Shown piece by piece: positions 1 through 64,000 of a stretch of DNA of 64,000 nucleotides. The position numbers and the translations under genes are program-made. Position 1 is the first letter of the stretch; every line of letters begins with the position of its first letter. Below the pieces are notes generated by a model that was not told where the DNA came from, made no database searches, and worked only from the letters and a program-made list of their open reading frames with translations. Origin of the DNA: Rhizodiscina lignyota (taxonomy: Eukaryota). Location of the stretch: the NCBI GenBank assembly GCA_010015805.1, contig ML978138.1, forward strand, positions 248,001-312,000, in the 5' to 3' direction.

Positions 1-1
1 G

Positions 2-1234
2 ATCAGGGTTCCGCATGATCTCAATCAAAACAACAATGAGGAGGCAGATGATGACTCCGATGACGAAGGCGAGACTGAGAGACAGTCCAGCGTGGGTACG
101 AGAGTGAAATCTCACGTACTGGTCTCAACTCCTCTCACTCTCGTGCACGCCTTGTCAGCTGCTCCGAGTTTGCCAACAATTCATTATCTCGTTCTCGACG
201 AAGCCGACGTCCTCCTGGATCCGCTCTTTCGGGACCAAACGCTTTCCATCTGGAATACCTGCAGCTCTCCTCACTTACGCGTCTCGCTCTGGTCCGCTAC
301 AATGGGTTCCAATATCGAGGCACTCACGCGAAACACTATTGCGGAACGGCATTCTATGAATGCTGAAACCGACCGTACCCCTCTACTTCGCCTCGTCGTC
401 GGCCTCCGTGATACCGCGCTACCGACAATTCACCACAAGCTGATATACTCCGCAAACGAACAAGGGAAATTACTTGCTTTGCGCCAGCTGCTGCGACCAA
501 CCGTTCCGTCTACCAGCAAGGATTCTCTCACTTCTCCCTCCGCATCACTTCGACCACCTTTCCTGGTCTTCACTCAAACCATTCCTCGGGCGCTTGCTCT
601 CGCTGCAGAAATTCAACATTCTATTCCTCCCTCTGCTGGTGGCGAACTACGAGTGGCATGTCTTCACGCCGACATGTCCGACACGAAGCGCGATGATGTG
701 ATGACGCGGTTTCGCAAAGGTGAAGTGTGGGTTCTTGTAACAACAGACCTGCTCGCCAGAGGAGTGGATTTCCGAGGCATCAACGGCGTCGTCAACTACG
801 ACATTCCGACTAGCGCAGCAGGATATATCCACCGTGTTGGACGTACGGGCAGAGCAGGGCGAGAGGGAGGTGTGGCTGTCACGCTTTACGCCGAAGAAGA
901 TCTGCCGTTCTTGAAGCCGATTGCGAATGTGGTAGCGGCGAGTGAAAAAGCCCGAGGTGCTGACGGAGGTGCGGAGGGAGTGCAGGAGTGGTTGCTCAAT
1001 GCACTGCCGACGCCTTCGAAGAGAGAGAAGAAGATGCTGAAGAAGAGGGGTGTCGAAGCACGGCGTCCTGGTATGGAGAGCGGGAAGGGTGGTGGGAAGG
1101 TTCGGATCAGCACGAAGAGTGGTTTTGAGAGGAAGATGGAGCATAGAAGGAGGGATGCCGTCAATGCAAGAAGGAGGAAAGAACGTGAACAAGCTGGAGA
1201 GGATGAAAGCGGTTTTGATGGATTCGATGACTAA
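2..1234 (+). CDS. ROK1: DEAD-box RNA helicase, Rok1/DDX52-like (5'-truncated by window edge)
   Basis: Frame is open from base 2. Motifs: LVLDEAD, SAT (WSATM), [22 protein letters not shown]. Lys/Arg-rich C-terminus with ISTKSGFE. Confidence 0.85.
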
Positions 1235-1284
1235 CGACGTAAGAATGGGCAGACCGAATCAATGCTTTTGAGCTATAGATATAT

Positions 1285-2478
1285 CTAAGCTTCTTCCTTG
1301 GTTTCCACGTACGCGAAAACTTTACCAACCGGCTGGGATCGATAGCCGGCCACTTCGGCGCTTTCGACAAACTTTCGAATCTCTTCCTCTTCTCCATCAG
1401 TAAGATGGATATTGAGAGCTCCACAATTCTCCTCCAGATACTTGATTCTCTTAGTACCAGGAATGGGGATCGTGTCATCGCCCTGTTTCAGAAGCCAAGC
1501 AATTGCCAACTGCGAAGAGGTACATCCTTTCTTATTTGCAAACGCTTTGAATTGATTGACAAGCTTTGCATTTGCATCCATGTTTTCCTCACTGAACCAG
1601 GGGAAGTGCGTTGCACGCCGATCATCGGAGCCAGTGACCGATTCTCTGTCCATGTATGCCCCGGTAAGCAACCCACGTCCAAGTGGGGAATAGCATACAA
1701 CGGCGACATCAAGCTCACGACAGGTTTGAAGAACGTTTGTGCCGGAATCTGTTTCAATCTCACGCACAAATGCCGAGTACTCCGTTTGGACCGCAGCAAC
1801 GGGCGCGATTTTGTAAGCACGGCGAAGAGTGTTCGAGCTCACTTCGCACAGCCCAATATGATTGATCTTGCCCTCCCTGGTGGTTGTCAGTTGACTCCAC
1901 GTCAGATTTAGTTTCACTTACGCTTTCAATTCAGCCAGTGCTCGCATTGTCTCCTCAATCGGAGTCTCGGGATTAAGACGATGAGCATAATCTAATCGAG
2001 ATCAGTCAGAAATTCAGATCGAATCGCCAAAATGCCAACTGAGGAGGCTTACACAGATCAATGCTGTCAATCCCCAGCTTCTTGAGACTCTTCTCACACT
2101 CTTGCTTACAGTACTCGGCGGTACTATCGATACCCCTAAACTGCACACCTTCCATGACGAGCCCAAACTTCGTAGCAAGGAAGATCTCGTCTCTCTTTCC
2201 GGTCCGCTTGAACCATTTGCCCAACATTTCTTCGCTGTCACCGTAGATGCTGTGTTGCGTGGGTTAGCACTGTTGCCGGCACTGCAATCTGAATCTCACT
2301 TGGCGGTGTCCCAAAATGTCTCTCCCAACTCAGCGGCACGGTCCAAGAGCTGAAATTGCTCCTCTTCAGTAGGCGCTGTGCCATAAACTCCGGCCATCAC
2401 CATCGTTCCTAAACCCAGAGCTGGCACACTCGGGCCATTCTTGCCGAGCTTACGCAGCGGGACTGATTTGGGAGACAT
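1285..2478 (-). CDS. Aldo-keto reductase (YakC/aryl-alcohol dehydrogenase-like), 4 exons
   Basis: LGLGTM, FWDTA, IFLATKFG, IGLCEVS, YSPLGRG, PIPGTKRIKYLEEN. Introns at approx 2250-2299, 1992-2052 and 1877-1921 with GT/AG and branch sites. Confidence 0.9.
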
Positions 2479-2970
2479 GTCAAATTGAGAGTATGAGGCG
2501 AATTGATACTATCTGATTGAGCGAATAAAGTCTCGACTTATGAGAGAAGATTGCCATCAAGCTGTCGAGGTATGAGAAGAAAGCATGCTTGGGGTCAATA
2601 TATAGACTGGTCCGCACCCAGATACTAAATTTGCATGAGTCCGACACGGACGAGCGTTCACCGACATATCGAACTGGCGTTACAGGTCCGCAAAACCCTC
2701 CGATAAGTCCGCTCGTTACTTCCTCAAATGTTATGCTAAAATATAAGGAAACGGTGGTACTGCTTGGGAGTCGTCTGATGCTAAATGGACTGGCCAATTA
2801 GAATGCGTAATTCCCGACCAAGCCAATGACGAGAATAGAGCTAGTACTGATTCGGCGCCCCTTTTGATCGATGAACCGGCTGGAGCCGCACCTCAGGCTT
2901 TCGCCTCATGAAAGTGCACGCATAGCAACAATCATGGCAGTGAACCGCAAAGAAGACATACCATGTTTGT

Positions 2971-4746
2971 ATGATCATGAGCGGAGACTCTCAATCCAAT
3001 AAGCCTCTCAGAAATCGCGGCACAGGCAGAACCCATGCGAAGTCAGGTTGCCGCACCTGCAAGTGAGTCGCTGCACCTGCATTTCTCTTCGGGAAGAGCT
3101 CAACCAAAGCTAATGTGTCTGACAGAATCCGGAAGATCAAATGCGATGAAGGCCGTCCGGCTTGTCGCCGATGCGTATCTACTGGTCGAGTGTGCGATGG
3201 CTATGGGGTTTGGGGCGGTGGGGGTGACTTTTACGCTCATGGTCGACGTTCCTTGATTTCGAAGGACACCTGCCTTCCTACTTGGGAACCAGCAAATGTT
3301 CCTATCACTGCTGGTAATGCGGACGAGAAATTCTATTTTGACTGGTTCCGATTCCGTACTGTGAAAAAGATTCCGGGCGCATTCGTCCTGACTTTCTGGG
3401 AGACACTAATCTTCCAGGCGACCATGAGCGAGCCGGCCGTCTTGCATGCTGTTCTCACTTTGAGCTCTGTCCATAAAAGAGACATCGTCAGTAGCGACGA
3501 CGAAAGACGAAGTATCGGATCTCCGGATGAACAGGAACAGTTCACGCTGCAGCATTATACCAACGCCATTCGCCACCTTCGACCCCATTTCTCCACCAGA
3601 GACTTGGCATCTGTACGAGTGGCTTTGATCAGCTGCTTTATCTTTGTTTGTCTGGAGTTTCTTCGTGGCCACTTCAGAACCGCGCAAGGTCACCTCGAAA
3701 GCGGACTGAATGTCCTTAGAGAGCTGCAGTTTTCTTCGTGTGCAGAGGGAATCTTCGCTTGGAAGCCATCCCGAAATTCGATCGACGATTGCATCATTAC
3801 AGCATTCTCCAGGCTACATACACAAGTGGAGCTCTTCAAACACAGTTACCAACACCCGTTTGAGGCCCTGCAGCTTTCTCAGGCCGAGCTTGCAGTCTCC
3901 ACATTCCATTCCGTCAATCAAGCCTGGCAACAAATAGAGCGACTCTTGAATAAAATATTTCATCTTACCGAACAAGTCCGTCGACAACATATTTCCAACA
4001 ATGCATCTCCAGATGGCCGTTCCGCGTTGCTCGGCCATCAGCAACAGATTCAAGCAGAACTTGCGCAGTGGCTTGGTGCGTTCGAGGAATCTGGGGACAT
4101 GCTACAGAGTCAAGACCCTGAATGGATCCGTTCTGGATTGTTGCGTGTTCATCACACCATGGCAAGCATCATGGCCGATGTCTGCCTCTCACAAGATGAC
4201 GAATCCATATTCGACTCTCACACGGGACAATTCGTTCTCCTCATTAATCAGTCGGTGGATATGTGGAAGGTGGGCTCGTCCCGAGCACTGCCGGGCCACT
4301 GGATGGATATGTCTAGGTCCTTAGTTGATATCGGCTGGATTTCACCACTTTACTACACAGCCCTCAGGTGCCGCATCCATCGGGTTAGGCTTCAAGCCAT
4401 CAGATTGCTCGAGACCGCTTCGCATCGAGAAGGCATTTGGGACTCGAAAATAGCTTCCTGTGTTGCTCGACAAGTGATGAAGATCGAGGAAAGGGACTGC
4501 TACGAAGATCTTGCCAAAGCCGACGATTTTCCGCTTTCCTCCTCTCCTTCGCCACAGGATCTGTCACTGCCGATATTACCCCAGTTCCATAGAGTACACG
4601 AGGTTAAGGTGGCTCTGTCCGATGGCCCAACCGATAGTGTAATCTTATCCTACAGACAGACTGCTGCGGGTTGGAAAGACGTCCGAGTTGCGGTTCGAAA
4701 TCACGGAAACTCTTCGCATGGTGCCTTCTCAAACATCGACGCATGA
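2971..4746 (+). CDS. Zn(II)2Cys6 transcription factor
   Basis: Splicing intron 3063-3125 gives GCRTCKIRKIKCDEGRPACRRCVSTGRVC, followed by a fungal TF middle region (EPAVLHAVLTLSSVH, QHYTNAIRHL, HREGIWDS). Confidence 0.9.
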
Positions 4747-5322
4747 AAGTGAAGGGCTTCTAGGTGGAAAGGACTTTCCTCAGTCTCAGCCCCCATTATC
4801 GGAGTTGGAGGGGCCACACCAACTCTCTCAAATTGAATGCTGTAAAAGGAGTCTGCTCAAATTGGACTGTTGGGGAAAAACATATTGTAGAAGTTGTGTC
4901 GGAGCAGCTCCCACATCTGATCATCTGATCGCATTTGCTGCGTTGTATGCCCATATGAAGCAAAACCTCGGTTTCATTAGGAAGTTTCTTGATGAATCAT
5001 CTATAATCGCCTCGCCCGCCGCTGCAGTAGACTCTAGAGGACAATATTGCGCTACGGGGCGGTATCCAAAAAAATTTCAAAATCGGGTCCTTCTCCAGTG
5101 CTTGAATGTGCGGTCTCTTTCTTCGAACGTGTGCGCGTTTGTCGATTGCAAGATTTGTTATGGAATGAAAGCGGGTTCCAGACCACCTGAAGAAGCTCAT
5201 CTCCGCGTCATTCAAGCTCTTGGTTCGAGTCCGCCGTGAAGGCGGTTAGGTATCCCCAGTGCTCTATGCATTTCTGCTCGATTTTCTTGGTGAGCTTGTC
5301 TGGCTTGTTATCTTCACGGGCG

Positions 5323-7120
5323 TTAGACAGAAACCCAATAATCAAAAAGGCAGTCGTATTTATTACCTTCCCGACTCTGGCGATTATGTCTCTCTATTCT
5401 ACGAAACTGGTCCTCTAAATGGATGAGCTCCGTTTGCTTTTGAAGTAGAATTTGAATACAGAACGCGGGTAAACCTCTACCATGGTTGGCCCACTGGAAG
5501 ACGTTGTCGCTCGGCTTTACTCTAGTTGTACGCAAATGTAAGCGTCGAAAGTGTGAATAGTGATCATTGGGGCTGTCATCTTCTGTGGTGGAAGCAATAT
5601 CCATATTGTGATTGTTTGCTTTTCGCTCCCTTGAAGCAACCGTTGGCAGATCAATATCTCCGATCCCTGCCTCTGCTACCTCTTTCTCTTCAATGCGTTG
5701 GTAGTGTATCCCACATTGGGAACTGGGATGTCGTTAGCGATGAAGAGATCCTGAGATGATAGTTTCTGAGAGAATACCAATCAATTGCTTGGTCAATGTC
5801 AGCCGTGGGCTCTTGGTATTGGCAGCTTGGGCAACAGTTCCTCGTATGCTCTTTCTCAACAAAAAGGGCATCCATGTTGATTTTACGACCAGGAATGAAG
5901 TATAATTCGAAAGGATGGGTGCTGTCCACTAAGACCTTACTGTGGGCATCTTCAAGCACATACTGCCTCTTTTCAACGATTCTCAATCCGCGTTGTTTGA
6001 ACCGCACGGCCAAAACTGCGAGGAATGCCTCCCAACTATTGATCCAGGTCAAATCAATCCGTGCCTGAAAGGCACAAGCATCCATAAAATAGACAGGCTT
6101 TTGATCTTCGACTTGCGCAGGGAGTGATGCTTGCATTTGGAGGACTGAGCGATATATCTTGAAACTTGTTTTGCAGACTTCTTTCACATCATTTGTCATA
6201 GCATTCAACTCCGGGCATTCGACATGTGGCTCGTTATTCGATATGATATGCTGCAACGTGGGCAGCATCTTCGCTAGTTGCAAGAACACTGTGTTGTCTG
6301 ACATGCTCTGACTGATGCATGTGAGTTGATGTTCATATGCAGAGCGCGAAGATGAGTTATATGCGGTTCGGTCTTGTGAGTTCAAAGTCGTTATCTTCCT
6401 ACTGAGGGTGTTAGCGCGTAGCTTGATCATATAATACGAAAGAGCTAGTTTCTCATGAGCGTATGAGATCTGCAACGGGGTTTTAAATTCGCGATAACGG
6501 GAAGTACATATTCTGAGGCAGGTCCGGCAAGCTAGTCCTTGACAAGCTCGAATGTGAACTCATTAATACGAGGGAGATTCCTGGAAGCGCTGAAGGCAAA
6601 TATAACAGTGGCTTTACAGACTGTCCGCTCTCTGAAAACTAGCTTCATCGTATTCTTACAAACGAAAATAGAAGGGTAAGTTTGAAAAGACTGACAGCTG
6701 CAAGGCCATGAGTGATATCATTATGGAAGAAGTATGCCCTTGAATTTGGGCTCGGAAGTGTTGCACGTCTTCCTTTCGATAGAGCGTCCACTGTATCTTC
6801 CGAAGTTGATCACGCCAGCGTGAACCCGAACCGGTAGCTCGCAAGGACGGCTGGTACTTTGAAATCTGGTCCAGGAAATGAGAGACGGTGTCCTGGCATT
6901 GGGCCGCAGCTTGCTCGATAGCTATCTTTTGCGGCCTGAGTGAGTCGCACACCTGGAGGTGTTTCACCTCCAACAATGAGCGTTCAAGGTGAAAGAGCTC
7001 GTGAATAAGATCTTGATACTCTTTAGACGAGCCAGAGCCGCGCTTGAGCGCATTGATCAGCTGCCGGACGAGCTCGATTCCATCAACAAAGTCGCCAACT
7101 GAAAAGCCAAACGCGGCCAT
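5323..7120 (-). CDS. Fungal HeLo-like/STAND-type N-terminal domain + ubiquitin-like domain + CxxC zinc-ribbon protein
   Basis: N-terminus FGFSVGDF...GSSKEYQDLIHEL...WRDQLRKIQW. Intron 6402-6695 (GTCAGT..GCTAAC..CAG) joins it in frame to PVYFMDA...INSWEAFLAVLAVRF...FIPGRKINMDALF, CCPSC. A second intron leads to CSQCG...HFRRLHL. Confidence 0.7.
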
Positions 7121-8181
7121 TTTGGATCATAACAGTGCAAATTTTAACAACTTTAACGAAACACACGACAGCAATACCACCACTGCTATTGAAACGAGTC
7201 CAAACCGACAAAGAAGAAGAAAACAGCTGAATGTGCGATAGTGTCGAGACAAGGCTGAAGCGCGGTTGGTTGAGTTCGCCTTGCTCAGCCACCAGTCTCC
7301 CACTGGATGCACTAACGAAATCCACATTGCATGTGTAACTCATTGAGGCAAGGCGTTGTAGCTATAGCCACATCTGCAACTGAGAAGCACGGTACTTGAT
7401 CTGAAGGTTTCGACTAGAGAACGGTCGTAGAGATACCTCTTTCGTGGGCAACTTGCAAGTATCTCCAGAGCAATGAAGCATGACCGGAGACCAGATAAGA
7501 ACCCTTGCCCTCTAGACGTATAAAAGCAACTAAGAGATGGCACAACTAAAGATAAGGCAGCATATCAATCCCTTTGTTCTATAATCCACCGGATGAAGTC
7601 ACCCCAGAGATCCGAGCTTCTGTGGGGCCCAGGTCCAGAATGTGCGACGCGGGTGACAACATTGTTGAGCCTGATTAACAAAACGACTACAGTAGGGAGG
7701 CCATCTCTGAAAACTTGATTGAATATACAGCAAAAAGCATATATGCACAACACGCAGCTTCAGTGTGTAATTCATATTATCTAACTATAATACGCATCCT
7801 CGCGATTCGACATATTTGCAGCGACGACGAGTCAACTATGCTGTCACCCACTCGTGTACCAATGTAGTGCAGAAATGGAATTATAGCGAGTCAGCGGCAT
7901 AAATGTGTCCACTAAGACACCGCTTTCGTTGGCCACGACTCCATACCGGTGCTGCAGGCTTCCGCATTGGTCAGTCAGACACAGCGACTGTTCCTTCCGA
8001 AATCTCCTGGGCAAGATCGACTTCGGATCTACCCGACCAAGCTAGATGTAGCTTGTTGTAATAGATAACCTTTAGACCCTAAACGGCCATCTTTACCCCT
8101 GGTTATTAGAGTACGCGATTGCGTGGTATCATATATATGCTAACGAGGAAGCGTCATTCAATGCACATTCTGGCCGTTATT

Positions 8182-9444
8182 TTACAATTCTATTTGGCCC
8201 CATCCACTGGCCCTGGCCCTTACAGCACCCAAGTCGTCCATATTCAAAATGCCAACCTTCAACTGAACCAAGACTCGCCACGCAATATCTCTTAGATTTG
8301 GTGGGCTTGCAGGCGTGTCCCAATACCTGGCAATCAAGCCTCGGGCCTTCGCTTGCTCGATCTGCGTCGACGCTATGTCCTTCGCACTCGGAGTGTCTGG
8401 AAGAGGAAGGGATTCGTTGTGCCACGTGTACAGACGGGCACGTTTGAACTCCGTGGATGCGAAGTACGAATTCGAGCGGTTGTATGCGTATATGGGCGGA
8501 TCCACATCAAAATTATCGTCGGCTGAGAACAGCATGTCCAGCTGCGCATCCCAGAAAATGTCCCTGTGTGTTGCGTTAAGCGCCATCACAGATTGGAATG
8601 GAGCATTTCCTGACGCCACGACGGTAAGGGGGCGCATGACACGCTCTGTGCCGTTCCAGTAGGTGAGGTAGTCGAGGTCACGTAGCGGTTGCAGTTGAAC
8701 ATCCAATTCCGCAAAGGTCTCTGGACCTGCGGTTTTATGGTCAATGAGAAGGACGACTGTTTGCTGAGGAGCTTGATCAAAGATGCCTCGCCATGTGCCG
8801 TCAGTGATGTGGGCATTCTGCATCTCAAGCATGCGCTGCAATGGTTCCAGGTACATGGAGCGCAAGGTTGAGGCACCATTTAGGCTCGATGATGCGTGGC
8901 CAACGAGAAGGTCGGAATTGCTGAGGTGGACATCAGCCTCGACGCTGATGCAACCAGAGCCAAGCGCCTCGAAGAGAGGAATCCGCCGCCAGTAATCATT
9001 ATGCGAGTGGACGGGGACCGGGACAGCGTTATGGATGAAGGATTGTCGTTCGCTGTCCCATATTGAGGGGCTGTTCTGATTGACGTTGTCGCCGAACCTT
9101 ATGTCAAATGGGTCGTTTGGGACGCGAACTAACCCCGATTGAAGATGCTGAATCCAGATAAACTGAAAGATACATCTGTTAATAAGCGGTCAGTAACGAA
9201 TCGGCGGAACGGTTGCGACATTCTCTCACAGCGCGGTCATGAGGCAAGCCACAGTTTTGAACAAGTCAGACACCCGGTGGCCTTTCCTGTTCTTCAGCAG
9301 AGTTACAGGAGCTACCCAAGCACGAATCGGGAGACTTGGTTGTTTCTTTTGTCCCTCTCGAACGTTGCTCTCAAGATCCGTACGGATCATCGGGTCGTCT
9401 GACCCGTTACTGCTGGACGAGGACCTCAACTCCATGATGTGCAC
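8182..9444 (-). CDS. AIM6: Aim6-like PLC-like phosphodiesterase
   Basis: After one intron near 9176-9229, the frame reads PVPVHSHNDYWRRIPLFEALGSGCISVEADVHL...LLVGH...LRSMYLEPL...LLIDHK...ARYWDTP...LNMDDL. Confidence 0.85.
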
Positions 9445-11264
9445 GCCGCTCCTATGATTGTGTCTATTTTAAGTGTTCAAGCTAGGGCTTGAAGGGCCCA
9501 GGATATCGTAGCTGGAACTTCCACCGACCACTACTTGGAGAGCACTAGAACTAAAAGACCTTTAGGAAAGTCACGGCAGGTCAATATTGTCTTGCAAGTT
9601 GGAGAGAAGAAGAGGACGAAGAAAGAAAGTAAGCAGATGAAGGAACAGGAAATGACTTGTTGTAGGCTGCGACTAAAGGCATATTCCGCGCAGACGAGGC
9701 CCGAGCGGGGGCAGTGTTGTAGATCACTACGGGGTTGAATGTCGCAGGCCAGGCAGACACCGTTCGACGCTTGACATTCCTGGGGCCGAACGCGAATCTT
9801 GGTCGATTGAGGCCTCAAGTCAAGGCGATTGATCGGACGCTTGGCAAGTGTAGTAGAGAACGGCCAGAGAGACGGCTCTTCCGGAGGACTCCGTATCCCT
9901 GTAGCAATGACTGTCGCGTCAGAGGTGCCGTTCAGCGATGCTTTTCCTCTCGAGTAGGTATGATTAGAGACTTGACTGGCAAGTCCTTCAGCAGTCGAGG
10001 GACGGCACGGCTGAAGATGATGCAGAGATGAGAGAAAAGAGAGTCGTTTCGTCCTACGATCCAGATATGAAGCCGCCCCAGACGCCCGAGCTTCTGTGGG
10101 GCCGAGGCCCGCGATGCAATTCAACTTTCCGAGCCTCCTTAGCTCCTTGCATCCAGTCGTGAATCCCTCACTCATCACCCCTCCGTGCCTTGCAGAAATG
10201 CAAATCGCGGTATGCAATGGCCTCGCATACTGACCCTGCCGCAACTCGATGACGCGCGCTACAATCAAGGCAGGGCAGACGCGCTGCCGCCCGCCCCGCC
10301 AGCCCAAAGCCAACCTCTGTTCTTGGGAGAAATGAAGGGAGCAACATCGTTTACTATGCTGTGGTCTCCTAACCGCTCCTAGCCCACACCCGTGTGTAGT
10401 ACAATACCTCTGTCATCTCAGTCCCTTGGTCCATTGTCACAATCCACCAAGAATCCCCCGATTTGGAAGGATTGCCCCTCAACAACGTCAGGACAAGACC
10501 AGCTGGAAGGTCCATCCATAGGTGGTAGCAGCCTGGCGCCGAGCAATGCTCTTTCCATGCGATGCTCCTCCGTTGGTGGGAATAAAAGCTTGTCCACCAC
10601 CTACATTTGTCAGAGCCAAAGAGCGTGATAGGCTTCTTGCCGTTGCGTGGAGGAAGCGGTTCGTCTAGCCATGGATGGGTAATGCGGAAGCTGGCGAGAC
10701 TGACGAAGCTCCAAGGAAGCGAGGCCCGGGGACCGGGGGTGTAAGGGATATAAATACAGCCCATCGATCGTTGTGCGGAGTTTGCGTGGGTGATTGGAGA
10801 GCTTCGAGATTGAAGCTTCGTACAAGCGGGCCAATCAATGGCAGCAGTCGCTAACCACCACTACCAGTATGCGCCTTCCCTCTTTTCCATCCCTACCGTC
10901 ATAGATTAGGTCAAAGAATGCTATGCACTTTCTGAGAAGAGATGGCGCGAATTCGGGCAAGTCTCCAAGAGGATTTGCATCTATGGCTTGGTCGGTACGA
11001 GTACTCCACCTTTGCAGTCCTTGCTCCCGTGTGACAGTCTCGAGCGAATTGGGTCCGGACGTAGGACCAGGAGGCCGGCCCATGGCTATACATTTGCCTC
11101 TTAATTGTCGTGCCATCTTCACGCAAGGCTTTTGGAGTTCAACGGACACCGTAGTCCCCATCCATTCATTGGAACCTCACACTCATTTGACGTCGCTCTT
11201 TCACACGTCCTTCCTTTACGCTCTTCTCATGCTCTGGTCTCTGTTCGCTATTTGCAAAAGTACA

Positions 11265-12098
11265 ATGCAAGCGCAAAAATGGTTGTGGATCTTGCCGTTA
11301 ATCCCCATGACTTCATGGACAGGTTCGTTGGCCCGCTCTCCAAGCTCTTGAGCATACTTGCCAACGATGAAATACAGCCATGTGGTTAGCACTATTGATA
11401 GTGTGGTCTGCCAGCGGGCATCCGCATTATCCAACTGAGGTATATGGCCAGACGGTCGCGTACGTATTCAATGAACGCCATCTGAACAATCAATGGAATA
11501 TTTACGAACGAGCAGTTTCGTCTCCGACGTCGGCGCACGACCTCACTTTAAACCAGTGTTCATTTCGCTTGCCACGACCACTGCATTGACCTTCGTCCCT
11601 ATCGTCATTGCTCACTTATGCTGCTGGACCTCCGAGGATCGATCTCTTCGCAAGAGTTCCGTCTTGCGCATCCTGTCGACAATCAGCATCATTCTCATTC
11701 TTCTCGGATCCGCGTGCCTAATTGGTTTGACGGTCCTCGATCTGCAGCATCACTTCAACGTCCACTATGCTCTCCTTTCGGCGTCTCTGCCCGGTTATTT
11801 CTTCTCGGGCGTCCTTTTGTGTGTTCACGACTACCTTAGGTTGCGGCATCAACGCTGTAGGCAAAATCAGCACTCTGAGGACGAAGAGAAGTCGATGGTA
11901 CAAGACAGCCAATCTCCACCTGTCAAGCCGAAAGCTCTTGGGTTTCGAGTCGCTGTGCTGAGCGTCGAGTTTGTCCTCTTGACCCTGTTCTCCGCATTCT
12001 GCTGGGGGAACATCTTTTACAATGCGGCAGGAGTGATAGAGTGGTGCGTCGTCGGTATCTTCGGCGTATACATCGGCAGTTTTGCGATGGATTTCTGA
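11265..12098 (+). CDS. Frag1/DRAM/Sfk1-family membrane protein, 3 exons
   Basis: Spliced protein MQAQKWLWILPLIP...WSASGHPHYP...QTVAFVSDVGA...KPVF...AAGVIEWCVVGIFGVYIGSFAMDF, with multiple TM segments. Confidence 0.8.
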
Positions 12099-12574
12099 GA
12101 ATGCAGTTGAAGTGTAGAGTGGTGGAAGAATCGAAGCGGAATAGCGGAATATCTAATTCTGAGACTGAGAAAGGATTTGTACATAACTATTAGGTTGATA
12201 TCATTAACCAAGCCTGTCAGTCACTACACAACTATCACCATCGCTTGACCTGCCGCCTTCGAGCCAGTTCGTGGAAAGATTCGTGGCATTGCTCGCCGTC
12301 TCCGGCCAGCTGTCGAGGCAGTTTTACTTGCTCAACAGCAATCGCACCGACTTGTCACTGGCTCCTTCACGATGTTCGTGCGACAGACAAGAAGATCCTG
12401 TCGCTACCACCATGACTACCACATCTACGGCTAGCACAGGAAGGTGCTTTCCCAGCCTTCCGCTCGAACGCGACGCAGCCATCGCAGCAGAGATGCTACT
12501 TCCCACTCCGAGTGCCGTCTTCCTTGGTGGACTCGATCCACTGTTAGACCTCCCAAGGAGAGTGCCTCGGAATC

Positions 12575-13309
12575 TCACAGTATAACCTCGACCTGCTTGC
12601 TCTGATACCGATGCGAAGCACTCGAATACATCGCCATTGGAAACGGCTTATCCTCCGCATCCCAAAACCCATCGCCACTACTAATTGCCCGTTTCCGAAA
12701 GCCCTGCACATACTTTCTCAGCAACGATTCGGCCTCGTCCCGTCCCATGCTGTGCTTCGGCCACTTGGTCCGGAGTGCATCAAAGTCATCCCCGATAAAG
12801 AAATTGAGGCTCTCGGCGGAGGAAAATAGTAGTTGGTATGCTTCTAGAGTCAGGAAGGGGCAGTATACAAGCGTCGAGTCGTCGATGTACTGTGCCGCTT
12901 CTCCTAATTCCGTTGGCGAGGGCGTGGAAAGGATATGCACGCCTAAGCTTTGCAGGAATTCTTTATCAGTGCCGGAGAACGATGGATCTTGCGCATATAG
13001 TTCGATTTTAGTCTCATACTGTCGTAATTGCTCGGCGATGGCGAGAAGTATTGTTAATTGTTTTATCCTCCGCGTTTGGTCTGTCGATTTTAAGCTGCCG
13101 AGGCCCAGCGATACTATTCTGCTGACTGCCGGCCTGTTTTTGGTTTCGAGTAGGCGGGTTACTGTGAGATAGAGATTTGATTGAATATATTGATTTCTAG
13201 CTTCATTGTGTAGAAGGTGTAGTTTCCGGAGCTCTCGGGATGAGGAGGACTTTGTCTTTGGGATTCCTATCGGGCGGGGCGATTGTTCGGCTTTGATAGA
13301 GTGAGGCAT
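12575..13309 (-). CDS. SRR1/BER1-like domain protein
   Basis: IVSLGLGSL...QLTILLAI...YAQDPSFSGTDKEFLQSLGVHIL...TLVYCPF is characteristic of the SRR1 domain. Confidence 0.75.
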   Translation of the reverse strand: MPHSIKAEQSPRPIGIPKTKSSSSRELRKLHLLHNEARNQYIQSNLYLTVTRLLETKNRPAVSRIVSLGLGSLKSTDQTRRIKQLTILLAIAEQLRQYETKIELYAQDPSFSGTDKEFLQSLGVHILSTPSPTELGEAAQYIDDSTLVYCPFLTLEAYQLLFSSAESLNFFIGDDFDALRTKWPKHSMGRDEAESLLRKYVQGFRKRAISSGDGFWDAEDKPFPMAMYSSASHRYQSKQVEVIL

Positions 13310-14716
13310 GGCTACCAGCGATTATGGTGGTCGATACTGCTACTGCATGTCCAGTGCTACGGTGATCTTATAATAATCCGGCACGCATAAATTTAGCATA
13401 TTCAATTCGGCTTTACCCAATGACGCATTCCTCCTGGTTGCTGGCGTTATCTCCCTCAGTTTCTCGGGGTTCGCAATTCACACCACGGGAGATTACAAAT
13501 GTGCCGTGCTTAGAAATTCAATGTCAGCGGCACACAAAAATCGAACGATCAAGGAAGCTATGTATACTGAAGTCGGTGATAACAAAATAACTACTTGTGC
13601 ATTTATTTATTTCTTCTGTCCAAGGAATGCCGCATCTGTTACTCTACTACTCGTCCCATTGCCGACTTGGTGAGGATCTCTATCGAACTGCTCCATATAT
13701 TCTCATCGCAAATTTCTCACTTCAATCCTCGTGAATACCGTATTGCCAATATAAATACTGAGCACGAGTTTCAGCTCGCAGCTTTCGTTATGCAATATCT
13801 ATGTTTATCATTACCTACGTGCATTTCCTAAATCTTGCCACGGCATTTAATATTGAGAGTATCGCTCACCGCGTCTCTCGCCTTCAATAACTGAAGCGTA
13901 AATCTCGTTTGACTGTGTGCAAACGTCTTGTTTCGAACTGAGATAATAGATCCGAGCTGCATGAATGAGAGGGTACTCTGTATTTTGCTCTGTTCGAAGA
14001 ACGTGGAATCCTAAGACGCCATCCAATATCCAAAATTCATCTCCAGGCAATTCTTGCGCTATAGTAGTCAATTAGGTCGCAGAATAGTTGAGTCGTGGTT
14101 ACAATATATAGAACTAGGAGGGTGTATATCCTGGATAGTTAATATAAGTTATACACGCTAAAGTCCGGTATATAATTTATCGACCTTTTAGAGATGCTCT
14201 CACTAGCGTTGAAGAGGAAACCTCGCTTCTGCTAAATACGTTCAAACCTCATAGGAGTCAACTATTTTGTCACCCTCGTGGTAGTCACCTTTGCTTTATC
14301 TATCGGATAGCCAGTGACCAGAGTCACCCTAAGCTTTCGCTTTTACTACTCTGACTGTATCTCCGGCCATGTATATAGCTTTCCATGTCGGAAATGCATT
14401 TAAAGCTGTAGAAGCGTCTTGGCTTCATCTTGGCCCTCGTATATGAGAAAGTCTGGGGACTGTTATGCAGACGTAAGATTTGTTCTCCGCATTTTCAGCA
14501 TTTCCATTGGAATTCCGCGGCAAACCCTGATGTCGTATATGTTTAAGAACTCTTATTAACAGAAAGATGTGCATGTATTTAAATGGTCAAGCATCTGTCT
14601 CTATGAGTGTCATTAAGAGTCTAATTCTCTCGGGTCTCGACAATTATCCTTGATTCAAGCCACTTAAAGCTCTTTTCTTGCCTTCTCAATCGTCCATTGA
14701 CCGAGTATTCACCATC

Positions 14717-15040
14717 ATGCAGCTCATAACAACGCTACTCTGCTTCGCCGCTACTACTTCAGCATGGACGCTTTCGCAATACTTCGATCAAAGTTGCAGC
14801 CACAAGAGCACCAACGACGTCTCCAGCTCTGCGGCTACTGGGTGTAATGAATTCGACACGACTCCCGGTTCAATCACATGGGAGGGCCAGGACGGATTTG
14901 AGCTTACCCTCTACACTCTCCCAGACTGCATAGCCGAAGCGGGTAACCCGTTGCAGGACGTCACGAACAGTGGCTGCTACAGACAGAGTGAGCCCAATCT
15001 CCCTGCACAGAGCTGGAAGGTCGGGCCTGTGGGAATTTAG
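14717..15040 (+). CDS. Small secreted cysteine-containing protein (effector-like), 107 aa
   Basis: ATG in ACCATCATG context. Signal peptide MQLITTLLCFAATTSA. Four Cys in the mature part. TATTTAAA about 140 bp upstream. Confidence 0.75.
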   Translation: MQLITTLLCFAATTSAWTLSQYFDQSCSHKSTNDVSSSAATGCNEFDTTPGSITWEGQDGFELTLYTLPDCIAEAGNPLQDVTNSGCYRQSEPNLPAQSWKVGPVGI

Positions 15041-15500
15041 AGTTTGCCACACTTGGAGCGAGACCCCGAAGAAAACTTGCGTTATTCTGGAGAGAGGATC
15101 AAAGAAACGTGCAATCGTTGCATAAACTCAAGGGCCATCAAAACGGATTAAAGTAGACATCGAGCATTTTCGAAGTGAAACGATGAGCATCTTAACCAGA
15201 GAATGGAAATTGCAAGAGAAGAAAAGGATCATCATCTAGGTAGCAAATGGAGCTGCTGGCTTTTGTAGACTTGACCATATTCAATCGTTCAATGAACATA
15301 GAATTTCCACTTACATTCTTTCATATCGCCTTTCCCATGAAATAGCTTGGTGCCTCTAAATTTGAGAATATTGAAATCAACCTTATCCGTTACGTAACAC
15401 TGCCGTCCCTTTGCTAAGCTCGGCGTTTGATCTTTGATTTCATAAAATGTCGTCAGGAAAGGAGAGAGTCGTCCTACACTTCTGTCAATAGGATTTCAAC

Positions 15501-16689
15501 ATGGCTTCAGAAAGGAAGACGAGGCAGTGGGAAACTGACCTCGATGGAATTCAAAAACTCAGATTCGCCGAAAGCATCGTGCGGCTGCCGGCATCCGATG
15601 AAATACTCGTCAAGGTCGCAGCAGTCTCTCTAAACTACAAAGACGCAGAAATCATCAATGGACTCTTTAAGCATCACAAGTCGATGGTCGCGGTGCCAAA
15701 CCTGGTCCCATGCTCTGATTCTTGTGGGCAAGTCGTCGCTGTCGGAGATGCTGTCACAAAGTGGAAAGTGGGAGATCGTATATTGTCTGTTTCCTACCCA
15801 ACGTATTTAACGGGACCGCAACATCCAAAATACTTGCGAACGAGCATTGGATCCGCCAATCATGGTAAAGAACGCTCAGATTATCGCGGCGTTAGAACGT
15901 TGATGCTGAGCTATTTCAGGCTGCCTTACCGAATACCGAACATTCAAAGAGACTGCGGTCGTTGCCTGTCCATCATATTTGACCAATGAGGAAGCATGTA
16001 ATATGCAAGTTGCAGGAACGACAGCATGGATGGCAATCAATGGCATGCGACCTCTTGGTCAGCCGGGCGGCAAGGGCGAGACCATCTTGCTTCAAGGGAC
16101 CGGTGGCGTATCGATCATGGGACTCTTAATTGGGAAGGCCAGCGGAGCTGAAAGTAAGCCTCGAATAACATGAACATATATCACCTTTCCCAGATGTACG
16201 TTAACCAATGTGCCAGCTATCCTGACGTCCAGCTCAGACGAGAAGCTACAGCGCGGCAAAGATCTCGGGGCCGATCATCTGATCAATTACCGCAAGACGC
16301 CAAACTGGGACGAAGAAGTGCTCCGCTTGACAAGTGGGAAAGGCGCCGATATCATCTTTGAGAATGGTGGAGCTCTGACGACTCCAAAATCGTTCAATTG
16401 CGTTGCATTCGGTGGTCTGATCAACGCCATCGGTTATGTCTCGGGAAAAATTGACCCACCGGACGAGCGTTTGAACATTAATGTCTCAGCGCTGTCAAGA
16501 AACATGACAATCAAAGGACTGATCAACGGACCGAGAGACAGATTTCAAGAGATGCTCGATTTCTGTGCGAAGCACGAGATCAGGCCGGTTGTGGACAAGA
16601 CGTTCCCCTTCGAACAAGCGAGAGAAGCATTGCAGTACATGTGGGACGGAGCACATTTTGGCAAAGTCGTTATTAACGTCGCTCAGTGA
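15501..16689 (+). CDS. Medium-chain (zinc-type) alcohol dehydrogenase-like oxidoreductase, 3 exons
   Basis: VAAVSLNYKD, LVPCSDSCGQVVAVG, LLQGTGGVS, LGADHLINY, GAHFGKVVI. Introns near 15865-15919 and 16154-16218. Confidence 0.9.
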
Positions 16690-17352
16690 CTGCAAACTGT
16701 ACAAGATATGAGAATCGTAGAGGGAGGTACACACCATCGCGGATCTTCGAGACAACCATTGCACATATATTCATACAGTCTATGCCTCTCCCACAGTCTT
16801 CATGTCTTCTTTACTTTCATTCCCTTCGCCACCAAGTGTCGCCGCGACCTTCTCACTCATCAACTCATCCGTGTTCCGAGCAAACCAAGTCAATATAAGA
16901 GCAAACCCGGAGAATGCGATCGTGCTGAGGTACACCGTGCGGTATGCATCCGCATTAGCGACCTTGTATGCGCGAGCACCAACTGCAATGATGTTCGACG
17001 GCCCTTCTCAGACCAGCCGCCAACATTGAGCTGACTGCGGGTTTGTTCATCACAGGTGGTACACGTCACTAAATGTTACAGGCGACATGGATTAGGCGGG
17101 AGGACTTGTGTGGTTGCTCATATCCGCTGTGAGATGACGGGAGTTACCGCCTACGGGTCACGATACCCGCATCAAATAGCCAAGCTTCCAAAAACCCGTA
17201 AGCTCGATTCTTTGGAAGTTTGTCGATCACAGCCTCGAATGTGCGTTTGAGGCCGTTGTCAAATTTTTGCTGGTCCGAGCGAGATGCTATGGTAAGGTAG
17301 GTTGTTATGATGTAGAAAAGATTTATTCGGATGCACTACCTTCTGCTAAATC

Positions 17353-18830
17353 TTACAGCCCTTCTTTAGCAAGCATATCTGGTGTATCCAATTAGAATGA
17401 TTATGTGGAAATTGCCGTGAATGACACGTACCAGCAATATTAAGATAGAATGCCACAGCGTTGAAACTAGCCATGTCCAATTAGTAAACAGTATCAGTGG
17501 GTTACTGTGCTCGAGCATACTTCTTCTTCGTCCCGGTTAACTCCCAAAACATCCACTTGAGTCTATTTGTCCAATTTATGAGGTCGAGATGGCTGACACC
17601 CACAAGTGTCCCTCGATATGTGCCCCATTGACTACTCGGCACACTAAAATCGTCGTCAGTGCGGTTTTTCAGGATGATTCGGACTGAATTGACGCACCTC
17701 ACAAGCCCATCGTTCTCCGCGCCTTCTAAACGCTTGATGATCTCGTGTGAAGGGCGGAAGATGGACCAGCGCTGCGGTTCAAGGGACGCGCCATATGAGT
17801 AGTACCTGGCCGAAGCGACGCCGCATTAGCGAGACCGATCCTTGGGGGTTATTGAGCAGGCTTACGCACTTAACTCCTTCCACATCTGGAGTTTTGGGAT
17901 TAAATTCCTCTTGCATGTACTGTCTCGTCAGCTGAGAAAAGGCACCAGTTTCCATTCCGCAAAACTCGAGAGCTTTGTATATCCTGGCCAAGTGGATTGC
18001 TGCAACAGCATCAGCGATCTCTTTAGCAAAGAAGCGATTCTCAAAAGAGTATCATAATGTTTACGTACGTCCCAGTTGGTCGATCATGAAATCAGCGAAC
18101 GCCGATCCGCGATGCGGCGTAGAGATGGTAGTCAATGAGAGAACATTGACGCCTTTTGGCTTGAGTCTGCTGATCATGTATCGAGAATCAAGCCCCCTGG
18201 CATGAGTATCAGCTCTGTATTACTGCTCGTCGACGGAATTGGCGTACCCCTTGGTGGATGTTAGCTAGTGAGTCCGAAAGGCAGCTGAAGGACGTTACCA
18301 TGCTATGTCTGTACAAACATTAGTGACTTCTATCTACCAAGTAATAATGGATCTCTCTTACGCTATAATGTTTACACTCTTCCCCGTCGCTTTCTTGGCA
18401 ATTACATGTCCCAAAGCCGCGCCTCTGGCCTCGATCGAACCAGAGGGCGGAACAGCAGCTGTCATGACTTCGACACCCTTCGCAGCAAATGCATCGGTGA
18501 TACCGCGCCAGTAACGGATCCCTGGGAGGTTAGGCCCTGCAAGATGCAATTCGTCGAAACCAAGGACACCATGCGCCAAAATTATGGGATTCTTTGGCGC
18601 GTCTTTAGATGTCAGTCAAATTGGGCACAAGGGTAGTAGCGTCAGCAGCTCTCACCGTATTGTTCGCGGAGAACAGAGAAGTCGTCCTCGATTATTCTTC
18701 CGAAGTCTTTCAGGCGTGGATCGTATGGCCGATATGCTTTATTGCTGAAGCCAACCTGTGCCGAGGAGCGGAGAACTCTGACGCGTTCTGCGCGTCTTAA
18801 ACATGGCGCGCGCGAGCAGGCAAATAGCAT
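17353..18830 (-). CDS. TGL2: Triacylglycerol lipase, Tgl2/lipase-2-like, 9 exons including 10-nt and 2-nt micro-exons
   Basis: Spliced protein PKNPIILAHGVLGFD...YWRGI...VNIIAHSMGGLDSRY...LTTISTPHRGSAFAD...ENDGLVSV...SHLDLINW...LAKEGL*. Confidence 0.85.
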
Positions 18831-19245
18831 CAGTGCGTTGTTATCGCGCTGCCATATTTTTCCCCCTTTCAGTTGATGTTGTTCAAGCTAGATGGTTATT
18901 CGAGGTGTAAACGAAAATCGTGAAGTTGAAATGGTGGAATGATGAACATGACATCAGGAATGGGTTCAAGTCACGGATGGGATCACAATAAGTCCCACTG
19001 TCCCAACAAACTCGGAAATTTTTGGGCCCTCGACATCAACACGATATGCCTAGGTAAAGATGAGATTTTACAATAATGTGAATTTACAAAAACTAAAGAT
19101 TCCATCGTCTACACATGTCCGGTGCTGCTGAACGAAAATTGACGTAGTTCACGGTTTGATATTTCATGCCTGTTCAACTACAACGCTTTGAATCTAGATG
19201 ATGACATGCTCCAGAAGAAACCCAGCAAAGATGGCACCCATGCCT

Positions 19246-19881
19246 TTATCCATTTGTCGGCGGAACAGGCTTGGGGTTCACCACTGCGTTCAATAGGTCG
19301 TCCACAACCTTCTGCCCCGACTTGCTGCCAATCTCCTTGATCTCCTTCAACTTGCCCTCGGTTTCCTTATCCGCATCCTCTTCGGCCTTCTTGTTGCCGC
19401 TCGTGTGCTATTTCTCAAATCAGCGCCTCTGGTTACAGCAGTGTCTCGCTTTGCACATCGAGACGTCAGGCGGACGAACCTCGTTCTCGAACGACTTGAA
19501 CTCGTCGTCCTTTTGCTTCCTGTAATCTTCTATCTCCTTCTGTGCCTCGGATCGAGCATCTTTTACGCGCTTCGTTCGGTCTTGATCCGATCAGTTAAAG
19601 GTAGGGGTTCGGCTTGGGAAAAGTTGGGCATACATTCTCTAGCTGCGCCAATGTCAGTTACTCTGCTCTTAAGTGAAGAACGGAATGATTGGTACCTTTC
19701 TGGACTATCTTCTGCGCATCTCGCTCTGCCTAAAGGAATTGTGAGTTCGCGAGCCTTCAAATGAGAACTTGGTGGGGCGCACGTCGAGCAGTGTCTGGAT
19801 GCCTGCGGAGTTTTGCGCTGCCTGGAAGCAGAGTTAGCAGGAGCTTCATGAATGATCACACAATGCCATTGCGCGTACCAT
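19246..19881 (-). CDS. VMA10: V-type ATPase subunit G
   Basis: Spliced protein MAAQNSAGIQTLLDAERDAQKIVQKAREYRTKRVKDARSEAQKEIEDY...HTSGNKKAEED. ATG-only first coding exon and a 9-nt exon at 19634-19642. Confidence 0.92.
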
Positions 19882-20077
19882 TTTGAAAATGAACAGCTGT
19901 AGAAGGTGAGGAGAGCTTTGAGGTGCAGTCTTATCGACTGAAGGCAGCGGGATTGAAGATGCAGGGAAGCTCCGCCGCATGCCAAGCCTGGTTGGCCCAA
20001 GCTCCTTGGATGGAAGATCTTGCAGATGCAGGTTGACTTCAGATTCAAATCGCCTCACGTTAGAGCCATTACATAAC

Positions 20078-20358
20078 ATGTCCACAGCAAGCAAAATCAC
20101 TCTTGGTCTCACCACTCTATCTGCAGTCGGCATTGTGGTCTTCGTTCATTATGGCCAGAAAGTAGAGCAAGCTGTACGCTCTCCCAAAGCAATTTCTCGG
20201 GACTGATCTAACAATCATAGGCCATGCATGCTGGTGTCATTCGCGATATGGAACAACAAAGATTGAAGAAGGAACGACAGGCCGATTTTGAGATGCAACG
20301 CGCCCTCGAAGAGGAATACCGAAAGATCCAGACAGTATCTAAGGACACACAAAGCTAG
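20078..20358 (+). CDS. PET117: Cytochrome c oxidase assembly factor Pet117
   Basis: MSTASKITLGLTTLSAVGIVVFVHYGQKVEQA, intron 20174-20220, then AMHAGVIRDMEQQRLKKERQADFEMQRALEEEYRKIQTV. Confidence 0.92.
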
Positions 20359-20398
20359 TGAGGCAGAATGGTCCATGGACACCAAGAACATAGGACGA

Positions 20399-21410
20399 TC
20401 AACCTGCGCTCAGTCCACTGCCTACGAAGACTACCATCACCGCCGAAAATCTAGCAATGTCAGCGAGGACAATGAAGTTCGAGAATTCAGCTTACCCTAC
20501 TGTTGCCGCGAAAATCTCCGCGCTCCGAGACTTCGTTGAGACAGTGATGAGCACGGAAAAACTGATGGTAAAAAGCACGATGGCAGCAAGCCTCCATCCA
20601 GCAGAACGGATAAAGTACAAGACTATCGTAGGGATGAGAATAGAGCATGGAGCAGCGAATGCAGTAATGGCTCGCATGACGAAGAGAATACGGTCATCGT
20701 TCAAATAACCCTGCTAGGGATCGTTCGATTTCTCCTCGACGAACATCTATATCCCGTCAGCCGTGCATCATGTCTACCCATAAAGACAAAATTTACCCAG
20801 CGTAGCAAGGTGTACTCTGCGGTCAGCTTTGCGAACCGTGTAACAAGGGCTTGGAGCGAGGCGTGGTCGGGGTGATCGATTTGTATCGCGCAGAGGTCGA
20901 TATCGTCGCGGAAAAGGCCCTGTGACTGTTCCAGACTTTCATATTTGTCCTTGTAGAATCTGTAGAGGGTTTCAATGTTCTCAAGTGAAGCGCCCTCGTA
21001 ATTGAACACTTCGCGATGGTTTTGTATCGCGGCATCTGGAGCGAATCAGCCAATTACTAGTCAGTATCCGATGATTGATCTCCTTTTACCATATTCCTTC
21101 AGTTTTGAGACAACAGCTTGCCAATGTTTTTCTCGATCGTCTATTTTTTCTTTGTTTCCTTTACCATCCACTTCATCGTCCAGACCTGCAAGGACATTTT
21201 CCAATTCCGATAGTTCTTTCTGTATCCGCAAGATGTATCTAATGTGGAGATACCGAAAGCGTCTGAAGATATGGAGTGCCGGGTCCGTTGATATGTGTGC
21301 TGATATCTCGGGCTCGCCTCGAGGTCGGGTGACTAGACAAGTGATCAACATACAACATGACTGACAATATCCGCATAGTATCCGTACTCACTTTCGTTTC
21401 GAGACTCCAT
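20399..21410 (-). CDS. DUF6594-like protein with C-terminal TM helices, multi-exon
   Basis: HIFRRFRYLHIRYILRIQKELSELE...LKEY, then hydrophobic ILIPTIVLYFI...IVLFTISFSVLI...AEIFAATVGFSAVMVVFVG. Confidence 0.7.
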
Positions 21411-22035
21411 CATATCGACCGGTTATGAATATAGTCTTGTAGCCGATCTCACTTGCATGGTCTCTATCCCCCCAACGGCCCTCTTTTTGTGCAAAGTTCG
21501 TATACTGTAAGACATCAAATATTTGTCCCTAAACTATTGTTTGATTATCAATCATTACCCCATATACCAGCGAAATTCATGCTTCTAACCGAGCAATGGT
21601 TTTGTCAAGGAATCTCCGCATATACGATGTGGCACATCGGCTGGGAGCTGAGGTGGAATCGATTGTCCAATGAAGCTTGACAGTTGCATGTGAACCTTGC
21701 ATCTAAAGAGTCTCGAAACTGCCGAATTACCTGGTTCTGGTCACCGGCCAGTTTAGGTCTCGCAAGGCTGAGGCTCTGCGCAGCCTCGCACCTAAACCTT
21801 ATCTTTCGCACACTTCTGGATTTGATGGTTTTGTGCTGGGAACCTCAGCTTTCCCTTGGCTTCGTCATTCAAGCATTTTCCTCTTGATAGTATTTTGGAT
21901 TGCTAGTATATTACAACTGAAAGATAGTCCGAGCTTTTGCAAAGATTTTTGCATAACGGACATCCAATTAGACCAATTCCGTGTCAGTGTCTTTTTCAAA
22001 GACCTCTCACCGACAATATCTCGATTCAGCAGGCC

Positions 22036-22913
22036 ATGGGGGACAACTATGACTCATATAGCGACCGGATGGTATACCTAGGAACCTATCGCAAGAGAGA
22101 AGGCGAACAGAGATCTCTCAAAGCAGCAACCTTTCGCATGAAAGAAGGTGGTAGGTTTGGGATAGAAGTAAGCTCTTTGCAAATATGGAGTCAAACATTA
22201 TAGCCGCATCTCACCGAATTTGATGCAGCCACCTGACTCTCCTGGTCGAGGGACAGCAGCATACCAGAAACATAATCGTCAAAGTGGTCCACAAGCTGGA
22301 GCTCACGAATTGGACGGCTCCAATACCCAGCGGTCAGCACAGCAGAGTGCCATACCGCTCAGACGGCCTAACAGATCCCATGCCAAACATGAGGTACGTT
22401 TGAACGAAGAACGATCACTTCCCATTGAAGAGATATTCACCAATCTGAATTACAGACCAAACCCAGAAATCGCGACAACGACGGCCTCGGTTCTGGTCTG
22501 TCGTCTGGTGATGGGAAGAGGCGTACACTTCGGGTGTCAGATGTAAGTCATATAATATACAGCAAACATTGCCACTATCTGATGCGGAACAGAGATATCC
22601 TGTAGACACGGGCGCCGTCCTCGGGGCTACGTACAGAAGAGACGTAAGTCATATAATATATAGCACACATCGCCATGATCTGATGCGCAACAGAGATCTC
22701 CTGTAGACACCCGCGTCCCCATTGAAGGGGGCACATCTAGAAAATATGTAAGCTTTTATAAACCAACGCATGTCATTGAGATCTGATTCGAGACAGGCCG
22801 ATGCTCGGACTCATGGGGATCAGGGAACAACATACTACGGTCGCACGATCAAACACAAAGAGCACCATAGAAACAACCAGCGGAAGGAGCCCAGTTCGTT
22901 CTGTTGCTTCTGA
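22036..22913 (+). CDS. Orphan hydrophilic protein, 6 exons, all introns phase 0, C-terminus ...SSFCCF
   Basis: Canonical introns at 22168-22228, 22394-22455, 22543-22592, 22644-22693 and 22748-22796 splice into one uninterrupted frame from ATG 22036 to TGA 22911-22913. Confidence 0.6.
22543..22796 (+). repeat. Tandem duplication of a ~101-bp intron+exon unit (2 close copies + 1 diverged intron)
   Basis: gtaagtcatataatata.agca.acat.gcca..atctgatgcg.aacag|agat.tcctgtagacac is repeated at 22543 and 22644. Confidence 0.85.
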
Positions 22914-23487
22914 GCATCAACCTGTGGGCTCAGTCACCGCCGTCAGTGAAGGCAATTATTCACCTTTCGCTATATCTCGAAATAATCTTGATAATTAAGA
23001 TGCCTCTCTGGCTATCACATTTCACTTCACATTCACGGTTGAACTTGACATGAGCAGGTCGCTGTTCTCAAAAGATAATTGAAATTAATCCATGAAACCT
23101 CATATACATCGTCAAAGCCTCATGGAAACACATCAATACCATTAAAAGAGAGAATGAATATAAACGGGCGAATAAAAGGGTTACTCCGTCGCTCACCCCC
23201 GCATCCAGACAGAGGGAGCCGGTCAGTGATTCATAAAGTTCCCGTGCAAGGTCCCAAACACACATCCGCCCAAAGTCATGGCAATCGTGAGACAGTATAA
23301 GGAACAAAAGCCCCGTGAAGGATCCCCGATATACTTCCGCCAGCCCATGCAAGTCGTGAAACAAAGCAAGAAGGTAAGGAAACAAGAACCCCCGGGGAAT
23401 ATGCCAGACAACCTCCGTGTCATAATCATGCCGTCGTATAATGGTCAATAATGATCGTAAAGAAGAGAAGAAAAGAAATAGCGTTCC

Positions 23488-25662
23488 TTATCCGTATCTC
23501 CAAGGCAGGATGCTGTTAATCACCCTCCGTCCCGTACCATCAGCGCACTGCCCTTGCGCCTGGCCCGGAGCATTAGCCAGCGCTTCCTTCCGTAACTTCT
23601 GCCCCTTCCCCTTGGAGAACCAGCGGCGCAGACCAATACCCGGTCCACTGCCAACCTCGACCATCTCCTGCTTCTGCGGCGGGAGTAACTGTCCCTCAAT
23701 CACCGGGCCCAGCACTGCTGACCCATCGACGAAGCCTCCTCTCAGCGCCGCAGGCGGCGGATTCAGATCGAACCTCACGCTCCCTGGTCTCATGCTCTCC
23801 GGTCGTACGGTTGCCGGTCGAGGCGTCGTTGGGGAAATCATCATGATAGGCACGTCCATGCTCTCGTGGCCGAGCGGACGAGGCCATGCAGACGCAACAG
23901 TTGAAGGCGACGCCAAGAACGACGGGATCGAGCCGGAGCGACGGGCACAGCGGGGGCCTCGCGCGCCGAGGCCGGCGCCAGCGCCAGCACCGAAACCGAC
24001 GTCGGGAGAGCCGAGGGCCGACATGTCCGAGGGGGAAGAGTACATGAGGCTGTCGCGCTGCATCAGGCGACGGCGACTCTCGTCCGCCATGCGCGTGAGT
24101 GGCTCGAGCGCATCGTCCCAGGTCCCGGTGGCGAGGTTGATGTCATCCAGGGAGAGGTCCGCAAGGGTGTGCTTGTGACGGGAGAGGAAGGAGGAGATGG
24201 AGTTGGAAGAAGTGACGATGTTTTGGAGGGTGAGGTTGGTGAGCGCCGGGAAGTTGAGAGGCTGGAGGAAGGTAGACGAAGTTGGCGGAGCTACCGGAGC
24301 CGTGAAAATTGGCTTTTGTGGAGGTGGAGGCGGCGGTGGCGTGATGAGCTCGCCGAAGAACCTTGGCGTTGATGGAGGAACCGGAGAAGGGCACCGCTTT
24401 TGAAGTTTCGCAGGTCGTTGGAATGTGGGCGATTGTGGAAGGCGAGGCGAAGCGATACGATGTGCAGCCATCTTTTTATTCGCAAAGCACGGTTCAGTCT
24501 CCAGCGAGAGCGGATTAGGGCCTTTGTTGCCGTTCCAGTGGAAAGCCAGATCGGTAAGTTGACGAGCAAAGGAGCGCAGGTAGGAATGCAACAGCTTGAG
24601 GTGCTCTGTGTGAGTGTCATTCAGTTCCGGGGGGAACGTGTCCATGCGGATTATCAACTTCCGAATTTGCGACCAGCGGCGCAGAGTGCCAGGTGTGGAG
24701 CCAAATCCATGCAGAGGCTGGAGATAGAGCAGACCAGAGGGATGGATGTTGACCAGCGACACGGATTCCAGATAGTGCAACGGGGCGCGCTCTACAGCAA
24801 TCCGTAGTGATATAAGGGCATAGTCGACAATGCTTCGTCGGTATCGCTGTGCGAGATCTGCGTCGGGGCAGCTGATCTTCAGGTGCTCGAGATTCGGTAT
24901 ATGTTCGAGCGCACGGATGAATGATGGGATGTTGGTCGCCGCATGAAAGAGGGGCGGATACTGCCTGATGAGCATATCCGTCATCTCCCATGAGCCATAC
25001 TTGGGCTCTTTGACTTTTCCGATCAGTGTCGCCGGCTTATGGACTTGAGGCGTATAGACGAAGTCCTGCTGCTGACCTGTAACGGGATTGATGAGAGGCG
25101 GAAGCAGCATCTCTGCCGTATGCGGCATGCTGAATGTAAAAGTCTTGACATGTTGTCCGATACGTTCCAAGGCCCCAAGGCGCGCTGGCCGAGCAAACGT
25201 ACTTGACTGGAACTTAGCGGTGATTTCGTCGAAGAGATATGGCGCAGCACGAGCCGAGAAGTCGTGGCATGCCAGTCGAAAATCTGCTAAAGTAGTCCGG
25301 TCGAGGTGCGAAAGTAACGAGGCGCGACAGTCCTCTGTGAGCCAAAGCCTGCGGAAAATAGGATCTGTGCAAAGCACCAGATGACAGACGGATCTCTTCG
25401 GGCGGTATGCTGCAATTACTTGTTACTGAACTGCTTCAGGGTCCAAAGAGAAGATGTGTTCCTGCATTGAGGACCCTGAAGGCGTAGAAAACTTACAGCA
25501 AGTACTTGAGAGGTCCGAAATACTTGGAATCTCACCAAACAACAAGCCGCGCGATGTGGCTGAAGATGCGACGGAAGCGGAACTAAAAGAACTGGAAAAA
25601 CTCTCTGCAGCGCTGTCCAACGACTCCTCCCGTCGCAGAGACGGGCGGAAATCGCCAGACAT
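23488..25662 (-). CDS. Fungal hypothetical protein (F-box/LRR-like N-half, Pro/Ser-rich C-half)
   Basis: 629-aa ORF with LLSHLDRTTLADFRLACHDF (F-box-like), QYPPLFHAATNIPSF, RSIVDYALISLRIAVERAPL. Probable upstream exon from ATG 25662. Confidence 0.7.
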
Positions 25663-27830
25663 GTCAGAGAGCTAAATAAAGGGAACTATTATGGTGGCAT
25701 ACGCAATCACTGAGAGGAGATTTCTTGATTTACAGATCGATCGAAGATGAATTATCTGAGGAAGGAAAAGAACCTAAGGTCCGTTCAGGCACCGGACCCG
25801 GACGGACTGCCCACCTTTTCTTCAGGATCGCAAGTTGAGGCTACGAATGGGCGAAGGAAAGTCACGGGAGACGCAAGTGTGAGTCAAAGACGTTGATGGG
25901 AGAAAATCGCGCTGGACTTCTGCCGGTCAGCGACGTACAAAACGACGGTCAGGGAAGCGAAATCACGACCATAACGCGAAATGCAGCGTCGTGAGAAGAA
26001 GTAGAGTTCGCGTCGGACGTGACGATTCGGTGGGCGGGCGGAGGAGGTTGGGGCAGCGCTCGTTTCATGCACCGCCATGCAGGTGGCCCACTGGAAGGGC
26101 CAATCGACGTGACGCTGACCGCCGCCTGTGCACATTAGTCGCATGCACGCCAAGGCGCTGTGTATACGTGTATAGCCGAGAGCTATAGAGCGCGCTGCAA
26201 CGCGTCTACTTTGGAAACAACTGCATCTTTCTGGCCTTTGGGCCCATATAGGCATTGGCGAATTGCAAAAGCGCGTCTGCTCGATGGGCGCGCGGGCCGT
26301 GCCTTGTCCAAGCGTCGAACGCCTCGCCGCTCTGCCATGTGGCGCGTAGGAACAACTTGAAACGCGACACGTGACCCCAGAGATCAGAGAAAGAGTTCGT
26401 CAGGAAAGGAGAGACGGCCCTCGACGCGTCAAAAATCAACAGACCGCATTGGTGCAAAGCTCTTGAGAGCGGTTTGGATTTTGTGCGCGCGACGAATCAG
26501 AGCCATCTCTCCACAAACGGAGGCACACGCGGCTCCTGTTGATTGGAGAGAGGGAAGAACATCCAGTCTGGAGATCGAACATGCCGGGGCATGGCTCTAC
26601 AGATATATGAAGCGGAGGCCAGAGAGAGCGATGCGGAGAAATTGAAGTGAAACGAAAACGACGAGCATCGTGCCAAGACGAAGACCGGATGCGTCGCACA
26701 GCCTTGTCTCGCAAACGTTTCGAAACAGGAATGATGGCCTCTGCGCGTTCATGTTTACACGGAACGATCCGTATTCCCACCATCTGTAGCTTTAAAGGTC
26801 GCTGCTCTCGTGAAGATGTCGAGTGGACCCGAAAAGGAGCACCTTGTTCTGTAGTAGGTAGGCAACTTACGATATCGGGCTTCTGGGATCGCCGGTGCAG
26901 GTCACGCTTTGAAGGCGGAACATTTGCATCGGGTGCAGCAAAGCGAGCGTCATTTCTCTCAAGATGCGAGATCAAGGAATCGATAACTGAGGCATTTGCC
27001 AAGGGGACAGGTGAGACAAGCTCAAAGCCATGGTCGGTGCTCCCGGCAGTGAGGAATGAGGAATGTGATGTGCCGTGCCGGAGCGAGAAACGCGCGCGTC
27101 ACGGAATTGGAAAAAGTTTGGAAAAGTTTGGAAGGCAGAGCTGGCGCGAACAATGGCCGCGTCGATCCGCGCACAAGGCGTCTCTGGCAGATCGTTTTAT
27201 TCCCCAGATTCGGTGGTGTTTGTGGTTGATAGCGACGCCGGCGCACGGGGCTAGGCTGCAAGTGGGCTAGAGAGCGCTCCAGAACGTCGCTGCAGCTTCG
27301 TATTGCAGGCCTGAAGTGAGAGGCCCCTGCCGGCACGTTAAGCCTCACGAGCACCTCTCAGCTGCCGACGCCGAACAGCCTCGAGTGTGCGGCCATTGTA
27401 CACTCCTGCAATGGAGTTGCACCCTCCATCCTCCTCCTCCTAACGCACTCTCCATCTCCTGCGCCTGTCGCGTCACCACCGTCGCCGTCACAACGCCGCT
27501 CGCTATACCCCCTCTCCTCACCTCCAACCGCCTCCAGTATCCGCTGAACCCGCTCGACTCTCCTGCAGGCGCTGACAAAGTTCCCACGACCCGTTACACA
27601 GGCACTAAGCTTATTTGCCTTCAATTCACCATGAATTGAGCGCTTGCGTGGCCTCTTCGCCTTCCACCTCGTCGCATACTTCTCGAGGAATGGGCCACGA
27701 CTCCATTGAGAGCGGAAAACCACTCTGCAGGCGGGCACACGCCTTTGCCAGACCCTGCTGGTATCGAGGAGCATAGCACGAACCGGCGACCGCGGCGCCG
27801 GTGAACACCGATCGGATGCGCTTCACCAAA

Positions 27831-30800
27831 ATGCGGATCGGTATTCGTGAACAGTTAGGCGCTCTTGTCTTAATATCCTCTTTAATCGGCGTAGCAGTCG
27901 TAGCAATTGCAACATGGGTATGGGAATCCGCCCTACAACAAATTTCAAATGCAGACACTGACACAATGGACGTTAGACCACCAATCGTTCATTTGTGCTG
28001 AGCGTCAGGTACGAATCCCGATTGTTATGGCAATGTCAAGATGCCAATGCTGATCTTCCATCACAGCAATTCGCGACTCTCCCTTACCGCATCCCTGAAA
28101 TCCGCGCAGCTCTCGACCGACCTCATGCTAATGCAATCGAGCGTGCGTTCTACGACGTCGAGACTTCTCCTGCAAAGTTCGCTCATGCGCTATAATCAAA
28201 TGGGAAACAACACCCTGCAGTGCGTTGCAAATATCTGATAAGACGGGGAAGGATTGAGCTGACGACTTATAGAAACTGGATTCGTCCAATACAAGACCTT
28301 CAGACTGCGCTGTCCTCTTCACCCGGCGCTCTTGGCTATCAAGGAGCGGTACTCCCCTTGAATGGAACGGCTCCCATCAACGACACTGCTGGATTTGCTG
28401 GAGAAGGCTTCCTGATGAATACCACAACCACAGGCGTTATAGGCATGATAGAACTGCCGACGAGATATTCAGATGGCTCACCCGTCTTTCTCGGCGATAA
28501 CACCACGTTGGGCTATCCTCGGAATCTGTATCCCAACCTTACATATAGCCAGGTCCACATCAACAAGACCTTCAAGCAATCCGTGGCAAGCTACAATGGC
28601 CAACCTCTCGACACAACCCATGGCCTTCTCCTCGGGCCCTGGTTTATAAACGACACTTTTTCTTTGATCTCCATCACGATGCCCATCATAAACAATACGT
28701 CAGCCGTCGATATCCTCGGCTGGCTTACGATCGTCATGTCTGGTCAGCTAATCTCCAACGTGGCATCTTCTCCTGAAGGCCTTGAGAACACCGGCGTCGC
28801 TCTCATTGTCGGTCCAGCGAATGCAACAAACCATTTCCCTCGAAATACCACCTGGCAGAACAACAATGGCAGCGCCCCCCAAACAGAGAGTGTCCACTTC
28901 GTCATCCCGGCCAACAACACAGGAAATCGACATCCAGATCATGCGTCTATATCGAACAGTCCCCCTTTCGATTACAATAGCTATCCGGCAGTTAAGGCAG
29001 CATTCACCAAGAACAGTCACGGCATTAACAATGCTGGGAGCTCCATCGATACACATAACGAACAAGGTGATCACGTGGCCGTCGGCTATGCTATGGTTAC
29101 CAGCACGCTTGTGGACTGGGTCATTCTCGTCGAGCAGTCGCACGGGGAAGTGTGGGCTCCAATATCACATCTCCGGAACATCCTCCTCGCGTGCGTTTTT
29201 GGAACCGCAGGCGCAATGCTACTTCTAGCGTTTCCAATTGCACACTTTTCGAGTCTGCCCATTCGGAGATTACGCGATGCGACGAAGAAAAGCATCGCTC
29301 CGCCGGGATTTGAAGAGGATGGTAATAGCATCGTTTCTTCACATCATGGCAACAGCAGTGATGACGATGCTGCGGCACAAGCCGCGCATAAAGAAGGTTT
29401 CTATGGCGCACTGTCACGATGGCGTACAGGGAAGAAGAAGTCGGATACCGAGCGCTCTGAGGCTGCACGGCGGAGGGGTTTCAGAATTCCGGCCAAGGTG
29501 AAAGAGAGGAAGCATATTGTGCAGGATGAATTGACGGAACTGACAACTACTTTCAACGAGATGACGGACGAACTCATGATGCAGTACGAAAAGCTAGAAG
29601 AGCGGGTCAAGCAGCGTACTGCGGAGCTGGAGTTATCGAAGAAGGCGGCCGAAGCGGCGAACGAGAGCAAGACGCTGTTCATTGCGAATCTAAGCCACGA
29701 GCTCAAGACACCGCTGAATGGCATTATGGGCATGTGCGCAGTCTGCATGAGCGAGAGGGATCCTGCGAAAATCCAGAAGAGTCTTGGGATCATCTACAAG
29801 AGCGGTGATTTACTGCTGAACCTGCTGACGGATCTCCTGACTTTCAGCAAGAACCAAGTGGGACAGCATCTTACGCTCGACGAAAAGGAGTTCCGTCTCC
29901 GAGACGTTTCGGCGCAGGTCCTGGCCATCTTCGACAAGCAGGCGAAGGAGGGCTCTATTGGCCTACACATACGGTACGAAGGACCACAAGACGCGAATAT
30001 GAACGATACTGGCCAGCTGAGTGAGAAGCGCGATCTTGGGCCGTCTGGCACAGGCAGAGTCAAGGATATGATTCTTTGGGGCGATCAGCATCGAATTCTG
30101 CAGGTTTTGATCAACCTCGTATCCAACAGTTTGAAATTCACTCCACCAGGCGGCAGCGTGTCTGTTACTATTCGTTGTATTGGCGACGCGCAACCATCTG
30201 ATAGAGCTTCCAGCAGGAAGGGCTCGACGAATTCTAGGGGCTCAAGGAACCTGTCTGGCAGAAACAGCAGAACTAGAGTGGGACATGGCTCAGACGCCAG
30301 TTTCATCTCGTCCCAGAAAAACCTGAGCACCGCCCTCGAAATCAATGCCCTAGACTCAAAACCGGCTGCGCAGTTCATGATGAACGAGCGATCAGATTCC
30401 CCACCAGCAGGCCGAAACTTGATGTTCGAATTCGAAGTCGTAGATACAGGCCCCGGAGTGCCGGAGAGTCAACAGCAGCGCATCTTCGAGCCATTCGTAC
30501 AAGGCGACCTGGGTCTCAGCAAGAAATACGGTGGCACTGGTCTAGGTCTAAGCATTTGCTCACAACTCGCAACGCTCATGAAGGGCACTATCGGAATGAC
30601 GAGCGAAATGGGACACGGCAGCACCTTCACGATGCAGATCCCGCTGAGGCACATCATGTCACGAGCAGATAGCACGAGCAGTAGCACCGTCGACCCTGGA
30701 AGCAGGAGAAGTAGTTTGGAAGATGCTGCAGCAGCTTTAGGCATCGCTCGGTCTGAGACCGGAACGCCCATGTCTGTCCTTCCTCCACAGAGCGTTGCAT

Positions 30801-31628
30801 CCAGCAACGGCGGCGTAGACTCGAAACCGAGACTGGTGGGGCTCAGTCAGCCGTTCTTCGCAGCGCCGGCCCTCGATACGGCGGAAAACCGGATCACGGT
30901 TATTGAAAGAGCAGCGGCAGAGGCTAGCGAGAAGGGCGTGAAGGTCAAGGTGTTGGTGGCGGAAGACAATAAAACGAATCAAGAGGTTGTGCTCAGGATG
31001 TTGAAGCTGGAGGACATCTTCGACGTTACTGTCGCGCAAGGTAAATTATCCAAGTTGTTTGGTGTGGACGAAGAAATCAGCTAACAGGTCCGCAACAGAT
31101 GGCCAAGAAGCATACGAGCGTGTCAAAGAGTCCATGGAATCACAGACCCCGTACAATCTCATCTTCATGGACGTCCAGATGCCCAACCTCAATGGCCTCG
31201 AATCCACGAGACTGATCCGGCAAACCGGCTACTCGGCGCCCATCGTCGCGCTCTCGGCGTACTCGGAGGATAGCAACATCAAGGAGTGTCTCGAGAGCGG
31301 CATGAACGACTTCATTTCGAAGCCTATCCGCCGACCGCGATTGAAGCAAGTCCTCAAGACATTCTGCAGCCCAATCCCAGAGGAGGTGGAAGAGAAGGAC
31401 ACTACGCCAGGTCCTGCAGCATCGGCGCCAAAGCCTGGAGGCAGTGCTTCGACGACATCCACGAAAGTGGAAACGATGGGGAATGCGAACCCGCCGATGA
31501 CGACGATGGTAAAGCCGCCGACTCAACGGAAAGAAGGGGATCCAGGAGGTGGATCGAAAGCCCCGAATGGGCCGAACGGACCGAAGAAAGAGGGGCGGCC
31601 TGAATCTCCTGTCTCGCCACTCTCGTGA
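27831..31628 (+). CDS. SLN1: Membrane hybrid histidine kinase, group VI (Sln1/TcsB)
   Basis: [16 protein letters not shown], extracellular domain, second TM, HAMP-like [14 protein letters not shown]-box [18 protein letters not shown] boxes ([22 protein letters not shown]). Receiver VLVAEDN..FMDVQMP..PIVALSA..KP is split by intron 31041-31098. Confidence 0.93.
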
Positions 31629-32388
31629 TGAAGTGTGCTTCTCGGCTTCGATTTACTTCCCGATTCGGTTTTTTCGGTTAATGATATGAATCTGTAATTG
31701 ACGGCAAAAAAGGATTAGCAAGGCGCTCGTGCGGTTTCTTATTTCCTCCTCTGCCCTTTTTGAAGGGCGGGAGTGATTTCAGACTTTTGTGGAGTTCTTT
31801 GCGAAGAAACATTGCATTTGGATTGGGCAAACGTAAAAAGCACACGGGTCTACGCATCGGACTTGGTCTGGCGTCTTTGCGAAAAGCGCACAGCAGATAA
31901 AAAGGGAGTTTGCTGGATGTTTTTGATCTCTTCTCGCGTAGCATTGGTAACATTTCGTTTTCTGTGTTATAGCTCTCACGGCTGCGAGTTCGAGAGCACG
32001 GGATGGCGAGGGTGGGAGGCTATGATGGGATGTGAGCATGGCGGACACCTAGCGAGATTCGAGCACTCTCGGAGAAATGCAGAAGATGTTCGTAAATGTT
32101 TGCCTCCGGCGTTGAGGGTGCGAATCGTGACCGCAAGTGATGTAAATGAATTCGTCGGCGTTGACTTCTCGCTCCGCTAAAAAGGACTGGAGTCGTATGA
32201 CTTTGTAGAAGTACGAAATAGAAACGTGTTTCGGTTGCTAAGGAGTTACGTCAGTTTCATTGCCCATTTCGTCCTTTCCCATACAATGAGCTTGGATTTA
32301 TCAATCGAGGCAAGTTGCTAGGAGGCACTGAGAGGTTCAGAGAAGGACTCCGAACACTTGACAGTTTGGAAGAGTGAACTGTGCTGGC

Positions 32389-32840
32389 TAGAGTTTCAAA
32401 CCCTAAAGTAACATTTCTTCAGAGCGAAGTGTTTCCATGAGGGGTTCCAAACCCTATGGTAACAGTTCTGTAGAGTGGAGTGTTACCGCTAGGGTTATCA
32501 ACCCTAAAATCACACTTTCGCTGACTGACATGATACTCTCTAGGGTTCCAACCCTATCTCACATTACTTCTCCGCGTGTTGTCAGATTTTAGGGCTTCAG
32601 TAGTGCTCGCAACCTCTAATACCAATAAGTAACAGCCATACGGAGTTTGATAACACGTTTCGCAAAATAGGGTTGAGAACCCTAAGTAACAGTTTTGCAA
32701 AAGTGAACTGTTACCCACTAGGGTTCAAAAACCCTAAGGAACACGTTTTTCTGACTGAACTGATACGTCTAGGGTTAGCTAATTTCAAACCCTAATTCAT
32801 GCCTATGTCAGGTCAAACTCAGCTTAAAAAGGGTTAGGGC
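32389..32840. repeat. Degenerate ~50-51-bp tandem array of double palindromes with telomere-like arms
   Basis: TAGGGTT-Nx-AACCCTA or near variants start at 32389, 32440, 32490, 32541, (32590, half site), 32668, 32719 and 32770. Intervening segments carry GTAACA(GTT)...(AAC)TGTTAC, perfect at 32686-32714. Confidence 0.9.
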
Positions 32841-33910
32841 TATCTAGAGTCTCTCTCAGCCTCGTCTCCTCAGCCTCGTCTCGTCAGTCTCAGTCCTACA
32901 TCCGCCGCAAAGAAACTGAACATCATCAAGGCTCTAGTCGCTAATGCCTAGTATACCTAAGGCAGAAGTGCTTCAATCCAAAGCGATCCTATCAAGCCTC
33001 TCGAACGCCCGACTCGGTTGAGCTATTCTTCGAGCAGGGATGGCGCTCCTTCGCCTTCGGCCCCCAAAACGAGTCCACGTCGGAGGCTCGAATACATCGA
33101 AAATAAGCCACCACATCTGCACGATAGGCGAGTTTTCAGTTGTTTCGCGTATTTAGTTTCGTAGATAAATTGGCTGGGAACAGCATTGATCTCGTTTACA
33201 CGCGAGGCTGGGAGGATAATATGTATTTCGCTTTCGAAGTTCCACACTCCGCAAAACGTGTCGACGGAGCAGACGGTAGAAAACTGCTTTGCTGGATCTT
33301 CACAAAGTCTTAACACCCTTTCAGTAATAACAAATATAGCATCAACTCAGAAAGGTAAAATACTGGTTTTGTGCAGAGCTCGCTCATCAAGCTTGAGATA
33401 AAGGGCGCAGTAAGAGCCGCGTCCACCCGGGTGGCTTGCAGATGGTTACGAATGTGATTTGCTCTCGAAGAGGCGCGTCTGGAAGCGTATAGCCAAGACC
33501 GGCCACGGCAGTGAAGCTGAAAAGAGGATAGTGAAGCTGCATTGCCATTATACAGGTATCTCCTGATGTGATCAGAAGCGAGTTCGGAGCAGAAAGCGTA
33601 CTTTCACACTCTCGACCGCTTTGTAGCCCAAGCGCAACTTCTGGTGCAAAATACGAAGGTCGTATGTACCATGAAACGCATGCAAACCCACGCGGACTCG
33701 TTCCGCAGATGAATCAAACTGAATTGAATCTTTCACCATTTTACAACTTCTGTGAAAGGGATAATATGGACAGTGCTTGAACGCTTGAAATCTGGAATAA
33801 AACTGGTAGACCATACTTGGTCCACGAATGTGAGAACACGAAGAAAAGAGATATGACCATAGTATCATGACGAGTCAAACACCAGCGTACGCCTGATCCA
33901 CATTCTCTCC

Positions 33911-35728
33911 TCAACCATAAACAGGATGATGACTTTGTGCCGGCATCTCGTGAACCTGGTTCGGACCAGAGAGGAGTTCCGGTGCGTGTAGTTCGGAGGG
34001 TGTGCTCTGCTGCATGGGCTGAACAGGAGCACCAGCGTATTTCGCATCGTAATGTCGGCCTGTGTCCGCGAGCTCGGATTTCGAATCGCGCTGATTCCTG
34101 CGTCGCCTTGCTAGCAGGAACGCCCCGACTGCCGCTGCGATGAGCAGTATTCCACCAACAGCAACTCCAACTCCAATGCCCGCCTTTGCGCCTGTTGAGA
34201 GTCCAGAGCTACCGCCAGTGCTACTACTATGGTCGGCGCTGGACGATCCGCTTGAGCCGCTCGTGTCGCCGCTCGCCGTGCCACCGCTGGAGTTGCCGCC
34301 GCTGGAGCTGCCACCGCTATTCGACTTGCTGTCGACAGGTAGAGGGGTCCAGTAACCTGTCCAGCTCCTGTTGAATGCTCCAGTGTCAGAAACTATGGCG
34401 GTCGGGTCAGGGAACTGGTCGCTATCATCGAGGTCTTCATAGTCCGCGTTCCCGAGGCCGTTCTTCGTTGTTCCTGGACCGGGTGCTTGCGCGATCCATG
34501 CAGAGTTCAATCGGAGGTTTGCCCCGAAGAACGCGGCTTGCAGAAACGCGCGACCGAGTCTGTAATCGCCAGGGTTTGATGAAGTGGATGTATCGAGGCA
34601 AGGGAAGTATGGTGTCGGTGTGTCTGTGATTCCGATATCCAGGGTCAGATTCAACAGCGAAAACGGAACCTTGATGATGACGTTATCACTTTCACCGGTA
34701 GCTGGAGGAAATGTGAGGCTGAGGTACGCGGGAGAGTTGATGATTTTCTGGAAACTTGGGTCGCTTGTCTTCCAAAGGTAGTACTTCAACGTATTGTCGA
34801 ATTCGATAGGTAGCACTTTCGCCAATGCCTGGCACGTCTTGTCTGGTAGATGAAAATACGGCATCTGAGGATCCACGCCAACGTTCAACTGGCCTGTCTT
34901 GCTGTTGTTCAGTGTGAGCAGACCGCTCTTGTCGGTGAACGAGAACGGCGACGCGCCAGTCTCTACACCGATGCCAATATCAAGTAAAGTGAGGCTGTAC
35001 TGGGCATCGTGAGTAAACGTCGTGATGGGACCGATCATTCGACTCTTGTCGTAACCGCCGAGAACAAGAGACCCGGGGTATCCGAGTGCAGCGGAACCCG
35101 AGTGCAAGCCGAAGCTATATGAAGGGATGTCGCCATTGTTATAAAGCCCTCCGATCATGATGTTTGTCAGTACCGATGGCTCGTTTGGCGCGGTCGTAAA
35201 GGTCTGGTGTGTTTGCTGATTGCCGAGAGAGAAGAATCCAAGCTCTGGTCCGCGCGTGGAGCCGTCGGGATTGACTATGGTTGCGTTCTTTATCGTCGCC
35301 AAAGACGCGTTGTAAGTTGTGAAATTGCCATCCGCATTGTTCGCATACACCGAGATGGCTTGGATGATATAAGGATCGTTGTCTCCGCTCTCGTACGGCG
35401 TGCCGTCACCCCAGCCTGCCTCGATGGCAATCTGATAACTGAACTCGTCCTCCGCTGGCGTCCAGAAACCACCGCGTCCACATTGCGAGTCGGAATATGA
35501 GTCGCAAACATCTGGAGCAAGAACTAAACATTCCCATGCGCCTCCAGGAAGAAGATCGACCTTTGTCTGTGCGGTGCTGATGTCGTAGTAGGACTCATTT
35601 CCGCCGACACTGACTGTGATGGCATTCCAAGGACCGTCAGGCCCATATATCCTCTGGCTCCATTGAATGGCGAGATTCTGTTTACCCACAGCAGCGACAA
35701 CAAAGGAGAGGAAGATTAAACCCCACAT
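33911..35728 (-). CDS. Pepsin-like (A1) fold type-I membrane protein with degenerate catalytic motifs
   Basis: Signal peptide MWGLIFLSFVVAAVG, YGPDGPW, IPSYSFGLH, GSLVLGGYDKSR, LGRAFLQAAF, AQAPGP, Ser/Gly linker, TM GLSTGAKAGIGVGVAVGGILLIAAAVGAFLL-ARRRR. Confidence 0.85.
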   Translation of the reverse strand: MWGLIFLSFVVAAVGKQNLAIQWSQRIYGPDGPWNAITVSVGGNESYYDISTAQTKVDLLPGGAWECLVLAPDVCDSYSDSQCGRGGFWTPAEDEFSYQIAIEAGWGDGTPYESGDNDPYIIQAISVYANNADGNFTTYNASLATIKNATIVNPDGSTRGPELGFFSLGNQQTHQTFTTAPNEPSVLTNIMIGGLYNNGDIPSYSFGLHSGSAALGYPGSLVLGGYDKSRMIGPITTFTHDAQYSLTLLDIGIGVETGASPFSFTDKSGLLTLNNSKTGQLNVGVDPQMPYFHLPDKTCQALAKVLPIEFDNTLKYYLWKTSDPSFQKIINSPAYLSLTFPPATGESDNVIIKVPFSLLNLTLDIGITDTPTPYFPCLDTSTSSNPGDYRLGRAFLQAAFFGANLRLNSAWIAQAPGPGTTKNGLGNADYEDLDDSDQFPDPTAIVSDTGAFNRSWTGYWTPLPVDSKSNSGGSSSGGNSSGGTASGDTSGSSGSSSADHSSSTGGSSGLSTGAKAGIGVGVAVGGILLIAAAVGAFLLARRRRNQRDSKSELADTGRHYDAKYAGAPVQPMQQSTPSELHAPELLSGPNQVHEMPAQSHHPVYG

Positions 35729-36865
35729 ACTGGGCAGAGCGAAGGGAGAGCACGATGTAAGAGAGGAAAGTGAGAGTCGCATCAATGGGAAAGAGAGGTA
35801 GCGAACCAGGCTGCACGGTTTGGGAAGAGATCGGGTCCCAAGACGAGAGACTAAGAGAGTCAAGACACTTCCCCGCGGGCAACAGTTGCCAGGGCCCAAG
35901 CACGCGAAAACAGTTTGACGTGGTCGTGGATGTGGTAAGGCTTAACTGTGCTCAGAGCCGCGCCTTCACGCCTCTGGAAATTACGTTCACCATCTCGAGG
36001 CTTGTGCACCAGCGCTTTCTTTTCACGCGTGCACACCCATCGTGTGCCTCTGGCAGTAATAACCACATCTCATCAATTGCTCTCGCCAACCACGGTCTCA
36101 CAGAAGTGCCAGAACGGTCCGGAGGTGAAGTGGGCGAGCCATCGCTGTGGGATTAGGATGCTCGTGGATGGCATTGTGGAAAGGATAGGGGTGAAAGCAC
36201 AGCCAAATGGGCGTGTTGGTCGCCTAACCATTGGCTCTGCATCGGCCATGATGCATCTGGCCGCAGGTGAAGTGGCCGAGTGGCGAGAAAGGCAATCCTT
36301 CAGCGCCGGAGCGTGAAGTGAGTGGTCGATTCTAAGCCCCGTTCGCTGCGGCGCCCGCGCCAAGCCATGCCCTTCTGTTCTCGTTCTCGTGGTTGAGCGG
36401 GCGGGCCGGCGAGCGAGCCTAGCCATCTGCGCTACAGCAGGGCGGAGGATGGAGATCCATGCTGCGAAACGGTCGAGTTTGGCGTGGAAAAGAGGCGCTA
36501 GGTCGCGCTGGGCGTGGTGGAGTGCAATGTCTGCTTAGTGGCATGGCCCTGCGGCTCCTGCCGAAGCATACAAAGACCACCTATGCTACAAGGCTATGCT
36601 CCATGAAGCGTAACCGCGAGGCTGAATTAAAACAAGCTCATCCCTCTAACTGCCAGCCCTATTGACCACCGTTGGGGGCGGAAATTGTTCCTAACCCTCA
36701 TTTCCCATCCAGCTTTTGTCCGTCCTTTCGCGCAATTTGCTCTCGTCCAACCTCTCTCCACCTCGTCAGCGCGGAGTTTTATTCCGCCTACTGCAGCCTG
36801 GGCACCGCTCCCTGAACAACGCCGCGTCCGCGGCGGGATCCTTGAAACCTACATCACCACACGCC

Positions 36866-38232
36866 ATGTCGTTCGAAATGTCGACTTTACCTCAGTCTGG
36901 AGGGTCCGGAGGTCGAAAATGGGGTGGATTCTTCTCATCATGGCGGTACGCTCCGGTGGGAGGATCGGAAGCACCACAGTCGACGTGGGAAGGCGTCAAG
37001 AACCTGTTTAGTTCGAAACGTGTTCGCATGGCCACAATCGCGGCAATAATAGTCGTCGTTCTGATAACCGTGCTACGACTGAATGCGAGTTCTCTACCTA
37101 AATATTCAGCCTGGAGTGATGGCTCAACTGAGAAATCGGGCGAGAAATCCACCGACAAGACAACCACCGACAAACCAACTGCGACTGCTCCTCCAGCTTT
37201 CAGCATAAGCGACTGCCCGGAAGCAAAGGATCCAGTTGACTGGACCAAGTTCGCATATGTACAATATGTCACCAACGAAGCATATCTGTGCAACTCCGTC
37301 ATGATATTCGAGTCTCTTCACCGGTTGAAGAGCAAGCCAAACCGTCTTATGATGCACCCAGACAGTTGGAAGCTCGACGATCCGGGTCTCAACTCAGAGA
37401 CCAAGATGCTGCTCGAGAAGGCCAGGGACGAGTACGGCGTCGAGCTCAACCCCATTCAAGTGCAGAATGGTGGCGGAGAGCCAACATGGGCGGAGAGCTT
37501 CACGAAACTGCTCCTTTTCAACCAGACGCAGTTTGACCGCGTCCTTTTGCTTGACAGTGATGGTTCGATTCTTAATGTGAGTATTACTTGTGGTCCAGTC
37601 CAAGTCGCGTACGATGTGGCCATGAATGAGAAAGCTAACTTGATCACAGCCTCCAGACGAACTCTTCCTCCTCCCCTCCGCACCAGTCGCCATGCCCCGC
37701 GCATACTGGCTCGACAACTTCCTCTCCTCCCAAGTCATCGTCGCCGAGCCCTCCAAGTTCGAATGGCAGCGCATCGAAGAAGGTATCAAGAAACACCAGA
37801 GCACAGAATTCGACATGGAAATCGTGAACCAACTCTACGGACAAAGCTGCATCGTTATCCCACACCGAAAGTACGACATTCTCACCGGCGAGTTCCGAAA
37901 TAAGGAAGACGACCACTGGCATTATCTCGGTTCGAAGGAAGAGAAGTGGGATCCGGATCAGATTATTAAGGAGACAAAGTTCGTGCACTTCTCTGATTGG
38001 CCGTTCCCGAAGCCGTGGATAGATGGTGGAGATGGTGCGCGCCAGCAGAGGATGCCGGAGTGTCATCAGAGAGAAAATGGGAAGGAGGACTGTCGGGACC
38101 AGAAGTACTGGTTGTGGTTTTATTCGGACTTCTCGGAGAGAAGACAGGTAGGTCTACTTTTACCCCGAGCATTGAGCAATGAGGTGCTAACCTGTGTCAC
38201 AGAGAGTATGCAACAAGGCGTATGGCAAATGA
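36866..38232 (+). CDS. GNT1: Glycosyltransferase family 8, glucose N-acetyltransferase Gnt1-like
   Basis: Type-II anchor, FAYVQYVTNEAYLCNSVMIF, WAESFTKLLLFNQTQFDRVLLLDSD, intron, DELFLLPSAPVAMPRAYW, VHFSDWPFPKPW. Confidence 0.85.
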
Positions 38233-38769
38233 GCGTCAGCGTTTTTCGCGTGTAGGAATACGGCATGTTAAAAGCTATTTTCAGGATGATAACGACAGAT
38301 TACAGCGGTCTGTTTTGCATGCATAGGCGTCTGGGTTTGGATGGAGAGGATTTTGGCTCATTCGTCATGGACTCAGCGGGCGCTTCTTGCTCTGGGATAC
38401 TTTTAGCCTCATTGTGAAGATTTGTATTGAAAAAGAGATGAGCGTAAAATGACCGACCTTGCCATGAATAGTCATGAGAGCATTTGTTCAAGCGCATGAA
38501 ATTTCAGTTGTGAAGCTCAATTGTCTCCTTTGCGGACCTGCATGTCCTGAGGTGGTCGCCTTAGCGCACCATAACTAAGATAAGGGGCTCTACAGAGTAC
38601 TACTCCCGTGCTCCGATATTCGCTCTTAAGCTGTCAGACTGCTCAGAAGTTCGGTATTGAATCATTTTACGAATACTCCGGAGCATTCATTACGACGCTT
38701 TATCGCTAATGAACTATCTCATACACGTGCGGCCTGGAAAATACCAAACACGCGACCGACACCATATGC

Positions 38770-41000
38770 TCAGTCTATTTTGATAGCCGCATAGATACGC
38801 CTCACAAATGCATAAGCAGCCAGGAACCCGACCGTACCCGTTAATAGTCCGTACACCGCGCATGCGAGGAAGCTGTAGCTAAAGAACAGCAAACCCGATA
38901 CGAAACCCGTAATGTGTAAATTCATGAAGAAGAACCAGATGCAGTAAGCGAACACCCAGGCAGAGCTTGCGCCGCCGACGAAAAAGGCGTACCAGTGCCA
39001 ATGGTGATTCTGTGTCAGCGTTAGCAATCATGTCCAAAGAGAAGGTATGAGAGTGAAGATTACGCACCTCAGCACATAGACGCATGTAGACAGCGACAAT
39101 GGTGACCTCTACAATGGTTAGGAGTAGGATAACACCCACGACAGCCATGAATCCAAAGACATAATAGTAACCCGTCTTGTCCTGCCACATGTTTTTAAAC
39201 ACGAACAGCAGCTCGACGAAGATTACGGCAAATGGAATCAAGCCTGCTAGAAGGACCGTCTGTACCGTCCTTCCGGTGGTATTCCATGAGCTTGCTGGGA
39301 TTTGTCGTGCAATGGCGTTCGTCTTGATAGGATGCTCCCAAGCGCCGACGTGAGTGAAGCCGTAGTAGCTGCCGAAGTAGACGAGCGGGAGTTGGATGAG
39401 GAGCCAGAGAGCGACAAGAGCGAGTAGTGTGGAGAAAGGGATGGCGGTGCTGGAGGCCTGGCCCCAGACGAAGAAATTCAGGATGAATGTTATGGCGAAG
39501 ACGAGACCAGGAACCAGTGTCGCGGTCTGGAGATGCTGTGAGATGAATGACATCGTTTGTGATAAGAATGTAGACTTACTACAAGTACGTTCTTCCGCCA
39601 CTGCTCGCCTCCGAAGGTCTTGTACACTCGTGCCGAGTAGTAGCCTGAGAAGACTCCGGCGAAGATGAAGAGTGCGAATCCCACACTGATAAAACCACCT
39701 CTGAACGAAGGATTTAGAATTCCCAGGCAACTCAGCAGTACAAGACCAATGGCCATAAACATGAGCTGCATCCCGGACCCGATCAACGGTGCAAGCAAGC
39801 CGCCCTGGGTTGGTGGTCTGAATACGTCGCCATGCAGCAGCTTCCAGCCAGTGATTTCCTCAAGGGGAATATCGTCATTGTCATCTACCTCCTCTGCGGC
39901 ATCCGGCTCGCTGAGGATTCCATTATCTGTGCTCTTTCTCATGCTCTTCCTTCGCCGCATTCTGATGCCTCCAGACTCTGTATCCTTTGCGCCTGCGGCA
40001 ATATCCCCACGAATCGTACGAGCCAGAATAACAGCGACAATGGCTGTCAACAGCCCGCAAATGATCAGCGAATTTATGATGGCAAACCAATGTACTCTGG
40101 AGCTGTCGTCCTGGTTGACAAAGTACATGTCCCATCGATTCGACCATTCCAAGTTCTTGTCCTCTTTAAAGTACACGGAATATGTGTAGGGGATCTTCAT
40201 CGTGTTTGGCTCGCCATTGCTGTCGGATTTGAGATCTAGCTCGAGTCCTTTCTTGGGATTGTCAAGATTCTTTGGAATTCCCTTCTTGTCGCGGTTCCCG
40301 GCTTCGACACTCTTGGGATACACCTCGAAGCCAACGATGACTTTCTTGCCCTGCTCACCTTCTCGACCAGGAGCATTGCGGTACAGTATCTGCAAGGTGA
40401 CGTGGTTGTTCAGGAAGTAATGTGGTTGGCCCTGCTTGTCTATTTCATCGTGGCCCATTTTGAATCCCGCAGCGTAGTATTTCTTGGTCTTGTCTGCAGT
40501 GACGAAGCTTGTAGCGCCAGGTAGATTGTCCACGATCCATTCGGCAACGTATCCATCCCTGATCAGTTCTATCCCTCTCTGGACTGCAGCTTCATTAGCT
40601 TCGACCTCACATAGTAGCCGAGCATCTTCGTCCTTGCCCATCACGAGCTCATAATCGGATACCGTGATGCGGTCGCCGCGTAGGACCTCACCGAGGTTTA
40701 AAGAGAGCGTTGTGCCGCTTGTCCATGGCGAGCCAGGTCGCTTCTTCCCGGTCGAGGGACAGACAAAGGGGAGCTCGGCGTACGCGTACTGGAGTTGGGT
40801 CTTGGAGGAGTGGACTTTATTGACTAGGAGCGGTATTGATTCGCCGGTGGAATAGGTTTTGGTGGAGATGCCTGACACAGTGAGTCTTATATCAATACTA
40901 GACGCTTGATATGAGTACCTGGGATGTAAAACGCGTGGGTAGTCGCAAAGAAGAAGGCTACGAAAGCCAGGGCGCTGTTGAATCTGCAGTCGAAATGCAT
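38770..41000 (-). CDS. Transmembrane 9 superfamily (endomembrane protein 70 / Tmn-like)
   Basis: Signal peptide ending AFYIPG, QLQYAYAELPFVC, LNLGEVLRGDRI, WIVDNLPGAT, GWKLLHGDVFR, C-terminus FVRRIYAAIKID. Confidence 0.92.
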
Positions 41001-41564
41001 CTCGCCGCTAAGAACTTTCTTCGCCGCTCAGCGAATCCAAGGCAACACATAGATTCCTTGTCATCTGTAGCTCGGCCTTTAGCTGTTTGTGTATAAGAGG
41101 TTTATTTTCGTTGAAGCGAAGCTCTGGGCGTGAAGAAGGGGAGCTTACGTTTACCTTGCGGACGTCATACTACTGGCGGGTACCTTGCGAGAGCTTGCGA
41201 GACCCTTGGACCGCAACGGATTTAGCACGTCGGACATCTCCCTTGCTTGCAACTAACATGAACCTACTTCGATCAATACCAAGGCACTACAGAGACGTCC
41301 CGGCGTTTGCTTTGGCATTAACGCTCTCATAATGTCATGTCGGGAAAATAACGGCGCCCTTGGCACTTTGACGAGCCTGCGAGTGGCACCTCGCTCTCGC
41401 CGGAGGAATATACTGATAAGCAAGCGACTCGTTAGCTGAAAGTTTCCGGCGCTACAGACATATAAGTTCGCTCAGAATCTCAAGGCAAGTTTCAGATTTC
41501 TCAGCTCTTAGATCGTATCCTCCTGCTCTCTCTACATATCTTTCTCCGTCTCCCTCGCCCCATC

Positions 41565-42446
41565 ATGGCTAGAATCTTCCCGATTGCCATACTGGTCGCC
41601 ATCGTCGGATCCATTACATGGCTGGGCCGCACACTGTGGATTGACGAGCTTCGATATCCGTTCATGTTCAGAATTTCAGGCGGCGACCCGAGCCTGAACG
41701 TGGCATGGAAATCAACCGAGACGGATCTTCCATGCGCGAAGTACGAAATCATATACGCACGAGGATCAACCGAACCCACTCCGCTTGGATACCTCATTGG
41801 GCCTAAACTCGCAGCTGAACTGCGCAAGCATCTCGGAGACGACCCAAAGGAAGCTCTTATCGTCGGCCTTGACTGGATGGCCAACTTCGTTCTTCCGGAC
41901 TCTGGAGTGCAAGGCATTGAGCGCCTCATAGAGCGCGTACAGCGGAGGGCGAAGCAATGCCCTAACATGCACTTTGCGCTCGCTGGTTATTCTCAAGGCG
42001 CAGATGTCATTAGAATATCCCTCCAAAGTCTGACCGATTACAAAGAACAGATTAGGGCGATCGCCGTGTGGGGAGACCCTCTGACGTCCATCGGCTGGCC
42101 GCCTTACTACAAGGGACGGGTATTGAACTTGTGCAATCCTGGAGATCGAGCATGCGGCGGCAAGGGTATTATCAGGCACTTCATTTACGCAACGGAAAGG
42201 GACGAGCTGCATGTTCCTGCTGCAGAATTCATCGCCGAGAAGCTGAAGGACGAACGAGAGGGCACGGGGCCGGCCGCTTTCGAACGTCTACCTGTCATTG
42301 GGGCCGGTGTTGCCTTCTTATTCCCTTGGAAGGAATTTCCACCGCCAGAATGGCAGGTCGATTTTCCGGAAGGGGTTGTTGCTCCCACGATTGGGCTAAA
42401 GGGGGTTGGAATGCAGGATATCAAGGCATGGAAAGATGAGTTGTAG
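41565..42446 (+). CDS. Cutinase/CE5-like alpha/beta hydrolase
   Basis: IIYARGSTEP, CPNMHFALAGYSQGA (nucleophile Ser), WGDP, CNPGDRAC (Asp), HFIY (His). Hydrophobic N-terminus. Ends in KDEL. Confidence 0.85.
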   Translation: MARIFPIAILVAIVGSITWLGRTLWIDELRYPFMFRISGGDPSLNVAWKSTETDLPCAKYEIIYARGSTEPTPLGYLIGPKLAAELRKHLGDDPKEALIVGLDWMANFVLPDSGVQGIERLIERVQRRAKQCPNMHFALAGYSQGADVIRISLQSLTDYKEQIRAIAVWGDPLTSIGWPPYYKGRVLNLCNPGDRACGGKGIIRHFIYATERDELHVPAAEFIAEKLKDEREGTGPAAFERLPVIGAGVAFLFPWKEFPPPEWQVDFPEGVVAPTIGLKGVGMQDIKAWKDEL

Positions 42447-42862
42447 AGTCTACTTTGCGTTCAAATACGATGTCTTTCTCAACTTGATTCTGATTTCGAA
42501 TTTGCTGATTCAAGTTGTGAGGTTTCACAACGAGCCTTACTCACTGTGTGGGTTAAAAGAGCAGATAGTGTTTGCTTTTCGGTAACTCCAGCTCGGGATC
42601 ATGACTGCCGTCGACAAATTCACCTCCTCCCATTGTGCGGTTGAGCAAGTGTCCACATCCTTGAAAGTAGACCACGTATTGCTCAAGTTAACGGAACCTC
42701 GGCTCAGCCCTTCGTGCCACAAGACCCTGGCTATCATTGTTACTTTTGAATGCGCTAACTCCGTCAGGTCGCACGACCTCTCTGCCTGATCGAGATGAGA
42801 GCTCTGAATAAACCAACCATTCCTGCTTTGAATTCCCGCCTCGAATCATCGTGTAAAGCGCT

Positions 42863-45284
42863 ATGTCTCCCTGGAGATTTCTTCCAAAGAAACTGCCCGT
42901 AAGATCTGAATCCTCCAACCGAGGCAGAAGCACACGACAGAGCGTGCCAACTTGTCAGTCCGAGAGCCTTTCCTTGGACCGGGCAACTTCATCGTCATGC
43001 CCGATCTGCGAAAATATTGCCTGGATCGCAAACAATCCCCATAAAGTTCAATGGGAAGGCCATACTCGGCCTCAGGTGTCTAATTGGAGCAAGTGCACTA
43101 CTCTCTGCCGATGGAATGAATATCTGGAATCTGCCAGAACTTGTGCAACATGTAACGCAATGAAGGAGCATATCGAGGATAACGCGACCAAAATTGGTCG
43201 AGGCTACTGCGAATCTTGCAAGATTATCATCTCTGAGGATATGTGGGGTGTCTATAGGATCGGACCGGCAAGTCTTCCCTTCTTTGCAAGGATATGCGGA
43301 TAGTTTTTATTATTGTTTTTCGGACTGCAGAAAACTAATTCATTTATAGTCGCTTTTATGTGAGACAGGGTCTCATCATTCCAGCTGGTGGGAAAACGGC
43401 GACGAGAACGAACTTGGACTGGATTTTGGTCTATATAAACCCGGGAGTTTTCGCGACATCAGAGAGAAGCTCGACATTGAGAGGATCAAGTCCATCATTA
43501 AGCAATGTGATGATACTCATTCATGTATCCTCCTCCCCCAGCAAAACAAGCGCAGGATAATGCTTGTTGACGTGGTTGATAATTGTCTTGTCAGAACGAG
43601 TGGCAAGCCCAGATATGCTTCCCTATCGTACGTTTGGGGACCGTCGAAGCAAGCATTCACCTCCACGAAAGCAAATGTCAATGAGCTCTTCGTGCCTGGA
43701 TCTTTGGAGAGACACACGAGAGATCTTTCTGCTACTGTGTCAGATGCTATTGTCTTGACCAGACAGCTTGGAATCCGTTATTTATGGGCCGACCGCATGT
43801 GCATTGTCCAAGACGACGAAGAGGATGTACGCGAGCAGATCTCAGGTATGGCACAGATATACGAAGGAGCTTATATCAACATTGTGGCTGCAACAGGATC
43901 CAACGCTGAGAGTGGACTTCCGGGAGTCACCGTTCCGAGGGACCAGTCAGGTATGATTCTGTTCACCCCTTACAGTTGAAAAGTATACTCTGGAAGAGAA
44001 AAATGTCTATCACACAAGAGCGTGGACATTTCAAGAACGGCTTTTGAGCAGAAGGAACCTCATATTCCACGGAAAGAGCATTCCCACAATTTTGTGGGAA
44101 TGTCACAAGCAAATGCTACCAGAACATACCATTAATGTCAAAGAGCTGTTGTTTCGTCAAAGAGGGAAAAGTAGGGATCAATTGCCATCAGATCTGGCGG
44201 ATTTCTGTCACTGGAACACTTACGAAAACCTTGTTGCGGAATACACCACGAGGAAGCTTACATATAGCAAAGATGCGATGAGAGCTTTCTCAGCCCTACT
44301 TACCGCTCTTGAACGAGTGTGTCCAGAAGGATTCTATTTCGGTCTACCTTCTTTCTTTTTCAGCATCACTCTGCTATGGTACAGCATTCTGGCACAACCG
44401 GGTCGACGGAGTGAGTTCCCATCCTGGTCCTTTTTCGGCTGGAGTGGGCGATGCGACAGGGTCCTTGGTATATGAGGGCGATTCTGTTGGATTCTTCGAA
44501 CCCGTAGCAGAATGGTATAGTGAGGATGCCAAAACAAAAGAATTAATTCCCATCAACGACTCATGGTATCTCGACTGGAATTCTTGGAAGGACGTGTACG
44601 CCGATTCGGATCGTGGCTTTGAATCCAACCCTGTACTTCGTACTGTTAAATGGCAGGAAAAGCTTCGAGGAGCCCGGGGAGCATCTGTGTCTAATATGAA
44701 CTATAATACCGACGCTAGTGATCCTTCAGTGGGCAGGTGGTCGCCATTACTACATGGCAAAGTTCACATTGGGAAATTAAAGTTCACATTGGGAAATTCA
44801 GACTTGGCTCTTCGATTGGTGAATCAAGATATGGAAAGTTTCACGTCCTTAGTCCTGCGAATGATTGGTGCGGGACTATCCAAGCCACTGAACTTAACTC
44901 CAGCACGCAGTGTACTGGAGCAGAATGTGATTTAGTAAGTAAGGCCAAAGTCCCATCCATTTAAACGTTGGTTTCTGGCCCCTCCCTTTATGTCATCCAT
45001 CAACAGCTTCCTGATTTCTTGCAATCAACCTTTGGCTAATTGAAATCTTGTTTCAGGTAGCGATTCTACGCGTGGAAGAAGTTTGTATGGCTTGGCTGGA
45101 AGTGACCGAAAACCAACTGCAGGATCGGGGCATTACGGTGGACGAAAGGGGTGCTTTTGAGACGATACGTACACTCTGGATTTGCTGGCAGAATGGAATG
45201 GCATATCGGCAAGGCACTGCTATCATTGCCGCCAAGTGCTGGCAGGAACAGGATACAGGTGAATCGGACATAGTAATCAGGTGA
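42863..45284 (+). pseudogene. HET (heterokaryon incompatibility) domain gene, frame-disrupted
   Basis: YASLSYVWG, TVSDAIVLTRQLGIRYLWADRMCIVQDD, MAQIYEGA, TRAWTFQERLLSRR, FPSWSFFGWSG. Frame breaks near 43951-43980, near 44460, and at an exact 20-bp duplication at 44759-44798. Confidence 0.75.
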
Positions 45285-45849
45285 CAGATGCCAAAGTGGG
45301 AACGATTTCTTTCGCATTACAGGGTACGAAGGACGTAATGTCCAACATGGTAACCGTACATAGAGCTACTCTATTGGTATTGCCTTAAGCACTTCTAAGA
45401 AGCCTCTATGTATTGTTGAGTTTACGTTCGAGGTTGTTTGGGAGTAGTCTGCCACAGCTGCCTTGGAAGATTTGCTTCTTGTTGCTGTGAAAAGAGAACC
45501 TTGTCCATTGCAGCAGGAACCGTAGCTAGACCACATTGAAATTAATTGATTAGTGAGCTTTATCATGATTCCAGGCAGTGGTAACGACACTGTGAATGAA
45601 GAGCCCATCTTCAATTCTCTTGGCGCCCTCCTGCGTAGAGTATCAACAAACCACTTTCAATGTCAACATCTCCGTAGCGTCGGACTCACCATCAAGGAGC
45701 GTTTTCCTATTTTGGGATATGTTGCGACCTCGTATCAAGGGCGTAAGAACATTTTCACGCCACTCTCGTTATTTCGTATCCTTGGAACATCAAAGCGTAC
45801 CTTCTAGCTCACTCTGAGAGTATCTACTTCCATCCCCTCGAATACTTCG

Positions 45850-47103
45850 ATGTTGAAGTACACTCCGCTCGCAGAACGTTATGCTGTCAACGGCGCTTTT
45901 GCAACCCTCGTCGTTCCCCTCTGCTACATCCTCATTTCTCTTTGCGCGGCTTTTCGACCAAGTGCATCTCGAACAGTCCTTACAGGTTCTGCAATCATCG
46001 CCATCACCTTTCTACTATACAATATCCGGATCGATGCTCCATACGCGGAGATATATGCCGGGTTGACCTGCTGGGGAATATATCTTTTCCATTGGTGCGA
46101 CCGCATCTTGCTCGCGTCTCAGGACCACGAAAAATGGCATGACGTACCCACGACAGACGGGCCTGCGAAAAGACCACCTCGACAATTAGAATTCGGGCCT
46201 CCGGAGGGCTTCCTGAAGCGGCTGAAGTGGAGTTGGAGCCATACCATCGCGACCAGGGGATTCGGCAAATCCTGGCAGGTCAAAAAGGTGCCACCTGCTC
46301 CCCCGCCGGGCACTGGACGCTGGACATTTGTCGTGGCCCACCTGCTGCGCTTTTTCATCTTCATGACCATTGCCGACTTGGGGAAAATTTGGGCTGCCAA
46401 CACCGCATTGACTGGATACCATTACTGGGAAGATGCAGAGTCGGCCAAGGCGAGCGGCGATCCAGTCTTCTTCTCACTTTCCCTTATGGAGCGTGTTCAA
46501 TGCTGCTGGCTTCTGATATGTGTAGCGTACTGGACACTGACGTTTATTTCCTCTCTTCTATATGCCGTCACAGTCGCTCTGGGAATCTGGAAGTCAGAGG
46601 ACTGCCCGCCTCCCTTTGGCGACCTGAAGCACCTCTACACTGTTCGCAATGCGTGGTCCATCGTTTGGCATCAGTGTTTGCGCAGGATCGCTACAGTTCC
46701 GGGGACTTTGGTTGCGAAAAGGTGGCTGAAGCTGAAGCCTGGAACCTTTGCATCGAAATACTCACAGCTTTTCATTGGGTTTGCGGTGACGGGTGCCGCT
46801 CACAGCATTGGCTCTCTCCTCATATGGGGTCGCGACACTGGTGAGATACCATTCTGGATGGCACAAGCCACAGCAATAATGATAGAAGATCATGTCGTGA
46901 GCTTTGGGAAGCAGCTTGGACTGAAAGACAGCGAGTTCTGGAGATTCGCTGGTTTCGTTTGGGTTGGGGTATGGTTCAGCTGGTCTCCTCAGACCCTCTT
47001 CGGCAACAGTGTGGAAGATGGATTCCTAATCTCAAGACGGCCCCCGGACATGTTTGGTTTTGATGCTTGGCTGAAAATGAGGCGTGGAGTTGTGCAAACA
47101 TGA
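45850..47103 (+). CDS. Membrane-bound O-acyltransferase (MBOAT_2 / Tri7 / wax synthase-like)
   Basis: Multi-TM protein with TRGFGKSWQV, PPPFGDLKHLYTVRNAWSIVWHQCLRR, FAVTGAAH, AQATAIMIED. Confidence 0.85.
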   Translation: MLKYTPLAERYAVNGAFATLVVPLCYILISLCAAFRPSASRTVLTGSAIIAITFLLYNIRIDAPYAEIYAGLTCWGIYLFHWCDRILLASQDHEKWHDVPTTDGPAKRPPRQLEFGPPEGFLKRLKWSWSHTIATRGFGKSWQVKKVPPAPPPGTGRWTFVVAHLLRFFIFMTIADLGKIWAANTALTGYHYWEDAESAKASGDPVFFSLSLMERVQCCWLLICVAYWTLTFISSLLYAVTVALGIWKSEDCPPPFGDLKHLYTVRNAWSIVWHQCLRRIATVPGTLVAKRWLKLKPGTFASKYSQLFIGFAVTGAAHSIGSLLIWGRDTGEIPFWMAQATAIMIEDHVVSFGKQLGLKDSEFWRFAGFVWVGVWFSWSPQTLFGNSVEDGFLISRRPPDMFGFDAWLKMRRGVVQT

Positions 47104-47253
47104 CGAGCACGCTCGAAGCTGCCTCTTCATTGCAACTTGGAGGTCTCAGGAGGATTCGAGCAAGGTCAGCTCCATAAGCGTTAGTATATTACTATAAACA
47201 AGACATTATTTACAGCATCATCGAGAATATATATCTCTGAGCACATTTCCGCA

Positions 47254-50200
47254 TTATTTGATGCTTTCATCGACCATAATATCGTCCTCGGTGACTCCCT
47301 GATTAGCCATTTGCCGCAATCGTTCCCGAATGACTGGATCTTTCTCCAATTCCTGCCAAACCTTGACATCCAGCTCATTAGCCATATCCTTCTCTTCTTC
47401 ATTCCTTTTAGGACGTGAGCGCAGGAGTCTTGTGAGAGCGCGCTTTCCACTTTTCGCACACTGCCGATATGCAAGCTCTCCGATGAAGAGGAGAGCGACG
47501 GCGAGAATCAAACCAAGCCACCAGGATGGATCTTTCCCAAAATGCTGCGTAAATCCGTCTCTCACATCATATGGCCATCTATTCTCAGAGTCATATGCAC
47601 ATGCGAGGAATATATTCCAGGCCCACCAACCAGCAAATGTGATCAGGAAGGATATGAGCACGACAGCTGTCTTGTAGTGGGTTTCGATGAGACTGGCCAC
47701 TCATTATTAGTGCGTGTTCAGCGGAGCCGTTGCACCAGCCAGATAAGAAATTGATGAGCAACAAGCGATGACTTACAAGAGTTTGCAGTTGGTCCAAACA
47801 ATCGCAACGGTAAAGACGAGGTCTCCCAACGCAAATAGGTCCTGTCCACCTTCAATATCATAGACGCCAAATGCAGCCCAACAGATAAACCACACTACTA
47901 TTCCAGTCGCCGTGGCGCCAATCATCCATACGATGTATCTTCTGATATTCAACGCTTTATTAAGTTGCCCGTAGCGATACAACTCAGGAACGGCCAGCAA
48001 GGTGTCTGCCTTGAGGTCTTGATCGAAGATACCAGGTACGATGACACAGAGCGAAGTGAAAAGCGTGTTCAGAACGGTCAAACTCCAGGACTCGTATAGC
48101 GATGTGCCAGTGTACCCGGTGTATCGCTGGTAGAGTGCCTGTGGCATGTAGAAAAACATCTCCTTCCAGAAAGTCAAGCGGATGAACTGTGCTGTTCGGA
48201 AGTAGTTCCATCGACCGTGGACAAGGAGTAGTCTCTGCAGGAAGCGAAATTGAGCAATGCTGTAGTCTGCAGCTCTGTACGCTTGCAGACCTTCCTTGCC
48301 AGAGATCCCAACGCCGACGTGAGAAGCCTGTATCATAGCAATGTCATTTGATCCATCTCCAATTGCCAAAGTCAGCGCACCGACTACGTGATTCCTGATG
48401 CCTTTGACCATGCTGGCTTTCTGAGCTGGACTCGCTCTGCAGCAGATGACGGAATTGATATACGTAATCAAAGAATAGAAGAGGTGCTTCAGATACGGGT
48501 TTTCTTCGACACTTGCAAGGGTGTTACCGTCTATGACCGCCACCGTGTGCGTTGACCCAGCTTCAAGGTCTTCGGCGATTACACGCATTTGAGCTTCCAG
48601 GTCACCCTTGGCGATATCCAAGATGAATAAATCGGAGTCGGGCCGGCAGATTCGTGCAGAGTGAGCGATGCTAATAGCAGTTTCCCGCTTATCGCCAGTC
48701 AACATCCAGATCTTGATGTTTGCTTGCCGTAGCTTCTCAACAGTTTCTGGAACGCCGTGCTGCAACTTGTCTTCAATAGCAGTGACGCCCAATAAGTCTA
48801 GAGACTGTTCGATAAGATCTCCGGCTGCTTCAATCCGTTCCTGTCGGTTGGTGAGCGAAGTTGTTGCGTCTTCATACACTTTCTTCCACGCTTCGTATTC
48901 CTGGGTCTCAATGTAGCGGTGCGTAAATAGAAGTGTTCGAAGACCTTCAGTAGCGTATCTGTCAATATCCTCAAAGCATCGCTTAAAAATAGAGGCATCA
49001 TCCATTGCTAATGGATCTTCAAAAGCGGTTCCAGCTTGCGAATGCCCATGTGGAATGGTAAGGCGAGATGTGCCAAGCGTGCGTGGCACATCAAGCGAGA
49101 CTGGTCGGATATCAAGTGATGGTTTCTGTGAACTGTCATATCCCTTCACATCGAATGAATGCGCTCGAATTGGCGTTGGTCGCAAAGCTTGACTTGTTGG
49201 GCTTCGTTTCATACTCTGTCCTCTTCGCAAGTCAAAGCTCAGCCTCGCTCCGATGCTGTTACGAGCTTGTTCCTCCGCGCTCTTCCTGTACAGCTGACGT
49301 TCAAGCTCAACACTCTTACGGACATCGCTGGCCTGTTGAGCCGCCAATGACGCTTGCTTGAGGCGAGGCAAAAGCATGTTATCGGCTCCTTTGCAGATGA
49401 CTAAGATGCGTCGATCTGGGCAGCGAACGATAATGGACATGCGCTTCCGTTTGCTGCTGAACTCAATGACATCCAGTATCTCATAAACCTGTCGAATATC
49501 ATTGCCATTTCCGGTAGAAAGGCGGAGAGTTATCGAGCGCGACGACCGGTCTTCAACGAGATATCCCATGTCTTGTGCAGCACGTACTAGAGCCAACTCA
49601 TCCGGAGAAGAAGCCTGAAAGCCGATAACGTCCTCTGTAATCTCCGGAAGACAGGTATGGCACAAAGCTAAACCTAAAATGAATGCGCGGGTTCTCTGAG
49701 TAAACAGGGAGAGAGGGTGTTGCTTAATGAGTTGCAAAAGTTCAGCTGTCGAGCCGTTTGTCGGAGCGACGGATCTCACGGTTGGCGGACGTGTGGAGAG
49801 AGATCGCCTAATCGCAGAAAGTGCTGTTTCAGCATTTGGCTGCTCTTCAAACTCCGTTACAGTGATAGCAGGACCATCTCTGGAGCCATGCAGTTTTTCA
49901 GCATATTCCAAACTGTGTTTTCCTTCGTTTGCCTCTTCGACTTCGTGAGACCAGGCAGTTCCAGCAAACGTCATCTTCCGAAATCTCATCACGTTCTCTG
50001 TCAAAGTTCCTGTTTTGTCAGAAAACAAGTAGTCGACCTGACCAAGGTTCTCAAGTATCGTGTTGGTGTTACACCTCATTGGAGTATCGGAGGCTTCGTC
50101 GTACATCTCAATATCGGCGTTGACCATGAGCATCTGTCCGATTTTGACGATCTCCAAGCTCACGTAAAGCGCCAGCGGGATTACGTTGTTGAACATGATC

Positions 50201-51444
50201 GCGTAGCCGATGATAATCTGCTGATACCCGACTGGAGCTTTGGCGATGTAAAAAGAATTTTGTTCGGTCGAGTTCTGCCATAGATAATAGCCGATGGATA
50301 ATCCTCCAGAGAGCAGAATAACGTAGACAATGAGTGTGAGGACCGCTTGATTAGCGAAATGTTCCAGCCGTGGTTTCTTCGCATTAGGATGCTGATTCGC
50401 ATTCATGCGAATCTTGCATTCCTCTCCCGTGTTGATGACCATGCCGATGATGAATCCGGTGTTTCTCAAGATGCATCCTCTGAGAATGACTTCATTTAGG
50501 GTGAGTGGAAGGGTCTCCTTACCAACCGTGACCTTGCCATGAAAGGAATAGAGGTCCGGGTTGGGATCTTCGACAACGAATTCCGCAACGGTTGACGTAA
50601 TTTCGGCCAGGTCGCTGCACGTTTTCAAAGCGGATAACGCTTGTCGGTTCTTCAAGTTGGTCTCTCCGTCCAGTGCCATCGTCTCTATGTAGGCCAATCC
50701 ATTCTCACCAGCCGTGTACAGCAAGACAACATCTGCGGGAATGTCCTCGTCTCGCTCAATCCGAATGATATCGCCGACTTTGATATCGCGCCATTGAATC
50801 TTTCGCCAGTGTAGCGGACCATATGTTCCAAGTGCTGAGACAACTTCAAGGGTTTTCCTCCTTAGCCATGGTAAATGACGAAGATAACGAAGTGACTGCG
50901 TGGCGCTGACGGCATGTGAGCCGTGGTTGTCTCTCAGTACAGTAGCAAGACTCTTGTTCTCCACTTGATCTAAACGATGTCTCCGATAGTCATCATAACC
51001 CTCTTTGAGTACCGTTAAGAGAATGAAGAACAACAGCGGCAAGATGGTTGTGTAATTTCCAGTGGTGCTGATTCCCGGAATGGTCTGAGGAACGCCAATG
51101 CAGATGAAGTAGAAGTTACTCAGTCGAGTCGCTTGAAAAATGAGCTGCTTAGGTAGGAAATCCCATATGGTGTATCTCGAAGAGCGTACAGTGTTGCTGA
51201 TGTACGCATGGCCTCGCCGTTCATCAACGAGTGGCTTTGCGTGGCTTGTTCTAAGCGGGATGTGGCGTCCGTCTTTTGAGGGCGGCAACGGCTTCCTGCG
51301 TAAGACGAATTCGAGTATGTAGATTTGAAAGATCTGGTGGATATAATGACCGAATTTCTCGTGCAATCGCCTCTTTGGGTGGTTCACTTCAAATAGCATT
51401 GTATTTGCCACGACTTCGGCGCCGGAGCCTGCGGGATTGCCCAT
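47254..51444 (-). CDS. DNF3: P4-ATPase phospholipid flippase, Dnf3-like
   Basis: LDGETNLK, FSDKTGTLTEN, SSPDELAL, FSSKRKRMS, WMLTGDKRETA, AIGDGSND. Terminal exon follows an intron near 47720-47775. Confidence 0.9.
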
Positions 51445-52207
51445 TATCTAGCTGACAGCATCGATGAAAGTAACCGTACTTTCTCGGCAGAGTGTTCGAA
51501 AGTCTCAGAAAACCCGGTTTGCGCGTAGAAATAAACGAATGGCTGGGCGATTGGCTTCATCTACATAATGAGATTAGGAGAAATTGAGCGAAAGAGTTTG
51601 ATCCATTGATCGGTAAAGCGAGCGAATCGCGTAGCTTATTATTGTTAACAGAAGATATGAGAGTGTCCTCTGTTAGACGCGTAGCGGGTCCATCATGAAG
51701 GTTTGCTTGAGATTGTGAAAATGGCTGGGAGTGAGGAGAGGCTCAAAACCTGCTTCTCGAGTGGAGCAACCCCGGTCCAACCCCAACGCCTCGTGGCCGA
51801 TGCGGCCCACTTTAATGGCGATCTCGATTCAGCGCGCTAAAATGGGAACGTGTCTGTTCCAACAGCGCTCGTCAGGCCGTGGACCACTTTGCACTTCACA
51901 AGCATCCCCTACATCGCGCCTCCGATTGGGCTGCAACAGTGTGTTGAAACCGAGGATGTCAAAGCCTCAAAGAACGAAGAGATGAGCTATGACTTCCTTT
52001 TCGTTGAGAACCCCTCTCGATTTAGCCTTCGAGCGAGTTGGCAGCTTTTAACATGAAGGAGCGGCGCTGCTCGGTCCAGATATTGCCACTCCACCTTCGC
52101 CGCACCTAGAATCGCAAAAAATTTGCTTTGGGTGAAGTTTGTAAAGGATTTACAGCTTGGATCAGAGAGGCGGGGTTTGTGTTGCAGAGAAAGACCAAAG
52201 CCAATTT

Positions 52208-53608
52208 TTAACTTTTGATAATGCGCTCGAACCTTTGAGAAAGCGCTGAAACCGCTGCTTCAGCATCCTTATCTATCGCCCCTAGCATGCTTGCATTCTG
52301 CTCCAGATCCTTCTGATGCTTCGAAAGCATCCTGACCACCTCATCACGCTGCGGTCCTCCAGTCCCTGCTCGCGACGCCACAAACGCCTGCGGATGTAAC
52401 GACTCCCTAAACTCACTCTCCGACAGCGGAAACGAAGCCTGATCATTTAGTTCCGCATACAGCTTCGCCGCATCCTCAATGTTGATCTCCGTCGGTGACA
52501 GTCCACGCTCGCGCCCAAAGTCCGTCAACTTCGACGCAAAGTGGTGGCCGATACGGAAGGGTACGCGAGCCGTCCGGTACAGTGTATCAGCTAGTTCAGT
52601 GGCGGTAGAGTACTCGCGGTTGATCTCTTCCAGAGCACGCTTAGCATCGACACGGAGCGATGCAACCATTTTCGTTGCTAGGTCGAGCATCTGCTGTGTT
52701 TCGGCGTCCGGTATGAGGTCGACGCTCCATCGAATCTCAGTCATACCGGACTGCAGATTGTGCGCGATGGCCATGAGTCCTGAAGCTTTGCCGATGATTC
52801 TTCCACCAAACTCGCGCATGAGTTCGAGCACCCGCGGATTGCGCTTTTGTGGCATCATTGAGCTTGTGCTTGTAAGTTCGCCGGGGTCGAGGCGGAACCA
52901 TGAGCGGCTGTTCGAATAGGTCTGATGAATATCTTGCGCCCATTGGCCGATCTGAGTCGCAAGCATAGCCAGCAGTTGGGATGTCTCTAGTAGAGCCTCG
53001 ACCGGAGACACTTGATTCGCACTCAGAGAATTCTCGACTATTCCTTCGAAGCCAAGCAGAGATGCCAACAGCTCTCGATCAAGTTTGAATGAAGACGTAG
53101 TTAACGCACCAGCTCCCAGAGGACATTGATTCAGGCGCTTGTGGCTTTGTATCAGTCTTTCTGCCGTTCGTGAAAAGCACTCATCCATTGCGAGCAAATA
53201 GTGCGCGTAGGTCGTTGGTTGCGCTTGAACTCCATGTGTATACGCCGGAATCAGAGTCTCGACATTGTTTTCAGCAACCTTTAGCACTGCCTCACGCAAC
53301 CTGACAATTGAAGTGAGAGTATGGCGCAAGGTATCCCGTGCAGCAGCATGAACGCATGCGGATATCATGTCCTGACGGGACCGACCAAGGTGGAGGAGCG
53401 ATGCATTTGAGCCGGCGAGTTCGACCAAGCGATTCTCCAGTGCAGGATAATCGCGTACAAAGAGCACGATTGATGTATAACGTCCAGCGAATTCGGCTTC
53501 GATCTTAGCAAGAGAGGAAGCGATCCGCTGTGCTGTCTCCGCATCGATGAGTCCCGCCTCTTTCACTGCGATTAAGGATGCCCGGTTGAGCTGATGGCCA
53601 AATTCCAT
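52208..53608 (-). CDS. Argininosuccinate lyase-like enzyme (fumarase/aspartase superfamily), bacterial-type
   Basis: Intronless 466-aa ORF with LHLGRSRQD, PAYTHGVQAQP, PLGAGAL, SSMMPQKRNP, TELADTL, VPFRIGHH. Confidence 0.85.
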   Translation of the reverse strand: MEFGHQLNRASLIAVKEAGLIDAETAQRIASSLAKIEAEFAGRYTSIVLFVRDYPALENRLVELAGSNASLLHLGRSRQDMISACVHAAARDTLRHTLTSIVRLREAVLKVAENNVETLIPAYTHGVQAQPTTYAHYLLAMDECFSRTAERLIQSHKRLNQCPLGAGALTTSSFKLDRELLASLLGFEGIVENSLSANQVSPVEALLETSQLLAMLATQIGQWAQDIHQTYSNSRSWFRLDPGELTSTSSMMPQKRNPRVLELMREFGGRIIGKASGLMAIAHNLQSGMTEIRWSVDLIPDAETQQMLDLATKMVASLRVDAKRALEEINREYSTATELADTLYRTARVPFRIGHHFASKLTDFGRERGLSPTEINIEDAAKLYAELNDQASFPLSESEFRESLHPQAFVASRAGTGGPQRDEVVRMLSKHQKDLEQNASMLGAIDKDAEAAVSALSQRFERIIKS

Positions 53609-54200
53609 ACTGTCGTCCTGTGAGAGCCTGGCTCATGCTCTAGCCAAGGCCTTGGCTTGCTGTATAGTCAGTATGTAAGCATCTACGGCTTCATATCTTT
53701 AGCGGTTGCTCGCGGGAGCTAGGTACCCGAAACTGTTTTTGATATTCGACATTTCCCCGGTGGCGCATTGTCTCTCTCCGTGATGCCAGAAACCGGGGGT
53801 TTATCATGTCCGGGGATGTTCATGGAATATGCCAATATACTGTGAAGCCGTTCACTGTGGAAATTAATGTTCAAGGGTCAAACGCTGCTGTTTTGAAATT
53901 GAAGTTCAAGCGGGAGTGTGAAGAAGTTTGGAAGTTCGCGCCACAATTCGCAAGCCACAGTGGCTAAAAATAAGTGAAGCCGAGGTTGAAATCGAACTAG
54001 GCAGAAGCAGTGCATTAGGAGTCATATCGACCGCGTAAGAAAAGAGGCTATATTTCATTGATTGCTACTACCTAATTAGACATCAACAGCTGTGTATATG
54101 CTAAGGAAGCTATGACTCCGAAGTCTCAAAGAGATAATCGAAAATCGTGTTCGGATCAAGTCTTCATCTACGCGACTGGTCTTCAATAAAAGTCTTCAAC

Positions 54201-56426
54201 TCAATCCTCAGCAGGTCTCTTCACGCCCCTCGAATTAGCAGCCCTCAGCCTCAGCACCATCTGCACATGCTCAACTTTCAACGCTTCACCCTTCTTGCTC
54301 GCAAGCAACTGAGACGTCTTCAAGATATTCTTGATCTGCCGACCATTCAGCTGCGGCTCCGCCAATGCCGTGATCTCCTTCTCGCTGATTCCGCTAGACT
54401 CGCGCTGGAGAAAGTTGCGCCACACTGTCTTCCTGCTGTCGATGTCCAGTTCAGGGTAGTCGAGAGACAGATGAATACGCGACTCGAATGCGGCGTCGAT
54501 GTTGTCGACACGGTTAGTCGTTAGGAACAGGATGCCCTCGTAGTACTCAAGAAGACGCAAGAAGATGCTGACGAGCTTGTTGCGCTCGAGATCGTGAGTC
54601 GAGCGAGCTTCAAGGAAGACGTCGGCTTCGTCAAGGAGCAGCACGGCATCCCACTTTGTGGACATTTCAAGGATTGTCTTCAGAGCATTCTCGACGCCCT
54701 GTGGATCGGTGCCGAGATCACCGGCGGACATGGTATACAGCGGAACCTTCATGGCCTCGGCGACAGACTCAGCTGTGAGGGTCTTGCCTACACCCGGTGG
54801 ACCGGAGAGCAGCATGATGATGCCCCTGCCCTTGCCTGCAATGACATCGTCGAAGCCCTGAGCCTTGTTCTTCGCTTGGGTTTGTGCAAATGCGAGGATA
54901 AGCTCCTTTTGCTCAGGCGGAGCGACAAGAGAGGTGAAAGCAGACTCGTTCCATTCAATCTCGTGAATGGCATTGAGATAGAAAGTGAGCCACTTCTTGT
55001 CACGCAGGGAATAGCCGCGCACTGTGTGCATGCAGAGAAGACGCTGTTCATCAGTGAGCTTCGTGTTGATCTTGTTCTTGTCATTCTGTGCAGCGGCATC
55101 CTCCATGGCGGTGTCATAGTCTTCTGAATCCTCGTCGAAAAGATCATCATCAGAATCAGCAGAACCGGAAGATCCGCTCTGTCGGATGTTGCGGAGGTTA
55201 ACCTTTCGATTAGGATTGAAACGGTTGTACGCGTACGTGTCAATGATAACGCGGCTGTTGACGGTGTACTTGATCGGGCCCCACATGCCAGGATCGATGG
55301 CAATTCCGTCGTAAGCCTTAAAGTGGTAACCAGCGTATTTCTCGAACAGGTGGCCACGTGTGAGAACTGTTGCCTCAACGCTTTCCTTCTTTGGTACGTA
55401 GGAAAGAGGTAGCACGCTCAATCGGGTGATGGGGGTGGTGCCCCGGAAGTCATGAATCATCAGCGACGTTTGCTGGTAGCCAAAATTTTCGCCGTCGAAA
55501 TCCACGTAGTCACAACGAAGCTGGAAATAGCGTCCGCATTGATTTTGTCCGTAGGCGCTGTCGACGAGCTTGAAGATTCTGTCGTGTCCGTCCTGACGAT
55601 TGTATACCAGGACACCAGGCTCGAAGAGAGTGTACACCATGTCAAAAGTCATGACCCCGTTCTTGATGAGATCGTTCTTCTCGTCAATGATCTCTTTCAG
55701 CTCGGGCTCGAGGACCGTGTGAAGCAGCTTGATGTGAGCATGCTTCTCAGAATCAGTTTCATTGTTCAGAACTTCTTCAAATTTGCTCCAGCGGTGCACA
55801 AAGCATTGGAAAGGCGGGCTAAACTCAAGACGGGACAAGTTCGTGGTGATGCCAGGGTAATTGGCTAGCGCAACCCCAAGGGCATCTTTGATGGTCTGGC
55901 TTTGGATAACAACCGAGTCGATTTGTAACTTCTTCCGGCCATCATAGCACTTCCTGTTCCGCACGAGCAAGGCATATTGAGCCGAAGAGCGGTTCTCAAC
56001 GGGCTCTTCGAGGTCGGTTGGATACTTGACAGACCAGGACCAGCCACCATTCTTGTCCTTGGGTCCTGGGTAAAGGTTCCTCACTTCGACCTTTGTGCCA
56101 GGATCCATGTAGACTTTCTCTTTCTTGTCGGCATTCTTCTTTCCCTTCTTCACGCTCTCCTGAGTGCCATCTTCATCCGCCTGCTCTTCTGCCCCAGAGT
56201 CATCAGATGCTTCGGATGCCTCAGAGCTGGACTCGATGATGTCTTCGGTAACCCTAGACCGACGAGCCATTCCTCGTCCCATTGGTGCTTGCCGGGTTGA
56301 GGTGTTCTGGAAAGAAAGTAATTGCTCTTTGCTGATATATTGAGGTTGGGGGTCCACTGCAGGAATAAAACGAGGTGGCAGTGGTGTATAATTGTGTGGG
56401 TCGTAAGAAGGAGAAGGAGGAGGCAT
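54201..56426 (-). CDS. Fungal AAA+ ATPase (DUF7025-type N-domain + AAA)
   Basis: Walker A GPPGVGKT within GKGRGIIMLLSGPPGVGKTLTAESVAE, Walker B LLLDEADVFL, FLTTNR, AFESRIH, LNGRQIKN. True start may lie downstream of 56426. Confidence 0.88.
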   Translation of the reverse strand: MPPPSPSYDPHNYTPLPPRFIPAVDPQPQYISKEQLLSFQNTSTRQAPMGRGMARRSRVTEDIIESSSEASEASDDSGAEEQADEDGTQESVKKGKKNADKKEKVYMDPGTKVEVRNLYPGPKDKNGGWSWSVKYPTDLEEPVENRSSAQYALLVRNRKCYDGRKKLQIDSVVIQSQTIKDALGVALANYPGITTNLSRLEFSPPFQCFVHRWSKFEEVLNNETDSEKHAHIKLLHTVLEPELKEIIDEKNDLIKNGVMTFDMVYTLFEPGVLVYNRQDGHDRIFKLVDSAYGQNQCGRYFQLRCDYVDFDGENFGYQQTSLMIHDFRGTTPITRLSVLPLSYVPKKESVEATVLTRGHLFEKYAGYHFKAYDGIAIDPGMWGPIKYTVNSRVIIDTYAYNRFNPNRKVNLRNIRQSGSSGSADSDDDLFDEDSEDYDTAMEDAAAQNDKNKINTKLTDEQRLLCMHTVRGYSLRDKKWLTFYLNAIHEIEWNESAFTSLVAPPEQKELILAFAQTQAKNKAQGFDDVIAGKGRGIIMLLSGPPGVGKTLTAESVAEAMKVPLYTMSAGDLGTDPQGVENALKTILEMSTKWDAVLLLDEADVFLEARSTHDLERNKLVSIFLRLLEYYEGILFLTTNRVDNIDAAFESRIHLSLDYPELDIDSRKTVWRNFLQRESSGISEKEITALAEPQLNGRQIKNILKTSQLLASKKGEALKVEHVQMVLRLRAANSRGVKRPAED

Positions 56427-57547
56427 TGTACTGGGATTTGAGGCACTTAAGTATTGTTGGAGTACGAAGTTCAGCCTAGCGCTGCTGCCTGCTATTACTA
56501 AAGAACAATTTGTGATAGTGACTCAAAGAAGATGGGCTAGATAGTGGATGGGGTATTAGAATGGTCAACACCCCGCTACGCAAGGCTGTACAATGATGCA
56601 GGGGAAAGGTGAAAGTGACGAGACGACGAATGAGGATTAGCGGTATGACCATTGCCTCAAGACCTCAAAGGAATAACGGGGCAAATCTTCTTATTATATT
56701 AGGCAACAGTATCATGGGAAGGTAATTCTCAACGTGAATCCACCACTGTGCCGCTTACCACGGCGACGCTGCGGTAGCGCCGCAGGAGTGATGTGACTGG
56801 TCCTGCCTAAGCGATTCTGACCAGCATTCGTCCGTTACCAGGCATCCATCCCCACAGAAAGGGTAACATGAGAGCTGAGTATGCCATTGTAGGACAGTTC
56901 CGACATGCCGGTGTAGAGGCGCAGATTCAGGGTTGGAGGATAGCGACAGAGCCTCTCAACATATACCTTGGGATTCCCTGGCAGGATGCATCTACACAGC
57001 ATCACGGAAAGACAATTCATTGTGAAGCCAGCGGTTCTTAGACTCGTACATCAGCGGTGAGTTTTCATGTTCTCCTTGCAGTATCCAAGGATGGATGAGG
57101 GGATGCAGAACGCCGCGAACGTTGTCGTTTAATCAAGGTTGGCAGTTTGCAAAGCCTCACCTAAGGAACCGGTCAAGCTCGAGGCTCGAGCAGGGGGGTC
57201 AAGGTGGTGGGGAGGAAATTTTTACGCTCTTTCCAATTACCCCGGGAGTTCAAAGGCTCGATAGTCGATGTAGTTCGCGGGCGTGTGTGAATATTTTGAT
57301 GGAGAGGAGGAGATGAGGTTGAAGCTGGCTTTGTCCGCACGCGACGCGACTGCGGGATGACGCCTGGCCACTTTTTGCCGACAGCTGGCAATTACGAAGA
57401 CCTCATATTAACTAAACATTCTCCCCCTACCTGCTTCCTCAACATCTTCAATCGTCTCTGAATATGCGAACATGACCCCCCGATAATCCCGACCTGCGAA
57501 ACGATGGTTCTCTTTGGTGCTTCTTCGACTAAGTGCAGCAATTCAAG

Positions 57548-60322
57548 ATGAAATCCACCCTGCGGCGGCAGCTCCCTTTGCTGCTCTGTATGCATTACAT
57601 ATCACGACTCACACGAGCATTCGCTAACCACTCGTAGTCGTTTGCTTCAGCATCTTCGTAACCGTCTTATGCCAGGAGCTACACGCCGAACCCTCGGACA
57701 GAAGTGACCTTCATTACGATGGCGAGCAAATCCTCTCCGACGCGCAGCATCAACATGCGGACGAGAGCTTTAGCGTTGAATACAATGGTAGAAATAAGAT
57801 GTCTTAACTCGTGGCGGAACCGGCTGACAGAATTTTGCAGGCGCTGAGCAAGTGGAAGAGGCGCGACAGCTCTTGCGACAGATTAAGCGACCAATGTCAT
57901 CGATAATACCACGAAAGCCACAAGGCTTCACGGGCAGGGCTCTCTACTACGCAGACAAGCTTTTCTCCCTCCTCTTCCTCAGTGCGCCACCCGCACAAGC
58001 CACACCCTCTTCCTCGCGACCGCGGAAACTTAATGCTCCGCTATCAAAAGCAGTCGAACTGCTGGAGGATGCGGCGAACCAGAACAACCCAGACGCGATG
58101 TTTATGTTGGCGGAGATGAATATGTACGGCAACTTCACGCATCCGCGTAACTATACGCAAGCGTTCCAGAGATACCTTCAGCTTGCCTCGTTCAACGGGA
58201 ATAGCTCGGCGCAGCACATGGTCGGATTCATGTATGGCACTGGCATCGGAGGGGCAGTGGAGCAGGATCAGGCCAAGGCAATGCTATATTATACATTTGC
58301 GGCGGATTCTGGAGATATCAGGTCTGAAATGGCGATTGCATACCGCCATCACGCCGGCATTTCGACGCCAGTGAGCTGCGAGGATGCTGTTCATTACTAC
58401 AGAAAGGTCGCAGACAAGGCAATCCACCATATTCAATCCGGCCCTCCTGGTGGTCATGCGCCAATAAAAGAAGCATATCGGATAGCGGACGCAGAGGGAG
58501 GTGTGTATGGAGAAGGTGCAAGTGTATACAGCACCGGCATATACGCAAAGCAAGGCGGCCCTAACTCGGACACCTACGCGTCATTTGACGACGTGATAGA
58601 GTATCTCGATTTTCTGTCCCGCAAGGGTGATCTAAAGGCCCGCTTCAATATCGCCAAATTCATGTACGAGGGACATCGGACGATGAAGCGAGACCTCAAA
58701 GCGGCCAAGCAGCAGTTCATGGACATTGCACGCCTCTACTGGACCAAGGACGGCAGAGTCCGGACTGAGGCATCAGCGACTGCGGAGAAGCTAGCGACAA
58801 GAGCTGCTGGCTATCTCGGCCGCATGTTCGTCCGCGGCGAGGGTGTAACCCAGTCCTTCAAGATTGCACAGACATGGCTGAGACGCGGTATCGCGAATGG
58901 CGATGCCCTCTCTCAATACTATATGGGTCTGTTATATCTGCATGGTCTCGGGGTAGAGCGAGACCCCGTCAAGGCAGCAGATTACTTTGCACCAGCAGCG
59001 GACCAAGACCTGTCAGCGGCACAAGTCCGGCTAGGCATACTCTTCCTTGATCAAGGCGACCGTGAGTCAGCTCATCGCTATTTTGATCTGGCAGCTCGCA
59101 ACAGGCATACTGAAGCCTATTACTATCTTGCTGGAATGACTTACGAGGGCGTTGGCCGCGATCGATCTTGTGGACAAGCTGCATCACTGTATAAGAGCGC
59201 GGTGGAAAAAGCAGAGACCATTGTAGCCCCGATCCACGAGGCAAACGCGGCTTGGGATGACGGTGATACTGAGACCGCCCTGATTGCCTACATGCTTGCC
59301 GCAGAGCAGGGGTTTGAATCCGCTCAGGCGAATGTTGCCTACATTCTTGACCTGGCCCAACCTCGACCATACTCCCTTCCGATGCTCCTACCAACGCTCT
59401 TCTCCACTTCTGTCTCGGTTGCGAAAACTGCGCGGTCAATCCTGAATGACGCGTCCCTCGCCCTGATGTATTGGGCTCGTTCCGCAGCACAAGACAATGC
59501 AGACTCGCTTGTGAAGCTAGGCGACTACTATGCCTATGGGCACGGTTTGCCTTCTCCGGATCTTGAAAAAGCTGCATCATGTTACATGCACGCCGCCGAT
59601 GGAGTTCCTGGCGTCACACCTCAGTCTGCTCAGGCCATGTGGAATCTGGGATGGATGCACGAGAATGGCATTGGCATGGAGCAGGACTTCCATCTTGCCA
59701 AGAGATTCTATGATATGAGCCTAGAAACGAACACTGAGGCAGAGTTGCCTGTCAAGCTGGCATTGGGGAAGCTCAGGATTAGGAGTTGGTGGAATCGCGT
59801 CACGAATGGGGAGGTGAAGAGCATTGAGGATGAGCCTGGTACGTATTCCATTAACCCCGCAAGCATCCGACTCTTGTTTTCCCTTATGATGATTCGAAGC
59901 TATATCGTTAACATCATCTCGCAGCGCAAAAGCGTACTTACTCCTCCCTCTCGGAGTGGCTCTCCGCTTTCCTGGAAGCCGACGCTGCACAGCTGGCCGC
60001 CGAGCTCGATGCTGAGCAACAAGAGCTTGAAGACTGGGATCAAAGTGAGATGCCTGGCGCGTCAGATGACTTCCTCGAGGACATTGATGATGGCTTACTA
60101 GAGATGCTGATCATCGCCGGTCTTGCCGCCACGCTCGCGTTCCTGGTGTATTATCGGAACCAGCGAGCGGCGGAAAATCGGCAGAGAATTGAGCAAGAAA
60201 GGAATGGCCAGCGCCAGCCTGCTGAAGGACAACAGAATCAAGGCCAAGGCGATCGAGGAATGTTTCCCCAGCCTGGTGATCCAGAGCTTTTTAATTGGGC
60301 GGCCGGAGGCGTGGGCCATTGA
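57548..60322 (+). CDS. HRD3: ERAD component Hrd3/SEL1L (Sel1 repeats, C-terminal TM)
   Basis: Signal peptide exon, multiple Sel1 repeats (AQHMVGFMYGTGIG, AAEQGFESAQANVAY, QAMWNLGWMHENGIG..DFHLAKRFYD), TM, and C-terminus WAAGGVGH. Confidence 0.9.
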
Positions 60323-60447
60323 CGCTCAACGATTTGGACCAACGTGGGTTTGTTTTGGACATTCGTCGCATTGCATGGCGTTTACGGCCACCTCCATGTT
60401 GGACATACGGATATACCTTCTTGCCCCTAAAATCGATATGTACATGT

Positions 60448-61544
60448 TTAGAACGCAAGTTCAACCCTCTCCCCAGGGGCCACTGGTCGGCCCATCGTCA
60501 CCATTGCTTTCTTCTCTTGAAGCTCCATCACGATGTTGAACAAGGTCGCACTCGTCGTCGTCGGCGGTGCTTCATATCTGCAAATCGCTCCAGGAAGACC
60601 CTGCTCGTCTTTGAAGATGTTGAAAACGTTGTCAAAGTTCAGCTCGTCTTCTTTCAGCTCATTAGAGAGCTCCTCAATCCTCTTTATTCTGTCTTTGCTG
60701 TCTGCCAGGATCTGGTTCTCCTTGATTCCGTGCGTTTTCACGTAGTGGTTTGAATGGAACACGCGTCCTTGGGTGTCCATCTCGATCTTCTTTCCGTCGA
60801 CACTGGACCACTCAATGCCGATTCCGCCATCTTTCGCATCAGCGAGGAGATAGTGGCACGCGCTTGCAACGTCGTACTTCTCCAACTTCGCAACTGCTTC
60901 CTCTTTACTTTCACTTTCCAGTGCAAGCCTGAGTCCGAGATGACATGGAATCCGCGTGATGTCCATCCCCTTCGCTCTTATCGCATTCAAGCAGATGCCC
61001 ACACCCTTACTATTTAGCCCGATCTTGCCAATCAGGCCCGCCTCAGATACCATCTTAATCGACGGCTTCCCCTCCTGCTCGATATGCAGCACTACAATAT
61101 TGGGCTTTTGCGCCTCTTGCCAGTCCCAGTTCTGCGCGAGCCAGCTCTTGCCACCGCTCGTCTTCCACGACAGCGCGGTGCAGCCGTCGGTGAAGAGGCC
61201 GAAGTTGATCTCCGTGCGCACGTTGATGGCGATGATATCGGCGAGCGTTTTATCGGCACCATCCGCGACGCCTTGCATCTCTTCCCAGTACGCGGGCCAC
61301 TTCTTCTTGATCACGGGCTCGAAGTCCATTGCGGTCTTGGTGACGGCGGGCCAGTCAAGCTTGGCATTGTCGCGAAAGAGACCTGCGTAAAAGTTGATTG
61401 TGCCGGAGATTTGGGGTGCAGCGGCGCGGCCATGTTGGAGGCCGATCTGGTGGACATATCAGAATGTATATTTCAATAAGATAGTGCCTTAAGAAACTCC
61501 ATGAATACCTCATATGGCGTCCCTGAACAGTGTATCTCAAGCAT
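60448..61544 (-). CDS. Peptidase C45 / acyl-CoA:6-APA acyltransferase-like Ntn hydrolase
   Basis: MLEIHCSGTPYE|IGLQHG, INVRTEI, autoprocessing site DG^CT, AQNWDW, EAGLIGKIGLN, HSNHY, TLFNIVM. Confidence 0.9.
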
Positions 61545-62526
61545 GCTGATCGCTGGTAAGATGTGATGTAGTAATGTTACAGTTGAAGGCCCTTCGACGA
61601 TGTATTCAAGAGGAAGGGAAGTAATTGTAGGAAGACAAATTGATTTCTGTATGATAATCGTTCATTACCGATGAGCTTTGGAGATACGCGCTCATCGCCC
61701 CGCGTCGCGCATCCAAGCTGCCGATTACCCGTTACGTGTTACGAGATAGAAAGGATGTGGTATATGAATAAAATACCCGCAAGATTACCACTTTAGGTAG
61801 GCTGAAGACCTGTCTTATGTTCACTTCTTATCGATCTTTGTATGGCTGGTGTTTACGGAAGGGTTGGAAACCTCTGAAAGTAGAAGGTGAATTGAAAGAG
61901 TCTTTTTTGTGTACAATATGTAGGGAATTGCCAGCAAGGGATACTTATACAACCCGAGATAAGCTTCAGGAACCGTAACTAGCACACATAGGGGTATATG
62001 AGAGAGGTATCTTTGGGCCATGCATGAGGCAAGATGCAGTTGGAGATGCAAGACTGCGGCTCAAAATTCCAGGCGGGTCCGTACCCGGGCGGCGGGTAGC
62101 TGCGCCCCAAAACCGGTGGATCTTCGGGTGCTTCTCGCCCCCTTTCCCTTCCAAGTTTTCTTCAGCTGGCAGCACGAGTTGAGTATTCTCCAGTCACTTT
62201 GCATAGCGGCCTTTGATCTCGATTTCATCATCTCATCGCCTGCATAGGAATGCCTGTATTAATAGCTGATGCCCTACGATAACAGCGGTAAGGGAACGCT
62301 CACCTGACACCAGGCACCTGTGACCTCTCCTGCGCCTCGTGCTTGTGTGGAAGCTAACGTGTTCATCTTCACCAGTTGGTTTGGACGCGCTGAAATCTTA
62401 ACATCAATCTCCTCTTACTCTCAAGCTCCAATCTCAAGTTTCCTCTTGTGTCTGCTCCGGTTTTATTACATAGCCCTTCTATTTTACCGTCTCGTCTGCG
62501 CACCTGATCTTAAGCAAGTTGCAACG

Positions 62527-62995
62527 ATGCTGGGTTATAATTTCGAATCAGAATTCCCAGACGTCGCAGATCACAATTCCGGCATGTCCACTGGAGCGAC
62601 AAGTTCACTTCCCGTTCAGTCATATAAGCGTGCCCATGCTTTGGAGTGGTTACACAATCAGGTCGCCGATGCGAACCCGCCAGAGTCGACGTCGACGTCC
62701 TTCGCACACCTGGATCGCCGTAAACCCGTCTATATACCGATAGAGGACAACCAGAAAAGCTGGGAAATCTTAAGTTTTGGAAAGATTCCTTTACCCGGAC
62801 AAGAAACCACTACTCTCGATTCAGAGGTTGGATACTACTGAATTCGATATATTGCTCGGCGCACAAGTTTCCTCCGGCGAGGGAATTGCGGCAAGCGAGT
62901 CACCTGGCTCACTTCAAACCGCCCAAGAATCAGATTGGATACCCTTAGAGTCTTTTGCTCTCGACCGCTCCGAGCTTTTAGAAATTGGCGACTAG
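62527..62995 (+). other. Possible degraded or hypothetical coding fragment
   Basis: Two overlapping short ORFs with protein-like composition but no recognisable motif. Downstream sequence is stop-rich and becomes TA-rich toward the window end. Confidence 0.25.
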
Positions 62996-64000
62996 CCTGT
63001 GGGCGGCATAGATCACCAATACCTCCATTGGCTGATGTTGTATCACCCCTGCCGCTTGCCTTATACCAACATTTGAGCAGGATGAACCGAAGCAACAGAG
63101 GTATACCTCATTAGGGAAGCCGGGAGGTATCGCAAGGCGAAATATGCTGGTCACGCTACCCGCACGCCCTGGCGGACAATCGTAATACTTTAGGGCGGCG
63201 AAGTAAACAGGCCTTCAGCCCGGCCATACTCACCGAGAAGGTTAACCCACGAAGTCGCGTCTCATCAAAAAACCACCTCATTCCCGCCGTATCCTGACGG
63301 ATTCAGCCAACTGCCAAATTCAGGCACAACATTCTTGGTCTTCGGAAATTGGCAAGAAGACTTGCACATCCTTCGTTAGCCCTATCGTACAGCCGAATCT
63401 CCTATCTGCCTAGATCGACAATTTATCTCTTGCATCATCCCGCCTTCTGCGGGGGTAGGGTTATTGAACCGGCTGGGTAAACGTTAAACCTGCTCGTGCT
63501 TTTCGTGGCATGTGGGGCATCACCCAGCAAAACAAAAGAGTAAGGCAGCATGTCTCTATCAACTATCGAGAACGGTTCTGTTTCCTGATCCATGCGTCCC
63601 ATAGGTTGCTTTCGAGAACCTGGAGAAGCCGAACGAGATATTCATATTTTTATAGCGCCTCAACACGATGTCACGATCAAATTCCTTTGATAAGACATAT
63701 CGCTGTCTTCAAGTTCCAGGAGCAGTGTCCTTACCAGTCAGCTCACGTTCATGTCGCCTTGCCCGCTCCTCCTCTCAATATTCAGATATGACTACATATT
63801 TCGTATTACTTCGATGTTCAAGGTACATAAGGGCGAAGTTTGGACAGAGCTTAGGGTTTCTCCTGCATGTACTTTATATAGTATTAGGCTAGTCCTATAT
63901 AGGGATAGTCTAGCCCAATGAAGCTAGCAACATAGATATCTCAGGAATAGGATTAAATCATCTATCCAGAAAAAGTAGTAGCCGGAATAAGTAATTCACA

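What the first reader, a model, noticed from the sequence alone, without database searches (positions are those of the whole stretch)
32389..32840. Phased array of telomere-motif palindromes interleaved with a second palindrome, in a convergent intergenic region
Seen: TAGAGTT-TCA-AACCCTA (32389), AGGGGTT-CCA-AACCCTA (32440), TAGGGTT-ATC-AACCCTA (32490), TAGGGTT-CC-AACCCTA (32541), half site TAGGGCT (32590), TAGGGTT-GAG-AACCCTA (32668), TAGGGTT-CAAA-AACCCTA (32719), TAGGGTT-N11-AACCCTA (32770), then GGGTTAGGGCTA (about 32831). Start spacing is 51, 50, 51, 49, 78, 51, 51 bp. The ~33-nt segments between them hold a second inverted repeat, perfect as GTAACAGTT-N11-AACTGTTAC (32686-32714) and GGTAACA..TGTTACC (32458-32487). 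Loops vary while the palindrome arms are kept. Blocks 32459-32556 and 32686-32794 look like a higher-order duplication (both have ctgactga..tgatac..ctagggtt). The array lies between the 3' ends of SLN1 and the pepsin-like gene, so it is not an obvious protein-gene promoter. Known: TTAGGG is the Pezizomycotina telomere repeat, and telobox/Myb proteins (Tbf1, Tay1) bind such motifs. Inference: conserved arms, free loops and a fixed period of about 5 helical turns suggest selection. Candidates are a phased array of sites for two dimeric DNA-binding proteins (insulator, origin, or mobile-element subterminal repeats) or a repeat-structured ncRNA processed into hairpin units. It is neither a head-to-tail interstitial telomere nor a CRISPR.
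Basis: partly seen in the sequence, partly recalled or inferred. Interest (0 to 1): 0.85.

Follow-up and report, generated by a model that had tools for sequence, protein, structure and literature searches.

The report
Phased array of telomere-motif palindromes
A non-coding gap between two converging fungal genes holds about eight evenly spaced copies of a small palindrome made of the telomere motif; the motif has stayed intact while the DNA between copies has decayed, so it looks like a docking platform for a telomere-repeat-binding protein.

Summary
In window 32389-32842, eight TAGGGTT-loop-AACCCTA palindromes (five perfect, two with 1-2 mismatches, one decayed) start 49-51 bp apart, apart from one 78-bp step and one 61-bp step. 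This is a degenerate 51-bp tandem repeat with a ~102-bp higher-order unit. Twelve of the 15 perfect TAGGGTT words in the 64-kb window lie here.

The arms are nearly invariant: 3 of 98 cells differ from the column majority, against 100 of 252 in the spacers (Fisher p 6.5e-14; 0 of 20,000 ascertainment-corrected simulations did as well). Information content is a sharp 7-bp block, the core of the YTAGGGTTR half-site of TRF-type Myb dimers.

The "second palindrome" is significant in only 2 of 8 spacers and shows no covariation, so neither a second dimeric protein nor a hairpin RNA is supported. The locus is single-copy in a 34-Mb read assembly, with no transposon features.

The organism is Rhizodiscina lignyota or a very near relative. 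No close relative's DNA could be reached, so there was no orthologue test and no RNA data.

Best reading (0.5): a selected array of sites for a TTAGGG-binding Myb protein (Tbf1/TRF-like). Its role is inferred to be a boundary or barrier. Main rival: an old neutral minisatellite.

The parts
32389..32405 (.). Palindrome 1, TAGAGTT-TCA-AACCCTA (1 mismatch in the left arm)
32440..32456 (.). Palindrome 2, AGGGGTT-CCA-AACCCTA (2 mismatches in the left arm)
32490..32506 (.). Palindrome 3, perfect, 3-nt centre
32541..32556 (.). Palindrome 4, perfect, 2-nt centre
32590..32619 (.). Palindrome 5, decayed: TAGGGCT, 14-nt centre, AACCTCTAA. It is followed by a 48-nt spacer, which gives the 78-bp step.
32668..32684 (.). 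Palindrome 6, perfect, 3-nt centre
32719..32736 (.). Palindrome 7, perfect, 4-nt centre
32770..32794 (.). Palindrome 8, perfect arms, 11-nt centre
32829..32842 (+). End of the array: AAGGGTTAGGGCTA, the only head-to-tail telomere-like piece (10 nt of perfect repeat). The next bases, CTAGAGTC, repeat the start of unit 1.
   Evidence: (D10)
32458..32487 (.). A-type spacer with inner palindrome GGTAACA..TGTTACC
   Evidence: 4/500 shuffles
32686..32714 (.). A-type spacer with perfect inner palindrome GTAACAGTT-N11-AACTGTTAC
   Evidence: 1/500 shuffles
32507..32540 (.). B-type spacer (..CTGACTGA..TGATAC..), not palindromic; paralogue of 32737-32769 (69% identity)
32737..32769 (.). B-type spacer, paralogue of 32507-32540
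32849..32891 (.). Separate 14-bp tandem repeat (GTCTCCTCAGCCTC, 3 copies) abutting the array
28196..31628 (+). Left flank: hybrid histidine kinase (HisKA, HATPase_c, Response_reg), SLN1-like; its 3' end faces the array
33914..35782 (-). Right flank: peptidase-A1-like membrane protein gene; its 3' end faces the array
33312..33408 (-). Candidate box C/D snoRNA in the same non-coding gap (C UGAUGA, D' CUGA, C' UGAUG, D CUGA, 9-bp outer stem). The array lies downstream of it, not upstream.
   Evidence: all Rfam scores below the gathering thresholds

Best explanation
The array is an old 51-bp tandem repeat with a ~102-bp higher-order unit. Only one part of each unit is kept by selection: a pair of inverted TAGGGTT half-sites about one helical turn apart. 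That 7-mer is the core of the duplex telomere-repeat site read by TRF/Tbf1-type Myb domains, and those proteins bind as homodimers to two half-sites. The array therefore most likely works as a row of about six to eight docking sites for the fungus's TTAGGG-binding Myb protein (a Tbf1/TRF-like dimer; Tay1 is the alternative).

Shown: the motifs, the period, the arm-versus-spacer contrast, single copy, and a non-coding convergent setting.

Inferred: which protein binds and what follows from binding. My guess for the role is an orientation-independent chromatin element in a 3'-3' gap. The bound, nucleosome-free block would separate the converging transcription units and could also pause replication forks. 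Palindromic sites read the same from both sides, which fits such a place.
For: - Enrichment: 5 perfect palindromes against 0 in 100 shuffles. 9 of the window's 11 YTAGGGTT lie in 406 bp.
- Constraint: 3/98 arm cells are off the column majority, against 100/252 spacer cells (Fisher p 6.5e-14). None of 20,000 simulations that choose the best two 7-column blocks after the fact got below 8.
- Pairwise identity is 0.94 in the arms and 0.54 in the spacers; shuffled spacers give 0.47.
- Over 15 half-sites the information content is 1.6-2.0 bits at exactly 7 positions and below 0.3 bits at the flanking positions that do not belong to the partner arm. Position -1 is C or T in 11 of 15. This is a footprint-like profile.
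- Literature, passages read:
  - TRF1 dimers need two YTAGGGTTR motifs with free spacing and orientation (PMC3241663).
  - C. albicans Tbf1 requires a TTAGGG-N6-CCCTAA palindrome (PMC2834713). Here the gap between TAGGG and CCCTA is N6 once, N7 four times and N8 once.
  - TBF1 motifs are over-represented upstream of ribosomal-protein genes in A. fumigatus and N. crassa (PMC4138321).
  - Tay1 is widespread in Ascomycota (PMC7952879).
- Against the rivals: single copy, no coding potential in the gap, no RNA covariation.
Against: - There is one genome only. The nearest other sequenced relative seen has 47% protein identity, so conservation across species is untested.
- There is no binding, chromatin or RNA data.
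- The left end is eroding (units 1, 2 and 5), so constraint is not absolute.
- Centre lengths of 2-4, 11 and 14 nt do not fit a strict-spacing dimer such as C. albicans Tbf1.
[quoted passage not shown] This weakens the barrier part of the reading.
- The site is not upstream of a ribosomal-protein or snoRNA gene, where Tbf1 sites are known to act.
- Tandem arrays built on the same palindrome turn up in unrelated eukaryote contigs, where arms and spacers are equally uniform (young arrays L001, L100). Such arrays can therefore arise without function.
- A non-selective process that preserves the arms cannot be formally excluded.
Confidence: 0.5

Rival explanations
1. A neutral, ageing minisatellite. 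A palindromic 51-bp unit was amplified by slippage or unequal exchange and is simply decaying. The intact arms reflect an unknown mutational or conversion bias, or chance.
For: - It is a head-to-tail repeat with a truncated last unit that resembles the first (D10), and another tandem repeat abuts it.
- Units 1, 2 and 5 are eroded.
- Comparable arrays exist in unrelated metagenome contigs.
- An earlier scan finding (e1-556616) showed a palindrome-rich minisatellite to be ordinary.
Against: - With spacer-like decay about 19 arm cells should differ, but 3 do; 0 of 20,000 simulations matched this.
- The conserved block has sharp 7-bp edges that coincide with a known protein half-site.
- Conversion tracts would also homogenise adjoining spacer bases, and they do not.
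Confidence: 0.22
2. A remnant of a mobile element: the subterminal binding-site region of a DNA transposon, or a tandemised foldback/MITE unit.
For: - Short motifs in inverted pairs over a few hundred bp resemble transposase-binding subterminal regions (recalled, En/Spm type).
- A-type units are long imperfect palindromes, AACCCTA..GTAACAGTT..AACTGTTAC..TAGGGTT.
Against: - Only 1 of 15,746 contigs (34.2 Mb) lays on 31400-33800 at 80% likeness or more, and it is an unbroken 82,956-nt contig.
- No transposase or reverse-transcriptase Pfam domain among the 47 window ORFs scanned.
- I saw no terminal inverted repeats or target-site duplications at the array edges.
Confidence: 0.07
3. A structured non-coding RNA: a transcript of tandem hairpins processed into ~50-nt units, or part of a snoRNA host transcript running in from the right on the minus strand.
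For: - The region folds far better than shuffles (z -5.6 on +, -5.0 on -).
- A candidate C/D snoRNA lies 480 bp away on the minus strand in the same non-coding gap.
Against: - Both strands fold equally well, as any palindromic DNA would.
- RNAalifold keeps only the invariant arms plus 3 weak pairs, with a covariation term of -0.16.
- 5 of 8 spacers have no hairpin.
- No Rfam family reaches its threshold.
Confidence: 0.07
4. A scar of chromosome breakage and healing, or of a telomere-telomere fusion, later amplified. The G-arm-then-C-arm geometry is what two telomere-seeded ends joined head to head would leave.
For: The geometry is the same as the head-to-head telomere-repeat seams reported by earlier scan findings in bdelloid rotifers (e1-2577965, e1-2593376).
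Against: - Each arm is only 7 nt (1.2 repeats).
- The DNA between seams is homologous from unit to unit, so at most one event was then duplicated.
- It explains the origin but not why the arms outlast the spacers.
Confidence: 0.05
5. Part of the telomerase RNA gene, with CCCTAACCCT (minus strand, 32830-32839) as the template in a 2.3-kb non-coding gap.
For: - A 10-nt template-like word is present.
- The gap is non-coding.
- Pezizomycotina telomerase RNAs are long; N. crassa's is 2049 nt (PMC3592445).
Against: - By my own arithmetic, about 0.7 such 10-mers are expected by chance in 64 kb, and here it is simply the array's last unit.
- No Rfam match.
- No P6.1-like motif in the gap (the pattern was recalled, so this is a weak test).
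- Eight extra template-like hairpins next to a template would be without precedent.
Confidence: 0.02

Closest known systems
Palindromic Tbf1 element of Candida albicans ribosomal-protein promoters (TTAGGG-N6-CCCTAA; PMC2834713, passages read)
   Same: Two inverted telomere-type half-sites about one helical turn apart. The presumed reader is a TRF-like Myb homodimer.
   Different: Here there are 8 sites in a phased tandem array rather than one site per promoter. The gap is N6-N8, and N15/N18 in two units. The array lies between two 3' ends, with no ribosomal-protein gene nearby.
TRF1/TRF2-type recognition of two YTAGGGTTR half-sites (PMC3241663, introduction passage)
   Same: The conserved block is exactly TAGGGTT, preceded by C or T in 11 of 15 half-sites. 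Variable centres would suit a flexible dimer.
   Different: The sites are internal, inverted and dispersed, not a head-to-tail telomere tract. The R at the last position is not kept.
S. pombe RTS1 region B: ~450 bp with four repeated motifs bound by the Myb-domain protein Rtf1, a replication fork barrier (PMC10473836, passages read)
   Same: A ~450-bp single-copy block of repeated motifs for a Myb-type protein at a defined chromosomal place. This is the nearest analogue for how it might work.
   Different: The motif and the protein family branch differ. RTS1 is polar, whereas palindromic sites would act from both sides. No barrier activity is shown here.
Interstitial telomere repeats that nucleate H3K27 methylation in Neurospora ((TTAGGG)8 gives some, (TTAGGG)17 about 225 kb; PMC5752202, passages read)
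   Same: An internal cluster of 15 telomere-type half-sites in a Pezizomycotina genome.
   Different: The repeats here are not head-to-tail. The neighbourhood holds ordinary housekeeping genes, which a repressive domain would harm.
Ordinary minisatellites
   Same: A 51-bp head-to-tail unit with higher-order structure and a truncated end unit.
   Different: The units are 30-60% diverged except for one 14-nt part that is almost invariant.

Membership tests
Tbf1/TRF-type double telobox site | Two TTAGGG-type half-sites (YTAGGGTTR core) | tested here: met
   12 perfect TAGGGTT in the array and 15 half-sites with a 7-bp block of 1.6-2.0 bits
Tbf1/TRF-type double telobox site | Strict N6 palindrome spacing, as in C. 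albicans | tested here: not met
   Gap between TAGGG and CCCTA is N6 once, N7 four times, N8 once, N15 once, and about N18 in the decayed unit
Tbf1/TRF-type double telobox site | Lies upstream of ribosomal-protein or snoRNA genes | tested here: not met
   Lies between two 3' ends. No coding potential in the gap. The candidate snoRNA has the array downstream of it.
Tbf1/TRF-type double telobox site | Occupied by the Myb protein | not testable with these tools
   Needs EMSA or ChIP. The genome was not available to look for the protein gene.
Minisatellite | Head-to-tail unit of 10-100 bp, several copies | tested here: met
   Period of 49-51 bp for 8 units. TRF itself does not score it.
Minisatellite | Uniform decay across the unit (neutrality) | tested here: not met
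   Arms 3/98 against spacers 100/252 cells off the majority
Transposon end / MITE | Several copies in the genome | tested here: not met
   1 of 15,746 contigs laid at 80% likeness or more. Short or more diverged copies could be missed.
Transposon end / MITE | Terminal inverted repeats with target-site duplication | tested here: not met
   Nothing of the kind at the array edges
Hairpin-unit ncRNA | Base pairs kept by compensatory change; strand asymmetry | tested here: not met
   Covariation term -0.16; arms invariant; both strands fold alike
Head-to-tail interstitial telomeric sequence | Two or more tandem TTAGGG | tested here: not met
   Only 10 nt at 32830-32839
Telomerase RNA | Template plus P6/P6.1 three-way junction | tested here: inconclusive
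   A template-like 10-mer is present. No Rfam match and no recalled P6.1 motif in the gap.
RTS1-type fork barrier | Fork arrest that depends on the bound Myb protein | not testable with these tools
   Needs 2D gels or polymerase-usage sequencing

The most novel reading that the evidence does not exclude
A purpose-kept internal "mini-telomere platform". It would be a phased row of palindromic sites that loads the telomere duplex-binding protein at one euchromatic 3'-3' gap. There it would act as a two-sided barrier to transcription and/or replication forks, or tether the locus to telomere clusters. Because each palindrome has G-strand seeds pointing outward both ways, a break inside it would leave two ends that telomerase could heal. 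That would make it a candidate safe-break site.
Probability: 0.2. Interest if true: 0.75.

Novelty: new variant of a known kind. Interest (0 to 1): 0.45.

Why it matters
Internal sites for telomere-repeat-binding proteins are known as single promoter elements or as short head-to-tail tracts. A selected, phased array of eight palindromic sites between converging genes would be a different use of the same protein-DNA pair. If binding is confirmed, it offers a natural, compact test object for two questions. What do Tbf1/TRF-like or Tay1 proteins do away from chromosome ends in filamentous ascomycetes? Can dispersed, inverted half-sites trigger the chromatin effects that tandem TTAGGG tracts cause in Neurospora? 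If it proves neutral, it is a useful caution: a minisatellite can mimic a selected site array.

Tried and rejected
- Whole genome: none is held for this window. Genome-wide copy number and the presence of Tbf1/Tay1 genes could therefore not be checked directly.
- Sequencing runs: one holder only, near-identical and probably the source. No RNA holder is listed. Laying it showed a single contig and no variants.
- Earlier scan notes: nothing for this genome, nothing by sequence, nothing among relatives.
- Rfam: no match at gathering thresholds in the whole window. Only sub-threshold chance-level hits in the gap, including a "mir-224" hit that merely reflects the palindrome.
- tRNA scan: none found.
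  - 25 of 119 loci have 3 or more palindromes, and many of the 119 also carry ordinary telomere tracts.
  - BLAST of 32200-33000 against all 119 loci gave only matches of 22 nt or less, confined to the palindrome.
  - So these are not relatives. The set is pattern-selected and says nothing about frequency.
- Telomerase-RNA idea: a recalled P6.1-like motif gave 6 matches against 5.4 expected, none in the gap.
- Promoter idea: none of the 23 ORFs of 50 aa or more in 31630-33915 has clearly coding-like codon usage. They score -0.14 to 0.13 per codon; one 61-aa ORF at 0.13 falls inside the 0.07-0.30 range of the training genes. No C/D box candidate is placed so that the array would be upstream of it.
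- Roadblock idea: it is weakened by yeast data on Tbf1.
- Literature: searches found no description of such an array. One search returned 534 papers, of which only 20 listings were seen. The 4 papers of one search are unrelated by title and abstract.

Full report
**What is there**

Window 32389-32842 holds eight TAGGGTT-centre-AACCCTA palindromes. Five are perfect: 32490, 32541, 32668, 32719 and 32770. They are the only matches to TAGGGTT-N2-12-AACCCTA in 64 kb, and none of 100 shuffles had any. Two have 1-2 mismatches in the left arm (32389, 32440). One is decayed, with a long centre (32590 TAGGGCT ... 32611 AACCTCTAA).

Starts are 51, 50, 51, 49, 78, 51 and 51 bp apart, then 61 bp to a terminal AAGGGTTAGGGCTA. 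The array holds 12 of the window's 15 perfect TAGGGTT words and 9 of its 11 YTAGGGTT (1.84 expected). One-mismatch variants are not enriched window-wide (105 against 105.75 expected). The shorter TAGGG-N4-12-CCCTA also occurs only here (4 against 0.15 expected).

**It is a diverged tandem repeat**

Tandem Repeats Finder misses it. The repeat finder recovers the 51-bp period (D1 and D2). The sequence just after the array repeats the start of unit 1 (D10), as at the end of a tandem duplication.

Spacers fall into two types:
- A type: GTAACAGTT..AACTGTTAC.
- B type: ..CTGACTGA..TGATAC.

Blocks 32440-32560 and 32668-32798 align as a ~102-bp higher-order unit. Paralogous spacers are 69-71% identical.

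A sequence symmetric about two alternating centres is necessarily periodic. So "two interleaved palindromes" and "a tandem repeat of a palindromic unit" describe the same thing where both hold. The inner palindrome, however, beats shuffles in only 2 of 8 spacers (u6 1/500, u2 4/500). Unit 1 is weak and five units have none.

**The key result: arms against spacers**

| Measure | Arms | Spacers |
|---|---|---|
| Pairwise identity over seven units | 276/294 = 0.94 | 405/754 = 0.54 (shuffled 0.47, sd 0.05) |
| Cells off the column majority | 3 of 98 | 100 of 252 |

Unit 5 was left out of both counts because its right arm is ambiguous. The Fisher test gives p = 6.5e-14.

The arms were noticed because they are conserved, so I corrected for that. 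I simulated units at the pooled divergence and picked the best two 7-column blocks after the fact. The mean was 19.2 cells off and the minimum 8. None of 20,000 runs reached 3.

Over 15 half-sites the information content is 1.6-2.0 bits at exactly seven positions. It is below 0.3 bits at the flanking positions that are not part of the partner arm. The base before the block is C or T in 11 of 15. Centres differ in both sequence and length (2, 3, 4, 11 and about 14 nt).

**Context**

- Left flank: a hybrid histidine kinase on the plus strand, ending near 31628 (HisKA, HATPase_c, Response_reg).
- Right flank: a minus-strand gene ending at 33914. Its product is 96% identical over 97% of its length to a Rhizodiscina lignyota protein that UniRef names "Peptidase A1 domain-containing". 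The best match from another genus is Aulographum hederae at 47%.
- Organism: R. lignyota or a very near relative. No relative close enough for intergenic comparison was reachable.
- The gap: the 2.3-kb stretch between the two stop codons has no ORF of 50 aa or more with clearly coding-like codon usage. The 23 ORFs score -0.14 to 0.13, against 0.07-0.30 for the training genes.
- The wider window is ordinary gene-dense DNA with no transposon domains (39 ORFs scanned; the 8 ORFs likewise). It has no tRNA.
- Copy number: one run of assembled reads (34.2 Mb, 15,746 contigs, probably the source) lays a single unbroken 82,956-nt contig on 31400-33800 at 80% likeness or more, with no variants. The locus is therefore single-copy at that sensitivity.

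**Interpretation**

A 7-bp block with sharp edges, kept in both orientations while everything around it drifts, is what a protein footprint looks like. The block is the core of the YTAGGGTTR half-site. TRF1 homodimers need two of these, in any spacing and orientation (PMC3241663, introduction passage).

In fungi:
- C. albicans Tbf1 requires a TTAGGG-N6-CCCTAA palindrome (PMC2834713, passages).
- TBF1 motifs are over-represented upstream of ribosomal-protein genes in A. fumigatus and N. crassa (PMC4138321, passages).
- Tay1, a second TTAGGG binder, is widespread in Ascomycota (PMC7952879, passages).

Here the gap between TAGGG and CCCTA is N7 in four units, N6 in one and N8 in one. I therefore read the array as six to eight docking sites for such a protein, kept by selection (confidence 0.5).

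What the bound array does is inference. It is not placed like a promoter element. Palindromic sites work from both sides, which suits a gap entered by transcription from both directions.

The nearest functional analogue I found is S. pombe RTS1 region B. That is about 450 bp with four repeated motifs bound by the Myb-domain protein Rtf1, and it acts as a fork barrier (PMC10473836, passages).

Two observations count against a barrier role:
- In Neurospora, internal (TTAGGG)8 gives some H3K27 methylation and (TTAGGG)17 gives about 225 kb of it (PMC5752202, passages). A repressive domain would sit badly among the housekeeping genes here.

**Rivals**

- Neutral minisatellite (0.22). It fits the architecture and the eroding left end, and comparable arrays occur in unrelated eukaryote contigs. 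It does not explain the arm-versus-spacer contrast.
- Transposon remnant (0.07). It is contradicted by single copy and the lack of ends.
- Hairpin RNA (0.07). Both strands fold equally well (z -5.6 and -5.0). RNAalifold keeps only the invariant arms plus three weak pairs, with a covariation term of -0.16. Rfam gives nothing above threshold.
- Break-and-heal or fusion scar (0.05). It has the same G-arm-then-C-arm geometry as rotifer seams in earlier scan notes. But the arms are only 7 nt and the spacers are homologous, so at best it explains the origin.
- Telomerase RNA (0.02). It rests on a 10-nt template-like word that is just the array's last unit, and neither the Rfam searches nor a P6.1-like motif search support it.

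**Limits**

There is no genome for this window, no close relative, and no RNA run listed. Its 119 loci share nothing with the array beyond the palindrome. Supplements of the cited papers were not opened.

**Verdict**

The second protein, the ncRNA and the mobile-element ideas are not. It is a new variant of a known kind: a clustered, phased, palindromic version of internal telomere-protein sites. It rests on one locus in one genome.

Noticed in passing
window 33312-33408 (-): Candidate box C/D snoRNA in the non-coding gap. It has C UGAUGA, D' CUGA, C' UGAUG and D CUGA, plus a 9-bp outer stem GCGCCCUUU/AAAGGGUGU. The stretch before the D box matches 17 of the 19 aligned positions of the consensus of plant snoR43. 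All Rfam scores are below threshold (sR12 E 0.26, snoR43 E 6.6). No rRNA was at hand to test the guide.
   Followed up: partly
window 32850-32935 (-): A weaker second C/D-like candidate (UGAUGA ... CUGA, with a CUAGAG/CUCUAG outer stem) abuts the array. Its D boxes fall inside the 14-bp tandem repeat, so it may be an accident.
   Followed up: partly
window 32849-32891: A separate 14-bp tandem repeat (GTCTCCTCAGCCTC, 3 copies, 89% matches) lies directly after the array.
   Followed up: no
window 31628-33914: The gap between the two convergent stop codons is 2.3 kb, with lower G+C (0.43-0.49) than the genes and no coding-like ORF. This looked large to me for a convergent pair in this gene-dense window (other gaps were not measured), and it suggests unannotated non-coding transcription.
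   Followed up: partly
L001 1470-1690, L019, L116 (metagenome contigs): A 47-bp tandem array built on TTTAGGGTT-GY-AACCCTAAA palindromes (plant-type telomere motif) next to a (GGAA)n tract. Three contigs carry the same locus. It is unrelated in sequence to the fungal array.
   Followed up: no
L100 119-215; L030 200-470; L004/L117: Other unrelated tandem arrays with the same head-to-head telomere-motif palindrome: a 24-bp period in L100 and L030, and longer ATAC-TAGGGTT-N3-AACCCTA-GTAT palindromes in L004/L117.
   Followed up: no
window 63456, 63851-63858, 56250: The only three perfect TAGGGTT words outside the array. All are isolated single half-sites. 63851 reads TTAGGGTT and lies in an AT-richer stretch at the window's end.
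   Followed up: no
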